Shown here: positions 1 through 64,000 of the stretch, in pieces
How positions within the stretch are numbered: position 1 is the first letter of the stretch
How the letters are laid out: every line of letters starts with the position of its first letter
Assembly (NCBI RefSeq): GCF_004010195.1
Contig: NC_057718.1
Location: 64,083,110 to 64,147,109, forward strand
DNA from: Chiloscyllium plagiosum
Lineage: Eukaryota
DNA: 64,000 bases
Reading direction: 5' to 3'
Notes under the pieces: model-generated
What the model saw: the letters and a program-made list of their open reading frames with translations, nothing else
What the model was told of the DNA's origin: nothing
Database searches by the model: none
Translations under genes and position numbers: made by a program

Positions 1-352
1 TTCTGCTGGAGCATAGGACATTTATAAAATTGATAAGATGAATAGTTGGGTCTTTTTTCCTGGGGTAGGGTAGTCCAAAACATGAGGTTATAGGTTTAAG
101 GTGAGAACAGAAAGATTTAAAAGGAACTGAGGAGCAACATTTTCAGTGTGGTGCATATACAGAACGAACTACCAGAGGAAGTTAGAGGCAGGTACAGTTA
201 CAACATTTAAAAGACATTTGGACAGGTACATGAATAGGAAAGGTTTAGAGGGATATAGGCCAAATTGCAGGCAAATGGGACTCATTTAGTTTGGGAGACG
301 TGGTCAGATGAATTAAACTGAAGGGTCTGCTTCAATGCTATATGACTATAAC
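1..352 (+). mobile_element. CR1/HER1-type LINE, 3' end fragment
   Basis: Degenerate CR1 ORF2 C-terminus and 3' UTR (…gagggatataggccaaa…ctatatgactata), matching other copies in the window. Confidence 0.8.
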
Positions 353-659
353 TGCTGCTGGCTTTTCTTGGCCCACTCAGCTTTCAGCAGATAGCTTTAA
401 GGTCTCAATGTGAGGTTGAATTTTAAGTTTTACTGCAAAAGCTGTTACCTGGTTTCTCAGTAAAATGTAATTGCAAATTTAGGAAACCAAATGGACTGGA
501 GGAATTAAGATCTGGGAATACATATAGGTAAAATACTGGAAATATAAATGCAAGTAGGTTATAAAGTGTAAATAAAGTATAAACATTGATTCTGAGATGA
601 TACAAAAGCAGGGAGGTAATATATTAACGTTCAAATTTATATAGTCTTGACTAGCTTGC

Positions 660-1120
660 ACAGATTTGGCTGATTGACAGAAGGCAGAGAGTAGGGGGTA
701 ATGGGGTCTGTTTCAGGTGGCAGCTTGTCATCACTGAAATTCACAAAGGTTGGTGCTGAGACTACAACTATTCATGTTATACATTAGTGATCTGAACAAA
801 GAAATTGAGGTCATTGTTGCTAAGTTTGCAGATGACATAGGTGAAGGAACAGATAGTATTGAGGAAACCTTGAGGCTGCAGAAGGATTTGGACATGCTAG
901 GAGAGTGGACAAAGAGTATTGCATCTGCCATTTATGTGAGAAAGTGAGGTTGTGCACTTTGGTAGGAAGAATAAAGACATAGACTATTTGCTAAATGGTG
1001 AAAGGCTTCAGAAATCTGCAGCACACAGGCACTTGGGGATCGTTGTTTAGGATTCTCTTAAGGTTAACATGCAAATTCAGTTGGCGGTTACACAGGGAAA
1101 TGTAGCATTAGCATTCATGT
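660..1120 (+). mobile_element. CR1 LINE reverse transcriptase fragment
   Basis: ORF 750-947 contains VAKFADD…LRLQKDLDMLGEW, the CR1 RT FADD motif. Confidence 0.85.
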
Positions 1121-1814
1121 TGATATGGGGGTGGGGAAGAGACAGCAGGCTAAGAAATAATTGGAGTGGCTGGAGATCTTTCTGAATAATATTACTGGCA
1201 TTGATCAGTTAGCATGACCTGATTTATGCTGCTACTTTTGTATTATGTTGACTTGAGCTGTGAAGAAGTCCCAGCATTCCAGTTTATTGCTTTATCATTT
1301 GCAAATTCAGATTGTGTCATGAGTGTAAATTTGCCTGGTAACTGTACTTGTGTTAAAGTTCTTTCAGTAATTGTGGGGACTTCTGTGATAGTAAATTAAA
1401 TTATGTGAGCATATAACATAACTTTTTCCAATACTCTGATAGTTAATTTTCTTTAGTATGTTGATATCAGTACTTGACGCACCCTGTGACTCTGGTAAAT
1501 AGAAAGTTGAAATGTACTGTACCTGTCTTTAGGGAGGATTTAAAAGATTGCATCCTGTACCTTCTTGCTCTTAGCTGTGGGACACTCCAGGGCCGAGATA
1601 TGATGGAGATTTCTTTGTGACACTTCATTGTTTATTCCTGCTCTTCCAATATTGGTCTCTTCAAGATGCTTAAAAATAAAGTCTGATTTTTAAAGCTAGG
1701 CAGCCATTTCAGCCAATAATTCTGACATACATTTCAATTCAAAAGGTTTACTGTAGAGCAGATTCATCCAACTAACTATTCCAGCATCCTCCTTTCATAT
1801 ATTGTTTGTTATCA

Positions 1815-2035
1815 TTGAGTCATAGGGTTATACAGAAATTACCATTTGGTTCAACTCCTTCATCCTGACCAAGCATCCTAAACTGGTCTAGTCTTATTTG
1901 CTTGCATTTGGCTTATATACCTCTAAACCCTTCGTATTCATGTACCCATTCAAATGTGTTTTAAATGGTGTAATTGTACCTACCTTCACCACTTCCTCTG
2001 GCAGTTCGTTCCATACACGAACCACACTCTGCATA
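1815..2035 (-). mobile_element. CR1 LINE 3' fragment
   Basis: Reverse complement of the CR1 3' end seen at 1-352 and 60145-60620. Confidence 0.75.
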
Positions 2036-2873
2036 CTGTTGTAAAAATTTCTGATGTGAGTGACAACAGGCAAATCGGTAACTTATTTTCCATCTCTGAG
2101 AGGGTGCCTTTTCTGGCAAATTTAAATATATGACTGGCTTTTGGCGAACTTACTGGATACTAAGCCAATAAAAGATTGTGGGACTGGAGTTTGGTATAAA
2201 CCATGTGAATTTATTGAGTTAAATTTTCCAACAAATAGTTATGCTACCAGTCTGGTACATTGTCTTCCCCTTGCGTGATTGCAGATGAAACATCACCAAA
2301 AGCATTGAATGTGCTTATTTTCTATTTTTGGGAATGATAAAGCAACTCGAATACAGTATGGATGAAAATTTGAAATGAACTTTCAAGTATTCTATTGAGT
2401 TGCTGACCTCTGGGTTTTGCTTGCAAAATTAACTTTTTTTAAAAAGGCAATAAACAACTGAGAACTGTCCATTGTGCAGCGTAGTAGTTTTAATGTGGAC
2501 CATGAAGTTAAATTTTACCAACCATACTTTCGGAGATCTGGTAGTGCAGTGGTAGTATCCCTGCCTCTGAGTCAGCAACTCTAGGTTCTAGGCCCATTTT
2601 AAGACTTGACCACAAACAGCATTTGTGGATATGGCCAAACAGGTTGGCTCCTTCCAACACACCTTTGGAGGATGTTAAGAGCTGGAAGGTCTCCTGGTGT
2701 GCTGGAACCTGCAGCCAGCAATGGAATACTAGGTAGCATTTTGCTATGCACAACCACAGACCAATGTATGAATATCCATGGTCGTCACCAATGTCCTCTT
2801 GTGCATGGTACCTGGACAGTGCTAGTTACACAGTGGATAGTTATTAACAAATTTGACTTTTTTTAAAATACAG

Positions 2874-2948
2874 CATGAATTGGTGAATTTGCAGCAAATG
2901 AACTTATCACTTCAAGCTGTCCTTCAAATGGTTGTCTCCTTCAACAAG
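2874..2948 (+). CDS. Internal coding exon (phase 0/0) of an unidentified + strand gene: HELVNLQQMNLSLQAVLQMVVSFNK
   Basis: T-rich tract and tacag acceptor, AAG|gtacgt donor, 75 nt open frame in non-repetitive DNA, phase-compatible with the next two exons. Confidence 0.75.
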
Positions 2949-3186
2949 GTACGTCATTGTTTTAAGGAACTGAACAATGTAAAAAATTCCTTAAATCTGC
3001 TAAATCTTGGAATCCATAATTTAATGGGTTTTTTGTTTGACTTTTGAATATGTTAGTTACCTAGTATAAACTGTATGGCAGACTCATCTGTGTAAACCTA
3101 ATGATCCAAGTTTTCTGATTAATCAGGTGGAGGGTAACTGATTTAAAATGCATGGAGTACTGTGGGCAATATGATAGAAAATCATC

Positions 3187-3395
3187 CCTGATGAAGGGAT
3201 CATGCTCGAAACGTCAATACTCCTGCTCCTCGGATGCTGCCTGACCTACTGCGCTTTGGCAGCAACACACTCGATTCTGAAACCAAAAGAGAAAATGCTG
3301 GAGAATCTCAGCAGGTCTGACAGCATCTGTAATGAGAGAAAAGAGTTGACGTTTTGAGTCTAACTGATCCTCGATTCTGATCTCCAGTATCTGCA
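3187..3395. mobile_element. Penelope-like terminal-repeat fragments with a minimal hammerhead core (3188-3215, + strand)
   Basis: CTGATGA-agggatcatgctc-GAAA-CGTC followed by …gatgctgcctgacc…, shared with the ends of the element at 9770-13225. Confidence 0.7.
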
Positions 3396-4172
3396 CTTTC
3401 TCCCTCCTGATAGAAAACTGCAGCCAATTTATCTAGATTATACATTTCAGTTATCGCTAGACAACCCAATTCTACCCTTGTTTCTTTTCTCCACAGAGTC
3501 AAATTGTGAACAGTTGTCGACGACAATAACCACCCTTTTTAGTTATAATCAGCATTCCTTAAAGTGAATCCAGTCTATTTCCTTGTACGACAAATCAGTA
3601 TGATGTCTATAAATTGTCAGCATGTTACAAATATTGAAATGGCAGGATGGAAAACAAGCCATTTTTTTTTAAGACTAATTATTTTAAGTCTCTATTTCCC
3701 CATCTCCTTCAGGACAATTAAGGGAGGACAGTAAATGCCGCTTTTGTCATCAGTGCCCACATTTTCCTTTCTTTTTTAAAAAGAAATCTGCAACTCTGTT
3801 GTTCCAGACTACTTTTTGGATTCTTTAGATGGAAATATGGAATTTGTAAAACATAAAGCCACAATTTTTCACCACATTTTAATAATCTATATGATGTGGA
3901 CAGCAAAAGAAGAATGATCTTTCTTGTGCTTTAAAGCTATGTATAATTTCACCTCATGCAAATCAAACAATAAGTCAATTCAGAAAGAAGCTAACTCTTA
4001 TTAAAATTCATGAGAACCGTTGTGGCTCTATCCTCATTTTTCTCAGTTGGGCTCTATCAGTGCTAAATGAGATTTGTGATGGTTCATTGATAACACTATG
4101 ACTACCTTTTTATCTCATCTGAGAAATTATGGTTGGTTTCTGCATAGGTTCATTTTACCTTCTTATCAACAT

Positions 4173-4485
4173 TGTTATGGACTGGGCCAGACCTCTCAAC
4201 ATTTTAAGAAGGTAGCCTAGATCCTAACTTTTCTAGTTGCTTTAAGCAGATGCAAGGTGAATATTCCAGGAGCGATGCAGCTGGTCAAACCACTGTTTTA
4301 AACAAAACAATTTGTTTACACACTAACAAAAGAAAACCAAATTTAGAATAACATAACTATTTGAAAACCCAACCAACACAAAAACACAACTTAACAAAGC
4401 TGTTCCGAATTCCTGCAACATCCCATAAACACACCCCTTGGCAAAAATGTAAATTCAAACACAGGTTTTTACAGAAGGAGGTGTC

Positions 4486-4516
<31 letters not shown>

Positions 4517-4837
4517 AAGCGAGGATCAGCATGGAGCTGTTTCTGAGTCCCCAGCTAAAACTAACCCAAAATTAGAAAAAATCCTGAACTTTTGAGAACT
4601 GGCTTCTCCCCTTTCATTTTACAAGTGTTTTTTAAAACCTCAAAGCCTTCTCTGATTCGCTAACAGATGCTGCCTAAGTCAACATTGTTAAAGTAGCCAG
4701 TTCAGACATTTCAGCACCTCTGCCTTGACCCCTTTTTTTTGGGTGGAGGGGAGGGGAGGGGAGGGGAGGGGAGGGGAGGGGAAAGGGGAAAAGCCAAGGA
4801 CAGAAAAAACCCTTGTTAAAAAAGCAGCATCATCACA
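4173..4837. mobile_element. Solo LTR, probably Gypsy-type
   Basis: Starts TGTTATG and ends CATCACA (imperfect inverted termini); flanked by a 4-bp direct repeat ACAT (4169-4172 and 4838-4841); contains (GA)n and (GGAGG)n tracts. Confidence 0.7.
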
Positions 4838-4967
4838 ACATGCATGTCTTGCTTTGTTGTTTGGGTCTTTCCTAGTGACTGTTCTTGTGTAAAATCCAAA
4901 AGATGAGTTTTTTTTCAGTTATTGTAAATTGTAGATAATTGTATTCAAATTAATTATTTTATTTCAG

Positions 4968-5007
4968 ATTATTGAGGAGGTCAGCCAGAACACTCATCAC
5001 CTCACAG
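4968..5007 (+). CDS. 40-nt coding exon (phase 0/1) of the + strand gene: IIEEVSQNTHHLT
   Basis: ttttatttcag acceptor, CAG|gttagt donor, joins the flanking exons in frame. Confidence 0.7.
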
Positions 5008-5296
5008 GTTAGTGCTAAGTAATGCATCACTGTTGTAGTCACATACAATTGGTTACCCCTTCTGTTCTGCCACTGGCTTAATGATAATGGCCCAGAAATT
5101 CTGATCAGGATGGGAAACCCTATTTCTTACCCTGAGCAGATTTATAAAGAAAAATCCACGTATCTTTTAATGATATCTGTGTTTTAGATTCCTGGAGAGG
5201 GGCCACCTGTTTGAACCTGTTCACAAATTCCTGCATCCAGCAGCATAGAAAATCATTGTAAAAACCATATCCACTTTCACAGCATTAGGTACAGTA

Positions 5297-6312
5297 CAGA
5301 GGAACCTCTATTATCCGAACAAGATGGAGGACACTATTTCATTCGGATAATTGATTATTCTGTTAACTGATTCAATGCCTTTCCTCTGGAGGTCGGAGGC
5401 TTCTGTTAAGTCTGCTCCCTGTTCAGGAGAGGAGGCAGCAGCACACTGTGCGTGAGCCCCTGCTGCCCCTCTTTCCCCCCTGCCCGCCACCACCTGCCCT
5501 CTCCAACATCGTCCACGCCCACCCCTACACCTGTCCCCACCAACCCCCTTCAACACTGCCCCCCCCCCACCCCCAACCCTCGGNNNNNNNNNNNNNNNNN
5601 NNNNNNNNNNNNNNNNNNNNNNNNNNNNNNNNNNNNNNNNNNNNNNNNNNNNNNNNNNNNNNNNNNNNNNNNNNNNNNNNNNNNNNNNNNNNNNNNNNNN
5701 NNNNNNNNNNNNNNNNNNNNNNNNNNNNNNNNNNNNNNNNNNNNNNNNNNNNNNNNNNNNNNNNNNNNNNNNNNNNNNNNNNCCAGCCCAACCTCTGCCA
5801 ACATGCCAACGCTGGCTGCCCCCCTTTTCCCCCCTCCCCCAACCTCGTTCAACACTGTACCCTCTCCAGAGCAGCCAGACTGGACACCCAACAACAAGAC
5901 TGCTGCTGTTGCTTTTGGGGTGTGAGTCTCCTCATAGCACGCATGTAGACACAACTTTTTACTGCAACATTTTGACAAGTTCCACCTTTACCCCGGACAG
6001 GACAATGTTGGAGAGATTATCTGGAGAAGGGGGGTTTAGGGTATACCCCTGTGTAGAACTCCAGGGAAAGTGTGTAGGGAGAGAGAGGGCGGAAGATCAG
6101 CCATTTGAGGATGGTGCCTGGGCTCCCATCAGTCCAGGACTGTTCTTGGCAACATTTCAGTAAGCCGGGTTCACTTTTAATCACTGTAAACAAAAGGCGC
6201 GATCAGTGTTGGAAATGTGTCTTTGATGTAATACTTCTATCGGGACCTCGAGATCTCCTTCGGATAATCCGATATCTGAATATCAGTTATCTAAATAATT
6301 GAGGTTCCTCTG
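5297..6312 (+). mobile_element. Non-autonomous Tc1/mariner (Tigger/pogo-like) TIR element
   Basis: TA|CAGAGGAACCTCTATTATCCGAA left end and …ATAATTGAGGTTCCTCTG right end; C-rich interior contains an assembly gap. Confidence 0.75.
5584..5782. other. Assembly gap
   Basis: Run of N. Confidence 1.
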
Positions 6313-7071
6313 GTATTCTGTTCAGACACTTCATGAAAGACAACTGTGAAAAGGTCTTATGGCAGTGGGATTAAGGTGTCTGGTAGGGTGGAGGATGGAG
6401 TTTGGGATATCAAATGGGCAGTGTGTCAGGGAAGTGGATCATGTCTGGTCCAAAGGCGTGAGATTTTTGAAATGCTGTTAGTGTCTTTTACTGTGAAGAG
6501 TGATGAAAAGTAATTATTCAACACTGTCTTATCCAGCTACCCCCAGTGATATTCCCTTGGCCTCATTCTCTAAAAGGTCTATGTTCACTTTGGTTTCTCT
6601 CTTTCTTTCTTTTTATATATTTAAAGATGGGAGGGGTGGGGTGGTGGTGTGTCTGGGATTCAGTTTAATAGTGGCCCAGGAGTAAGAGCAGTGTTTTAAT
6701 CCTTTAACATTTTCTGGGCCATTATTGAGCTTAATGGAATCCGAACCTTCCAAACTCTCCAATTTTAAAGGGCTGTTTCAGAGGGTTCCTGTTGCAAGGA
6801 ATTGCCAATTAGAATTTTTAATTTCCTGGGTAATTCCCCTATAGTCAGCTGCATAGCTACTTCTGCATTGTCCTGATGCACAACTCCAATCTATCCTACT
6901 GCAATGACGTTTTGGCAAAGGCTCACTGCCATGAAAGTAGAGTTCATTATTTTCAGTGATCTAAAAATTGAGGCAGAAGTTATGTTTATATGTTATGACA
7001 TAAGTGTATAGTAAATGATGGCAGAAGTATCTCATATAATTTATGGTTGCAATTTATTAACTTTTGTGTAG

Positions 7072-7115
7072 AGCTCAATGGAGGATGGTCGACTTTCTTC
7101 AGGGCGCAGAAGTGA
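7072..7115 (+). CDS. Terminal coding exon of the + strand gene: (E)LNGGWSTFFRAQK*
   Basis: cttttgtgtag acceptor; phase 1 completes the G|AG codon from the previous exon; TGA at 7113-7115; AT-rich 3' UTR follows. Confidence 0.7.
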
Positions 7116-7400
7116 TCAAGAATACAAAACAATACTGAAGTCTAAAATTCTGATGCTTGGATGGGGTAATATTATCCTCTGGATAAAATGGAACTGCTGA
7201 GATATTTATATTCTGTAGTTACATATTTTTAAAAAGACCCTGCTGCATTTTGATATAATGCATTGTAATATTATTGCCAATCTGATATTTGCTTACATGA
7301 TGTCAATATACAACTTGAGCTTGGAATATATTTAAGAGCTAGATTGTGTTACACTGATTTTATACTCATTTGCATCTTGGCTTGTCATTTCAAAGTCTAA

Positions 7401-7515
7401 AATAAAATAGAACTGATTACATCTCCTAACGCTGTATAAACTAAAGATGTACCTATTTTATTTGGCAAAGTACTTTTCGCATTTTCATTAAAAACCAGCA
7501 CACATTTATAATAAA
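7401..7515 (+). promoter_or_regulatory. Candidate polyadenylation signals for the + strand gene
   Basis: AATAAA at 7401-7406 and 7510-7515, downstream of the stop codon. Confidence 0.4.
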
Positions 7516-7727
7516 TAGGTAAACATGTAAATTACTAATTGAAGTTTTTGGAAGTGCGTGGATTTAAAGACTGTGTTGAAATAATGAGTTTGAGCTATTA
7601 ACTGAGTCCAGAATGAGTAAATTTATTGTCCTGCCCTTCAACTCAGTGAGCATAATGCATGGCTTAGAAAATATCTGGTTGAATATTTTTCTATCTTGTT
7701 TGATCATCAAAATAATTGCTGCTGTTC

Positions 7728-7829
7728 TTAAGCAATCTTCTGTGCTGAGAGTCTGTTCTGACCCGTTGGCTTCTCTGATATTTCTTTGTTTGCATAGTTT
7801 ATCCAAAGACTGCTGGGACGTTTGGCTTC
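7728..7829 (-). CDS. Terminal coding exon of the - strand gene: EAKRPSSLWINYANKEISEKPTGQNRLSAQKIA*
   Basis: ttttgtcttttag acceptor on - strand; phase 0 matches the preceding exon; TAA at 7730-7728; - strand AATAAA at 7622-7627 and 7457-7462. Confidence 0.6.
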   Translation of the reverse strand, partial: EAKRPSSLWINYANKEISEKPTGQNRLSAQKIA

Positions 7830-8955
7830 CTAAAAGACAAAATTATCGAAGGCAAACTTTACCAAATTTTTACTTGCTTTTATGTCACAATCTATAAGAA
7901 ATACAGACTGGTGAGGTAATTAAGAGTTCTCCTTTTATCTATAACCTGGTGAAATCCAGTTGACTATTCAGCACTAAAATATGGCCTAAGTGTATACATC
8001 AAATAACCATCCTGCTTGAGTTGTCTAATTATTCTCAGGCTTTTGTGTTTTGGAACGGGGATTTCAGAGAGCAGTGCCAATGCTTCAGTGCTTCATTTTT
8101 TGTTTGTAGTCTGTTAATAGTTACTACCACAATCTGTTGGAGGACTAAGTTTTCTTTGAGAGTTGAATCAGTCCTGGTATGGAATTCATATCCTTTTTAG
8201 TATTAGTATTGCTGAAAATAGGAATACTAAATTTGAAACAGTATGTTATCATGGTAAAAGCACTATGATTTTTCCACTATATTGAGTTTACTATAATGAA
8301 CATTAGGTTTTCAAGCTGATGCATGAAACCTAAAGGTTTATCACCACAGGATAAACGTAGGGGATAAATGTACTGCTAAGTTACATGAAGTAAGCTGAGG
8401 CATAAGACAGTACTGGCATTTGCTTTGGAGCAGACTACTTAAATTAGGAGTGCATAAAGGTGCAATGTGTTATAGCTAATAACCCAAGTACGTATTGCTT
8501 CTGGGTTCATGCAGCAAGCAATTTCGGAAAACTACATGAAGCCACCTTTGAATAAGGATTCGACCCATTGATGATGTAATGAATAAATTACAACTTCATT
8601 TGCAACACATTCCAAGCAAGTTAGTTTTACAAATTAATGAGAAATGATGGAATATAATTGCAAGAATTTGTTCTAACCAATTTTTTCCACAAAAGGTAGC
8701 TTTATTTTAATGCCAAACTTCATGTCAGAGCTTCTCCAAGTGATATGCACCGAGCTGTATCTGTGCCACTTGTAAATATTATCTAACAAAAGCTCATATC
8801 TAACATATGTAACCTAAAAGATTAAGTATTGTTGAGAAAATTATGTATAAATACAAAGTAAAATGCCATTTGTTAATCATCTAATACTCTTTATTGGTAG
8901 TCCACATAATTCTCTCCACTGCTTATTTATAAGCACTGCAACCAAATACACTCAC

Positions 8956-9067
8956 CAAAATATAGTTGTTCGAAAGAATGTCTTCAATATTCAAAGGCAC
9001 ATAAACATTCATAGAATCTGGAGGAACATGGCTCTGGCTTTGCTCATTGAGTTCATGGTTTGCAGCT
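8956..9067 (-). CDS. Coding exon (phase 2/0) of the - strand gene: (E)AANHELNEQSQSHVPPDSMNVYVPLNIEDILSNNYIL
   Basis: cttgcctgacag acceptor, TTG|gtgagt donor, 112 nt open frame, phase-compatible on both sides. Confidence 0.75.
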
Positions 9068-9279
9068 CTGTCAGGCAAGTGTTAAGATTTAGAGCAAAGA
9101 ATTTAATACATTATGTCAAAATATTGACCAATGGGTAAAATATCTTGAATGATACTCCACAAACTGCTTTAAAGTACAGACATCATTCTCTATATAACCG
9201 GCAGTTATACAGATTATAAAATATAATTGTCATATTTTAAAATCTAGTTACTGATTCATATGTGGCATGTCAGTTCTGC

Positions 9280-9750
9280 AGGCCATTATTGCCCATCCCT
9301 GATTGTCCTTTCTAGCAGAGGGAGGTAAGCCTGAGTCACTTTGAACTGTTACAGTTCATCTGGTGTAGGTACACTCAGTGCTGTCAAGGGGTTCTAGGAC
9401 TTTGACTCCGTGTTGGTGAAGGAACAATGATTTGGTTCCTACTCAGGATGTGTCAGAGGGGATCTTGCAGGTACAGGTGTTTGCTTCTGCTGTTGTTCTA
9501 GATGGCAGGGATCACTGCTTTGGAAAGTGCTTTTAAAGAAGTGATGGTAAGTTGCTGCAACATGTCCTGTGTAAGGCCCTGTGACTTGTGGTGATGAGAG
9601 GTATATGTTGGTGGTGTTGGGTTGCTCATAAATATGATTGCTTTGTATTTGATGGTCACTGATGAAGCAGCTGAAGATAGTTGGGTCTCTCTGAGGAGCA
9701 CCTGCAGAGATTTCCTGGAACTGATTGACTTCCAACAACATTAATAACTT
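9280..9750 (-). mobile_element. Degenerate LINE 3' region (family ending …gggatgggcaataaatgctggc)
   Basis: Same sequence recurs at about 24365-24530, 27000-28015 and 45340-45900. Confidence 0.6.
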
Positions 9751-9769
9751 CTTTTGTAGTAGAAGATTG

Positions 9770-12700
9770 TAAGGACTGCAGATGCTGTAAGTCAGAGTCA
9801 ATAGATGTGAAGCTGGAAAGCAAGCAGGTCATTGGCATCTGAGGAGCAGGAAAGTCGACTGGTTGGGCCAAAACCCTTTGTCAGAACTAGGGAGGGGGAG
9901 AGGAGCCAAGAAGTACATAAAGGGAGGGGGTGGGACTGGGGGAAGGGTGGGTGGAATGGTGGTAGGTGGACGCAGGTAGGGAGTTAGTGATTGGTCAATG
10001 GGAATGGTGGAGTGGATAGGTTAAAAAGGAAGATGGGGCTACACATGGGATAAGGCTGAGGGAGGAGGACTTTAGAAACTGGTGAAGTCAATGTTGGGGC
10101 CATTAAGCTGTAAACTTCCCAGGTGAAATATAAGATAATGAGGCCAGTTTTCATTTGGCCTCATTCTGACAGTGGAGGAGGCTAAGGATGGACGTGTTAC
10201 CAGGTGAGTGGGAGGATGAAGTAAGTGGATGGTAACTGGAAGGTCATGTTGGCAACCTGATGGTTACCCAATCCTGCACCATCTGTTTCTATCCTACCAG
10301 AAACCCGACTAGCCCGGTCGACCCATTGTCTCTGCTTGCTCCTGCCCAAACGAGCTCATCTCCTCCTACCTCGACTCTGTTCTTTCCCCTTTGGTCCAGA
10401 AACACTCTACCTACACGTGAGACACAACCCATACCCTCCAACTCTTCAAAATCTTTCAATTCCCCAGCCCCCAATACTTCATTGGTGACAATGACGTACA
10501 GACCCTTACACTTGTATCCCCCACACGACGGGCCTAAAAGCACTCTCCTGTAGGCTTAACCAGTGCCCCTCCACTGACATCCACATATGCCTGGCAGTAC
10601 TGGCCCTCACACTAAATAATTTGTCATTTGATTCCTTCCACCTCCTCCAAACCAAAGGGGGTGCCATGGGCACCCATGTGGGCCTGAGTTATACCTACTT
10701 CTTTGTAGGACTTGTGGATCTCTTCTGCATCTACAGCAGCACCATCCCTCACCTCTTCCTCCACTGTACTGATGACCGTATCAATGCTGCCTCATGCTCC
10801 CGCGAGGAATTTGAACGGTTTATCAACTTTGCCAATACCTTCCACCCTGCCCTCCAATTCATCTGACAGCTCCTTCTCTGGGTCCTCGACCTCTCTGTCG
10901 CCATTTCCAGAAACCAACCCACCACTGATATCCATTTCAAATCCACTAACTACCTCAACTACAGAACAACCTCGATTATCCGAATGAAACAGGTGGGGAG
11001 TATTTTGTTCAGATAACTGATTTGATTGTAAACAAAGGAAGCATTCTCAAGTGTAAGTGAAACTCCGTGACACACAGCCTCAGCTAGAAGCATCGACTCG
11101 TGAGTTACACCAGTCAACTTGATCAAATCAAAACAAGGGGATTTATGACGGCAGATAATTTTGTAAATGGTTAAAATAGATGGAATTGTTCCATGAATTA
11201 AATGAAAGTATTTTAAAGGTTAAAGTGAATTGAAGCTTCCCAGATAACTCTGAACATTTGCAAGTGCAGTACCGTCCCTTTAATACCAAAACATAGTTTG
11301 AGCTACAATGACACGGGTATACAGTCTCAACGTATGCTACAGTAAACTTTCTGAAAGTGTTTTAATTACATATTTTTATAAGTACCACCAAGATGCTAAA
11401 TTGAATTTGTCCTGCATTGTTGGAAATCAGCTTCCCATTATGAACGCAAACAATTATACCTGAATCTATGCTGGGAATGCTGGTCAATGATGACAGAAAA
11501 TATATGCCCCCAGAAATAAGAAGGGAAAATATTTCACCAGCAGAACTAATTCAGAATGTGCGAAGCTACAATCTGTTTGTAAAATCCTTTCCTGCTCGAG
11601 GGTATTTATACTTAGAGTTTATCAGCATTTTAACACATTACGAAATGAAAACCACTTGGTAAAAATGTTACTGAAAATAACATTTGGTGCAATGGAAGTA
11701 TATGATTATCTTTGTAATAAATCTTGGCACTGTACATTGTTTTCAGATCAAAAACAATTTCTTAGCGGCTGCAGTAGTGGGTAATTTATAAATCAGATAC
11801 TTTGATTGTTTAAGTAAATACATCAACAAATGATTGTACAGTTCGTTACCATTCCTGTTGTGCAGGAGGATGGATGGATAGTTAAAAAAAGAAAAAATGA
11901 CAGAGGCAGAGCAGGAGAGAAGTTGCTGAGTTCACTGGTGGGCAGCCTGTCTTGGAAAGAGAGTTTCTGCAGGCAGTGACAGAGACCAGTTTACGGAACT
12001 CTGTCATTACCTGCAGAAACTCTCTAAGACGAACTGCCCACCAATGAACTCAGCGACTTCTCAAACTTCGGGACCTTGAGATCTTGTTCGGATAATCTGA
12101 AATTTGGATAATTGATGTTCAGATAACTGAGGTTGTTCTGTATACCTCATCTCACCCGCCGTTCTGCAAAACTGCTATCCCATGCTCCCAATTCTTCTGT
12201 CTCCACCACATCCCCTCCTAGGATGAGGCGTTCTACTCCAGGACATCCCACATATCCTCTTACTTTAGGGACTGCAGTTTCCCCTCCTCATTAATTAAGG
12301 ATGCCCTTAACTGCATCTCCCACACTTCTGCCCTGAAACCCCCTCCCTGTAACAACAATAAGGATAGAGTCCCCTTAGTCCTCAGGTACTATCCTACCAA
12401 CCTTCGAATCCAATGATCATCCTCCAACATATCTACCACCTACAATCAGACTGCACCACTAAAAAGATATTTCCTTCCCCACCCCTGTCTGCTTTCCGCA
12501 GGGACGCTCACTCCGCGACTCCCTCATCAACTCTGCACACTCCAACTTCTCCACCATACCTGGTACCTCTCCTTGCATTAAGTACAACACCCACCCCCAC
12601 ACCTTCTTTCTCACCTCCATGCAAGGCCCTAAGCAATCCCTCCAAATCCGACAGATTCACCTGCACATCATCTAACTTCAACTATTGCATCCGTTACTCC

Positions 12701-13225
12701 TAAAGTGGTCTCTACATTGGGGAGACTAAACACAGGCTTGGGAACTGGTTTGCAGACCATCTGTGCACTGCACGCACTAACCAACCCAATCTTCCAGTTG
12801 CCATCCACTTTAATTCCCCCTCCCACTCCCCCGGCAATATGTCCATCCTTGACGAACAATGCCTTATATTTCATCTAAGAAAGTTACACAAGTGGCCTCA
12901 ACATTGACTTCACCAGCTTCAAAGTTCTTCCTCCCCCAGCCCTTATCCCATGCCTAGCCCCATCCCTCCCCCTCACCTCCCTAACCTGTTTTAACCTGTC
13001 CATCTTCCTACTCACCTATCTGCTCTAACCTTCCCACTGACCAATCACAATAATCCCCTAGCTACATCCACTCATCACCATCCCACCCACCCTTCTCCCC
13101 AGTCCCGACCCAATCCCTCTATTTCCTTCTGGGCTCTTCTCCGCCCTCCCCAGCCCTGACTAAGGGTTTTGGCCCAAAACATTGACTTTCCTGCTTCTCA
13201 GGTACTGTTTGACCTGCTGTGTTTT
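9770..13225 (+). mobile_element. Penelope-like element (RT plus GIY-YIG relic) with inverted pseudo-LTR, interrupted by a TIR element
   Basis: RT-like LQTKGGAMGT…SY…F.G…TDD (10621-10866); GIY-YIG-like FTCTSSN..YCIR…LYIGETK (about 12655-12735); about 9770-10250 is an inverted copy of about 12700-13225. Confidence 0.8.
10962..12140 (+). mobile_element. Non-autonomous Tigger/pogo-like TIR element inserted in the Penelope-like element
   Basis: TA|CAGAACAACCTCGATTATCCGAA … TTCAGATAACTGAGGTTGTTCTG|TA; TA duplication; host element sequence resumes after 12142. Confidence 0.8.
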
Positions 13226-13439
13226 CTTTTATAGTAGGTATGATTCCATTCCAATTGATACAATCAGATTTTCTCTTGATTTACCTGTTTCGTGAGGATT
13301 CCTTGATGACAACTAATCATGTATTGCCTTGATTCCAGTGTCATGTCAGGAATTCAGCTCCTTTGTTCATGTTTGAACCAAAGTCATAAGTCAGGTCATA
13401 AGCCCTGGGCCTAGCAGGACCCAAATTGAGCATTGTAAC

Positions 13440-14545
13440 AACATGAAAACTGGTGTAGATCATTTAGTCCCTCGAGCCTGCACTGTCCATACTAGATCAT
13501 ATTTGATCATCTATCTCAACACCATCTACCCAAGCTATGGCCATACCCCTTATGCCACAGCTAGAAATACAGCCATCTATGTTGAACTTATTTTATGAAT
13601 GAATTTCCAAAGATTCACCACCCACTTGTGTGAAGAAGTTCCTGCTCATCTCTGTCTTAAACTGCTTGCTTTTTAATCTGAAAGTGTCCCCTGCTCTGGC
13701 CTTCCACAACCAGTGAAAACATACTTTCTGCATCTACTCTTGGCTAGGGACACGGAAAGTTTGTAGCACGGGTCTTTAGTGTAAGTCTTCAGGGATGTTT
13801 ACAGCCCTAAGCACTTAATGTAATCAGTACATTCAGCTGTTTTGTATAAATGAAGATGTTGTGGATCCTCCTCCTCCAGTTATAGTATCATAGAGGTGTA
13901 CAACACAGAAACAGATCCTTCAGTCCTAGTCATCCATGCCAACCAGATTTATCCTAAATTAATCTAGTTCCACTTACCAGCATTTGGCCCATATCCCTCT
14001 TAAATCCTTCCTTATCATTTACCCATCCAGATATCTTTTAAATGTTGTAATTGTACCAGCCTCCACTACTTCCTCTGGCAGCTCATTCCATATATTCACC
14101 ACCCTCTTTGTGACAAAATTGCCCCTTATGTCCCTTTTAAATCTTTCCCCTCTCACCTTAAACCCATGCCCTCTAGTTTTGGACTTCCCCACCCCGAGGA
14201 AAAGACCCTATTTGTGTTCTTCATTATTTTATAAATTTCTGTTGAGGTCACGCCTCAGCCTCTGAAGCTCCATGGAAAATAGCCCTAGTTTACTCAGCCT
14301 CTCCCGACAGATCAAACCCTCCAAACCTGGCAACACCCTTGTAAATCTTTTCTGAACTTTTTCCAAGTTTAACAACATCCTTCCTATAGCAGGGAGACCA
14401 GAATTGCACGCAGAATTCCAAAAGCAGCCGAACCGATGTCCTATACATTCACATGACCTCAATGCACTGACCAATAAAGGCAAGCATACCAAACACCGCT
14501 TTCACTATCCTGTCTACCTGGGACTCCACTTGCAACGAACTATGA
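13440..14545 (-). mobile_element. CR1 LINE 3' fragments
   Basis: ORF 14229-14492 LEKVQKRFTRVLPGLEGL…RERL..LGLFS, the CR1 ORF2 C-terminus. Confidence 0.85.
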
Positions 14546-15254
14546 ACATATTGGTTGAAATGTTCACCTCCGTCACAACTGGATGGGGTGTATCTTTGAT
14601 CTGATCCTTTTTAGTTGTGAAATGTTTAGCGGTAAACTGTTGACAAAGTGCATACTCCATAGCAATAGTAGTTCATGCTATAGAATTAAGTCACTTCATG
14701 TCTTCATAAGAAATGTTTGTGGGGTTATCCATCCACAAAATACTAAACTTTGGGAATTTGGTGAGTGACAGGATTTTAGGGGTTGACCACTTTCAAAAGG
14801 TATTTAGGTTTCGTGATTTAACTCAACTTTAACCTTAACTTGTAGATTTTGTTTACTGTTAGTCAGTGAAAGCTATCATTTGTAGAAGCAGTTGTTTACT
14901 TGGATGGCTATGTTGAACTAGTAATTACTGTCAGCAGTGTATGACATGGATCTCGAGAACTTTTGGGAGCATGAATTTAGGAGATGTTTTGAACAGTATG
15001 TACCAGGAGCACTGTTACAGCATACTAAACTCAGAATTGGAAGTGTGAGAGGGTTCTGTCCTGCTATTTTAATAAAACTAAACAGAGAGGGAATAGGAGA
15101 CACCGAGACATGAGAACTGAAGTGTGGAGACATTCTTTAGACGTGATTTTAAAAATTCAACATTTACAAGTTTGAGGGGCAGCTGGAGTCACTGCAGTCA
15201 CAATTCGGAAGCTTAGAGTTTGCTGGATTCTGTGTTCCTGGAGCTGGCCACTTC

Positions 15255-15830
15255 ACAGTGTACAGCACAGAAACAGACCCTTCGATCCAACATGTCCATG
15301 CCGGCCAACAATCCTAAATTAATCTAGCCCCATTTACCCCATTGGCCCATGTCCCTCTAAATCTTTCCTATTCATATAACCATTCAGGTGCCTTTTACAT
15401 GTTAAAAATCACACAACACCAAGTTATATCCAACAGGTTTATTTGAAAGCATTAGCTTTCGGAGCGCTGCTCCTTCATCAGGTGATTGTGAAGTATAAGA
15501 TTGTAAGACACAGAATTTATAGTAAAAGTTTACAGTGTTATGCAACTGAAATTATATATTGGAAAAGACCTGGATTGTTTGTTATGTCTCTCATCTTTTA
15601 GAATGGCCATGTTGGTTTCAGTTCTTTCATGTATAAATTCCAAAACTTTTTTTTAAAGTTACATTCTCAAGTGTAATTGTACCAGCCTTCACCATTTCCT
15701 CTGGCAGCTCATTCCATTTACATACCACTCTCTGTGAAAAAGTTGCCCCTTAGGTCCCTTTTACATCATTCCCCTCCCACCTTAAACCTTTGCCCTTTAG
15801 TTTTGGGCTCCCCAGAACATTCAGGAAAAT
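15255..15830 (-). mobile_element. CR1 3' fragment interrupted by a Penelope-derived repeat (about 15401-15672)
   Basis: CR1 sequence on both sides of an aaaaatcacacaacacc…gctccttcatcagg unit. Confidence 0.75.
15453..15484 (-). ncRNA. Minimal type-I hammerhead ribozyme core (Penelope-associated)
   Basis: - strand reads cac-CUGAUGA-a-GGAGC-agc-GCUCC-GAAA-GCUA: intact catalytic boxes, paired stem II, palindromic stem III. Confidence 0.6.
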
Positions 15831-15989
15831 AGCCATTTGTGGCCATTGGAAGAGGTGAAAAGTGCTGGATTATTTGATGTGTGCCATTCTGGGCAGTACT
15901 GTGTTGGACACTGCTGACTATGGCATCAATAGGCAAGGCATTGTTCAAAAAGAACAAATCTTAGAAATGCAGTCTTTAAAGGGAGAGAG

Positions 15990-17340
15990 ACAGGCCTATC
16001 TGTTACAGTCATGTAAGTAAGTCCTGCAAGGTGTGTTACCTCCCTGTTGTATGGATAATGGACATTACAATGATGATCATCGATATTCTGAGAAAGGAAA
16101 GGAGAGAGCCAGAAGTTGTGCCTCATATAGATAACAATGACATTGAGAGGGCAAATATTGAGCTCCTAAAGTTAGACTTTCAGAAGTTAGGAAATAAGTT
16201 AAAAGCCAGGACCTGGAAGGTAATAATCTGTCATTCCTTATACCAGTGAGAGCAGAACTAACTTGAAGAAAATCAATGAGTATTTTGAGGCTTGGTGCAG
16301 TAAGGACGGTTTTGGATTCTTGCAGGATTAGAACCTGTTTTGAGTCAGGCTCCTATTCAAATGGAACAAATTGCCACCTCAACAGGACTGAGAGCAATGT
16401 CCTTGTTGGGTAGTTTGGTATTTAGTTGATGATTTTAAACTAAATTGAGAGGACAATTTCAAAAGAAATCACATGAACATAAACTATGAAGTGATACCTG
16501 TGGGATTTAATGACCCAAACATTAGTTGGGATAATATTAGAGCAAAAGGAAAGTAGGGAAAGGTATTTCTGAGATATGTCCAGGAAATCTTTTTTTTTGG
16601 CCAATATGTGTTTGGTCCAACTAGGAAGGAGACATTGTTGGACCTCATGCTGGGAAATGAGGTGAACCATATGAACTAGATGAAAGTAGGAGAACACTTG
16701 GTAAGAATGATCATTGTAGATAAGGCTTAGACTAATGATGGGGAAGTATGAACAATCTGTGACAGCTGTGATGTCATGATGCAACTGTACAAAACGCGAG
16801 TGTGGCCTCACTTGGAATATTGTGTACAGTTCTGCTCGCCCCATTACAGGAAGGATGTGGAAGCATTGGAAAAGGTGCAGAGGAGATTTACCAGGATGTT
16901 GCCTGGTCTGGAGCGAAGGTCTTATGAGGAAAGGCTGAGGGACTTGGGTCTGTTCTCATTGGAGAGAAGAAGGCTAAGAGGGGATATGATAGAGACATAC
17001 AAGATATTCGGAGGATTAGATAGGGTGGACAATGAGAGTCTTTTTCCTAGGTTGATGACATCTACTTGTATGAGGGGACATAGCTGCAAATTGAAGGGTG
17101 ATAGATTTAAAACAGATGTCAGAGGCAGGTTCTTTACTCAGAGAGTGGTAATGGCTTGGAATGCCCTGCCTGCCAATGTAGTTAACTCAGCCACAGTAGG
17201 GGCATTTAAACAGTCCTTGGATAAGCATATAGATGATGATGGGATAGTGTAGAGGGATGGGCTTAGATTAGTTCACAGGTCAGTGCAACATTGAGGGCTG
17301 AAGGGCCTGTTCTGCACTGTATTGTTCTATGTTCTATGTA
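15990..17340 (+). mobile_element. CR1 LINE pieces: ORF1 esterase-like relic, endonuclease relic and a well-preserved ORF2 3' end with tail
   Basis: EPEVVPHIDNNDI (CR1 ORF1 SGNH-like); ORF 16776-17252 PHLEYCVQF…LEKVQRRFTRM…WNALP; (GTTCTAT)n tail. Confidence 0.9.
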
Positions 17341-17607
17341 GTATGTAAAGTAGAACGTTGCCGTAAACTGATTTCTAGTTGTTTGGCAGCATGAGTGTTG
17401 TAATAACCATTGTGTTTTGGATTAGAAAAGTGATACATGCTGGGATTTTCATTCTTGATTGTTGCTTTTAACTCTTAGTGCATCAATGTGGACAACACAC
17501 AAGAAAAACACCAGGCTTGACAGATGTATTTTGTGACTGAGTAACTTGGATGTACCTAGATTCACATGAAGATTGGCCACGGAAAACAAGATTCCTTGGG
17601 ACATCTG

Positions 17608-17946
17608 ACTCGCGGGGGCTTGCGCGCTTTGTGCTGGGGCATGGAGTTGGGAGTGGGGGTGCGGGGTTGGAGGGCGAGGGCTCGCGCGCTTTGTGCTCGG
17701 GAACGGAAGCGGTGCTGGACGGGGTTGGGGGGGAGCGGTGTTGGAGGGGTGGGGGTGGAAACGAGAGGGGGGGTGCTGTTGGGGGCGGGGTCTCGCACGC
17801 TGTGTGCTGTTGTAGCATCCTGAATAGGGAGCACACTTTAAAACTCCCAGCCCCAGAGGAAAGGCATTTAATCGATTTTCTGAATAATTGATTATCCAAA
17901 CAAAATAGTGCCCGCCCATCACGTTCGGATAATTGAGTTTCCACTG
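17608..17946 (-). mobile_element. Truncated copy of the Tigger-like element at 5297-6312
   Basis: Reverse complement matches about the first 160 bp of the 5297 element; ends CTG|TA; GC/CpG-rich interior. Confidence 0.7.
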
Positions 17947-18033
17947 TACTCCCCGCCTGTCTCATTCAAATAGTTGAGGTTTGGCAATAACACTTAAGAA
18001 GTTAAGAGTTGTCAAATGGAAGCAATCACTTAC

Positions 18034-18200
18034 TCAGCATTCATTCCTCCAGAAATTTCATCCTGTTTTTCAGACACTTCAACATACGTTGAATTTGGTT
18101 CCTCACACAGGTGAGCAGCGTTGAGGGTTAGGAAAGGGTCAATCCTTCTTGTTTCGCTTTGGGTAACCTTTTCCGTTCCAACAGCCTCTTGACAAAATAC
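18034..18200 (-). CDS. Coding exon (phase 0/2) of the - strand gene: VFCQEAVGTEKVTQSETRRIDPFLTLNAAHLCEEPNSTYVEVSEKQDEISGGMNA
   Basis: attgttctag acceptor, GA|gtaagt donor, 167 nt open frame, phase-compatible on both sides. Confidence 0.75.
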
Positions 18201-19254
18201 CTAGAACAATAGTTGGCAGTATAGAACTTAACTATTGCTGGAAAGTGACATATCACATCTTAATCTTATTGAGATAAATGCACTAATGTTAAATTCAAAT
18301 TGTCACATTAATTTGCAACAGCAACCTCATGCCGGTGTGATGCTGTGTACGGAGGCTAGATGCCACAAAAGTTGTCTGATTGCATAAACATTGTGTGTCT
18401 TTGGTTGTTAGTAATAAATGTAGGTGGAGGGAAGGGGTCAGTTTTGCTTTTTCAAAAATATACTTTATTCATAGAAATCTTTGATATCTGTATAGTTGAT
18501 GATGCCATTCAGATGTATACTGTCTTTACATTCAGATATAGACTGAGTCATTGGTTTTTACAATTCTGTACATTAAACCATCAGCCTCTTGGCATTTAGC
18601 TGAGCCATCAGCAGAGCCTAATTCCTGATGGTTCCCCCCTGTTATTCTTTGGCAGAAGGACTTTACACAGTGATCTTTCCCCAACACGCCTTGGCGGCAG
18701 CTGCCCCAAGTTTTAGCGCATCCCTCAGCACAAAGTCCTGGACCTTGGAATGTGCCAGTCTGCAACACTCAGTCGGGGTCAACTCCTTCAGCTGAAAGAC
18801 CAACAGGTTTCAGGCAGACCAAAGAGTGTCTTTCACCGAGTTGTCTCAGCCAGCATCCCGGGGAACAGACTGTCAAGCACTGAGTCCTGCGTCAGGGAGC
18901 TGCTCAGGACAAACCTTGACAAATACCACTGCATTTCCAGACTTCCTTTACATAGGCACATTCCAGAAGGAGGTGTGTGACAGTCTCATCCCCTTCACAG
19001 CCACTTCGAGGGCAGTGTGCTGTGGTGCAGAGAGTCTGGGCACGCATAAAGGATCTCACAGGCAGAGCCCTTCTCACCACCAGCCAAGCCATGTCCTGGT
19101 GCTTATTTGAAAGTTCTAGCGATGAGGCATTCTGCCAAATGACTTTGACAGTCTGCTCAGGGAACCGCTCGATAGAATCCGCCCTCTCCTGTTCCCGAAG
19201 GGTCTCAAGGACACCACGTGCTGACCACTTCCTGATGGACTTGTGGTCAAAGGT

Positions 19255-19563
19255 TTAGATTAGATTAGATGACTTTATAGTGTGGAAACAGGCCCTTCGG
19301 CCCAACAAGTTCACACCGACCCGCCAAAGCGCACCCATCCAGACCCATTCCCCTACATTTATCCTGCACCTAACACTACAGGCAATTTAGCTTGGCCAAT
19401 TCACCTAACCTGCACATTTTTCGACTGTGGGAGGAAACCGGAGCACCCAGAGGAAACCCACGCAGACAGGGGAGAATGTGCAAACTCCACACAGTCAGTC
19501 GCCTGAGTCGGGAATTGAACCGTGTGAGGCAGCAGTGCTAACCACTGTGCCACCGTGCCGCCC
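19255..19563 (-). mobile_element. HE1-type tRNA-derived SINE nested in the Tx1 element
   Basis: GGCGGCACGGTGGCACAGTGGTTAGCACTGCTGCCTCAC head, TGTGTGGAGTTTGCAC core, (ATCTA)n tail. Confidence 0.9.
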
Positions 19564-19750
19564 ATAAACCTCTCCACGAAGGACAGGTGATACGGAACGG
19601 ACCAACTACTCAGAGCGTTTCGCGGTAGCGAGGCCAGGCCCATCCTTTGCAACACCAGGGACAGGTAGAACCTCAGTACATAGTGACACTTGGTGTTTGC
19701 ATACTGGAGATTCACGCACAGCTTGATGCAGCCACACACAAAGGTGGCCA

Positions 19751-20890
19751 TCAGGGTGAGGGTGGCATTGGGTGTATTTTTTCCCCATTGCCTAGATGTT
19801 TATACAGCGAGTCCCTTCGGACCCGGTCCATCTTTGATCTCCATATAAATTGGAAGATGGTCCAGGTGACTGCAGCGGCACAGGTTCTGGGAATAGGCCA
19901 GACCTGAGCCACGTATAACAGCAATGACAGAGCCTCACACCTGATGATTAGGGTTTTTCCCGTGATGGAGAGCAACCGTAGCTTCCATCTGCCCAGTTTC
20001 TGCCTCGCTTTGCTGGTACGCTCCTCCCAAGACTTGGCGCACGCCCCAACCAGCCCGAACCAAATACCCAGCACATTCAGATGGTCGGTCCTGACGGTGA
20101 AGGGGATCGAGGATTGGTCGGCCCAGTTCCTGAAGAGCACGGCCTCACTCTTGCCTCGGTTTACCTTGGCCCTCGAGGCCCGTTCGAACTGGTCACATAT
20201 GCACATGAGTCTGCGCACGGACAGCGGATCCGAGCAGAAAACGGCGACATCATCCATGTACAGGGAGGCCTTAACCTGCACGCCCCCGCTGCCAGGAATA
20301 GTCACCCCTCTCAGGCTCGCATCCTTCCTGATGGACTCGGCAAATGGCTCTATGCAGCACACAAACAAGGCAGAAGAGAGAAGGCAGCCCTGCCTGACTC
20401 CAGATCTGACTGGGAAGCTATCTGATTTCCACCCATTGATTGAGATTGCACTGACAATGTTGGTGTAGAGCAGTCTGATCCAATTGCAGACTCCCTCCCC
20501 AAAGCTCAGTTTGGAGAGAACATCTCTCATATACCTGTGTGATATCCTGTCAAAGGCTTTCTCCTGGTCCAGGCTGATCAGGCAGGTGTCCAACCCTCTG
20601 TCCTGCACGTAGGCGATCGAATCCCTGAGGAGTGCGAGACTCTCAGCGATCTTCCTGCACGGTACAGCACAGGTTTGGTCAGGGTGAATCACCGACCCCA
20701 GAGAAGACCTGACCCGGTTGGCGATTACCTTTGACAGAATTTTGTAATCCGCATTCAACAGTGAGATTGGTCTCCAATTTCTGATTTCCTCCCTCTCCCC
20801 CTTCCGCCTGTAGATGAGGGTGATGATGCCTTTCCTCATGGATTCACTCATGGTACCTGACCGAAGCACACTGACATACACCTCCAGCAA
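19751..20890 (-). pseudogene. Tx1-like ORF2 reverse transcriptase, disrupted
   Basis: 379-aa open frame containing the RT motifs; frameshifts on both sides. Confidence 0.85.
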
Positions 20891-21145
20891 GTCCCACAGA
20901 GCAGAATAGAGCTCAACCGGTAGGCCGTCGCTTCCGGGAGTTTCATTTTTTTGAAGGACTCAAGGGCCTTGGTCAGCTTGTCCAGAGATAGCGGCTGGTC
21001 CAGCCTCTCTCGTGTTCTGTCGTCTAGACCTCCTGTGATAGATGACAGGAACGACTGGGAGGTCGCGCTGTCGGTCGGCTTCGCGTCATACAGACAGGCA
21101 TAGAAGGACTTGCTGATCCTCATGACGTCAGCCTGAGATGACGTT

Positions 21146-21237
21146 NNNNNNNNNNNNNNNNNNNNNNNNNNNNNNNNNNNNNNNNNNNNNNNNNNNNNNN
21201 NNNNNNNNNNNNNNNNNNNNNNNNNNNNNNNNNNNNN
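21146..21237. other. Assembly gap, flanked by a near-duplicate segment (about 20870-21145 and 21238-21527)
   Basis: Run of N; the same Tx1 sequence lies on both sides. Confidence 0.95.
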
Positions 21238-22153
21238 ACTGACATACACCTCCAGCAGGTCCTGGCCAATCAAGTCCCACAGAGCAGAATAGAGCTCAAC
21301 CGGTAGGCCGTCGCTTCCGGGAGTTTCATTTTTTCGAAGGACTCAAGGGCTTTGGTCAGCTTGTCCAGAGATAGCGGCTGGTCCAGCCTCTCTCATGTTC
21401 TGTCGTCTAGACCTCCTGTGATAGATGACAGGAACGACTGGGAGGTCGCGCTGTCGGTCGGCTTCGCGTCATACAGACAGGCATAGAAGGACTTGCTGAT
21501 CCTCATGACGTCAGCCTGAGATGATGTTAGCGAGCTATCTTCTTCCTTCAGGCTGCTGAGCATGCAGCTCTCTTTGTGCACCTTCTGGAAGAAGAAACGT
21601 GAGCATGTCTCGTCCTGCTCCACCGAGCAGACCCTGGACCGGAAGATTATCTTGGAGGTCTCCGAGGCAAAGAGCGAAGCTTGCTGGCCCTTCACCTCCT
21701 TGAGGTCCTCCGTGACATCGACCCCCATCATCTGCAGCAGGAGCAGGTTCGGCATACTTTCCTGGAGTTGGGACAGTTTTTCCTGCCTCTCTCTCGCCTC
21801 CTGAACACCTTTGAGGATGAAGAACCTCTTGATGTTCCCTTTTACTGTTTCCCACCAGTCCGCTGGGGACTCAGAGGGGCTTCACGGTTCTCCAACCTGC
21901 GTAGTCCCTCTTGAGCTCCTCAATGTTTCCCAGGGTCAACAGCTTTGTGTTTAGCTTCCATGTTCCCTTACCAGCCCGCTGCTCGTCCTGTAGGTGACAG
22001 TCGGCCAGCAGGAGGCAGTGGTCAGAGAAGAACACCAACTTGACTCCACTCTGAAGCCATTTCCCTGCTCTGGTGTCTTCGGGTCGGGCCCATGGTCCGC
22101 ATAGTCCAGTTCTCCATCTGACAGCGGGGCTGTCACAGGACCGCTGCTCCTAG

Positions 22154-23044
22154 TTACCTGGAGCTGTGGGCCAGTGGGTACCTCTTGGTTCTCACCGGGT
22201 GGGGGGAGGCCTTTACCCATCCCCTCAGAGGGATCGTCTTTTCCTGCTTGGGTGGTGCTGCCCTCCTTTTTCCCCGCGGCGCTCTGTCTCTTCCTCTGGT
22301 GACCACCCTCCTTGCGTCCGTCCTCACCGTCGGAAGAGCTGCCTGTATCCTCGTCGTGTAGGTGTCGCTTCCCCCTTCGCTGGGTGGCTTTGGGCGGTTT
22401 CCTCTTCCTGCTTTTGACAGTAATCCAATCCTCTGCCTCTTTTGATCCGTCCTCTTCCATTTCCTCCGTCTGTTTGCAGGAGCTTTGATCGGCTGCTGCA
22501 CCTCCCCGCTGTCTGCCGTCTGCTCCGCTACAGCCCGCCCTTCCTTCTGGTTGCCTCCAGACACCGTTCCCATGCTGTTTTGTGGTACCTTGCTGGTCTT
22601 AGGCGATCCACGGCTCGTGTTGCCACCTCCGGCCATCTGTGCGTAGGTGGCGGCCCCTCGTCTTGGGCAGGCCTTGTACATGTGGCCCGCCTCTCCGCAC
22701 AGATTACAGTTCTTGGCCTTCTGACATTCCTTGGTCGGGTGGCCTTCCTGCTTGCAGTTTCGGCAGACGGTCACCTTACAATCCGCCGCCATGTGGCCTG
22801 ACCTCCCGCAGGTTCGGCACACTTTTGGCTGCCCTGCGTATGTCAGGTAACCACTGCTTCCTCCGATGGCAAAGCTGGTGGGTGGGTGGAGGATGTTCCC
22901 ACTGGCGTCGACCCTCAGGGTTACCCTGACCTGTCGTTTGCTGGTCCAGATCCCGAAAGGATTGACCACATCGGTACTCTCTCCCTCGACCTGGACGTAT
23001 CTTCTCAAGAAGGTCAGGATATCTGCTGCTGGGACGTGAGGGTT
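22154..23044 (-). pseudogene. Tx1-like ORF1 (zinc-knuckle protein of the ZCCHC3-like type), partial
   Basis: CRTCGRSGHMAADC, CRNCKQEGHPTKEC and CNLCGEAGHMYKAC, preceded by GIWTSKRQV and LTYAGQPKVC. Confidence 0.85.
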
Positions 23045-23753
23045 TACTTGTGTGCTAGTCCAAACCTAAGATTCATAAACTTAACATTAACTAATAAAGC
23101 GAAGACATGGCTAGAAGAGACTTTATACTTCGACAATGTTGAGAACATGAATGTTGGCATCAAATGGAGAAGTTGAAGTAAGTAATAAGTACACAAGGAA
23201 GAAAGGAACAAATGGAGACTTGGATGAGTTAGGTGGGAGGAAGGTCATGTGGAGCTTGGGCCAGTTGGATGGAGTGACTGGTTTCTTTGCTGTACATTGT
23301 GCATTTTTTTCAAAATTTGACTTCTGTTTTGTATTAAAGCTCAAATGGACAAAATTACTACCAATGAATGTATAATATCACTGCACATCGAATAATGTTC
23401 AGTCCACACAAAGTTAGGGAAAGCTCAATGTTGTTGTACAATTCTTTTACATTCATAGTCTAGTCGTCCTTAATCTTTAACATGTATTAAAGGAACTAAG
23501 ATGCAGAAAGAATGAACTAATTCCCAATAATTTACATGAAAGTTTGCGTATTTGTCGTCTTGTGTAACACATGATATAAATAACCTACATAGGACTGTTG
23601 GATGTGGTTAACACTATTGTTCACATATATGTTTCAGTAATGGCACTGTTAGCAATGACATTTATGTTACATTAAGTAATTTGTGTGTCTGGGTGCTGTG
23701 GGTACGGGTCCTGAAAAGGTAAACAGTATAATGTAAGCGGTTTGATTACTTAC

Positions 23754-23811
23754 AAAATCTTGAATGCTGGGCTCTTCAAATTCCATGAAGTGGCCACTTC
23801 TCTCCAGCAGT
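23754..23811 (-). CDS. 58-nt coding exon (phase 2/0) of the - strand gene: (R)LLERSGHFMEFEEPSIQDF
   Basis: gaatag acceptor after a T-rich tract, TTT|gtaagt donor, phase-compatible on both sides. Confidence 0.7.
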
Positions 23812-26395
23812 CTATTCAGTTTAGCACCAAACAGTGAAAAACAAATTTGAACAAAAACTGACGTGGTCATAGCTTACTGAACAGATTGTACATATTAATA
23901 TAAATCATAATTTAAAGTCTTCTCATTTTTATTTGCTGAAGATATAATTGTGCCCAATTTTTTCAATTAATGCTCTGATTAATCTGTAGTACCCTACATG
24001 TACAACAATATCTGCTGACTTCATATTGTCAATGCATAAAGCAATGTATGGTGAAATTTGTTCCCAATATTTATTATTGCTTGGCATAATGCTCAAACAA
24101 ATTGTGCCATCCACTGTCTCCTTCAGTTTAAACTTGCAGTTAGTCTTTTAATCTATAGCATTTCTAAATTTAGTGCAATTTGATCTAAATTGAAACCAAA
24201 TTAAATCGAACCTGTGATGAGTAAACATCTACCTATCTCCATAAATTTGGTACAGACTTGGAAAGGGGAAACTAAAAGTATCTCTTGCATCGACATTGGA
24301 ATGCACAAATGTTTACTTTGAAACGACAGCTTGAATTTGTATCTTGTCTTTAATTTTTTACTCATTCAGGGATGTGGGCTTTGTTGACTTGGCTAGCATT
24401 TATTGCCCATCCCTAATTTCCTTTCAGAAGGTTGTGGTGAGCTGTCTTCTTGAACTGCCGCAGCCCATTTGGTGTTGGTACACTGACAATGCCGTCAGGG
24501 AGGGAATAGTTCCAGAACTTTGATCCAACGACTTTAATATAATAAATTTACCAAGATGCTTCAAAGGAGTCTATTCAAGCATAAGTGAACTCAACACCAT
24601 AGTACCATCATTAGGACATTATGGTTAAAAGTATAGTTAGAAGTATTGCAATGGTAAGATTCAGAATTTCTGTCTTTTTCCACTTGGGGATGCTTTTAAG
24701 GAAGTTGTTACTTGACTAGAATGCAAAGGCTTTACACAGCAGTTTACAGAATGAATTCTAGCGCTATAAAATTGGACTAAGGTGGCAGATGATTCATCAA
24801 TTTCAAACATGTTGTCATAGAACAGGAAGATATCCTCTTGTGCTCCAAATTCCTCAACTTGGTATGTTCCCGATATTTTGCAACAATATAGAACGAAAGG
24901 TTTGAAGCTAAGGCCAGGCACATACACAAAAGAAAGTTTGGAGCATTAAATAATTTAGAGCAGCATTAATGAAGAACCTGAGACCTAGTTCTCTGTTCTG
25001 TTGATTCTTGTGCAGGAAACAGATCTGTGGCTATTTCAAGGAAAATATGCTAAAAAGTATTATTGTTTCTGAATAATGTTTATAAAGTGTACTTTATTTG
25101 AAGAGTAGACCCACTGTATCGTAGACAGTGAAATAAAGGAGATCCGATACTGCCTGAACTGCTGTGCTCTTCCAGCACCACTAATCCAGAATCTGGTTTC
25201 CAGCATCTGCAGTCATTGTTTTTACCCCTTGGAAATGTAATTGGTAATCTGTATGATGGTAATGTAAGATATACAAGATAACTCTATTCTTAAACCCCAA
25301 CAACTTGCCTACAATTACAAATGATTTGTTACGGGCTTTTTTTGCACATTTCCTTCACACCACACCATTCCCTTCCTGTTGTCATGGCAATGCTGCTTCC
25401 TATTGAGCTTTGATCTGTGAATGGGGAAATGGCCATCATATAGTACTTTATTTATGTATCCAAAATTCATCTGTGAACCTTGGCCGTGGGTGCTAGCAGT
25501 ATGTCCAGCTGTGGTGGACATCATATGATCCTAACCTGGCATTTAGGCAGGCACATTTCAGCAGTAGTAATATGAATTATTTTCTGCATTTTGATTTTAA
25601 AAGATAGTTGAAATCTCAAAGAAAAATTGCATTTAGTGTACAAGCCCATTCCTTCTGGTAACTAGATGAGTGAGCAAATGGAACTGCTGCCACACAATTA
25701 AAGATCTCCAAACATATGTAGCTGAAATGAATAAATTTACATTAAGAGGTGAGATGGTGAGCTTAATTCACATGAACAAAGCTCACATTTACATTTCAGT
25801 CAGTAGAACAAACTTTCTGCTTTATTGTCATTTCCATGTCCATTTTAACTGATAAAGGGGAATGGGAAAATGACCTTGGCTTTAATTGTTACAACAAAGG
25901 GCACATTTCTCCTTTAAAGCAAAACAACTCCCTCAGCCTATTTCAAATGCAAATAAAGGCAGAATTGAATTGGTAGCTGACTTTCTCTCGCAGACGGCAG
26001 GATTCTGTTTTACTGTGACCTATTTATTCATGTGACTAAAAGAATTTACAGTTCAAATTTCAGATCAAGTACTGCAGCTCATGATTCCAGAGCATGAACT
26101 GTATCAACACTCTCTTTAGTCTTTCAGAATCCACTGACATACAGACAGTGTCTGGTGCTAATACACTGACACTGTTATACAAATTCTCAATAAAAGCAAA
26201 GCAAATGCCTGTAAGTCATTTAATATCAGAACACGTTATGACAGGTTTATGCATTTTCCTATTTATTTTCTAATTTCCACTCAGTAACCTTCTCAGTCAA
26301 TTTTGTTTTAATTCCATAAAAGAACAAGGGAAAAGAGCAATACAAAAATTAAAGGCCTACTATGTAATTTGAATTTAAAAAACACAAAGACTTAC

Positions 26396-26505
26396 CGTTG
26401 GGCTTCCACCATGTTAGCAAAAGAGCGCCTATACATCTGGTATAGCTTGTCAAGATGCACTTCGATGTGGTGAGGATTCTCCTGCGCCATTTTAAGGGTT
26501 TTCAT
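26396..26505 (-). CDS. Coding exon of the - strand gene: MKTLKMAQENPHHIEVHLDKLYQMYRRSFANMVEAQ
   Basis: ttgttag acceptor, CG|gtaagt donor, only one open frame, higher GC than the flanks; possible start ATGs at 26505 and 26490 (AAAATGG context). Confidence 0.75.
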
Positions 26506-26999
26506 CTAACAATTTGAAGAATCAAAGTAAGCATTAGGAAATAAGAACAAACTTGCATGTTAAGTGTATTTGTAATTTTTTTTGAAATGCCATTGAAGCA
26601 ATCCATTAAAATAGTTGCCTTGCCTATGTGGATTAAAAGGTGAAATTTCATCAAGGGTTTGGGCATTGTTGCTGATTTCCATGTGGTTCTTTCAGTGTGA
26701 ATCATTGAAGAGGTCAGAAATGGAAATTCAGGCTAATATGCCTATATGTTGCTCAGGAATAGGCAGGCTATTTATAGTTGCTGTATTGCATCTAAAGCTG
26801 AGATGGGCCAACTCAAAAGAAGTTTGAGATGAAATCCTGGGGCAGCCTACTATTATATGGTGTATAACACAAATGATGTGTCAAAATACTAAAGCGCAAA
26901 GCTTCTTTTTCCATGAATCCAGGAATTGTGATTAGGAATTGTGATGTATATACTCGTGAATGTGTTAAAAGCTTAAACAGAGTCATGTAGTTAGAATTT

Positions 27000-28015
27000 T
27001 CATTCAGGGAGGTGGGCTTTGGTGGTATTTATTGTCCATCCCGAGCTGCCCGAGAGAAGGTGATGCTGAGCTACCCACTTGGTAGCTCATTTGGTGTAGG
27101 TAGGTCAGCAATACTTTCAGCATTTTGATCCAGTGACTATGGAACAGTGATATATTTTTCAAGTCAGGATGGTGAGTGGCTTGCAGGTTATAGAGTTCCC
27201 ATGTATCTGCTGCCTTTATCCTTCTAGATGGGTTGAAAGGTGCTGTCTCGAGGGCCTGGGTGAATTTCTGAGGGAGTTAATGTTTGTGAATACAGTGCCA
27301 ATGAAGCAGGTTGCTTTTTGTTGAATGGTGACAACCTTATTGAGTGTTGGTAGAGCTGTATCTATCCAAGCAAGTGTAAAATGTTCAGCGATACTCCTCA
27401 TTTATGTCTAATAGATGGTGGGCAGGCTTGGGGAGTCACTACAAGATTTTTAGTCTCTGACCTGCTCTTGTAGCCAGCATATTTATACGGCAAATGCAGT
27501 TCAAGTTCTAATCAATACCAATCGCTGGGATGTTGATAATGGATGATTCAGCAATGGTAATCCCATTGAATGTCAAGGGCAATGATTAGATCCCTTTTTT
27601 GGGAGATGACCATTGCCTGAGACTTGTATGGCATGAATGTTATTTGTCACTAGTCAGCTCAAGCCTGGATGTTGCACAGGTCTTGCTGAGTTTGGACATA
27701 GATTCCTTCAGTATCTGAGGAATCATGAATGGTGCTGAACATTGTGCAATCATTGGCAAACATGCCCACTTCTAACCATAGGATGGAGGGAAGGTCATTG
27801 GTGAACCAGTTGAAGATGGTTATGCCTATGACACTACCCTGAGGAACTCCTGCAGAACTGTCCTGGAGTGAAGATGACTGATCTCAAACAACCACAACTA
27901 CCTTTCTTTGTGCCAGATATGATTTCAACCAATGAAGAGATTTACCCTTGATTCGAATTTTTTTCCAGTTTTGTTATGGCACCTTGATGCCATAATTTGT
28001 CAAATGCTGCCACTC
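27000..28015 (-). mobile_element. Degenerate LINE, 3' part
   Basis: RT-derived remnants (- strand gtagtgtcatagg, tgtttgccaatgattgcac) and the same 3' end as 9280-9750. Confidence 0.65.
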
Positions 28016-28362
28016 CCACAGTAAATCCAGCACAGGACCAGAATAAATTCCACAACATTACAACAATGCATGAGGGAAACTGCAGTGGAGATTCTAGCCC
28101 ATTGTTCATGTTAAAAATATGGGCTAGAATTCCTTTGAAAGGCATTTATGACATGTCCAATTTTTAGTGTGTAAGATTAAACACCCAATTTGTGGGGAAG
28201 AATATAAATCATTTTAGTGGACTTCTACCATAAATTGTGGCATGTTCTGCACCATTCTTCCATTAGCATTGCAAAGACGGGAATGTGCAGTCAATCTCTG
28301 TGTGACGCACATGTCTCTGTTGGATTTTCACTGTAACTAGGAGTAATTTGACCACACGTTTA

Positions 28363-28557
28363 GGTGAAAGTGAGGTCTGCAGATGCTGGAGATCAGAGTC
28401 GAAAGAGTGTGGCGCTGGAAAAGCACAGCAGGTCAGGCAGCATCCGAGCAACAGGAGAATCAATGTTTTTGATTCATTCCTGATGAAGAGCTTATGTCAA
28501 AAATGTCGATTCTCCTGCTTCTCAGATGCTGCCTGACCAGTTATGCTTTTCCAGCAC
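28363..28557. mobile_element. Fold-back Penelope-derived short element with a degenerate hammerhead core
   Basis: gctggaaaagcacagcaggtcaggcagcatc … gatgctgcctgacc…gcttttccagc inverted arms; CTGATGA at 28480. Confidence 0.7.
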
Positions 28558-31500
28558 AACAAGTTGGGATTGCTCTTGCATGCGATATGATTCCTGTTAA
28601 CAGGGTGATATATGGTCCTGACATATCACTGGACATTTTGGAAATGCAGGAAGAGAACAATGGAAACATTAGATTCTCACTCCCAGAGACTGCAATAACT
28701 CTAAATTTTTTTTCAAATGCTCAGCTGTCATTTTCTCTCTTTCTTAATTTAGGCTTCCTTGCCAACTCTCTTTGTCTTTCTGTATTATTGAATAATTGTA
28801 TTATTGACCCAGGTCCCAAAAGTCTTGCTTATCTTTTACCAATTTGTACTCCCAATGAATGCCACGAAAACCAGGTAAACCAATGAAATGAAGTTATGAA
28901 GGAAACAAGCTTGGTTTTCCAGCTTAATAGTCACATTCATAATTAACTATCATAAACTAAACTGCTGAACTCCAGCAAGCCACAACTGCCAGAAACATGC
29001 AGATTATTTGAATACATTCAGCGCATTAAAAATCCTGAAACTGGGGATTGAAACTATATTTTCCCTGTATTTAATTCAGTGTCCAGCCCCTGAGAGTAGA
29101 ACATAATGGGCCAACAAAAAAGGCGGACCAAAAATTGCTCGTGGAAATTCGGTAAAAGGATATAGAGTGGCATGGGGCTACTGGGACGATGGGGACAAGT
29201 GGAGGGGCTTAGGTTGTCATGGTCGGTGGGGATGGGGGGGGGGCATGTGACAGCTGTGAGGGGGGTTTTAGAGGATCTTTCCTGTTTTACTGCCATTATG
29301 ATGACAGCAATGAGCTCCAATAGCATAAAGACCTTTAAACAGACCCATTTCCACATCTACCTGCCCCTGCTCCTGCCTCTCAATTTTCTTGGGCGTGGTG
29401 GACTAGACTCCAGCATGGAACAACACCTCCAAATGAAAATATCACCTTTTGTAGGCATCCCCCCTCATCCCCACCCCAAACAAGGTGGACAGGTCATACC
29501 AAGAAATGCTCACTGACCTATCCAGTAGAGGCACCTGACCCGAAGATTAAGCCCCTCTTTAAGCTTCCCCACACCTCTAAAACTTAGCTGTGTGTGACTT
29601 CACTCCTGATCCATTCCCTGTGGCCTTTCAGCAAGCTCATACAAAACGCCTAGGTTTGAATGAAGTCCAGGATCCCTAACACTTGTTTTCACGAAACTAC
29701 TTTTAGTGATAGCTAAAATCAAGTGCTGCTGGGGATTACTGACAGGTTCTCTCAGGTGGAACTCAGGTGGATGAGGGTACAAGTCCCACTCTGACTTAAT
29801 TAAAGCTACCCCAGCACAATATCACTGCAGGGGTGGCTAGGTTTCAGCAGGAGGGGGGGGAGAAGGGGAATGCTGACCATCCAGTTTTCAGTGAATGCTG
29901 GGGGGACCGGTGAATGGAGTCAGGGAATAGTTTCCTCTGTGCAAGAAAGCAGGACATACATTTGGGAAGCAGCAGTATATTCTATGATTTTGCAGAGAAT
30001 TGGAAAGATAGTGATTGGCAGGTAATTTGAAAAGGCAGAGAGAGTCAAAAAGGTGCACAAAGGTGCTTTTTGAGGAGGCAGTTGATGACAATGGGGGGGG
30101 GATATAACACCTGAGAAGAGGAAAACATGAACAATATCAGCTAACATGGGGCACAAGGAGGTTAAGTTGGGCAGTCAGGAGTTCTGTGGGAATAAAGTCA
30201 AGGAAATAGAACTTCTCATCAGTACCTATGGTATAGGAATGAGGAAGAGCTGTCTGGCATGGCTGATCATAAGTGTATATGACATAACTAACAGCCGATT
30301 TGTAAAGATCTGGCACCTTGTCATGCAGTTCTGATAAAACTGCCAAGTTCAGACTGCTGTCTCATTAAAAAAACAAAGTGATGGAGAAATTCAGCAGTTC
30401 TAGCAGCATCTGTGGAGTGAGAAACAGAGTTTACATTTCGAGTCTGAGTTGACTTCTTCAAAATTGCTTTCATTAATATCTGAATGCCTTAATTTTGTTG
30501 CAGCATTGTAACTCACTGAAAATGTTATGCACCAGTATATTCAATTCAATTTGATATTTGTATCTAAAATAACTATCAGAATTGGCAATAAAGTTTGAAT
30601 TGAACTGAATAGAATTGAGAAGCCATTCCAGAGCACTGGGATCATTCGCTATCACCTCCCGTTCTACATGTCTGTCAATTCCACTGGTAGGTTAGTGATA
30701 TAAGATAAGTATCTATTCCTGGAGACAAAAGGTACATACCTAACACCATACCTACACCTGTTAAGACAAATGAGACGATTGAAACATGCGTCCATACCTA
30801 TCTATAGACTGACAGGGATCAGATTCATCTTTCTCAGAAGTATCAGATTACCAGGATTTCAAAGCATGCATAATTAGCTACTGGTAGACTGACAGGGATC
30901 AGATGCATTGTTGGAAACTTCCTAAACCTAACAAATGTCTTGAGACTTTCAAAATGCCATGCGACTGCCATTGGTAGATTGATGGGATTTGAATCGTTCC
31001 CCACTTAGACCACTGAGTGTGTAACATAACATTTGTAAGTAACTCCTGTCATTATTGCTAGAGCTACAGTCACAGACATCTTCCCATTAACTACAACAAC
31101 AGGATATTTTTAAAATGGAATTAATGGGAAATAATACTGTGAATGCATAGTATCAGGTGTGACACAGCCTGGCCAGATGTTCACACACTGGACTTCTCAG
31201 AAAATACCAATAGGCACCATTCAGAAATGTCCACATCGATGACTGCTCTCTTTCTAACCTAAAGACATTGAGGCAAAATGTTATATTTGAGCTGTAACCA
31301 CTGGCAAGATTACTTTACTTATCACAGACTGAGAATCAAACCTGGTATTTTTGTATTCTGTATGCATCATTGTGATACCATGCAATGCATTTACCCATTT
31401 AAACAACTAAGGAGTGTGACAAAGTAATTTCAGTCCCGCACATCATCCATCTATAACGAAAGCAGGTATTTAACCATTACAGTATTTTTGCAATAAGATC

Positions 31501-31577
31501 TCTGCAATTATTGGAAATCAGACATGTTGTAACTAATGAACCAAAGCCCTATATCAGATAGGTACTATATTAGATTT

Positions 31578-31726
31578 GATGTGGAGGAGGTGGGGTTGGA
31601 CTGGGCAAAGCTAAAAATCACACAACACCAGGTTATAGTCCAACAGGTTTATTTGGAAGCACTAGCTTTTGGAGCACTGCTCCTTCGTCAGGTCTAAACA
31701 AATAACATGTTGGACTATAAGCTGGT
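31578..31726. mobile_element. Fold-back Penelope-derived short element
   Basis: ccaggttatagtccaaca … tgttggactataagctgg arms around a gctccttcgtcagg hammerhead remnant. Confidence 0.65.
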
Positions 31727-32805
31727 CATAGAGTCATAGAGATGTACAGCATGGAAACAGACCCTTCTGCCCAACTTGTCCATGCCGACCAGATATCCCA
31801 ACACAATCTAGTCCCACCTGCCAGCACCTGCTCCATATCCTTCCAAACCCTTCCTATTCATATACCCATCCAGGCGCATTTTCAATGTTGCAATTGTACT
31901 AGCCTCCACCACTTCATCTGGCAGCTCATTCCATACACTTACCACCTCTGCATGAAAACGTTGCTTCTTAGGTCTCTTTTATATCTTTCCCCTCTAGTTC
32001 TGGATGACTCCACCCCAGGGAAGATACTTTGTCTATTTATCCTATCCATGCCCCTCATGATTTTATAAACCTCTATAAGGTCACCCCATAGCCTCCCATG
32101 TTCCAGGGAAAACAGCCCCAGCCTATTCAACCTCTCCCTACAGCTCAAATCCTCCAACGCTGGCAACATCCTTATAAATCTTTTCTGAACCCTTTCAAGT
32201 TTCACAACATCTTTCCGAGACCAGAATTGCATACAATATTCCAAAAGTGGCCTAACCAATGTCCTGTACAGCCGCAACATGACCTCCCACCTCCTGTACT
32301 CAATACTCTGACCAATAAAGAAAAGTATACCAAACGTCTTCTTCACTATCCTATCTACCTGTGACTGCACTTCAAGGAGCTATGAACCTGCAACACTCCC
32401 TACGACCTTACCATTATATGTATCAGTCCTGCTAAGATTTGCTTTCCCAAAATGCAGCATCTCGCATTTATCTAAATTAAACTCCCTCTGCCACTTCCCA
32501 GTCCATTGGCCCATCTGATCAAGATCCCATTGTAATCTGAGGTAACCTTCTTCGATGTCCATTACACCTCCAATTTTGGTGTCAGCTGCAAACTTACTAA
32601 TTATACCTGTTATGCTCACATCCAAATCATCTTTACCTGACATATGCTTCCATCTTTTTCTTAACCAAATCCTCAATTTCTTTGGTCATCCAGCATTCCC
32701 TACAACTACTAGCCTTTCCTTTCACCCTAACAGGAATATATTGTCTCTGGACTCTCGTTATCTCATTTCTGAAGGCTTCCCATTTTCCAGCCATCCCTTT
32801 ACCTG
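31727..32805 (-). mobile_element. CR1/HER1 LINE, internally deleted
   Basis: ORFs 31939-32370, 32380-32676 and 32633-32869 carry ISKFAADTKIGG, RPLLEYCMQFWS and KLERVQKRF. Confidence 0.9.
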
Positions 32806-33290
32806 ATGTTGTGTGATTTTTAACCATATTAGATAGGTAGCACCCATTGCTAAGTATTTGTCCTGGCATTTACTACAGGGAGGAAATGTGAAAGAAAGAT
32901 TTCTTGGGTGATTAACGCTTGAATAAATGATTCAGGATACAAACTGAATAATAAACAGAAATTCTTCTAAACAGCATTCAATTTGAATTCCATAAAACTA
33001 AGAAAGTGATGGTGCAAGTATAATATGAAGTACCATAATCCTAAGCCGGTGGATATGATCCGTAAGATACAAAGCACAAATCCTCCATTTGGTTTATTGG
33101 AAAATGAATGTCAAAGCATAATGTGAAGTCAGCAGTAATAAAAATTACTTCTTTTATTAAGTTACTCAGTTCTGAGGAAGCGTCACTGGACCCAAAACTT
33201 TCTTTGATTTCTCTCCACAGATGGGTTTTTCCAGCAATTTTTGTTTTTATTGTTGATAAAAATTAATTTGACTTGCAATGTTATTTTCTG

Positions 33291-34096
33291 TGTCTGTTCA
33301 TAGCAGTACTGTTATTATTGTCTCATGTGTTAACATTGGAACTTTTGCTCTTTTCCTCTCCATCTCTCTTTAATATACTGAGGTATGATTCCAAAGGGAA
33401 ATAGGTACCTTCCAAAATGTCCATTTTTAACAATGCAAGGGTAATAGTATTCAACATATCTAAGCCAGACTCTGTTTTCACCAAAAGTCCTCTATCAGAA
33501 TTAGCAATCCTGGGAGCTTTTAATGATTCCTAGCCCAGGAGATGTTGGTAGCAATGCTTCCAACTGTTGCTTTAGCGGAGATCAACTCACTTACTAAAGA
33601 CCAGTAAACTGAATCTGCTACCTTCTCAGGATGGCTTAGTACTTCTTCAGTTGTGATTCTGACTCACCAGACTACCAGGGGAGACTTAGTAATTAAGGTA
33701 CACCGTAAGTCTAATTATAGCAAAACCATCAAACCTCAGGATTGTTGCCCACTGCCCACACTCTTCCCATCTGATCCAAATCCAACTTCCCTGCCTGTTG
33801 CTCAGTATTTGGACATGGTAAAAGATGAAAGCTTATCACCAGAACTGGGTTACATAGATTTGGAGATCGCTAATTCTGATAGAGGACATTTGGTGAAAAC
33901 AGAATCTGGCTTAGATATGTTGAATACTATTACCCTTCCATTGTTAAAAATGGACATTTTGGGAGGTACCTATTTCCCTTTGGAATCATACCTCAGTATA
34001 TTAAAAAGAGATGGAGAGGAAAAGAGCAAAAGTATCAATGTTAACACATGAGACAATAATAACAATACCGCTATGAACAGGCATGGGTTACATAGA
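33291..34096. repeat. Inverted duplication of about 218 bp (33291-33509 and 33865-34083)
   Basis: Arms are near-identical reverse complements; second arm flanked by direct repeat TGGGTTACATAGA. Confidence 0.92.
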
Positions 34097-34405
34097 AGTT
34101 ACAGGAGATTGACTTTCTTTTATCCTCTCTAGGTCTCATTATGGTTCGGAGAAGGTTAAAGTTTTGTCCTCAGGGAGGAGAGGATTTATCTGGCGCCTGT
34201 CTCCAAACAAGTGCCAGACATCAGAAAACGCATTTGCAAGTGTAGGTGATCTAAGTGGCATTCTTAATGTAAATGCAGTTTCCCTTGTAATTTACACTAA
34301 GGTGTTCCTGAATACTCTTGAAACTGATTAACTGTTTCAGTTTCAATGTCCAAGGGTCAGTTTCATAACGTTAGCTCATTAGTTGACTGCACCTATAATT
34401 TTTTT

Positions 34406-34586
34406 GACTTGGAGATGCCGGTGTTGGACTGGGGTGGACAAAGTTAAAAATCACACAACATCGGGTTATAGTCCAACAAGTTTATTTGAAAGTGCTAGCT
34501 TACACTGAAGGAGCGGCGCTCCAAAAGCTAGTGCTTCCAAATCAACCTGTTGGACTATAACCTGGTGTTGTGTGATTTATAACTTT
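34406..34586. mobile_element. Fold-back Penelope-derived short element
   Basis: aaagttaaaaatcacacaac…gtccaaca and tgttggactataacctggtgttgtgtgatttataacttt arms; central ggagcggcgctcc stem. Confidence 0.75.
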
Positions 34587-35192
34587 TTTGGTTGTATTCC
34601 CCTACTTCAATCGATGTGTAGTTATTAATTTCTCCACAATGCTTTCTCACTGCTAAACATTTTGTTTCTTGGCAATCAGCCAATGTTTATGGTTGTAACA
34701 GTTTTCAGCAAATAATTTGGTGCCCAGTATTGTGATTGTCTCCATTAGATTCCCCTCCATTCTGAATACTGCCAGAGCTCAGCTGTTCTCCATCCCAAAC
34801 CCTTCTGCGCTTGTGGCATGTTTTCCCACTTAATCCCACGCACTCACTCCAACCCTAATCATCAGCCTTAAACTCTCGCAATTACCCTTGTGACAACATC
34901 GCACTACCGTCTTAGCTCCAGCTCACCTCCCATCCTCCAAAATATCACAGATGTGTAAGAAAAAGTGACAGATAGATATTGATTACATATCATATGTTCA
35001 TATCATTTGAATATATGTTCAAAAGAGACAATTAAGACATTTGAAGTCAGCGGAGGATTGGGGATAGTCACAGAAAATAATATAAAACAATGTTTGTCAT
35101 TATGACAAATTCCAGAATGAGAAAGTGTGACAGCTATTAAATGTGAGAAAGAGTGAAAGTGAGACAATGAGTACAAATAAATGATAGTGCAT

Positions 35193-35204
35193 GAGAGAGA
35201 GGGG

Positions 35205-35236
<32 letters not shown>
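35193..35236. repeat. (GA)n microsatellite
   Basis: Read directly from the sequence. Confidence 0.95.
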
Positions 35237-35237
<1 letters not shown>

Positions 35238-37536
35238 AAGGGATGAAAATGCTAACATGCCATAACTAACACGAAACAGAGTTTCAGGAGGAGAGATGCA
35301 AGTTGTTCATGAACAGCATAACAAATAATACAGCGACAGTACAATGGCAAAATACAATGGCCAGAGTTTTCCAGTGGCCGGGTAGTTGTTACTCCAGTGT
35401 AGATGGGAGTTGAACATGGGGATCAACACTTGTGCATTTGATTTTTAAAAAAATATTTTTGCATTTCCATTGGGGTTCTTTAAACAACTACTGGGTTTAC
35501 AATGACAGACCACTGATTGAAGTTAGTTTCCTGTGTATCCAGCAACATGAGGACATGGCCATTTTAATCGCCTGGCCTCATTACTACACTACTTGTTCAC
35601 TTTTCAAGGTTCTTTTCCAAACCAGAATTCCATCACGTGATGCAAAGATTCTGTGGGAGGAAGCAAAAACTTTCCTTGTGTCTCCTGAAATAGCACTCCT
35701 GCTGGTCCTGGCTCCACTAAGGAAAGTTTTGGCAAAGTCGGTCAAACTTTTACCTCTGAATCAGAGCCTGAAATAGAATTTGACCTTGTGCCCTCATCCA
35801 ATATTTATCCGTCAAACAAAACAGTAAAACAGCCACCTCAGTGCATTAGTGTTTTTGGAACTCTGCTATGTATAAAATGCATTTCCTAAATTATAATACC
35901 GACTGCACTTGAAAAATACATAATTGTTTCCAAAGTGCTTTGGAACATCCTGATCTATCAAAAGGTGCTATATAAATGCAAGTCTTTCCTTCTTTAGAAA
36001 ACTGATCTGAGTGTCCTCTTTAGTTTTCCGATGCTCTTCATGCTGGCTTTCAGCCATCAGCATTGGACTCCAGTCACTGTATATAAACCAGAAGCATACC
36101 AGCATGGGTCATGCAGCTAAAGTAATTTAATTTGGAAACTACTGTTAAAACACTGGCATGATTTCTGTTGGAGTAGAAAATCATCCCATATTCATCCTCA
36201 TGACATCATTTCCCATTATTTGTGGCTTATGAAGAATTTTCTTGATCTTCATTTTATTTTTGATTTTACTTCATTCATTAATTTACAGTTAGTCACATTA
36301 AGTTGAACTTCATATTCATTGTCTGGCTGGCAATACCCACATTTCATGAAATACTGTAATAAAATTAGTCATCATGGCTCTTCACATTTGTTCCACTTGT
36401 CTTCTGCTTTACTATTGAACTAACATCACACTGCCAATTTTTGGACATTCTGTCCTGATCACAAAAAAAATTTCGACGCTTTTGTCTGCACATTTCTGCC
36501 ATTATTTTGCATCTAGCGTGATGTGACAAATAACTGCAACAAAATAAACCTTTACCTTGTAATCATCTGGTTCAGCACCCCATCACAAAAACTAAATACT
36601 TGGATTAGCTAATGAAGGCTTACAATTTAGTTGTGATCCACGTTATATCTCTCCTCCCCCCCCCCCCCATTGTAAAAATTATCTTCCACTTTCTCCATAG
36701 CGAGAGAAAAAAACTTTTGGGAACAGTTGTAAATTCATCACAATGACAACTTGTTTAAATATAATGACTGCTTGCATGTGTATTTGATGTCCTTTTTAAT
36801 ATAAATTCATGTAAAAGCATTAATGTAAACATTTGAACACTTGCCTCTAAAAATATTTTAGATGGAGCTGGTTAAAAAGGACACCAGAGCACAATGCTTA
36901 AACATTTATTTCTATTGTTTTGCAAGATATCACAAAGAGCAAACTGACATATAGTGAAACTAACCATTTACTTGGTCTTCAAACTAATATCATACTGAAG
37001 AAATTTGAAGTTTTTCAGGATTTACAGTATTTTAAGGTAAACATTTGAAAGATGCCTCACACAGCCGAAGGAGGCGTACCTTCATGTCTTTGATGCTGTG
37101 AGAATAGTTGATGAGCTTTGTAGTTCCCAGCTCTGTGTATGTGTTACCTCAGTAAAAGTGTATAGTGACTCCCTGGAGCAGGAAGCAGTTTATACTGTAG
37201 TGGTCAATGTAACCGCGTCTATTGTTTAGGCCCATTCTCCACAATATACTAATTGCTTTTACCATGATAAAGAGGAGTATTCGTCTGCTTTTTTTTCTTT
37301 CATTCATTTCTTATGCCTACTTTCTACAAATTTGACAGTCTAATTGTTGCGGTCACATCTTGTCCATAATGAGATGGAATCATGAAAAGAACATAAATAA
37401 ACAATGCAATTTAAAATGAAAGATTTACTTCATGTATTCCTGTCTTGAGTCTGGAATTAATCATGACATGGGTGTTGTTCTGCTTTGTGGTAAACATTTG
37501 GAAGGCAGAGGGTTGAGAAATTACATTCTTGATTAG

Positions 37537-37855
37537 GTTAAAAATCACATAACACCAGGTTATAGTCCAACAAGTTTATTTGGAAGTGCTAGCTTTCGGA
37601 CCGCTGCTCCTTTGTCAGGTAGCTGTGGAGCAGGATCATAGGACACAGAATTTATAGTAAAAAATCAAAGTGTCATGCATGCAACTGATAGAATATGTTG
37701 AATAAACTTAAGTTGCTGTTAAGTTTTTCATTTTTTAGAATGGGTTGCAGGTTTTTGTTCATTAATATGTAAATCCCAAACCTTTCCTCAAAGTTTGTGT
37801 TGTGTGATTTTTAACTTTGTCCATCCCAGTCCAACACCGGCACCTCCGCATCATG
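37537..37855. mobile_element. Penelope-derived repeat, same family as 15401 and 34406
   Basis: aaaaatcacataacaccaggttatagtccaac start and an inverted tgtgtgatttttaactttgtcc end. Confidence 0.7.
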
Positions 37856-38850
37856 ACAATCTAGATTGACAGAGGTATAGAGGAGAGATAACATAATGAA
37901 TCTTGTACAAATGCCATAACACAAAAGGTTGCTAAATTGTAACACCACTAACACTACATTGATGGGCATGTTTTTAATACACTGTTCTGTATTGGTACTG
38001 TGTGAATCCAGTGCCTCCAAAAAACTTCAAGCAGTCTTCTCCAAGTGAACAATTGTGGCCCCTAATCCATGGTCACTCAGCCAACCATTAGTCATCAAAG
38101 CGTTCAGATAATTTATGCATTCTGGGTTTATGCCGCAGAGCAGAATCCCTACACCTCCCAGCTCCTTCCTTGGCAGATGATCCCCTGACATGCTTGTTAT
38201 GTTCGTCAGGTAAACAAAGACAAACATCGTTCCTGAAAAGATTATTCTGTATTTGAGAAGCTATCTTTCAGAGAATGAAATAAGACGGAATGTATAAAGT
38301 TGTTTTATCCTGGGGATAAATGGGCATTTACCATTAATATTAACAGATTGGCTTATCAATCATTGGACACCACTGTGCTTCGCAGTATTCTGCCCTGGAC
38401 CATAAAAAGCATCTCTGAATGCAGACTTCAAGAAATCAAGTCATTCAGAAAGCTCAAATCAGGAGATCACTTGCTGAATGATGCAGATCAGCTGCTGATC
38501 AGAATTGAAGTCTTTCAGCCAGAGGAAGAGAAACCTGCAATTCCAGCCAAAGGATTTGCTTAGTACAAGTCTGAATGTAGAAATTTGACAACTGGTGTAC
38601 AGACATTCCAGTGACTGAGTGCATTTCCAAATAGGAGACTTAGGTCTGCTGCAGCAACTCAAAATGTCATTTTGTTCAATAAGAAAAGTATTATCTTTGT
38701 GCAGATCTTGACCACAAGTTCAAGAGGAGGGGGAAATATCATCAAAGGGTTCAGAGCTTGAGGCCACTGTCTCATATATGGCCAAGAATATCTCCAAATA
38801 TCAAGGGTATATCAGGAGTAATATTTGTGATTGATGGCAGTTAGACAGAT

Positions 38851-39945
38851 TCCAAACCCAATTCCCTCTTTGGGATAACATTTGTAAGTCAAATATTAAT
38901 AAAATAAAATAATTGACTATCATGTATAGACACAGCCTATCTTCTTATGGGTTATAAATGAAGCCTTGTAACAAACAGTTTCTTAAGGTGGGAAGATTGG
39001 ATTTATTCAAATCCCATTTTAAGGTGATGCATTCGGTCTTTATGTTTTTTTAATAATAAATTCTTGTTTTCAGACCTATAGTGGACCCTACCTATGTAAC
39101 CAAACTATATCCTTGACCAATAGTTGAATTGCCTTAATGGAAAGAGGTGTGTAATTAAAGAATGACAATTTACATTTGTAAATGTATTAATGACATGGAT
39201 CTAGAAATTTTAATGGAAAAATTTGCTTGAAGTGTACATAGAATTAATACTTTTAAATATATAAGGATACAAATACTTGCCCCTCTCCCACCCAAAGCAT
39301 TTTTTTCTTCTTATTTGTCCTTTGAGGTGAAGGAGACTATATTCATCACATGGAATATGTCGCAGGCATCCAGGTAGGGATATAGGTGATTGCTAAAGCT
39401 GTCTGTACCTAGATAATTCTGTAGATAAAAGGACAGGATGTCAGATAGAATTGAGGTTTGGTTGAGTTGCAGACTCAGGAATTCCTCACCTTGCACTGTG
39501 CCTCTGTCTTTGAGATCCCCTTGCTTTCGAAGTAGGCTGCACTATTCTTTTATTTGGCTGTTTCTGGTGCAATGCTTGTAGGCAAACTTCTCCCAGGAAA
39601 TTCCCATCAAAGTTCCTAAGTGAAGCCTTCACAATGTCCTTATAGTGCTTCCTTTGAGTGCAATGAGAGAAAACCCCAGACTCCGGCTCTGTACAGAAGG
39701 TTCACTTTGTAAGTAAACGTCAGGCAGTCTGGCTACAAGACCAGCCCAACTCAGTTGTGACTTGTGTGTGGAGTCCTTCAAGTCCAAACCTAATTCCCTC
39801 TTTGGGATAATATTTGTAAGTTAAATATTAATAAAATAAAATAATTGATATCATGTATACACACAGCCTATCTTCTTATGGGTTATACATGAAGCCTTGT
39901 AATAAACAGTTTCTTAAGGTGGGAAGATTGGACTAATTCAAATCT
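38851..39945. repeat. Direct duplication of about 160 bp (38851-39013 and 39783-39945)
   Basis: tccaaacc.aattccctctttgggataa…ggtgggaagattgga..attcaaatc occurs twice. Confidence 0.9.
39500..39782 (-). mobile_element. RTE-clade LINE relic
   Basis: - strand translates to QLSWAGLVARLPD and QRKHYKDIVK, resembling the RTE C-terminal motifs. Confidence 0.6.
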
Positions 39946-40199
39946 CATGTAGATAAGAATAGCCACCTTTCTGGTCTCAGTAGAATAATCTTATTTCACG
40001 AACAACGTGATATTGCTATTGTAACTATTTACAGATTACATGAATGTGACCTACATGGATCCAGAGATCGTTAGAGGCATACTCACCTCGGGTCTGAGTC
40101 CTATAAACATGTCTTTACTCTTACCAAGTCCCTGTGATATCATCAGAATGTGTGGTGCCAATCAAATATTAACTCTTTTAGACACTTTCAGACTCATAC

Positions 40200-40830
40200 A
40201 CAGCATAGAGTCAGAGATGTACAGCATGGAATAGACCCTTCGGATCAAATCGCCCATGCCGACCATATATCCTAAATAAATCTAGTCCCATTTGCCTGCA
40301 ATTGGCCCACATCCCTCTAAACCCTTCCTATTCATATACCCATTCAGATGCCTTTTAAATGTTGGAATTATACCAACCTCTACCACTTCCTCTGGGAGCT
40401 CATTCCATACACACACCACCTCTGTGTGAAAATGTTGCTCCTTAGGTCCCTTTTAAATCTCTCCCCTCTCACCTTAAACCTATGCCCTCTAGTTTTGGAC
40501 TCCCCCACCCTAGGGAAAAGTCCTTGTTGATTTACTTTATCCATGCCCCTTATGATTTAATAGCCTCTGTAATGTCATCCCTTAGCCTCCAACACTCCAG
40601 AGAAAATAGCCCCAGCCTATTTAGCCTCTCCCTATTGCTCACACCCTCCAACCCTGGCAACATCCTTGTAAATCTTTTCTGAATACTTTCAAGTTTCACA
40701 ACATCCTTCCTATAACAGGGAGACCAGAACTGCACATCGTATTCCAAACATTAACCAATGTCTTGAACAGCCAGCACATGACCTCCCAACTCCTATGGCC
40801 CATGCACTGACCATTAAAGGCAAGTACATG
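40200..40830 (-). mobile_element. CR1 LINE 3' fragment
   Basis: ORF 40550-40747 EYDVQFWSPCYRKDVVKLESIQKRFTRM. Confidence 0.9.
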
Positions 40831-41374
40831 AGATGGCTATTCAATCTGATTTATATCTTAGGGCAGTGCAAAACAGGAAGAGTTGGCAGAAAAGCTGGGC
40901 AGAGAGAAAGAAGGGCAAACAGAGACAGACATGGTAGACACACACACACATTTCGAAGGACAAATTATGTGATTGATTTGCTTAAACTATAGTTTTAAAG
41001 TTCCCAGGGTGCTTTCTTTGACTATTGGAAGTTTGACGCCATTTCCAGTAGAATCCTGGTGATTCCAGGATTGAGATGTACAAGGCCTTCACCTCCGGCA
41101 GTGATTAAACCTGACTAAGTACCATCAAAAACGTAACAATTATTTCAGTTCTTACAATCATTATATATGTGCCTTACGTCTAAGTTAACATAAAACTTAG
41201 GTAGCAATATCTTAAAGTCACAGAAGTAGAAATGAAACAAAACAGAAATTGCTGGAGGATTTCAGTAGATCTGGCAGCACCTGTGGAGAGAAAGCAAATT
41301 CATGCTTTGAGTCCAGTGGCCCTTCTTCAGGACTGATTGTAGCTAGGAAAAGTTTGGTATATATGGTGGATTAA

Positions 41375-43790
41375 AGTTTAGTTGAACTATCCAGGAACAG
41401 AGTTTTCACAAAGCTTGACACAGCAAATTCAGGCAAATGCCTTTTGGAAGTGTTGTTGTTATAACAGATTAATCTTCAGAATTGCATATTCTGCAGAGAT
41501 TTTCTGATAAACACTCAAACATTTTACAAAGTCTTCATGGAGTCATGTCATACTGATGATATACTGATCCATGGGGAACAGTTGGAAGAACATGATCAGA
41601 GAGAGCATGCAGTTTTGAAATGCTTACGGGAAGATGACGTCACACATAATGACAAGTGTGAACTCTCCAAACAATCTCAGACACATTGTCAACACTGAAA
41701 GTAGAATGGTAGATCCTCAAAAGATCTCAGAATTATCAACTCCAAAGTCAGACCAAACCTTCAAGATTCTTGGATATGGCGAACCATTTGGCAACATTTG
41801 TACCTAACATAATAATAATTACAGAACCCTTGAGACAATTCCTCAAGACAACGACACGGTGGATCAGTGGTTAGCACTGCGGCCTCACAGCACCAGAGAC
41901 TCAGGTTCGATTCCTCGGGCGACTGTCTCTGTGGAGTTTGCACATACTCCCCGTGTCTGTGTGGGAGTCCTTTGGGTGCTCCTGTTTCCTCCACAGTCCA
42001 ACGATGTGCAGGTTAGGTGGACTGGCCATGTTAAATTGCCCATAGAGTCCAGGGATGTGCTGGCCAGGTGGATTAACCATGGGAAACATGGGGTCATGGG
42101 AATAGGGTGGGTCTAGGTAGGATTCTCTTTGGAGGTTCAATGTGGACCCTATGGGCCAAATGGCCTGCTCCCAAACTGTAGGGATTCTGTAAAGCCAAAA
42201 GTATGGTCTTGGAATCTTTGTCGAGAGAATGTTTTACAGAAGATTTTTTAAAATCTTCATGTCTGCAGGTGGCTTAATGCAATATAATCCTCCATATCTC
42301 ATGATAATAGCATAAATGGTTCAGCTGCTGATTAGAAGCAGAACTCATCTAGTTGGGTGTTGCAAACCAGTCTATTATGCATCAAGAACATTAGCTGACA
42401 CAGAACCACAATATGCTGTGAAGGAAACTCTAAGTTACATGGGCTTGCAAGTGGTTTTCAGACTACATTTTTAGTCTAGAAGTAATCATTGAAACAGATC
42501 ACAAACCTGTAATTTCTCAATAAAATGAGAAGGAACTTGCAACAATGTTTCCAAGAATGCTAAGATTTTGACTCTTATCACATGAACTTTATTTACGAAA
42601 CAGGCGACGTGCAGAGGAAATGGCAGATGAAGGCTGATGCATTTTCCAGAGTGATGGTTCACAACCTTACTAGTTACAATAATGGCTATCAAATCACAAT
42701 TCAACAAGAACAAGTGAGAAACAAAGAGTATTTCACCCTCAGCCAATAATTCACCAAGGACCAGCAATGATGCCATGAAAACATATTTCCAGCACTGGCA
42801 TCATTTCACTAGTATGTGATGAATGACTGGTTACCTCAGCTTAACTTCAAGAGGACATCTTGAGGAAACTGCAGCAAAGACACGGGAATCATGAAGTGCT
42901 TTGCCCTCAGTCATCAGTACAGACCTGGGAGCTCCAAGAACATAAAATAACTTATTGCCAATTATCAGACTTGTGCCATCCATAGAGCAGAACAAAGAGA
43001 ACCTTCAACATAGTCCAACTCCCACTAGATCTTGAAAATGCGAGGGATGTTTGTTTTCAGATGAAGACCTTATCTCTGCCATTGAGTATTTCTCCCAGTG
43101 GATCAAGGTTAGGAAGTTACATACATGATCACAGAAGCAATTATTTCAATCTTACAGGTATTCTTAATCAACTTGTTCAAGAATGTTAATATAAGTCTCT
43201 GGAGCAGGTGAGACTTGAACCCAGGCATCTAAGCTCAGAGGTAGAGATATTACCACTGCATCACAACAGCCCTCCAATATGAGTCTTATGGAAGTTTTTT
43301 GTGACATGTCGTTGATGTGATCATTACAGGCAATGGGCCACAAGTGCCACAGCCCCTTTGCAGCTAGTTCTGGATTTGAACATGTCTCAAAATTAGCCAC
43401 AATGCCCACAATATAACAGGGGCCTGAATATGGAGTCATTCTTATCATTCTTGAAGAAGAATTATGATTTCTACTTGGCACTATTGGGGTATAGGTCCAT
43501 TTCAATGCAGTCTAATACCATCTGAGTTACTGATGACCAGAAAACTGAAGACTCAGCTCCTTACTCTGCCTAGAAATTAGATCCGTATTTACACCTTCAT
43601 GATTAACAAGCAATACATGATAAACAACAATCTTTTCACACATAGCAGAACTACACATTACAATCAACTCTACCATATGAGGAATCTGTCAAAGCAGGGA
43701 TCAGGGATTTAAACAGAGTAGTATGATCATCCACAGAGATGCAAAACATAGGAGATTGTACACCTGTTGTATTGTCAAAAGAGCATCTGA
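41375..43790 (+). mobile_element. Ty3/Gypsy LTR retrotransposon pol relic (RT, RNase H, integrase), heavily degenerate
   Basis: Remnants FTKLD (about 41404), CHTDDILIHG (about 41546), ASRTLADTEPQYA…TWACKWFSDYI…DHKP (42379-42510), EQREP…IEYFSQWIKVRKL (42990-43120). Confidence 0.75.
41852..42190 (+). mobile_element. HE1-type SINE inserted in the Gypsy relic
   Basis: cacggtggatcagtggttagcactgc head, GGTTCGATTCC B-box, gtggagtttgcac core. Confidence 0.9.
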
Positions 43791-44084
43791 AGAAGCCTCA
43801 TTACATTTTGGGTGACCTGTCTACAGGTTATTTATTGGGATGAATGAAATAGTGAATACTGTGAACATAGGAGACTACTAACCTCAGACAGTCAGGAAAA
43901 TAGTCCTTGTCAACTACCTTCTATCCAATAAACTACCATTCTTCCAATTCTAAAGAGAACACATTCAGAAAGGATCATGACACTTCTAAACATCTCTAAA
44001 TTTTGAGTGATATGGGGTAGTGAATAAATATACATACAAATGTAGAACAATAATACTATGTCAAAAAGAAAATATGGGGAGACA

Positions 44085-44775
44085 GAGTTTAGTTTTGATA
44101 AATGTGAGATGCCACATTTGGAAAGGCAAATCTGGGTAGGATTTCTCCAATTAATGATAAGGCCCTGGGGAGTGTTGCTGAACAAAGAGACCTTGGAGTG
44201 CAGGTCCACAATTCCTTGAAACTGGAGTCACATTGAAGAAAGCAGTTGGTATGCTTGCCTTTATTTGTCAGTGCATTGAGCTTAGCAGTTGGGAGGTCAT
44301 GTTGCAGCTGTATAGGACATTGGTTAGGCCACTTTTGGTATACTGCATGCAGTTCTGGCCTCCCCGCTACAGGGACGATGTTGTGAAACTTGAAATGGTT
44401 CAGAAAGATTTACAAGGATGTTCCAGGGTTGGAGGGTTTGAATTATAGGGAGAGGCTAAATAGGTTAGGGTTGTTTTCTCTGGAGCGTCAGAGGCTGAGG
44501 GGTGACTTTATAGAGCTTTATAAAATCATGACCTAAGGGACAACTTTTTCACACAGAGGGTGGTGCATGTATGGAATGAGCTTCTAAAAGAAGTGATGAT
44601 AGCTGGGACAATGCAACATTTAAAAGGCATCTGGATGGGTATATGAATAGGAAGGGTTTGGAGGGATATGGGCCAAGTGTTGGGAAATGGGACTAGATTT
44701 ATTTAGGATATCTGATTGGCGTTGATGAGTTGGACCGAAGGATGTGTTTCCCTGTTTTATATCTCTATGACTCTA
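44085..44775 (+). mobile_element. CR1 LINE 3' fragment
   Basis: ORF 44233-44448 LQLYRTLVRPLLVYCMQFW; ends atctctatgactcta. Confidence 0.9.
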
Positions 44776-45939
44776 CATTGGGCTAAGGTAATCCAACACA
44801 GCAGTTCTCCCATTATCTTTGTTTGATTGCTTTTTATTTCATCTGGTAGTAGAACTTTTATTACTTTATTCCTTTGGCACCATTTCCATTCCTTTTGGCT
44901 CTGAAAACATTTTTTATTTGTCATTCAATCTTTCCCACCTTCCACCCAAATCACAAACCTTCCTTTATGTCCATGCCCCATCCATTCCTTGCTCTAAATG
45001 CATTACCCTTCTAACCTTTCCCAGTTCTGGTGAAAGGTCATAGACTTGAAACATAGACTCTGTTTCTCTACACAGATGCTACCTAACCTGCCAAGTTTTC
45101 ACCAATTTAAAACAAAAACAGGAAATGCTGAGTTGCAAATGTCCTAAAGACCTCTAAACCACTCCATGTTTGTATCACTACAGAATTCCTGGGTTTAATT
45201 CCACTTACTGATAAGAATTAGACTGTCTTTCATTTTCAAAGGTTCTTTAGGCCAGTCTGTTGTAATTATCTTTCAGCAACCAAGATTTAATAAAGACATG
45301 ATCTAAATATATTAGGCTGGATATTATCTGGATATTAACCAGAAACTGAATTAAACTAGTCATAAAAATACCACAGCTACAAGAGAAGGTTACAGGGTAG
45401 GAATCCTGCAGCGAGTAACCCACTCCTAACTTGCCAGTAGTCTGTCCACCATGTACAAGATACAAGTCATGGGTGTGATGAAATATTTACCAGTTGTCTT
45501 GATAGTTGCAAGTCCAACATCATTCAAGCGATTTGAAATCATCCATACCAACATAGCCCATTTAATTGCTGCACTAACACTTTCAATGTTTATTCCTTCC
45601 ACCACAGTTCAGTAACAACAGTGTGTACCATCTACAAGTTGCATTATAGAAATTCAACATGGGTCCTTAGACATTCCCTTCCAAACTAGCTTTCACTACA
45701 TTCTTGAAGGACACAGGTAGCAGGTACATCGGAACACCACCACGTGTAATATTTCTGTCCCTTCAGTGTCTAGAATTCTCTCCCTAATGGCATTGCAGTT
45801 CTACCTCTAGCACATGAGCTGCAGTTCATGTTCACCACTACCTTCTCAACGATAACTAGGAACAGGCTGTAAATGCTGGCCAACCAGTGACACTCATGTC
45901 GAATAAGTCAATAAAAATAATGTGACTGATAAAAATAAT

Positions 45940-46920
45940 GTGATCATAACTCTATTAGTTTTAAGACATTATGGTAGAGGACATGTCTGTATAAAATTTA
46001 AAGTTCTTAACTGGGATAAGGCAAATTTTGGTAGTATAAGACAGGAACTTTCAAGAGTTAATTGGAGTAGACTGTTCACAAGTAAAGGGATGACTGGCAA
46101 GTGGGAAGCTTTCAAAAGTGAGATAATGAAAGTTCAGAGACATTATGTTCCTGTTAGAATGAAGGGTAAGACTGGAAAGAATAGGGAACAATGCATGAAT
46201 AAAGGTATTGAGGTTCTGGTCAAGAATAAGAAGGAGTCATATATTAAGTAGAGACAACTGAGATCAAGTGAATCTCTTGAAAAGTATAAAGGGTGTAAGG
46301 GGCATTCTTAAGAGGGAAATCAGGAGGGCAAAATGCAGATATGAGACAATCTTGGCAGATAAGGTTAAGGATAATCCAAAGAGATTCTACAAGTACATTA
46401 AGAGGAAAAGAACAAGAGAGGGGGAATACAGCCCCTTAAAGATTAAAGGGGTCATATGAGAGGAACCACAGGAGATGGGAGAGTTACTGAACAAATATTT
46501 TGCATTTGTTTTTACTGTGGAGAAAGAAATGGAAGCTAGAGAACTCAGGGAAATAAAGTTGACATTAAGACCTTCAACATTTCTCTTCTGTAAAAAACTG
46601 AAAAGGTGGATAAATATTCAGGACCTGATCAAGTGTATACCTGCATGTTGTGGGAAGTTGAGGAAGAAATTACGGAGTCCCTAGCAGTGATATTTGTATC
46701 ATCTAGGTGGCTTATGTGATGCCATTTTTTAAAAGAAAGACTAAGGAGAAGCTTGGGAACTATAGACCTGTGAGTCTGATATCAGTGGTAGGTAAGTTGT
46801 CGGAAGGAATTCTGAGGGATAGGATTTACATGCATTTGGAGGGGCAAGGACTGATCAGGGTAGTCAGCATGGCTTTGCGCATGGGAAATCATATCTCACA
46901 AACTTAATTGAGTTTTTTGA
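45940..46920 (+). mobile_element. CR1 LINE, central ORF2 fragment
   Basis: NWDKANF, KDNPKRFYKYI, GNYRPVSLISVVGK. Confidence 0.88.
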
Positions 46921-47092
46921 GTAAAAAAGGTGACTATCCTTTTCCCCAAAAGTTTACTCCTCATGCGACTGGAATGGTTTTGGGGTGCCAGTTACTTTTC
47001 TGCTGTAGAGCTCTGACTGAAAAATTGGAGATAGAGATTGTTGTGCTGTTGTTGAAGTTGGGAGAGGGAGAGATCATGATGGTCTCCCCCAC

Positions 47093-47276
47093 CTGAGCCC
47101 AGTCAAGTTATCCTGCTCCAGTATGACAGCCTTGACTGCTTGCATTTTCTGAATGGCACTGGCAAGGCAAACATTAACACTTGGTGTCCCAGAATGTGTC
47201 TCCAGGATGGGTTTGACTCTGGTGGCTGATGAGGATATGTACGAGTTTGACATTTTTATAAAATGTTGCAGGTCAA
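47093..47276 (-). CDS. Candidate upstream exon of the - strand gene: DLQHFIKMSNSYISSSATRVKPILETHSGTPSVNVCLASAIQKMQAVKAVILEQDNLTGL
   Basis: 60 open codons in unique DNA, pyrimidine tract with weak aag acceptor, AG|gtgggg donor; connection to the 26505 exon unresolved. Confidence 0.35.
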
Positions 47277-49064
47277 CTTGCACAAGAGACATACGAAAAA
47301 TGAAGGATATTTTATGGCCCAAAACGTTTACATAACATTGACAATTACTTGACTACATATGGTAAATGGACTGGCTGCCATGGTTCCCAATGCAAAGGAC
47401 TGGATTTAATTCCACCCTGAATGTGAGAAACTAGTCATGAAAGGTCAGATTCAAATGACAGGTTCTTGGCTCCAGAAACTTCCAATCAGAAAAGGGTTTT
47501 TTAAAGCTGCCAGACACTCGGCTGGCTGATTCAAAAGCACCTTGGCACCTGCTAAATTGTATTGATTATAAAGGGTTGGGCTATAATTCCACTGATGTGT
47601 TACTTAATTTACAGTCATTCTGATCAAAGAACCTCATAACCAATTCAGATGCATATTTACTCACAATCTGCATGCAATCAGCCTACACAACCCATTTGGT
47701 TATCTCTGGTTTATAATATAACTTTTGACACCATCATGTAAGGTCTGCTGCTAGATTGCTGAATGGAACATAAAATTAGTACAGTCATATAAATGTCCTG
47801 TACTGTTACCACAGAACAGGCTGGTGTTTGTGTTTTATATGCATAAACTGGAGTCCACCTTCAGTAAGAATATTGCCCAATATCCAAATTGAGAATCTGG
47901 TGTGAATCATGACTTCTGACAATAAATGTGCATTCTGTTTCTCTCTCTGCAGTATTACTACCTCTCTTGCTTATTTTGTGTTTCATTAGGACCAACATAA
48001 ACAGCATTATTACTGGTAAAGACACAGAACTGACAAGAAAGATATGGCTGTCACCAAGCTGAAATAATCAACGCTCTCTTGCTTCTTGTTGAGGTGGTGA
48101 ATCATTTCAGTCACCTGCATACAACTTCCCCACTCAAGAAACAATTTATTGAATGAAAATGATGGTGGTGTGATTTAAAAACTCTTTCATAGCCTATGGT
48201 TTCCATGTTATGCTAATTTCTAGTCTTGAACAACCTTTGCACCACTGAGTTGAATTGCAACAATTTCACGATCTGTTCTGTGAGATATTGGGTTTTCTAC
48301 CTCTTCTGTTTTTGTTACAGCAAAAATAAGATGATTGAAGGTAGATCCCAACTATGTAGAGTTGTAAAATGAGTGATCATGAATCGACAGCCTGATTTAA
48401 ATTCCAGCCATTTTTATTTCCAGTAAGCTGGAATTCAAATTTCTAAAGCAATTTTGATGCTGTTGTGTGATGAAGATCCTGTGTAATATTTCCCACAGTT
48501 CCTGTGAGTTATATTTCCTTCATTTCTTTTAACTATTCTTTTTATTTGCAGTTTTTTGCTTTTTAAACAGGCAAGGAGAAAGTTTAAAGTAAGCTTTCAC
48601 AAATACAAATCTGTCAATTCTGCCTGGACTTCTGTGTGTTAGAAGTTTGGGAAATAATGTATGAATAATTTACAAAGGTTTCTGCATTTTACTGAGTAGT
48701 AGCAATAGCACAGTGTTGCTGATATTTATTGGCATAACTGTGGCTTTGTTAGCCAACACACGGAACAATGGTTTTATGCATATTGAAAAATATACCTGCA
48801 ACCTGAAAACAATGTCATATTGTTTTTGCTGCAAAGTACTGAGATATGGATTGCTTCCTAATGTGATGATGGTCTACCTGTGGAATAAACGATTCTAGCA
48901 CCAAGACAACTGTTTTCCTCCCAACTGGCTGAATCCATTACTTATCATAAACATGAGGCTGGAGTCAAGATGCTGCAAGGGGATGAGAGTGTCTTGGCCT
49001 TGCTTTTTGGGAAACTGCTTGTGTATCATGGATCTCAGTCTGAAAATATCACCACTGTAATATT

Positions 49065-51721
49065 CCTTTACTTGAGCACATGTGACAATAGAACCTGATT
49101 CTAATTCTAAAAATGGACACTTTTGTAATTACCCAAATTATAGGCCATTTTCCAGATCTTTGACCAATCCCTTATCTACCCAAAACCCATTTTACCCACC
49201 TTATCTTGGCAAATTACCTTCCTATATATCTTTATAATTTTTTTGTTAATGACACAATCTCTTCATCCCTTTATCCAAATCACTTATAACAACTCTTGTA
49301 AAAGGTGAGCTTATCCACAGACTCCATCAATAAACACATAGACAATTGCTATAGACTATTTTGACAACTTCAAAGAGGGAACATTTTAATCTCTCTTAAC
49401 TTCTGGACACATGGGAGAAAAATCTAAAATCCAAACCTTATTTCTGTAGTTCTTTCTACATGGAAAAGAAATAACTAGAAAAGGAGTAAATGTGAACATG
49501 TGTTTGCACGATTTTGTCTAAAGTTCTCAAAATCATGGTTGCGTTCATATAAATTACATCTTTAAGTGAAAATGACATAGCAGCACAAATTAGGAGCAGG
49601 AATGGACCATGCAGTTCCTCAAGCCAACTCTACTATTTAATAAGTTATGGTTGATCTGATAACTTCACATTCTCGCCACCCCTGATAACGTTTCAACTCT
49701 TACTTCTTAGGAATCAATCTACCTCTGTCTTAAAAATAGTCAGTGACTCTCCTTCCCTTACCTTTTGAGGAAGAGAGTTTCAAAGATTTACAAACCTCTG
49801 AGGAAAAAAAAGTTCTCCCTATCTCTGTCTTAAATAGGTCACTTTTAAACAGAAACCCACTTATTCTAGATTCTCCCACAAGAGGAAACATCCTTTTCAT
49901 ATGCATCTGTTACAATTACTCCAGATCAAACTTTAAACATTAAACAAATTACCACTTATGATCACAGCTGATGATACTATTGCAGAATCAGATGTATCCG
50001 CCTCTAAAAATGCTTTATTTAAATGAGGCTTCAACTCCCTAGTCTCGTGACTCTGATAACCTCTTCCTGAATTCATCATGTAACTGAGTATAGACTTTCT
50101 CAGCTTCAGATAACCCCTTCAGGGTTTTAACCAAATACTTCTGTTCTGGAACTTCTATTAAACTCCTCACAGTAAGGTAACCTATTTTTAACAATTCTAA
50201 ACCTTCTTCTCCCTTTCTCAGAAGCAACAGCTTTACACTTCCAGCTTCAACTAAGAATCATGCAGAACTGCCCATACTGAAACTAAAAAAAAGTTTTCTT
50301 CCAAGATATGGATGTTTCCTCTAATCAAAAGAAAAAAAAATCAATGATTGATCCTCTCAAACTGGATTCTAATGCATAACTGTCAACCTCATTATAAAAT
50401 TCTCCCAATGTAAACAAATACAGAACTACAGAAATACTTAACTACAGAAATACTTAAAAATTAATCATTAAACCCGTTCAGACTCAGAGAGAACCCATTT
50501 GCCACAAATTCAAACTCAAAAATAAATGATATTAAAGTATATATAAATCATACACCTTACATCACACAACATACTCTTCTAAAATTCAACAGACACATGT
50601 GTAGTCTGTTCTAACTATCCTCATAAGAGAATTCACATATCATTCAAGTCGGCCTCTGAACTACTTCCAATACATGGATATCCTTTCTTAAATAAGGAGT
50701 ACACAGTTATCCAGGGATGGCCTCAGCAGTGCCCTTATCACCAAAGCATAACCTCCCTACTTTTGTATTAAAGCTTTGTTAGCTTCCCTAATTATTTTCT
50801 TTACCTGTGAACTAGTCTTTTGTGATTCATACACAAGCGTACCCAGACTCTTCTGTATTTCAGAGCTCTGCAATCTTTCACCATTTAGACAATATGCTTC
50901 TTTGTTATTCTTCCTGCCAAAATAGCAAGATATCGGCAGTGGAGGAGACAGTGTTCAGGCTCTGAGCGTGGGGCTCATCTACTGTCTGTTTTTCTTTTCT
51001 TTATTCTTTTTCTCCTTATAAATTTTTAGTTTGTTTTTTGTAACTTACCTTCAGGAGAGAGCTAGTCATGGAGGTGATGCCATTTGGGTTAAGAGCATGG
51101 CAGCGGCTAGGGTTCAGCGTTCGATGATGAGGTGGTTGATGAGCTCAGCTGGGACTCCAGTGGTTGGCGGTTAGACAGCATCGTGTAGGAGATCAAGCTC
51201 AACGTGGGGGAGAGATTGAGCCTTCATCTCATGGGGAGACCAAACCCCTTGTGGGGAAAGCCCAGCATAAAGCAACGGCAAGCCCAAGGCTAAAGAAGGT
51301 TTAGAAAGCTGAACTTCCAACTTTCTTCATTCTTCTACTTCATATTAAGAAGAACTTCGAACTTATTTCTTTGCTTTTCTACTTTGTACCTAAGACTTTG
51401 TATTTAGCTTTGTACCTAAGATGGCGCTGGGAATGGCAACATTGTAAACTTTTCACTATACAGCTGTATCCCTTTACTTGAGCAGATGTGACAATAGAAC
51501 CTGATTCTAATTCTAAAAATGGACACTTTCGTAATTTCCCAAATTATATGCCAATTTCCAGATCTTTGACCAATCCTTTATCTTGGCAAGTTACTTTCCT
51601 ATATATCTTTGTGTCATTAACAAAAAAAAGTATAATCCCTTCATCCCTTTATCCAAATCACTTATAAAATCACTTGTAAGAGGTGAGCTTATCCACAGAC
51701 TCCATCAACAAACACACAGAC
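49065..51721. repeat. Direct duplication of about 250-280 bp (49065-49343 and 51471-51721)
   Basis: cctttacttgagca.atgtgacaatagaacctgattctaattctaaaaatggacac…ccacagactccatcaa occurs twice. Confidence 0.9.
49908..50566. mobile_element. Probable solo LTR inserted in a - strand CR1 fragment (about 49580-50925)
   Basis: TGTTAC start, ATCACA end, flanks CATC and CAAC (one mismatch); CR1 sequence continues on both sides. Confidence 0.45.
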
Positions 51722-51825
51722 CTAGACCCAATATATCAGCCACTCCAACGAACAATTGGAAGCAGCCGGAACAGAAATAAATCCCGGAAGACACAGTACA
51801 GCAGCGCTTTATAAGCGGATCCAAA

Positions 51826-51865
51826 GCACTGAAGATGTCACCTGGACAGGGGACGAAACATCTGC
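51826..51865 (+). ncRNA. Minimal hammerhead-like core in a Penelope-type repeat
   Basis: gca-CUGAAGA-u-GUCACCU-ggac-AGGGGAC-GAAA-CAUC-ugc. Confidence 0.5.
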
Positions 51866-51899
51866 AAATCAACTTCCCAGTTCGGCGAACATATCCACA

Positions 51900-54460
51900 A
51901 CCAAGCTCTTATTCAAGTTTAAAGTGCTTATCTTAGGCTTAATCTTTTCTCCTTCAAACTGGATGTGAAGTTCAATTGTATTGTGACCATTGCTATCTAG
52001 GGGCACTTTCACTATGAAGTTGTTGAGTAACCCTACTGTGTTGCATAATACCATGTCAAATATAATCCACTCTCTAGTTGACTCCAGTACGTCATCTAAA
52101 ACATTTTCCCTGAGAACAATCAATGACCTCATCTGGGTTACCTTTTCCCATCTGATTGTTCCAGTATATAAATAGATTATAATTCCCCATGACTTTTACT
52201 GAACCTTCTGACAAGCTCTCGTTATTTGCCCTTATATACTCCATCCTACCACATAGTTTCATAGAACCCCTAAAGTGTGGAAACAGGCCATTTTTGCCCA
52301 ACACGTCCACACCGACCATTTGAAGAGTATCCTACCCAGACCCATCCCTGTACCCTATTGCTCGACATTTTCCCCCGACTAATGCACTAGGCCTACACAT
52401 CCCTGAACACTATGGGTAATTTAGCATGGCCAATTCACTTAACCTGCACATCCTTGGACTGTGGGAGGAAACTGGGCACCCGGAGGAAACCCACGCAGAC
52501 ACAGTGGGGGGCGAATGTGCAAACTCCACACAGACTGTCACCAGAGGCCGGAATCAAACCCGGGTGGTGGTGCTGTGAGGCAGCAGTGCTAACCACTGAG
52601 CCACTGTGCTGCCCATGGTTACTGTGGCTTCTTGCCTTTATCATTTTACATCTCTACCCAAAACTGCTTCTACATCCTGGTTTCTTGAACTTAGGTCATG
52701 CCTCTCTATTATGCTGATATCACCATCCATTAACAGAGCCACTCTACACTTTTTCCTAACTTCCTGCCAAAGTTCAGATCCCAATTTATGTCATCATACA
52801 GCTATGTCTCAGTAATGGCAATTAGATCTTAAAGGGGAGTCATTGGCAAGGTGATCCCTAATTGCCCAGAGGGCAGTTAGGCGTCGACCACATTACTGTT
52901 GGTCTGGAGTCACATGTAGGTCAGACCAGGTATAGATGGCATATTTTCTTCCCTAGAAGACATCAGTAAATCAGATGGGTTTTTCCTGACAATCAGCAAT
53001 TTAACTCTTATTTCACGATTATTATTGAATTCAAAGTCAACCATCTGCCATGGCAGGATTTAAACCGAGGTCCCCAGAAAATTACTTGGGTCTCTGGATT
53101 AATAGTCTAGCGATAATACCACCAGGATATCACCTACCCCCATTTGTGCTATGTGCAATCAGATACAGAGCCTTCAGCCATATCCTTTAATTATTTTTGT
53201 AACCTTCAGCCTTATCTGTTGAATGACCCTTTATATTCTCTATTCCTTCCTGTCATGGCTTGTTTATCATTTCTCAAATTAAATCCCTTTCTCTGCTGCC
53301 TAGTCTCTACTCTTTAATTTACATCATCTTCCCAAATTTGATCTTTTGACTCCACTATTTAGATTAAAATCATCTCTACTTCTTTTGTTATGTGACTCAC
53401 TAAAATATTATTTCAACAACTTTCAGGTCTGGTCTGTCCCACTGGTACACACCCCCACATTCCCCGTACTGGTCTCATCGCCCACAAACCAAAATCCACT
53501 TGTTCCATATTAATCTTTGAGCCATATATTCATTTGCACGTTGTCCATGCAATAATGCAGAGCTTATTTCCTTTCAGTTTCTGCTTCTTAATTTGGTGCC
53601 TTGCTATTCACTCCAACTGTGCAGAACCTGTTTCCTTGACTGGCCTCTATAGCTGCGTACCCACTTGGACCATGATGACTGGATCCTCCCACTCCTATTA
53701 AAATGTTCAACTCTAGCCCTTATCAGATCTCCCCAACTCTGGCACTGGAAGGCAACAAGACCTTCTGGTCTTTTGTTCTCACTGTCAAGAAGAGAGCCAA
53801 CCTCCCTCACTATAATGTCCCTTGTACCGTGTGAATAGCTTTCTGTATCACAGTCAGAAAACTTATCCATCTTGTAGCCCTCACTCTCATCACTTTCATC
53901 TATACAAGCTCAAGACAGTTGCAAAGGCTGAGATTTCTGCCTTCTGTATCCCCTACCTGCAGGTGTGATGGTGGCTGAATGGATTTATCACTGACTGCAC
54001 TGTTAAAATGGAGACCCAAGAAATGTTCTGGGGACCCAGGTTCAATTCCCAGCATGGATAAAAATCTGGCCAATCTAACAATGGCCATTATCAATTGTCA
54101 GGAGGAAAAAAGGCCATCTGATGCACTAACATCCTTTAGGGAAGGAAACTGCCATTCTTACCTGGTCTGGCTTACATGTGACTCCAGACCCACAGCAATG
54201 TGGTTGATTCTTAACTGCCCTCTGGGCAATAAATGCTAGCCTAGCCAGCAATGTCGGCATCCCATGAATGAATACTGAAAAAATTTCACAGTCACACCCT
54301 CCTTTCCCTGACCAGTTTGCAAATCAGATGAACCTATCCTGAGGGGTGTGACTGCCTCCTGAAATATATTGCCCAGGTACACTTTTCCCCTCCCTGATGT
54401 GTCGCGATGTCTGTAGTTCAGCCATAAGCTCAAATTCTGTGTCCAAGCTGCCTCTACTTT
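51900..54460 (-). mobile_element. Old CR1 5' and central fragments with nested SINEs (about 52840-53135 - strand, about 53965-54272 + strand)
   Basis: Endonuclease remnant PLDSNGHN..ELHIQFE (ORF 51869-52132) and GTRDIIVREV..LL ORF1-like remnant. Confidence 0.6.
52259..52615 (-). mobile_element. HE1-type SINE
   Basis: Reverse complement of the SINE head and core. Confidence 0.9.
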
Positions 54461-54695
54461 CATAGAATCCCTACAGTGTGAAAACAGGCCATTAGGCCCA
54501 ACAAGTCTACACCGACCCTCCGAACAGTATCTCACTCCGACCCATTCCTCTACCCTATTACTTTACATTTCCCCTGACTAATACACCTAACCTATCTCTG
54601 AACACTATGGGCAATTTAGCATGGCCAATTCACCTAACCTGCACATCTTTGGACTGTCGGAGGAAACCGGAGTACCAACGGAGGAAACCCACACT
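54460..54695 (-). mobile_element. HE1-type SINE, 5'-truncated
   Basis: SINE 3' half only. Confidence 0.8.
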
Positions 54696-55379
54696 TACTG
54701 CAGGTGTTTGCCTGGAGTGCATTGGCATCTAGAAGCTCCCACCTTTTGCAGTTGCAGCACATCACCTTCCATGTTACGCTAGATTTCCATAGGAATCAAT
54801 GTTAAAGCTAAAGTTAGGTTCCACCAGACTTTTCTGTCCTAGAGAAAACAGTGTACAAGTTGAAGTACTGTAACTTACTTGTGCAGAATTCTGCATTCCT
54901 AGCTGAAATAATTGGCATAATAAAGTCACTAAATATGAAGGAATTAATTGAAGGCAAAACGTTAAGTTTCACATGTTTGAAAATAGGCATTTCTATTAAC
55001 TCAGGAGCCAACATATCTAAAATAAACAGCGGGTAATATTATTGTTTTGAGAAGTCTTTAGGGCCATGGAATAACCTTGTGATGATGTCACAGAGCTGCT
55101 TTAATAGCTCAGTGTAGGTGGGGTTACAATACGCTACTAGATTAGACCAGATACGCTAGTTGAGAACTTCAGAGAGTCTTAAAAGCATATGGATGTGAGT
55201 GCATGAAGAAGGAAATTCATCTTTACCCAACATAGCTTTAAGACCAAAGCCTGCTATATCTGCAATTACTATATTTAGCAGCATTTAGTATTAATGTGCA
55301 ATACATAATGCTGCATTAAACTAATCCTAGAGACAATTCTTGACTTTGAATTCTTCTTAAATAATCTGTCTTAAATCCT

Positions 55380-55505
55380 GACTTGGAGGTGCCAGTGTCG
55401 GACTGGGGTGTACAAAGTTAAACATCACACAACACAGGTTATAGTCCAACAGGTTTATTTGGAAGCACTAGCTTTCGGAGCGCTGCTCCTTTATCAGGTG
55501 GTTGT
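55380..55505. mobile_element. Penelope-derived repeat with a - strand hammerhead remnant
   Basis: gacttggaggtgccagtgtcggactgggg…agctttcggagcgctgctcctttatcagg. Confidence 0.7.
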
Positions 55506-55974
55506 GGATTTTGTCTTATACCCAAACTCACAGTGTTTCACAAAACCACATAAAGATGGCACTGGTGCAATTTACTACCTTAAAAATCATGGTAACAAAG
55601 AAGATCTGGAATCAGACTGAGTTGGAAAAGAGAATTCAGTAAATTCCTGGTATAGCTTTCAGACCAGCTAGCAGCCAGGAAAGCCATAAAGAGCTGATTT
55701 GTTGCTGTGATGGAAACCCGAAAATCATCAAGACAAACCACTAGAAGACTGCGGGTCTGAAAAAAACTTTTCACACATACTAAGAGGGGAAATAAGCATT
55801 TGAAAAGTCAATGGGAACAGTAACATTTCTCTAAGAGCTAAGGGGATGAATTCAAAGTGGGTAGCTATGATGAGTGGCTGATTAGCACATATCCAAAACA
55901 AATTTAATCCCTGAAGGACAGAAACAGGAAAATTTTGTTTCCACCTAAATAATTACATTGAAAAGGTACAGTTA

Positions 55975-57480
55975 ATACATAGAACATTACAGTGCAGTAC
56001 AGACCCTTCGGCCCTCAATGTTGCGCCGACCTGTGAAAGCAATCTAAAAGCCCATCTAAATTACACTATTCAATTATCATCCATATATTTATCCAGTGAC
56101 CATTTAAAAGCCGTTAAAGTTGGCGAGTCTGCTACTGTTGCAGGTAGGGCACTCCACACCTTTACTACTCTCTGAATAAAGAAACTACCTCTGACATCTA
56201 TCCTATATCTATCACCCCACAATTTAAAGCTATGTCCTCCCATCACCATTCGAGGAAAAAGGCTCTCACTGTCTGACCTATCTAACCCTCTGATTATCTT
56301 ATATGTCTCTATTAAGTCACCTTTTAACCTTCTTCTCTCTAACGAAAACAGCCTCAAGTCCCTCAGTCTTTCCTCATAAGACCTTCTCTCCATACCAGGC
56401 AACATCCTAGTAAATCTCCTCTGAGCCCTTTCCACAGCTTCCACATTCTTCCTATAATGCAGTAACCAGAACTGTAATCAATATTCCAATTGTGGCTGCA
56501 TCAGAATTTTGTACAACTACAACATGACCTCATGGCTCCAAAACTCAATCCCTGTACCAATAAAAGCTAACACACTGTATACCTTCTTAACAACTCTGTC
56601 AACTTGGATAGCAACTTTCAGGGATCTCTGTACATCAACACCGAAATCTCTCTGCTCATCCACACTACAAAGAATTTTACCATTAGCCCAGTACTCTGCA
56701 TCCCTGTTACTCCTTCCAAAGTGAATCACCTCACATGTTTCCACATTAAACTCCATTTGCCAACCCTCAGCCCAGCTCTGCAGCTTATCTCTGTCTCTCT
56801 GTTACCTGCAACATCTTTCGGCACTATCCACAATTCCACCAATTTTAGTGTCATCCACGAATTTATTAACATATCCTTCTACACCCTCATCCAGGTCATT
56901 TATAAAAATGGCAAGCAGCAGTGGACCCTGCAAGAACAGATCCTTGCAGTACACCACTAGTAACTGAGCTCTGTCTTCTTTCAGCTAGCCAATTTCTGAT
57001 CCAAACTGCTAAATCACCCTCAGTCACATGCCTCTGTATTTTCTGGAATAGTCTACCATGGGAACCTTAACAAATGTTTCACTGAAACCCATATACACTA
57101 CATCAACCGCTTTACCTTCATACACCTTCTCAAAGAATTCAATAAGGTTTGTGAGGCACTACCTACCCTTCACAAAACTGTGTTGACTATCTCTAATCAA
57201 ATTATTCCTTTCTAGACGATTATAAATCCTATCTCTTATAATCCTTTCCAACACTTTACCCACAACCAAAGTAAGGCTCACTGGTCTATGATTACCAGGG
57301 CTGTCTCTACTCCCCTTCTTGAACAAGGGGACAACATTTGCTATCCTCCAGTCTTCTGGCACTATTCCTGTAGACAATGACAACATAAAGATCGAAGCAA
57401 TCTCCTCCCTAGCTTCCCACAGAATCCTAGGATAAATCCCATCTGGCCCACGGCTCATCTATTTTCACACTTTCCAGAAT
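55975..57480 (-). mobile_element. CR1 LINE, RT to 3' end, internally deleted
   Basis: ORFs 57159-57458 (GPDGIYPRIL, DWRIANVVPLFKKG), 56517-56756 and 56070-56444. Confidence 0.92.
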
Positions 57481-57684
57481 TCAACCATGCATTTTCCGGC
57501 AGAGCTTTCCACACCAGGACATGAGGAACTGCCACATGTCTGCCAGCTGAGTTGAAAACCTTCTAACAATGGGTCAATAAAAATCTTAGCTATTGGTAAA
57601 GTTAACATCAGTTAGGATGTTAGGATCAGTCTTCAGGTACAGGTTTCAATAAACTTGATTGAGAAAAGTAAATGAAAATGGCAG

Positions 57685-59600
57685 GGAGTCACACAGCACA
57701 GAAACAGAACCTTTGGTCCAATTCGTCCACGCTGACCAGATATTCTAAACTGATCTAGTCCCATTTGCCAGCATTTGGCCCATATCTCTCTAAGCCCTTC
57801 CTATTCATATATCCATTCAGGTGCCTTTTAAATGTTGTAATTATACTCACCTTCACCACTTCCTCTGGCAGCTCATTGCATACACACACCACCCTCTGCA
57901 TGATAAAGTTGTCCCTTAAATTCCTTTTACATCACATGCTTCAGACAGAGATTAGGAGGAACGTCTTCTCTCAGAGGATAGTGAATTTGTGATATGCTTT
58001 ACAATAGAGGGCTGTTGGCACTAGTCATTAAGTAGGATAGTGAAGAAGGTTACCTCAGATTACAGAGGGATCTTGATCAGATGGGCTAATGGGCTGAGAA
58101 GTGACAGATGGAATTTAATTTAGATAAATGCGAGGTGCTGCATTTTGGGAAAGCAAATCTTAGCAGGACTTATACATTTCATGGTAAGGTCCTAGGGAGT
58201 GTTGCTGAACAAAGAGACCAAAGAGAACAAGCTGAATGAGCTGCCAGAAGAAATGGTGATGGTTAGTACGATTGCAACCTTTAAAAGGAGGCATATGGGT
58301 TGGGTGCTGGCAGGTGGGACAAGATTGGGTTGGGATCCCTGTTCGGCATGGATGAGTTGGACCGAAGGGGCTGTTTCCGTGCTGTACATCTCTATGATTC
58401 TCTGACTCTATATTCAAGGCTGACAAAGAGAACAAAGAGACAAAGAGAACAAAGGTGCATAGCTTCTTGAAAGTGGAGTCACAGGTAGATAGGATAGTGA
58501 AGAAGGCGTTTGGTATGCTTTCCTTTATTGGTCAGAGTATTGAATACAGGAGTTGGAAGGTCATGTTGCGACTGTCAGGTCATTGGTTAGGCCACTTTTG
58601 AATTATTGCGTTCAATTCTGGTCTCCATCCTATTGGAAACCATGGGGAACCTTGTCGAATGCCTTACTGAAGTCCATATAGATCACATCTACCGCTCTGC
58701 CCACATCAATCCTCTTTATTACTTCCTCAAAAAACTCAATCAAGTTTCCCACACACAAAGCCATGTTAACTATACCTAATCAGTCCTTGCCTTTCCAAAT
58801 ACATGTGCATCCTGTCCCTCAGGATTCCCTCCAACAACTAGCCCACCAGGGACGTCAGGCTCACTGGTCTGTAGTCCCCTGGCTTGTCCTTACCACCTTT
58901 CTTAAACAAAGGCAGCACTTTAGCCAATCTCCAGTTTTCCAGCACCTCACTGTGACTATCAATGATACAAATATCTCAGCAAGAGACCCAACTTGAAAGG
59001 GTTCAGAAAAGATTTATAAGGATGTTGCCAGGATTGGCGGATTTGACTATAAGGAGAGGTTGGGGCTGGGGCTGTTTTCCTTGAAGCATCGGAGGCTGAG
59101 GGGTGACCTTATAGAGGTTTACAAAATCATGAGAGGCATGGATAGGATAAATAGACAAAGTCTTTTCCCTGGGGTCGTGGAGTCCAGAACGAGAGGGCTT
59201 AGGTTTAGGGTGAGAGGGGAAAGATATAAAAGAGACCTAAGGGGCAGCTTTTTCACGCAGAAAGTGGTACGTGTATGGAATGAGCTGCCAGAGGAAGTGG
59301 TGGCGGCTGGTACGATTGCAACATTTAAAAGGAGGGTTATGGGCTGGGTGCTGGCAGGTAACTAGATTGGGGTGGGATATCTGGTCGGCATGGACGAGTT
59401 GGACCAAAATGGGCTGTTTCCGTGCTGTACATCTCTTTAATTCTATGACTCTATATTCAAGGCTGACATTTTTAATCAGTAAGAGAATCAAAGATTATGG
59501 AGTAAAGGCAAGAAAGTGGATTTTGTCTATTGTCAGATCAGTCATGATTTCATTGAATGGCGTAGCAGACTCACTGTGCTGAATCACCTACTTCTGCACC
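57685..59600. mobile_element. Mosaic of nested and rearranged CR1 fragments on both strands
   Basis: - strand 57685-57930; + strand 58030-58638 and 58991-59450; inverted piece about 58639-58990. Confidence 0.85.
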
Positions 59601-60144
59601 TACATGTTATGGTCTTATGAATATCAGTAGGATATTGATCTCCTTGTAGTACAGTATTTTACTGCCTTTTCATAGTATTTGTTGGTTAAGGTTGTTAAAT
59701 CTTTATTGTTTTAAAGATTGTTGAAGTACTAAAACTTGAAGTTGTTGAGTTTTAAATGCTGTTCTCAATGTAAAGTTTAGTCTCCTTTACCAACACGGCA
59801 TCTTCACCGAGTTCAGTAAAGATATTCCTTTTCCAGGATGGCTAAAGAATTTCCAAAGGTCAATGCATAGATTCTTTCTAAAAAAGTGGCTTCACTGGAT
59901 AACATTGAATGACATTTGAACAGTATCAAAGAAGTATGCCATAATTTCATTCACCGCAATTTTTTTCCCCTTTTTTGAGCTGTTCCCCACTGAATTTGAT
60001 ACCATGTGATCAGATTTGCATTATTTTTGTTATTTAATGAATGAAATTGATAAAACTTAAATTTCCAAATAAAGCTTTGAACCTTAAATATAACAACGTT
60101 GTTGCTAACGTCACTGTTAGGGATCAGATATGTCAAATTTCAGG

Positions 60145-60775
60145 AAAGATGTTAAACTTGAAAGGGTTCAGAAAAGGTTTACAAAGATGTTGTTGTGATT
60201 GGAGGGTTTGAACTATAGGGACAGGCTGAATAAGCTGGGACTATTTTCCTCGGAGCATTGGAGGCTGAGGAGTGACCTTATAGAGGTTTGTAAAGTCATG
60301 AGGAGCATGGATAAGGTGAATAGTCAAGGTCTTCTTCCCAGAATAGGCTAGTCCAAAACTAGAGGGCATAGGCTTACAGTGAGAGGGGAAAAGGGAGCTG
60401 AGAGGCAACATTTGCACACAGAGGGTGGTCCATGTATGAAATAAACTGCCAGAGGAAGTGCTGGGGATGGGGACAACTACTACATTCAAAACAAATCTGG
60501 ATAGGTGTATGAATACAAAGGACTTAGAGGGATATGGGCCAAATGCTGGCAAATGGACAAGATCATTTAGAATATCTGGTCATCATGGACGAGTTGGACC
60601 AAATGGTCTGTTTCCATGTTGTTAAATTAAATTCCCTAGGACCTTACCATTAAGTGTATAAGTCCTGCTAAGATTTGCTTTCCCAAAGTGCAGCACCTCG
60701 CATTTATCTAAATTAAACTCCATCTGCCACTTCTCGGTCCATTGGCCCATTTGATCAAAATTCCGTTGTAGTCTG
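60145..60775. mobile_element. CR1 fragments (+ strand 60145-60620, - strand about 60635-60775)
   Basis: KLERVQKRFT.ML remnant and CR1 3' UTR. Confidence 0.85.
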
Positions 60776-61099
60776 ATATGATCTATCAGGCAATATTTCA
60801 TTCCAGGTCCTAACTTGTTCAGTATTAAAATCAGCTAGGATTATAATATCAGTCACTGAATTTCATTATAACATCAGTCCCTGAATTTCTTCAATCAAAA
60901 CACAAACTAACTCCTGAATGTGCTGGATTCAGATCTGGAAATTTGATCAAGTAGTATTATGCAGCAAAGGTTCCACTTAATGCAAAATTATACAGAGCAT
61001 GTTGACTGTTTAAAGCACAATAAACCATCTGGCCAGAGGAGTGAGACCTCTCATCTGAACAATAAACTGCCCATGACATCAATGCAACACAATAACATA

Positions 61100-63020
61100 G
61101 ACAATCTCATACTACGGTATTTGTTTATTTTGCCTCCAATTTCAACTCCTCTGTAATTTTCACATCTTTCATTTCTGACACATCCCTTCTTTTCCTTGAC
61201 TTATCTGTCTCCGTTTCAGGGAACAGACTGTCCACTGCCATCCACTACAAGTCCACTGACTCCCATAGCTATCTACACTAAAGCGACCCTAGGTCCTGCA
61301 AGGATTCCAACTCATTCTCCCAATTCCTTCACTGTATTTGTCTACTTTGTATCTGGTCAGATGATACCACCTTCCAAAACAGCGCTGCAAAAATGGCTTC
61401 CTTAGACCATAAGACATAGGAGCTGAAATTAGGCCATTCAGCCAATCAAGTCTGCTCTGCCATCCCATCATGGCTGATTTGTTTCTTAACCCCATTCTCC
61501 TGTTTTCTCCCTCTAACTCTTGATCCCCTTAACAATCAAGAACCTAACTATCTCTGTCTTAAATATACTCAATGATGTGGCCTCCAGAGCCTTCTGTGGC
61601 AGTGAATTCCACAGATTCACCACTCTCTGGCTGAAGATGTTTCTCTTTATCTCCATTCTAAAAGGTCTTCCCTTTACTCTAATGCTGTGGCCTCAGGTCC
61701 TGGTCTCTCCTACCAATAGCAACATTTCCCCAACATCCACTCTGTCCAGACCATTCAGTATTCTTCCAGAATTGTGGTTTCCCGCCCACTGCAGTTGATA
61801 GGGTCCTTAACTGCATCTGACCTATCACCTGTGCTTTCACCCTTGCCCCTCCCCATGACTCAGAACAGTGTGATCAGGTTCCCCCTTGTGCTCACTTTTC
61901 ACCCTACCAGCATCTGCATTCAAAAGATCAAAATCTGCCATTTCAGACAACTCTAGCAGAATCCCACCACTAACACATCTTCCCCTCACTCCTTCTGTCT
62001 GCATTTCACAGGGATCATTCCCTCTGGGACACCCTAGTCCATTCCTCGACCACCATCACCAGCCCCTCTTCTCATGCCCCTACCCATGTAACTGCAGAAG
62101 TTGCAACCCCTGCCCCTTCACCTAGTCCCTGCTCATCATTCAAAGGGCCTAAACAGTCTTTCCAGTTGAAAGTTATAAACCACACAACACCAACAGGTTT
62201 ATTTGGAAGCATAGCTTGCGGAGCGCCGCTCCTTCACCAGGAGGCTCTTCATCACAACCACTTGATGAAGGAGCGGCACTCAAAAAGCTAGCGTTTCCAA
62301 ATACACCTGTTGGACTATAACCTGGTGTTGTATGATTTTTAAAAACTTTGTCCACCCCAGTCCAACACCAGCCAAGTCATGGTTTCCAGGTGAAGCAGCA
62401 TTTCAATCTTGTGTATTGTATTCACTGCACCCAATGTGGCTTACTCTACATTGGAGAAACTAAACACAAATGGTGACTGCTTTGTAGAACACCTCTGGTT
62501 CATATGTAAGCATGACCCTGACCCTCCCATAGCTGGTCATTTTAACACAGCATCCCGCTCTCATGCTCACTTGTCGAATCATAGCACAAACTGGAGGAGT
62601 AACATCTCATCTTCAAACTAGGCATTTTACAACCTTGTGGGCTCAAAATTGAGTTCAATACCTTCAAATTGTGAACACATTTCTTTCCCTTTCTTTTAGC
62701 TTTGCCTTTTACATTCTGTCTCCCTCAATTCAACTCCCCCCCTTGTGGACAGTCTGTTCTTTCCAGTCTGGCAGTTAGACACATCATTGTTCTGTTATTT
62801 TCACACTACAATCATTTAATCTGAACTATCAACATCCATTCTTCCCCAGCACTCCAACACCCCCTACTCCCACTGTTGTTGCCCCGTCCACAATTTGCCT
62901 TAGCTCTAATGAGAAGTCATCTAGACGTGAAATATTAGCTTTTTTTCTCTGCCTGATGCTGCCTGGCCTGCTATGATCTCCAGCAGTTTTGGTTTTCAGT
63001 TCATATTCCAGCATCTGTGG
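61100..63020 (+). mobile_element. Penelope-like element, 3' half relic, with nested CR1 (about 61404-61762, - strand) and fold-back repeat (62169-62378)
   Basis: PFLDLSVS…HYKSTDSH, PLVLTFHPT, YIGETK…FVEHL…PIAGHFN remnants; terminal repeat as at 13225. Confidence 0.75.
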
Positions 63021-63064
63021 TAATTTGCTCTTAGTTGCTCATCTGAGGTTCTGCTAAGCTAATG

Positions 63065-64000
63065 AGGGCTGAGCAGTAGACGTGATCTATATGGAGCTGA
63101 AAATGTGTTGCTGGAAAAGCGCAGCAGGTCAGGCAGCATCCAGGGAACAGGAGAATCGACGTTTCGGGCATAAGCCTTTCTTCAGGAAACCTCAGTAAGG
63201 CGTTCGACAAGGGTTTCCCATGGGAGACTGGTTAGCAAGGTTAGATCTCATGGAATACAGGGAGAACCAACCATTTGGATACAGAACTGGCTCAAATTTA
63301 GCAGACAGAGGGTGGTGGTGGAGGGTTGTTTTTCAGGTTGGTGGCCTGTGACCAGTGGAGTGCCACAAGGTTCAGTGCTGAGTCGACTACTTTTTGTCAT
63401 TTATATAAATAATTTGGATGTGAGCATAAGAGATATAGTTAGTAAGTTTGCAGATGACACCAAAATTGGAGGTGTAATGGAAGAAGATTACTTCAGATTA
63501 CAATGGGATTTTAATTAGATGGACTAGTGGGCTGAGAAGTGGCAGATGGAGTTTAATTTAGATAAATGCGAGATGCTGCATTTTGGGAACGCAAATCTTA
63601 GCAGGACTTATACACTTAATGGTAAGGTCCTAGGGAGTGTTGCTGAACAAAGAGTGCAGGTTCACAGTTCCTTGAAAGTAGAGCCACAGGTAGATAGGAT
63701 AGTGAAGAAGGCATTTGGTATGCTTTCCTTTATTGGTCAGAGTATTGACTACAGGAGTTGGGAGGTCATGTTATGGCTGTACAGGACATTGGTTAGGGCA
63801 CTTTTGGAATATTGCATGCAATTTTGGTCTCCTTCCTATCGGAAGGGTGTTGTGAAAGTTGAAACAGTTCAGAAAAGATTTCTAAGGATGTTCCAAGGAT
63901 TTGAGCTATAGGGTGAGGTTGTATACCTGGGGCTGTTTTCCCTGGAGCATTGGACGCTGAGGGGTGACCTTATAGAGGTTTATAAAATCATGAGGAGCAT
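63065..64000 (+). mobile_element. CR1 LINE RT region running off the window, with a Penelope terminal-repeat insert at about 63095-63188
   Basis: VTSGVPQGSVL, IVSKFADDTKIGG, LLEYCMQFWSP. Confidence 0.93.
63155..63186 (-). ncRNA. Minimal hammerhead core
   Basis: - strand CUGAAGA-aaGGC-uuau-GCCc-GAAA-CGUC. Confidence 0.55.

What the first reader, a model, noticed from the sequence alone, without database searches (positions are those of the whole stretch)
2874..7115. Spliced gene whose C-terminus resembles DASH/Dam1-complex subunits Duo1 and Dad2
Seen in sequence: three exons with canonical splice sites join in frame (phases 0, 0, 1) to give …HELVNLQQMNLSLQAVLQMVVSFNKIIEEVSQNTHHLTELNGGWSTFFRAQK*. 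The N-terminal exons probably lie left of the window. Inference from recalled motifs: the peptide aligns without gaps to the fungal Duo1 helix (EL..L..IN..I..L…V………L…W) and the Dad2 helix (EL..L.QL…T…..W..VFRA), with the Trp 42 residues after the first Glu in both. Established knowledge: vertebrates are thought to use the Ska complex and to lack Dam1/DASH. A retained Duo1/Dad2-like gene in a cartilaginous fish would therefore be unexpected. Short coiled coils give false matches easily, and I cannot name a known vertebrate gene for this peptide.
Basis: partly seen in the sequence, partly recalled or inferred. Interest (0 to 1): 0.8.

Follow-up and report, generated by a model that had tools for sequence, protein, structure and literature searches.

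The report
Dam1-ring subunit relative in jawed vertebrates
A small spliced shark gene, also present in rays, sturgeons and turtles, encodes a likely relative of Duo1, part of the fungal ring that couples chromosomes to the spindle and that vertebrates were thought to lack; it would most likely act as one helix of a centromere scaffold, as its closest match does in moths.

Summary
The gene is real. Both junctions are spliced in 4 of 4 runs, and a fourth exon upstream of the window completes a 91-aa protein. Relatives occur in sharks, a ray, sturgeons and turtles, with a gap-free core of about 50 aa.

A profile of seven vertebrate members, run against 177,635 PDB sequences, ranks two moth CS-3 chains first (E 1.2e-4 and 5.6e-4; next hit 0.14). 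CS-3 is the Duo1-related helix of the Dam1/DASH-derived CS module in the silkmoth inner kinetochore (PMC13281801). Pfam DASH_Duo1 appears for 9 of 11 members but always below cut-off, at a level generic coiled coils also reach. Like CS-3, the protein ends just after the conserved Trp, without the microtubule-binding tail of fungal Duo1. The genome also holds SKA1, CENP-H and CENP-U.

Kinship with Duo1/Dad2/CS-3 is about 85% likely; a CS-like kinetochore role about 45%. Not done: reciprocal search, structure model, partner identification. My paper searches found no vertebrate Dam1 subunit, but UniRef names the sturgeon protein 'DAD2'.

The parts
1..2873 (+). The part of intron 1 (8,395 nt in all) that lies in the window. 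Exon 1 lies outside the window, about 5.6 kb to the left: coding part at G000:C9:64077471-64077587 = L002:4362-4478, 39 codons from ATG to GT donor, in a CpG island. It encodes a basic, poorly conserved N-terminal stretch and the start of the helix.
   Evidence: exon 1 is covered by contigs of runs X2, X5, X6 and matches P0001 at 35 of 39 residues.
2874..2948 (+). Exon 2 (75 nt, phase 0/0): first half of the conserved amphipathic helix, with the invariant Glu41
4968..5007 (+). Exon 3 (40 nt, phase 0/1): middle of the helix
7072..7115 (+). Coding part of exon 4: end of the helix with invariant Asn80, Gly82, Trp83, Phe86, Phe87; stop 8 residues after the Trp
7116..7830 (+). 3' UTR with poly(A) signals at 7401, 7487 and 7510; the right end is approximate
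   Evidence: Poly(A)-library reads pile up at 7201-7500 in X19 (mean depth 75.7) and contigs run from 7070 to 7762-7830; signals

Best explanation
[quoted passage not shown] Shown: the gene, its splicing, a gap-free conserved core of about 50 aa with helical hydrophobic periodicity, the match to CS-3, and the absence of a C-terminal tail. Inferred from the solved moth complex: the helix packs with Dad1-, Dam1- and Dad3-derived partners and a fifth helix (the CENP-H N-terminus in moths) into one arm of the DASH fold, docks on CCAN and helps to hold CENP-OP. Sharks keep CENP-U and Ska, so the module would be an accessory or cell-type-specific brace, not a replacement for CENP-QU. Kinship about 0.85; kinetochore-scaffold role given kinship about 0.5.
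For: PDB profile search with seven vertebrate members: the top two of 177,635 sequences are 9okl_C (E 1.2e-4) and 9okb_C CS-3 (E 5.6e-4), gap-free over 54-56 positions; the next hit is at 0.14 and a Dad2 chain (8q84_K) at 0.21. A CS-3 chain was also first in the three earlier PDB searches, at non-significant or borderline E (1.2, 0.55, 0.017). Pfam DASH_Duo1 is listed for 9 of 11 members and ranks first for 4 of 11. ESM Atlas: shark and turtle queries give a matching first hit, a 75-aa, mostly arthropod cluster with Duo1 on 20% of members (0.87 and 0.90; 185 and 204 of 256 features). Core identity is 51/51 to Chiloscyllium punctatum and 24-25/51 to sturgeons and turtles; the hydrophobic moment peaks at 104 degrees, shuffle p 0.0085. 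The tail after the Trp is 8-15 residues in all 11 and 9 in B. mori CS-3 (Trp63 of 72). PMC13281801 shows CS-1 to CS-4 form such a bundle in CCAN and lack the microtubule-binding tails. CENP-H is present in this genome.
Against: No member reaches the Pfam cut-off (best 18.3 of 25.4 bits). Two unrelated coiled-coil segments from this genome hit 32 and 28 families, some at similar E-values, including DASH_Dad1 at 0.0014 for a TRIM coil that had been picked by the Dad1 search. No fungal Duo1 chain is among the 10 PDB hits at E<=10. The significant E-value came from the fourth of four PDB queries. Atlas scores are in the range the tool calls a lead only. The genome carries CENP-U, whereas the moth module is proposed to stand in for missing CENP-QU, and the paper describes a different CENP-OP position when CENP-QU is present.
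Confidence: 0.45

Rival explanations
1. True Duo1/CS-3 descendant that has left the mitotic kinetochore: it bundles with other DASH-derived or unrelated helices in another place (germ-line or meiotic structures, cilia, or a trafficking bundle).
For: Ska and CENP-U are present, so neither known kinetochore job is vacant. Named members were found only in elasmobranchs, sturgeons and turtles, which suggests the gene may be dispensable. PMC9998035 discusses non-kinetochore or meiosis-specific ancestral roles for Dam1-C.
Against: The only animal relative with data is a CCAN subunit (PMC13281801). Spliced forms are seen in runs from several studies and species, though the tissues are unknown.
Confidence: 0.25
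2. Remnant of a Dam1-like outer-kinetochore coupler that works beside Ska, binding Ndc80 or microtubules through partners or through the basic N-terminal stretch.
For: The N-terminal 37 residues have net charge +7 in the shark. Unchecked earlier notes report further DASH-like genes in sharks.
Against: There is no C-terminal tail. Dam1 and Duo1 tails mediate microtubule binding, and the Dad2 signature motif is needed for ring formation. The N-terminal stretch is poorly conserved and varies in length.
Confidence: 0.15
3. An unrelated conserved vertebrate microprotein whose single amphipathic helix resembles DASH helices by convergence.
For: The match covers one helix of about 55 residues. Pfam scores are sub-threshold and matched by generic coils. 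Two of 11 members give no Duo1 hit, and turtle members hit many other coil families. No named invertebrate or fungal sequence reached E<=0.001 in the 1.84-billion-protein search or E<=10 in the word-limited profile search.
Against: CS-3 chains rank first in four of four PDB searches against a library full of coiled coils, with a 250- to 1000-fold gap in the best one. Size, Glu-to-Trp spacing and the position of the C-terminus all agree with CS-3. A language-model search points to the same clan.
Confidence: 0.15

Closest known systems
CS-3 of the lepidopteran CS module (PDB 9okb_C, 9okd; 9okl_C taken as the Spodoptera orthologue; PMC13281801)
   Same: Best PDB match, gap-free over 54-56 positions; same Glu-to-Trp spacing; short protein (71-72 aa against 77-102 aa for the short vertebrate forms) ending within about 8-15 residues of the Trp.
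   Different: Occurs in jawed vertebrates; this shark keeps CENP-U and Ska1 (tested) and, by general knowledge of vertebrates, CENP-A and single centromeres. It has a longer basic N-terminus in sharks. Partners and localisation are unknown.
Duo1 of the fungal Dam1/DASH heterodecamer (Pfam PF08651)
   Same: Most recurrent Pfam hit (9 of 11 members), aligned over equal lengths to profile positions 2-48 for the shark protein P0001.
   Different: Below cut-off; lacks the last third of the Pfam model and the microtubule-binding tail; no fungal Duo1 chain among PDB hits at E<=10.
Dad2, paralogue of Duo1 (Pfam PF08654; PDB 8q84_K)
   Same: Weak PDB hit (E 0.21), weak Pfam hit in 1 of 11 members (E 0.061), and UniRef's name for the sturgeon proteins.
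   Different: No room for the C-terminal Dad2 signature motif needed for ring formation (PMC10551642); Duo1 outranks Dad2 in the Atlas and in Pfam for all members but one sturgeon protein.

Membership tests
Duo1/Dad2 clan (Pfam DASH_Duo1) | Score above the Pfam gathering threshold (25.4 bits) | tested here: not met
   Best 18.3 bits; 0 of 11 above cut-off
Duo1/Dad2 clan (Pfam DASH_Duo1) | Recurrent, gap-free match to the N-terminal core helix | tested here: inconclusive
   Listed in 9 of 11, first in 4 of 11, E 0.002-0.15; generic coils reach such E-values for other families
Fungal Duo1 | C-terminal extension for microtubule binding and error-correction sites | tested here: not met
   8-15 residues after the Trp in 11 of 11; role of the tail from PMC13281801
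Dad2 | C-terminal Dad2 signature sequence | tested here: not met
   Protein ends 8 residues after the Trp; motif described in PMC10551642
CS-3 (animal Duo1-related subunit) | Significant profile similarity to CS-3 over the whole helix | tested here: met
   E 1.2e-4 and 5.6e-4, top two of 177,635, next 0.14
CS-3 (animal Duo1-related subunit) | Short single-helix protein without C-terminal tail | tested here: met
   helix inferred from periodicity, no structure model obtained
CS-3 (animal Duo1-related subunit) | Reciprocal recovery from CS-3 and placement in the Duo1 clade of a tree | not tested
CS module | Partner genes related to Dad1, Dam1 and Dad3 in the same genome | tested here: inconclusive
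   Six-frame searches gave only noise (inspected in 72, 76, 101), but the same search with DASH_Duo1 missed this very gene, so it is blind to such genes. An earlier unchecked note reports a Dad1-like gene in this genome.
CS module | CENP-H with an N-terminal helix that completes the five-helix bundle | tested here: inconclusive
   CENP-H last exon and a likely penultimate exon found; 5' exons not located in the stretch upstream
CS module | Genome lacking CENP-QU (context in moths) | tested here: not met
   Two collinear spliced CENP-U exons; CENP-Q not located, its two hits being other coiled coils
CS module | Centromere localisation, CCAN binding, CENP-OP recruitment | not testable with these tools
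   Needs cells or reconstitution
Dam1/DASH ring | Near-complete subunit set forming rings on microtubules, usually without Ska | tested here: inconclusive
   SKA1 present; subunit set could not be counted; ring formation not testable here

The most novel reading that the evidence does not exclude
Jawed vertebrates keep a multi-subunit Dam1/DASH-derived module (this Duo1/CS-3-like gene plus Dad1-like and Dam1/Hsk3-like partners) as an overlooked part of the kinetochore, beside Ska and CENP-QU. The moth CS module would then be an ancestral bilaterian feature rather than an invention of holocentric insects, lost in some vertebrate lineages, and the accepted vertebrate kinetochore parts list would be incomplete outside mammals.
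Probability: 0.35. Interest if true: 0.9.

Novelty: new variant of a known kind. Interest (0 to 1): 0.76.

Why it matters
[quoted passage not shown] PMC13281801 found Dam1-derived subunits in moths and suggests they compensate for missing CENP-C or CENP-QU. A CS-3-like gene kept across sharks, rays, sturgeons and turtles, in a genome with Ska1 and CENP-U, points to vertical inheritance of Dam1 parts through the animal ancestor and separates their retention from holocentry and from CENP-QU loss. It gives a concrete gene for testing what Dam1 subunits do when Ska is present.

Tried and rejected
Pfam on single exons: 0 hits for 4 segments; too short. Six-frame family searches of the own genome for partners (Dad1, Dam1, Dad3): the hits inspected were repeats, a TRIM coil, an unrelated exon or non-coding DNA. 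The positive control with DASH_Duo1 missed the known gene, so these blanks show nothing. The best Dad1 candidate (L019) has a stop inside the match, no good donor, and only a weak second match of similar character; rejected. A paralogue search with the turtle protein found exon 2 of this gene at E 6.9 and one apparently non-coding hit at E 1.95. CENP-Q hits were a myosin-tail-like exon and another coiled-coil exon. The CENP-H N-terminus was not found; the CpG-rich stretch upstream looks like a retrotransposon. No neighbouring gene was identified downstream: 66 long ORFs of the window were scanned (97 were listed); the clear hits were retrotransposon domains, and four other ORFs had single weak hits. 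Synteny in other species is untested. No structure model was obtained, so no fold search was run; no complex prediction was sent because no partner was in hand. No RNA holder was listed as on record in the index, and run X20 laid no reads; neither is evidence. The long N-terminal extensions of P0003, P0006 and P0014 were treated as annotation artefacts because an internal Met aligns with the start of the short forms. The best profile (A4) used 7 of the 16 family proteins stored; left out were the long forms, near-duplicates, two Logan turtle-like forms with a different N-terminus and one fragment.
Full report
1. Observation. Both introns are skipped at GT..AG in 4 of 4 runs laid: contigs of X1, X3 and X6 (guessed RNA; organisms A, B and C) and raw poly(A) reads of X19 (1 and 6 junction reads). 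X19 reads pile up over the 3' UTR at 7201-7500, near poly(A) signals at 7401, 7487 and 7510. The window sits at G000:C9:64083110-64147109, and a DNA search with exon 2 and its flanks found one match in the genome. Exon 1 lies 8,395 nt upstream of exon 2 in a CpG island. Contigs of X2, X5 and X6 cover it, and the offsets of one 1002-nt X6 contig fit exons 1-2-3-4 exactly; that joint itself was not among the printed rows. The CDS is 276 nt, 91 aa, with an upstream in-frame stop. Intron 3 contains a run of N, so its length is approximate.

2. Family. A 40-codon query found proteins from Chiloscyllium punctatum (P0001, 91 aa), Scyliorhinus torazame and Hemitrygon akajei. The window protein differs from P0001 at 4 of 39 residues in exon 1 and 0 of 52 in exons 2-4 (Fisher p 0.03). 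phmmer over 1.84 billion representatives gave 6 hits at E<=0.001; those with names are from elasmobranchs, sturgeon and sea turtle, and two are unnamed Logan proteins. A profile search added Macrochelys, Emydura and a Platysternon fragment; it scored only the best 8,000 candidates. No mammal, bird, teleost, amphibian, invertebrate or fungus was among the named hits, but these searches are too weak to show absence. The core of 51 residues aligns without gaps (24-25 of 51 identical in sturgeons and turtles), the Glu-to-Trp distance is 42 in 11 of 11, and the protein ends 8-15 residues after the Trp. Hydrophobic periodicity peaks at 104 degrees (shuffle p 0.0085), as expected of a coiled-coil helix. 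UniRef names the two sturgeon proteins 'DASH complex subunit DAD2'; I take this to be an automatic label, and no other member carries a DASH name.

3. What it is related to. Pfam lists DASH_Duo1 for 9 of 11 members, first for 4, at E 0.002-0.15, never above cut-off. Controls show this is weak alone: of five control segments from this genome, two hit 32 and 28 families, and a TRIM coil reached DASH_Dad1 at 0.0014; Duo1 was not among the rows shown (top 25 each). The stronger test is the PDB. Queries of rising depth gave a CS-3 chain first each time: E 1.2 (single protein), 0.55 (3 sequences), 0.017 and 0.036 (10 sequences with long extensions), and 1.2e-4 and 5.6e-4 (7 short members). In one search the next hit was at 0.14, a Dad2 chain at 0.21, and no fungal Duo1 chain was among the 10 listed. 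That 9okl_C (SFRICE_007223) is the Spodoptera CS-3 is my inference from its tag, its likeness to 9okb_C in the printed alignments and the paper's account of Spodoptera proteins in the map. The ESM Atlas gave shark and turtle queries a matching first hit, a 75-aa mostly arthropod cluster with DASH_Duo1 on 20% of members (0.87 and 0.90), followed by Duo1 and Dad2 clusters; the tool rates such scores as leads. These lines all rest on one helix and are not fully independent. I put kinship with the Duo1/Dad2/CS-3 clan at about 0.85. Duo1 versus Dad2 is not settled; the CS-3 paper met the same ambiguity (PSI-BLAST Dad2, HHpred and tree Duo1).

4. Context. The genome has SKA1 (two spliced exons, E 1e-18 and 7e-16), CENP-H and CENP-U (two collinear spliced exons). 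CENP-Q was not located. Partner searches for Dad1, Dam1 and Dad3 were uninformative because the method missed this gene itself. TBXT (brachyury; name recognised from the translation, not from a database call) starts 12.3 kb upstream of the ATG on the other strand.

5. Mechanism. In moths, CS-1 to CS-4 correspond to Dad3, Dad1, Duo1 and Dam1. They form a five-helix bundle with the CENP-H N-terminus, recruit CENP-OP, lack the microtubule-binding tails and do not oligomerise (PMC13281801). The shark protein matches CS-3 in sequence, length and tail loss, so the simplest reading is the same job: one strand of a DASH-arm bundle bracing CCAN (0.45). Every step beyond the sequence match is inferred. 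The main difficulty is that CENP-U is present, while the moth module is proposed to compensate for CENP-QU loss. The vertebrate module would have to be accessory or limited to some cells. Rivals: DASH-derived but away from the mitotic kinetochore (0.25), an outer-kinetochore remnant (0.15), convergence (0.15).

6. Literature. PMC5439489: passages seen; it establishes Duo1-Dad2 homology. [quoted passage not shown] PMC13281801: abstract, outline, sections 7, 8, 9, 12 and 26, and passages of sections 10 and 53 seen. The words 'vertebrate', 'metazoa', 'shark' and 'chordata' do not occur in its main text; the data supplement had no match for four terms; the supplementary PDF could not be read. Its preprint 10.1101/2025.07.14.664805: passages seen. 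PMC10551642: passages on the Dad2 signature seen. Nine searches listed no paper whose title or abstract start reports Dam1 subunits in vertebrates; the library lacks most subscription papers.

7. Earlier scan notes. There is none on this gene. Two unchecked notes are related: e1-8030477, a spliced Dad1-like gene in this genome, and e1-9323911, a one-helix DASH-like gene (closest Hsk3, kinship called unproven) in another shark. If right, they could be the CS-2 and CS-4 counterparts (Hsk3 is the structural paralogue of Dam1). I could not locate either, so they are leads only.

8. Verdict. A real, conserved gene that no source names apart from the sturgeon label; probably a vertebrate CS-3/Duo1 relative; not a fungal-type ring subunit by its anatomy. 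New variant of a known kind; interest 0.76.

Noticed in passing
L003, about 18 kb left of the window, minus strand: TBXT (brachyury) exons; its start codon lies 12.3 kb from this gene's start codon, head to head. Whether the pairing is conserved is untested.
   Followed up: partly
L002:4330-4371: A 13-codon upstream ORF in another frame, with two weak-context ATGs, overlaps the main start codon; it could damp translation.
   Followed up: no
window 1045-2901: An 1855-nt contig in runs X1 and X2 (organism A) runs from intron 1 unspliced into exon 2 at low depth (14 against 379 for the downstream spliced joint in X1); pre-mRNA or an alternative 5' end. The X3 contig also has about 1.3 kb before exon 2.
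   Followed up: no
window 18907-23065, minus strand: A non-LTR retrotransposon copy in several frames: zinc-knuckle ORF1, reverse transcriptase and zf-RVT domains.
   Followed up: no
P0016 (Platysternon): A 65-aa protein named 'pleckstrin homology domain-containing family B member 2-like' begins with the middle of this family's helix; probably a mis-joined gene model.
   Followed up: no
window 48665-48895 +: An ORF with a sub-threshold Pfam TbpB_C hit (E 1.1e-4, 22.9 of 25 bits); probably chance.
   Followed up: no
L048, L049 (G000:C2) and L036, L037 (G000:C1): Spliced exons of CENP-U and SKA1 located in this genome.
   Followed up: yes
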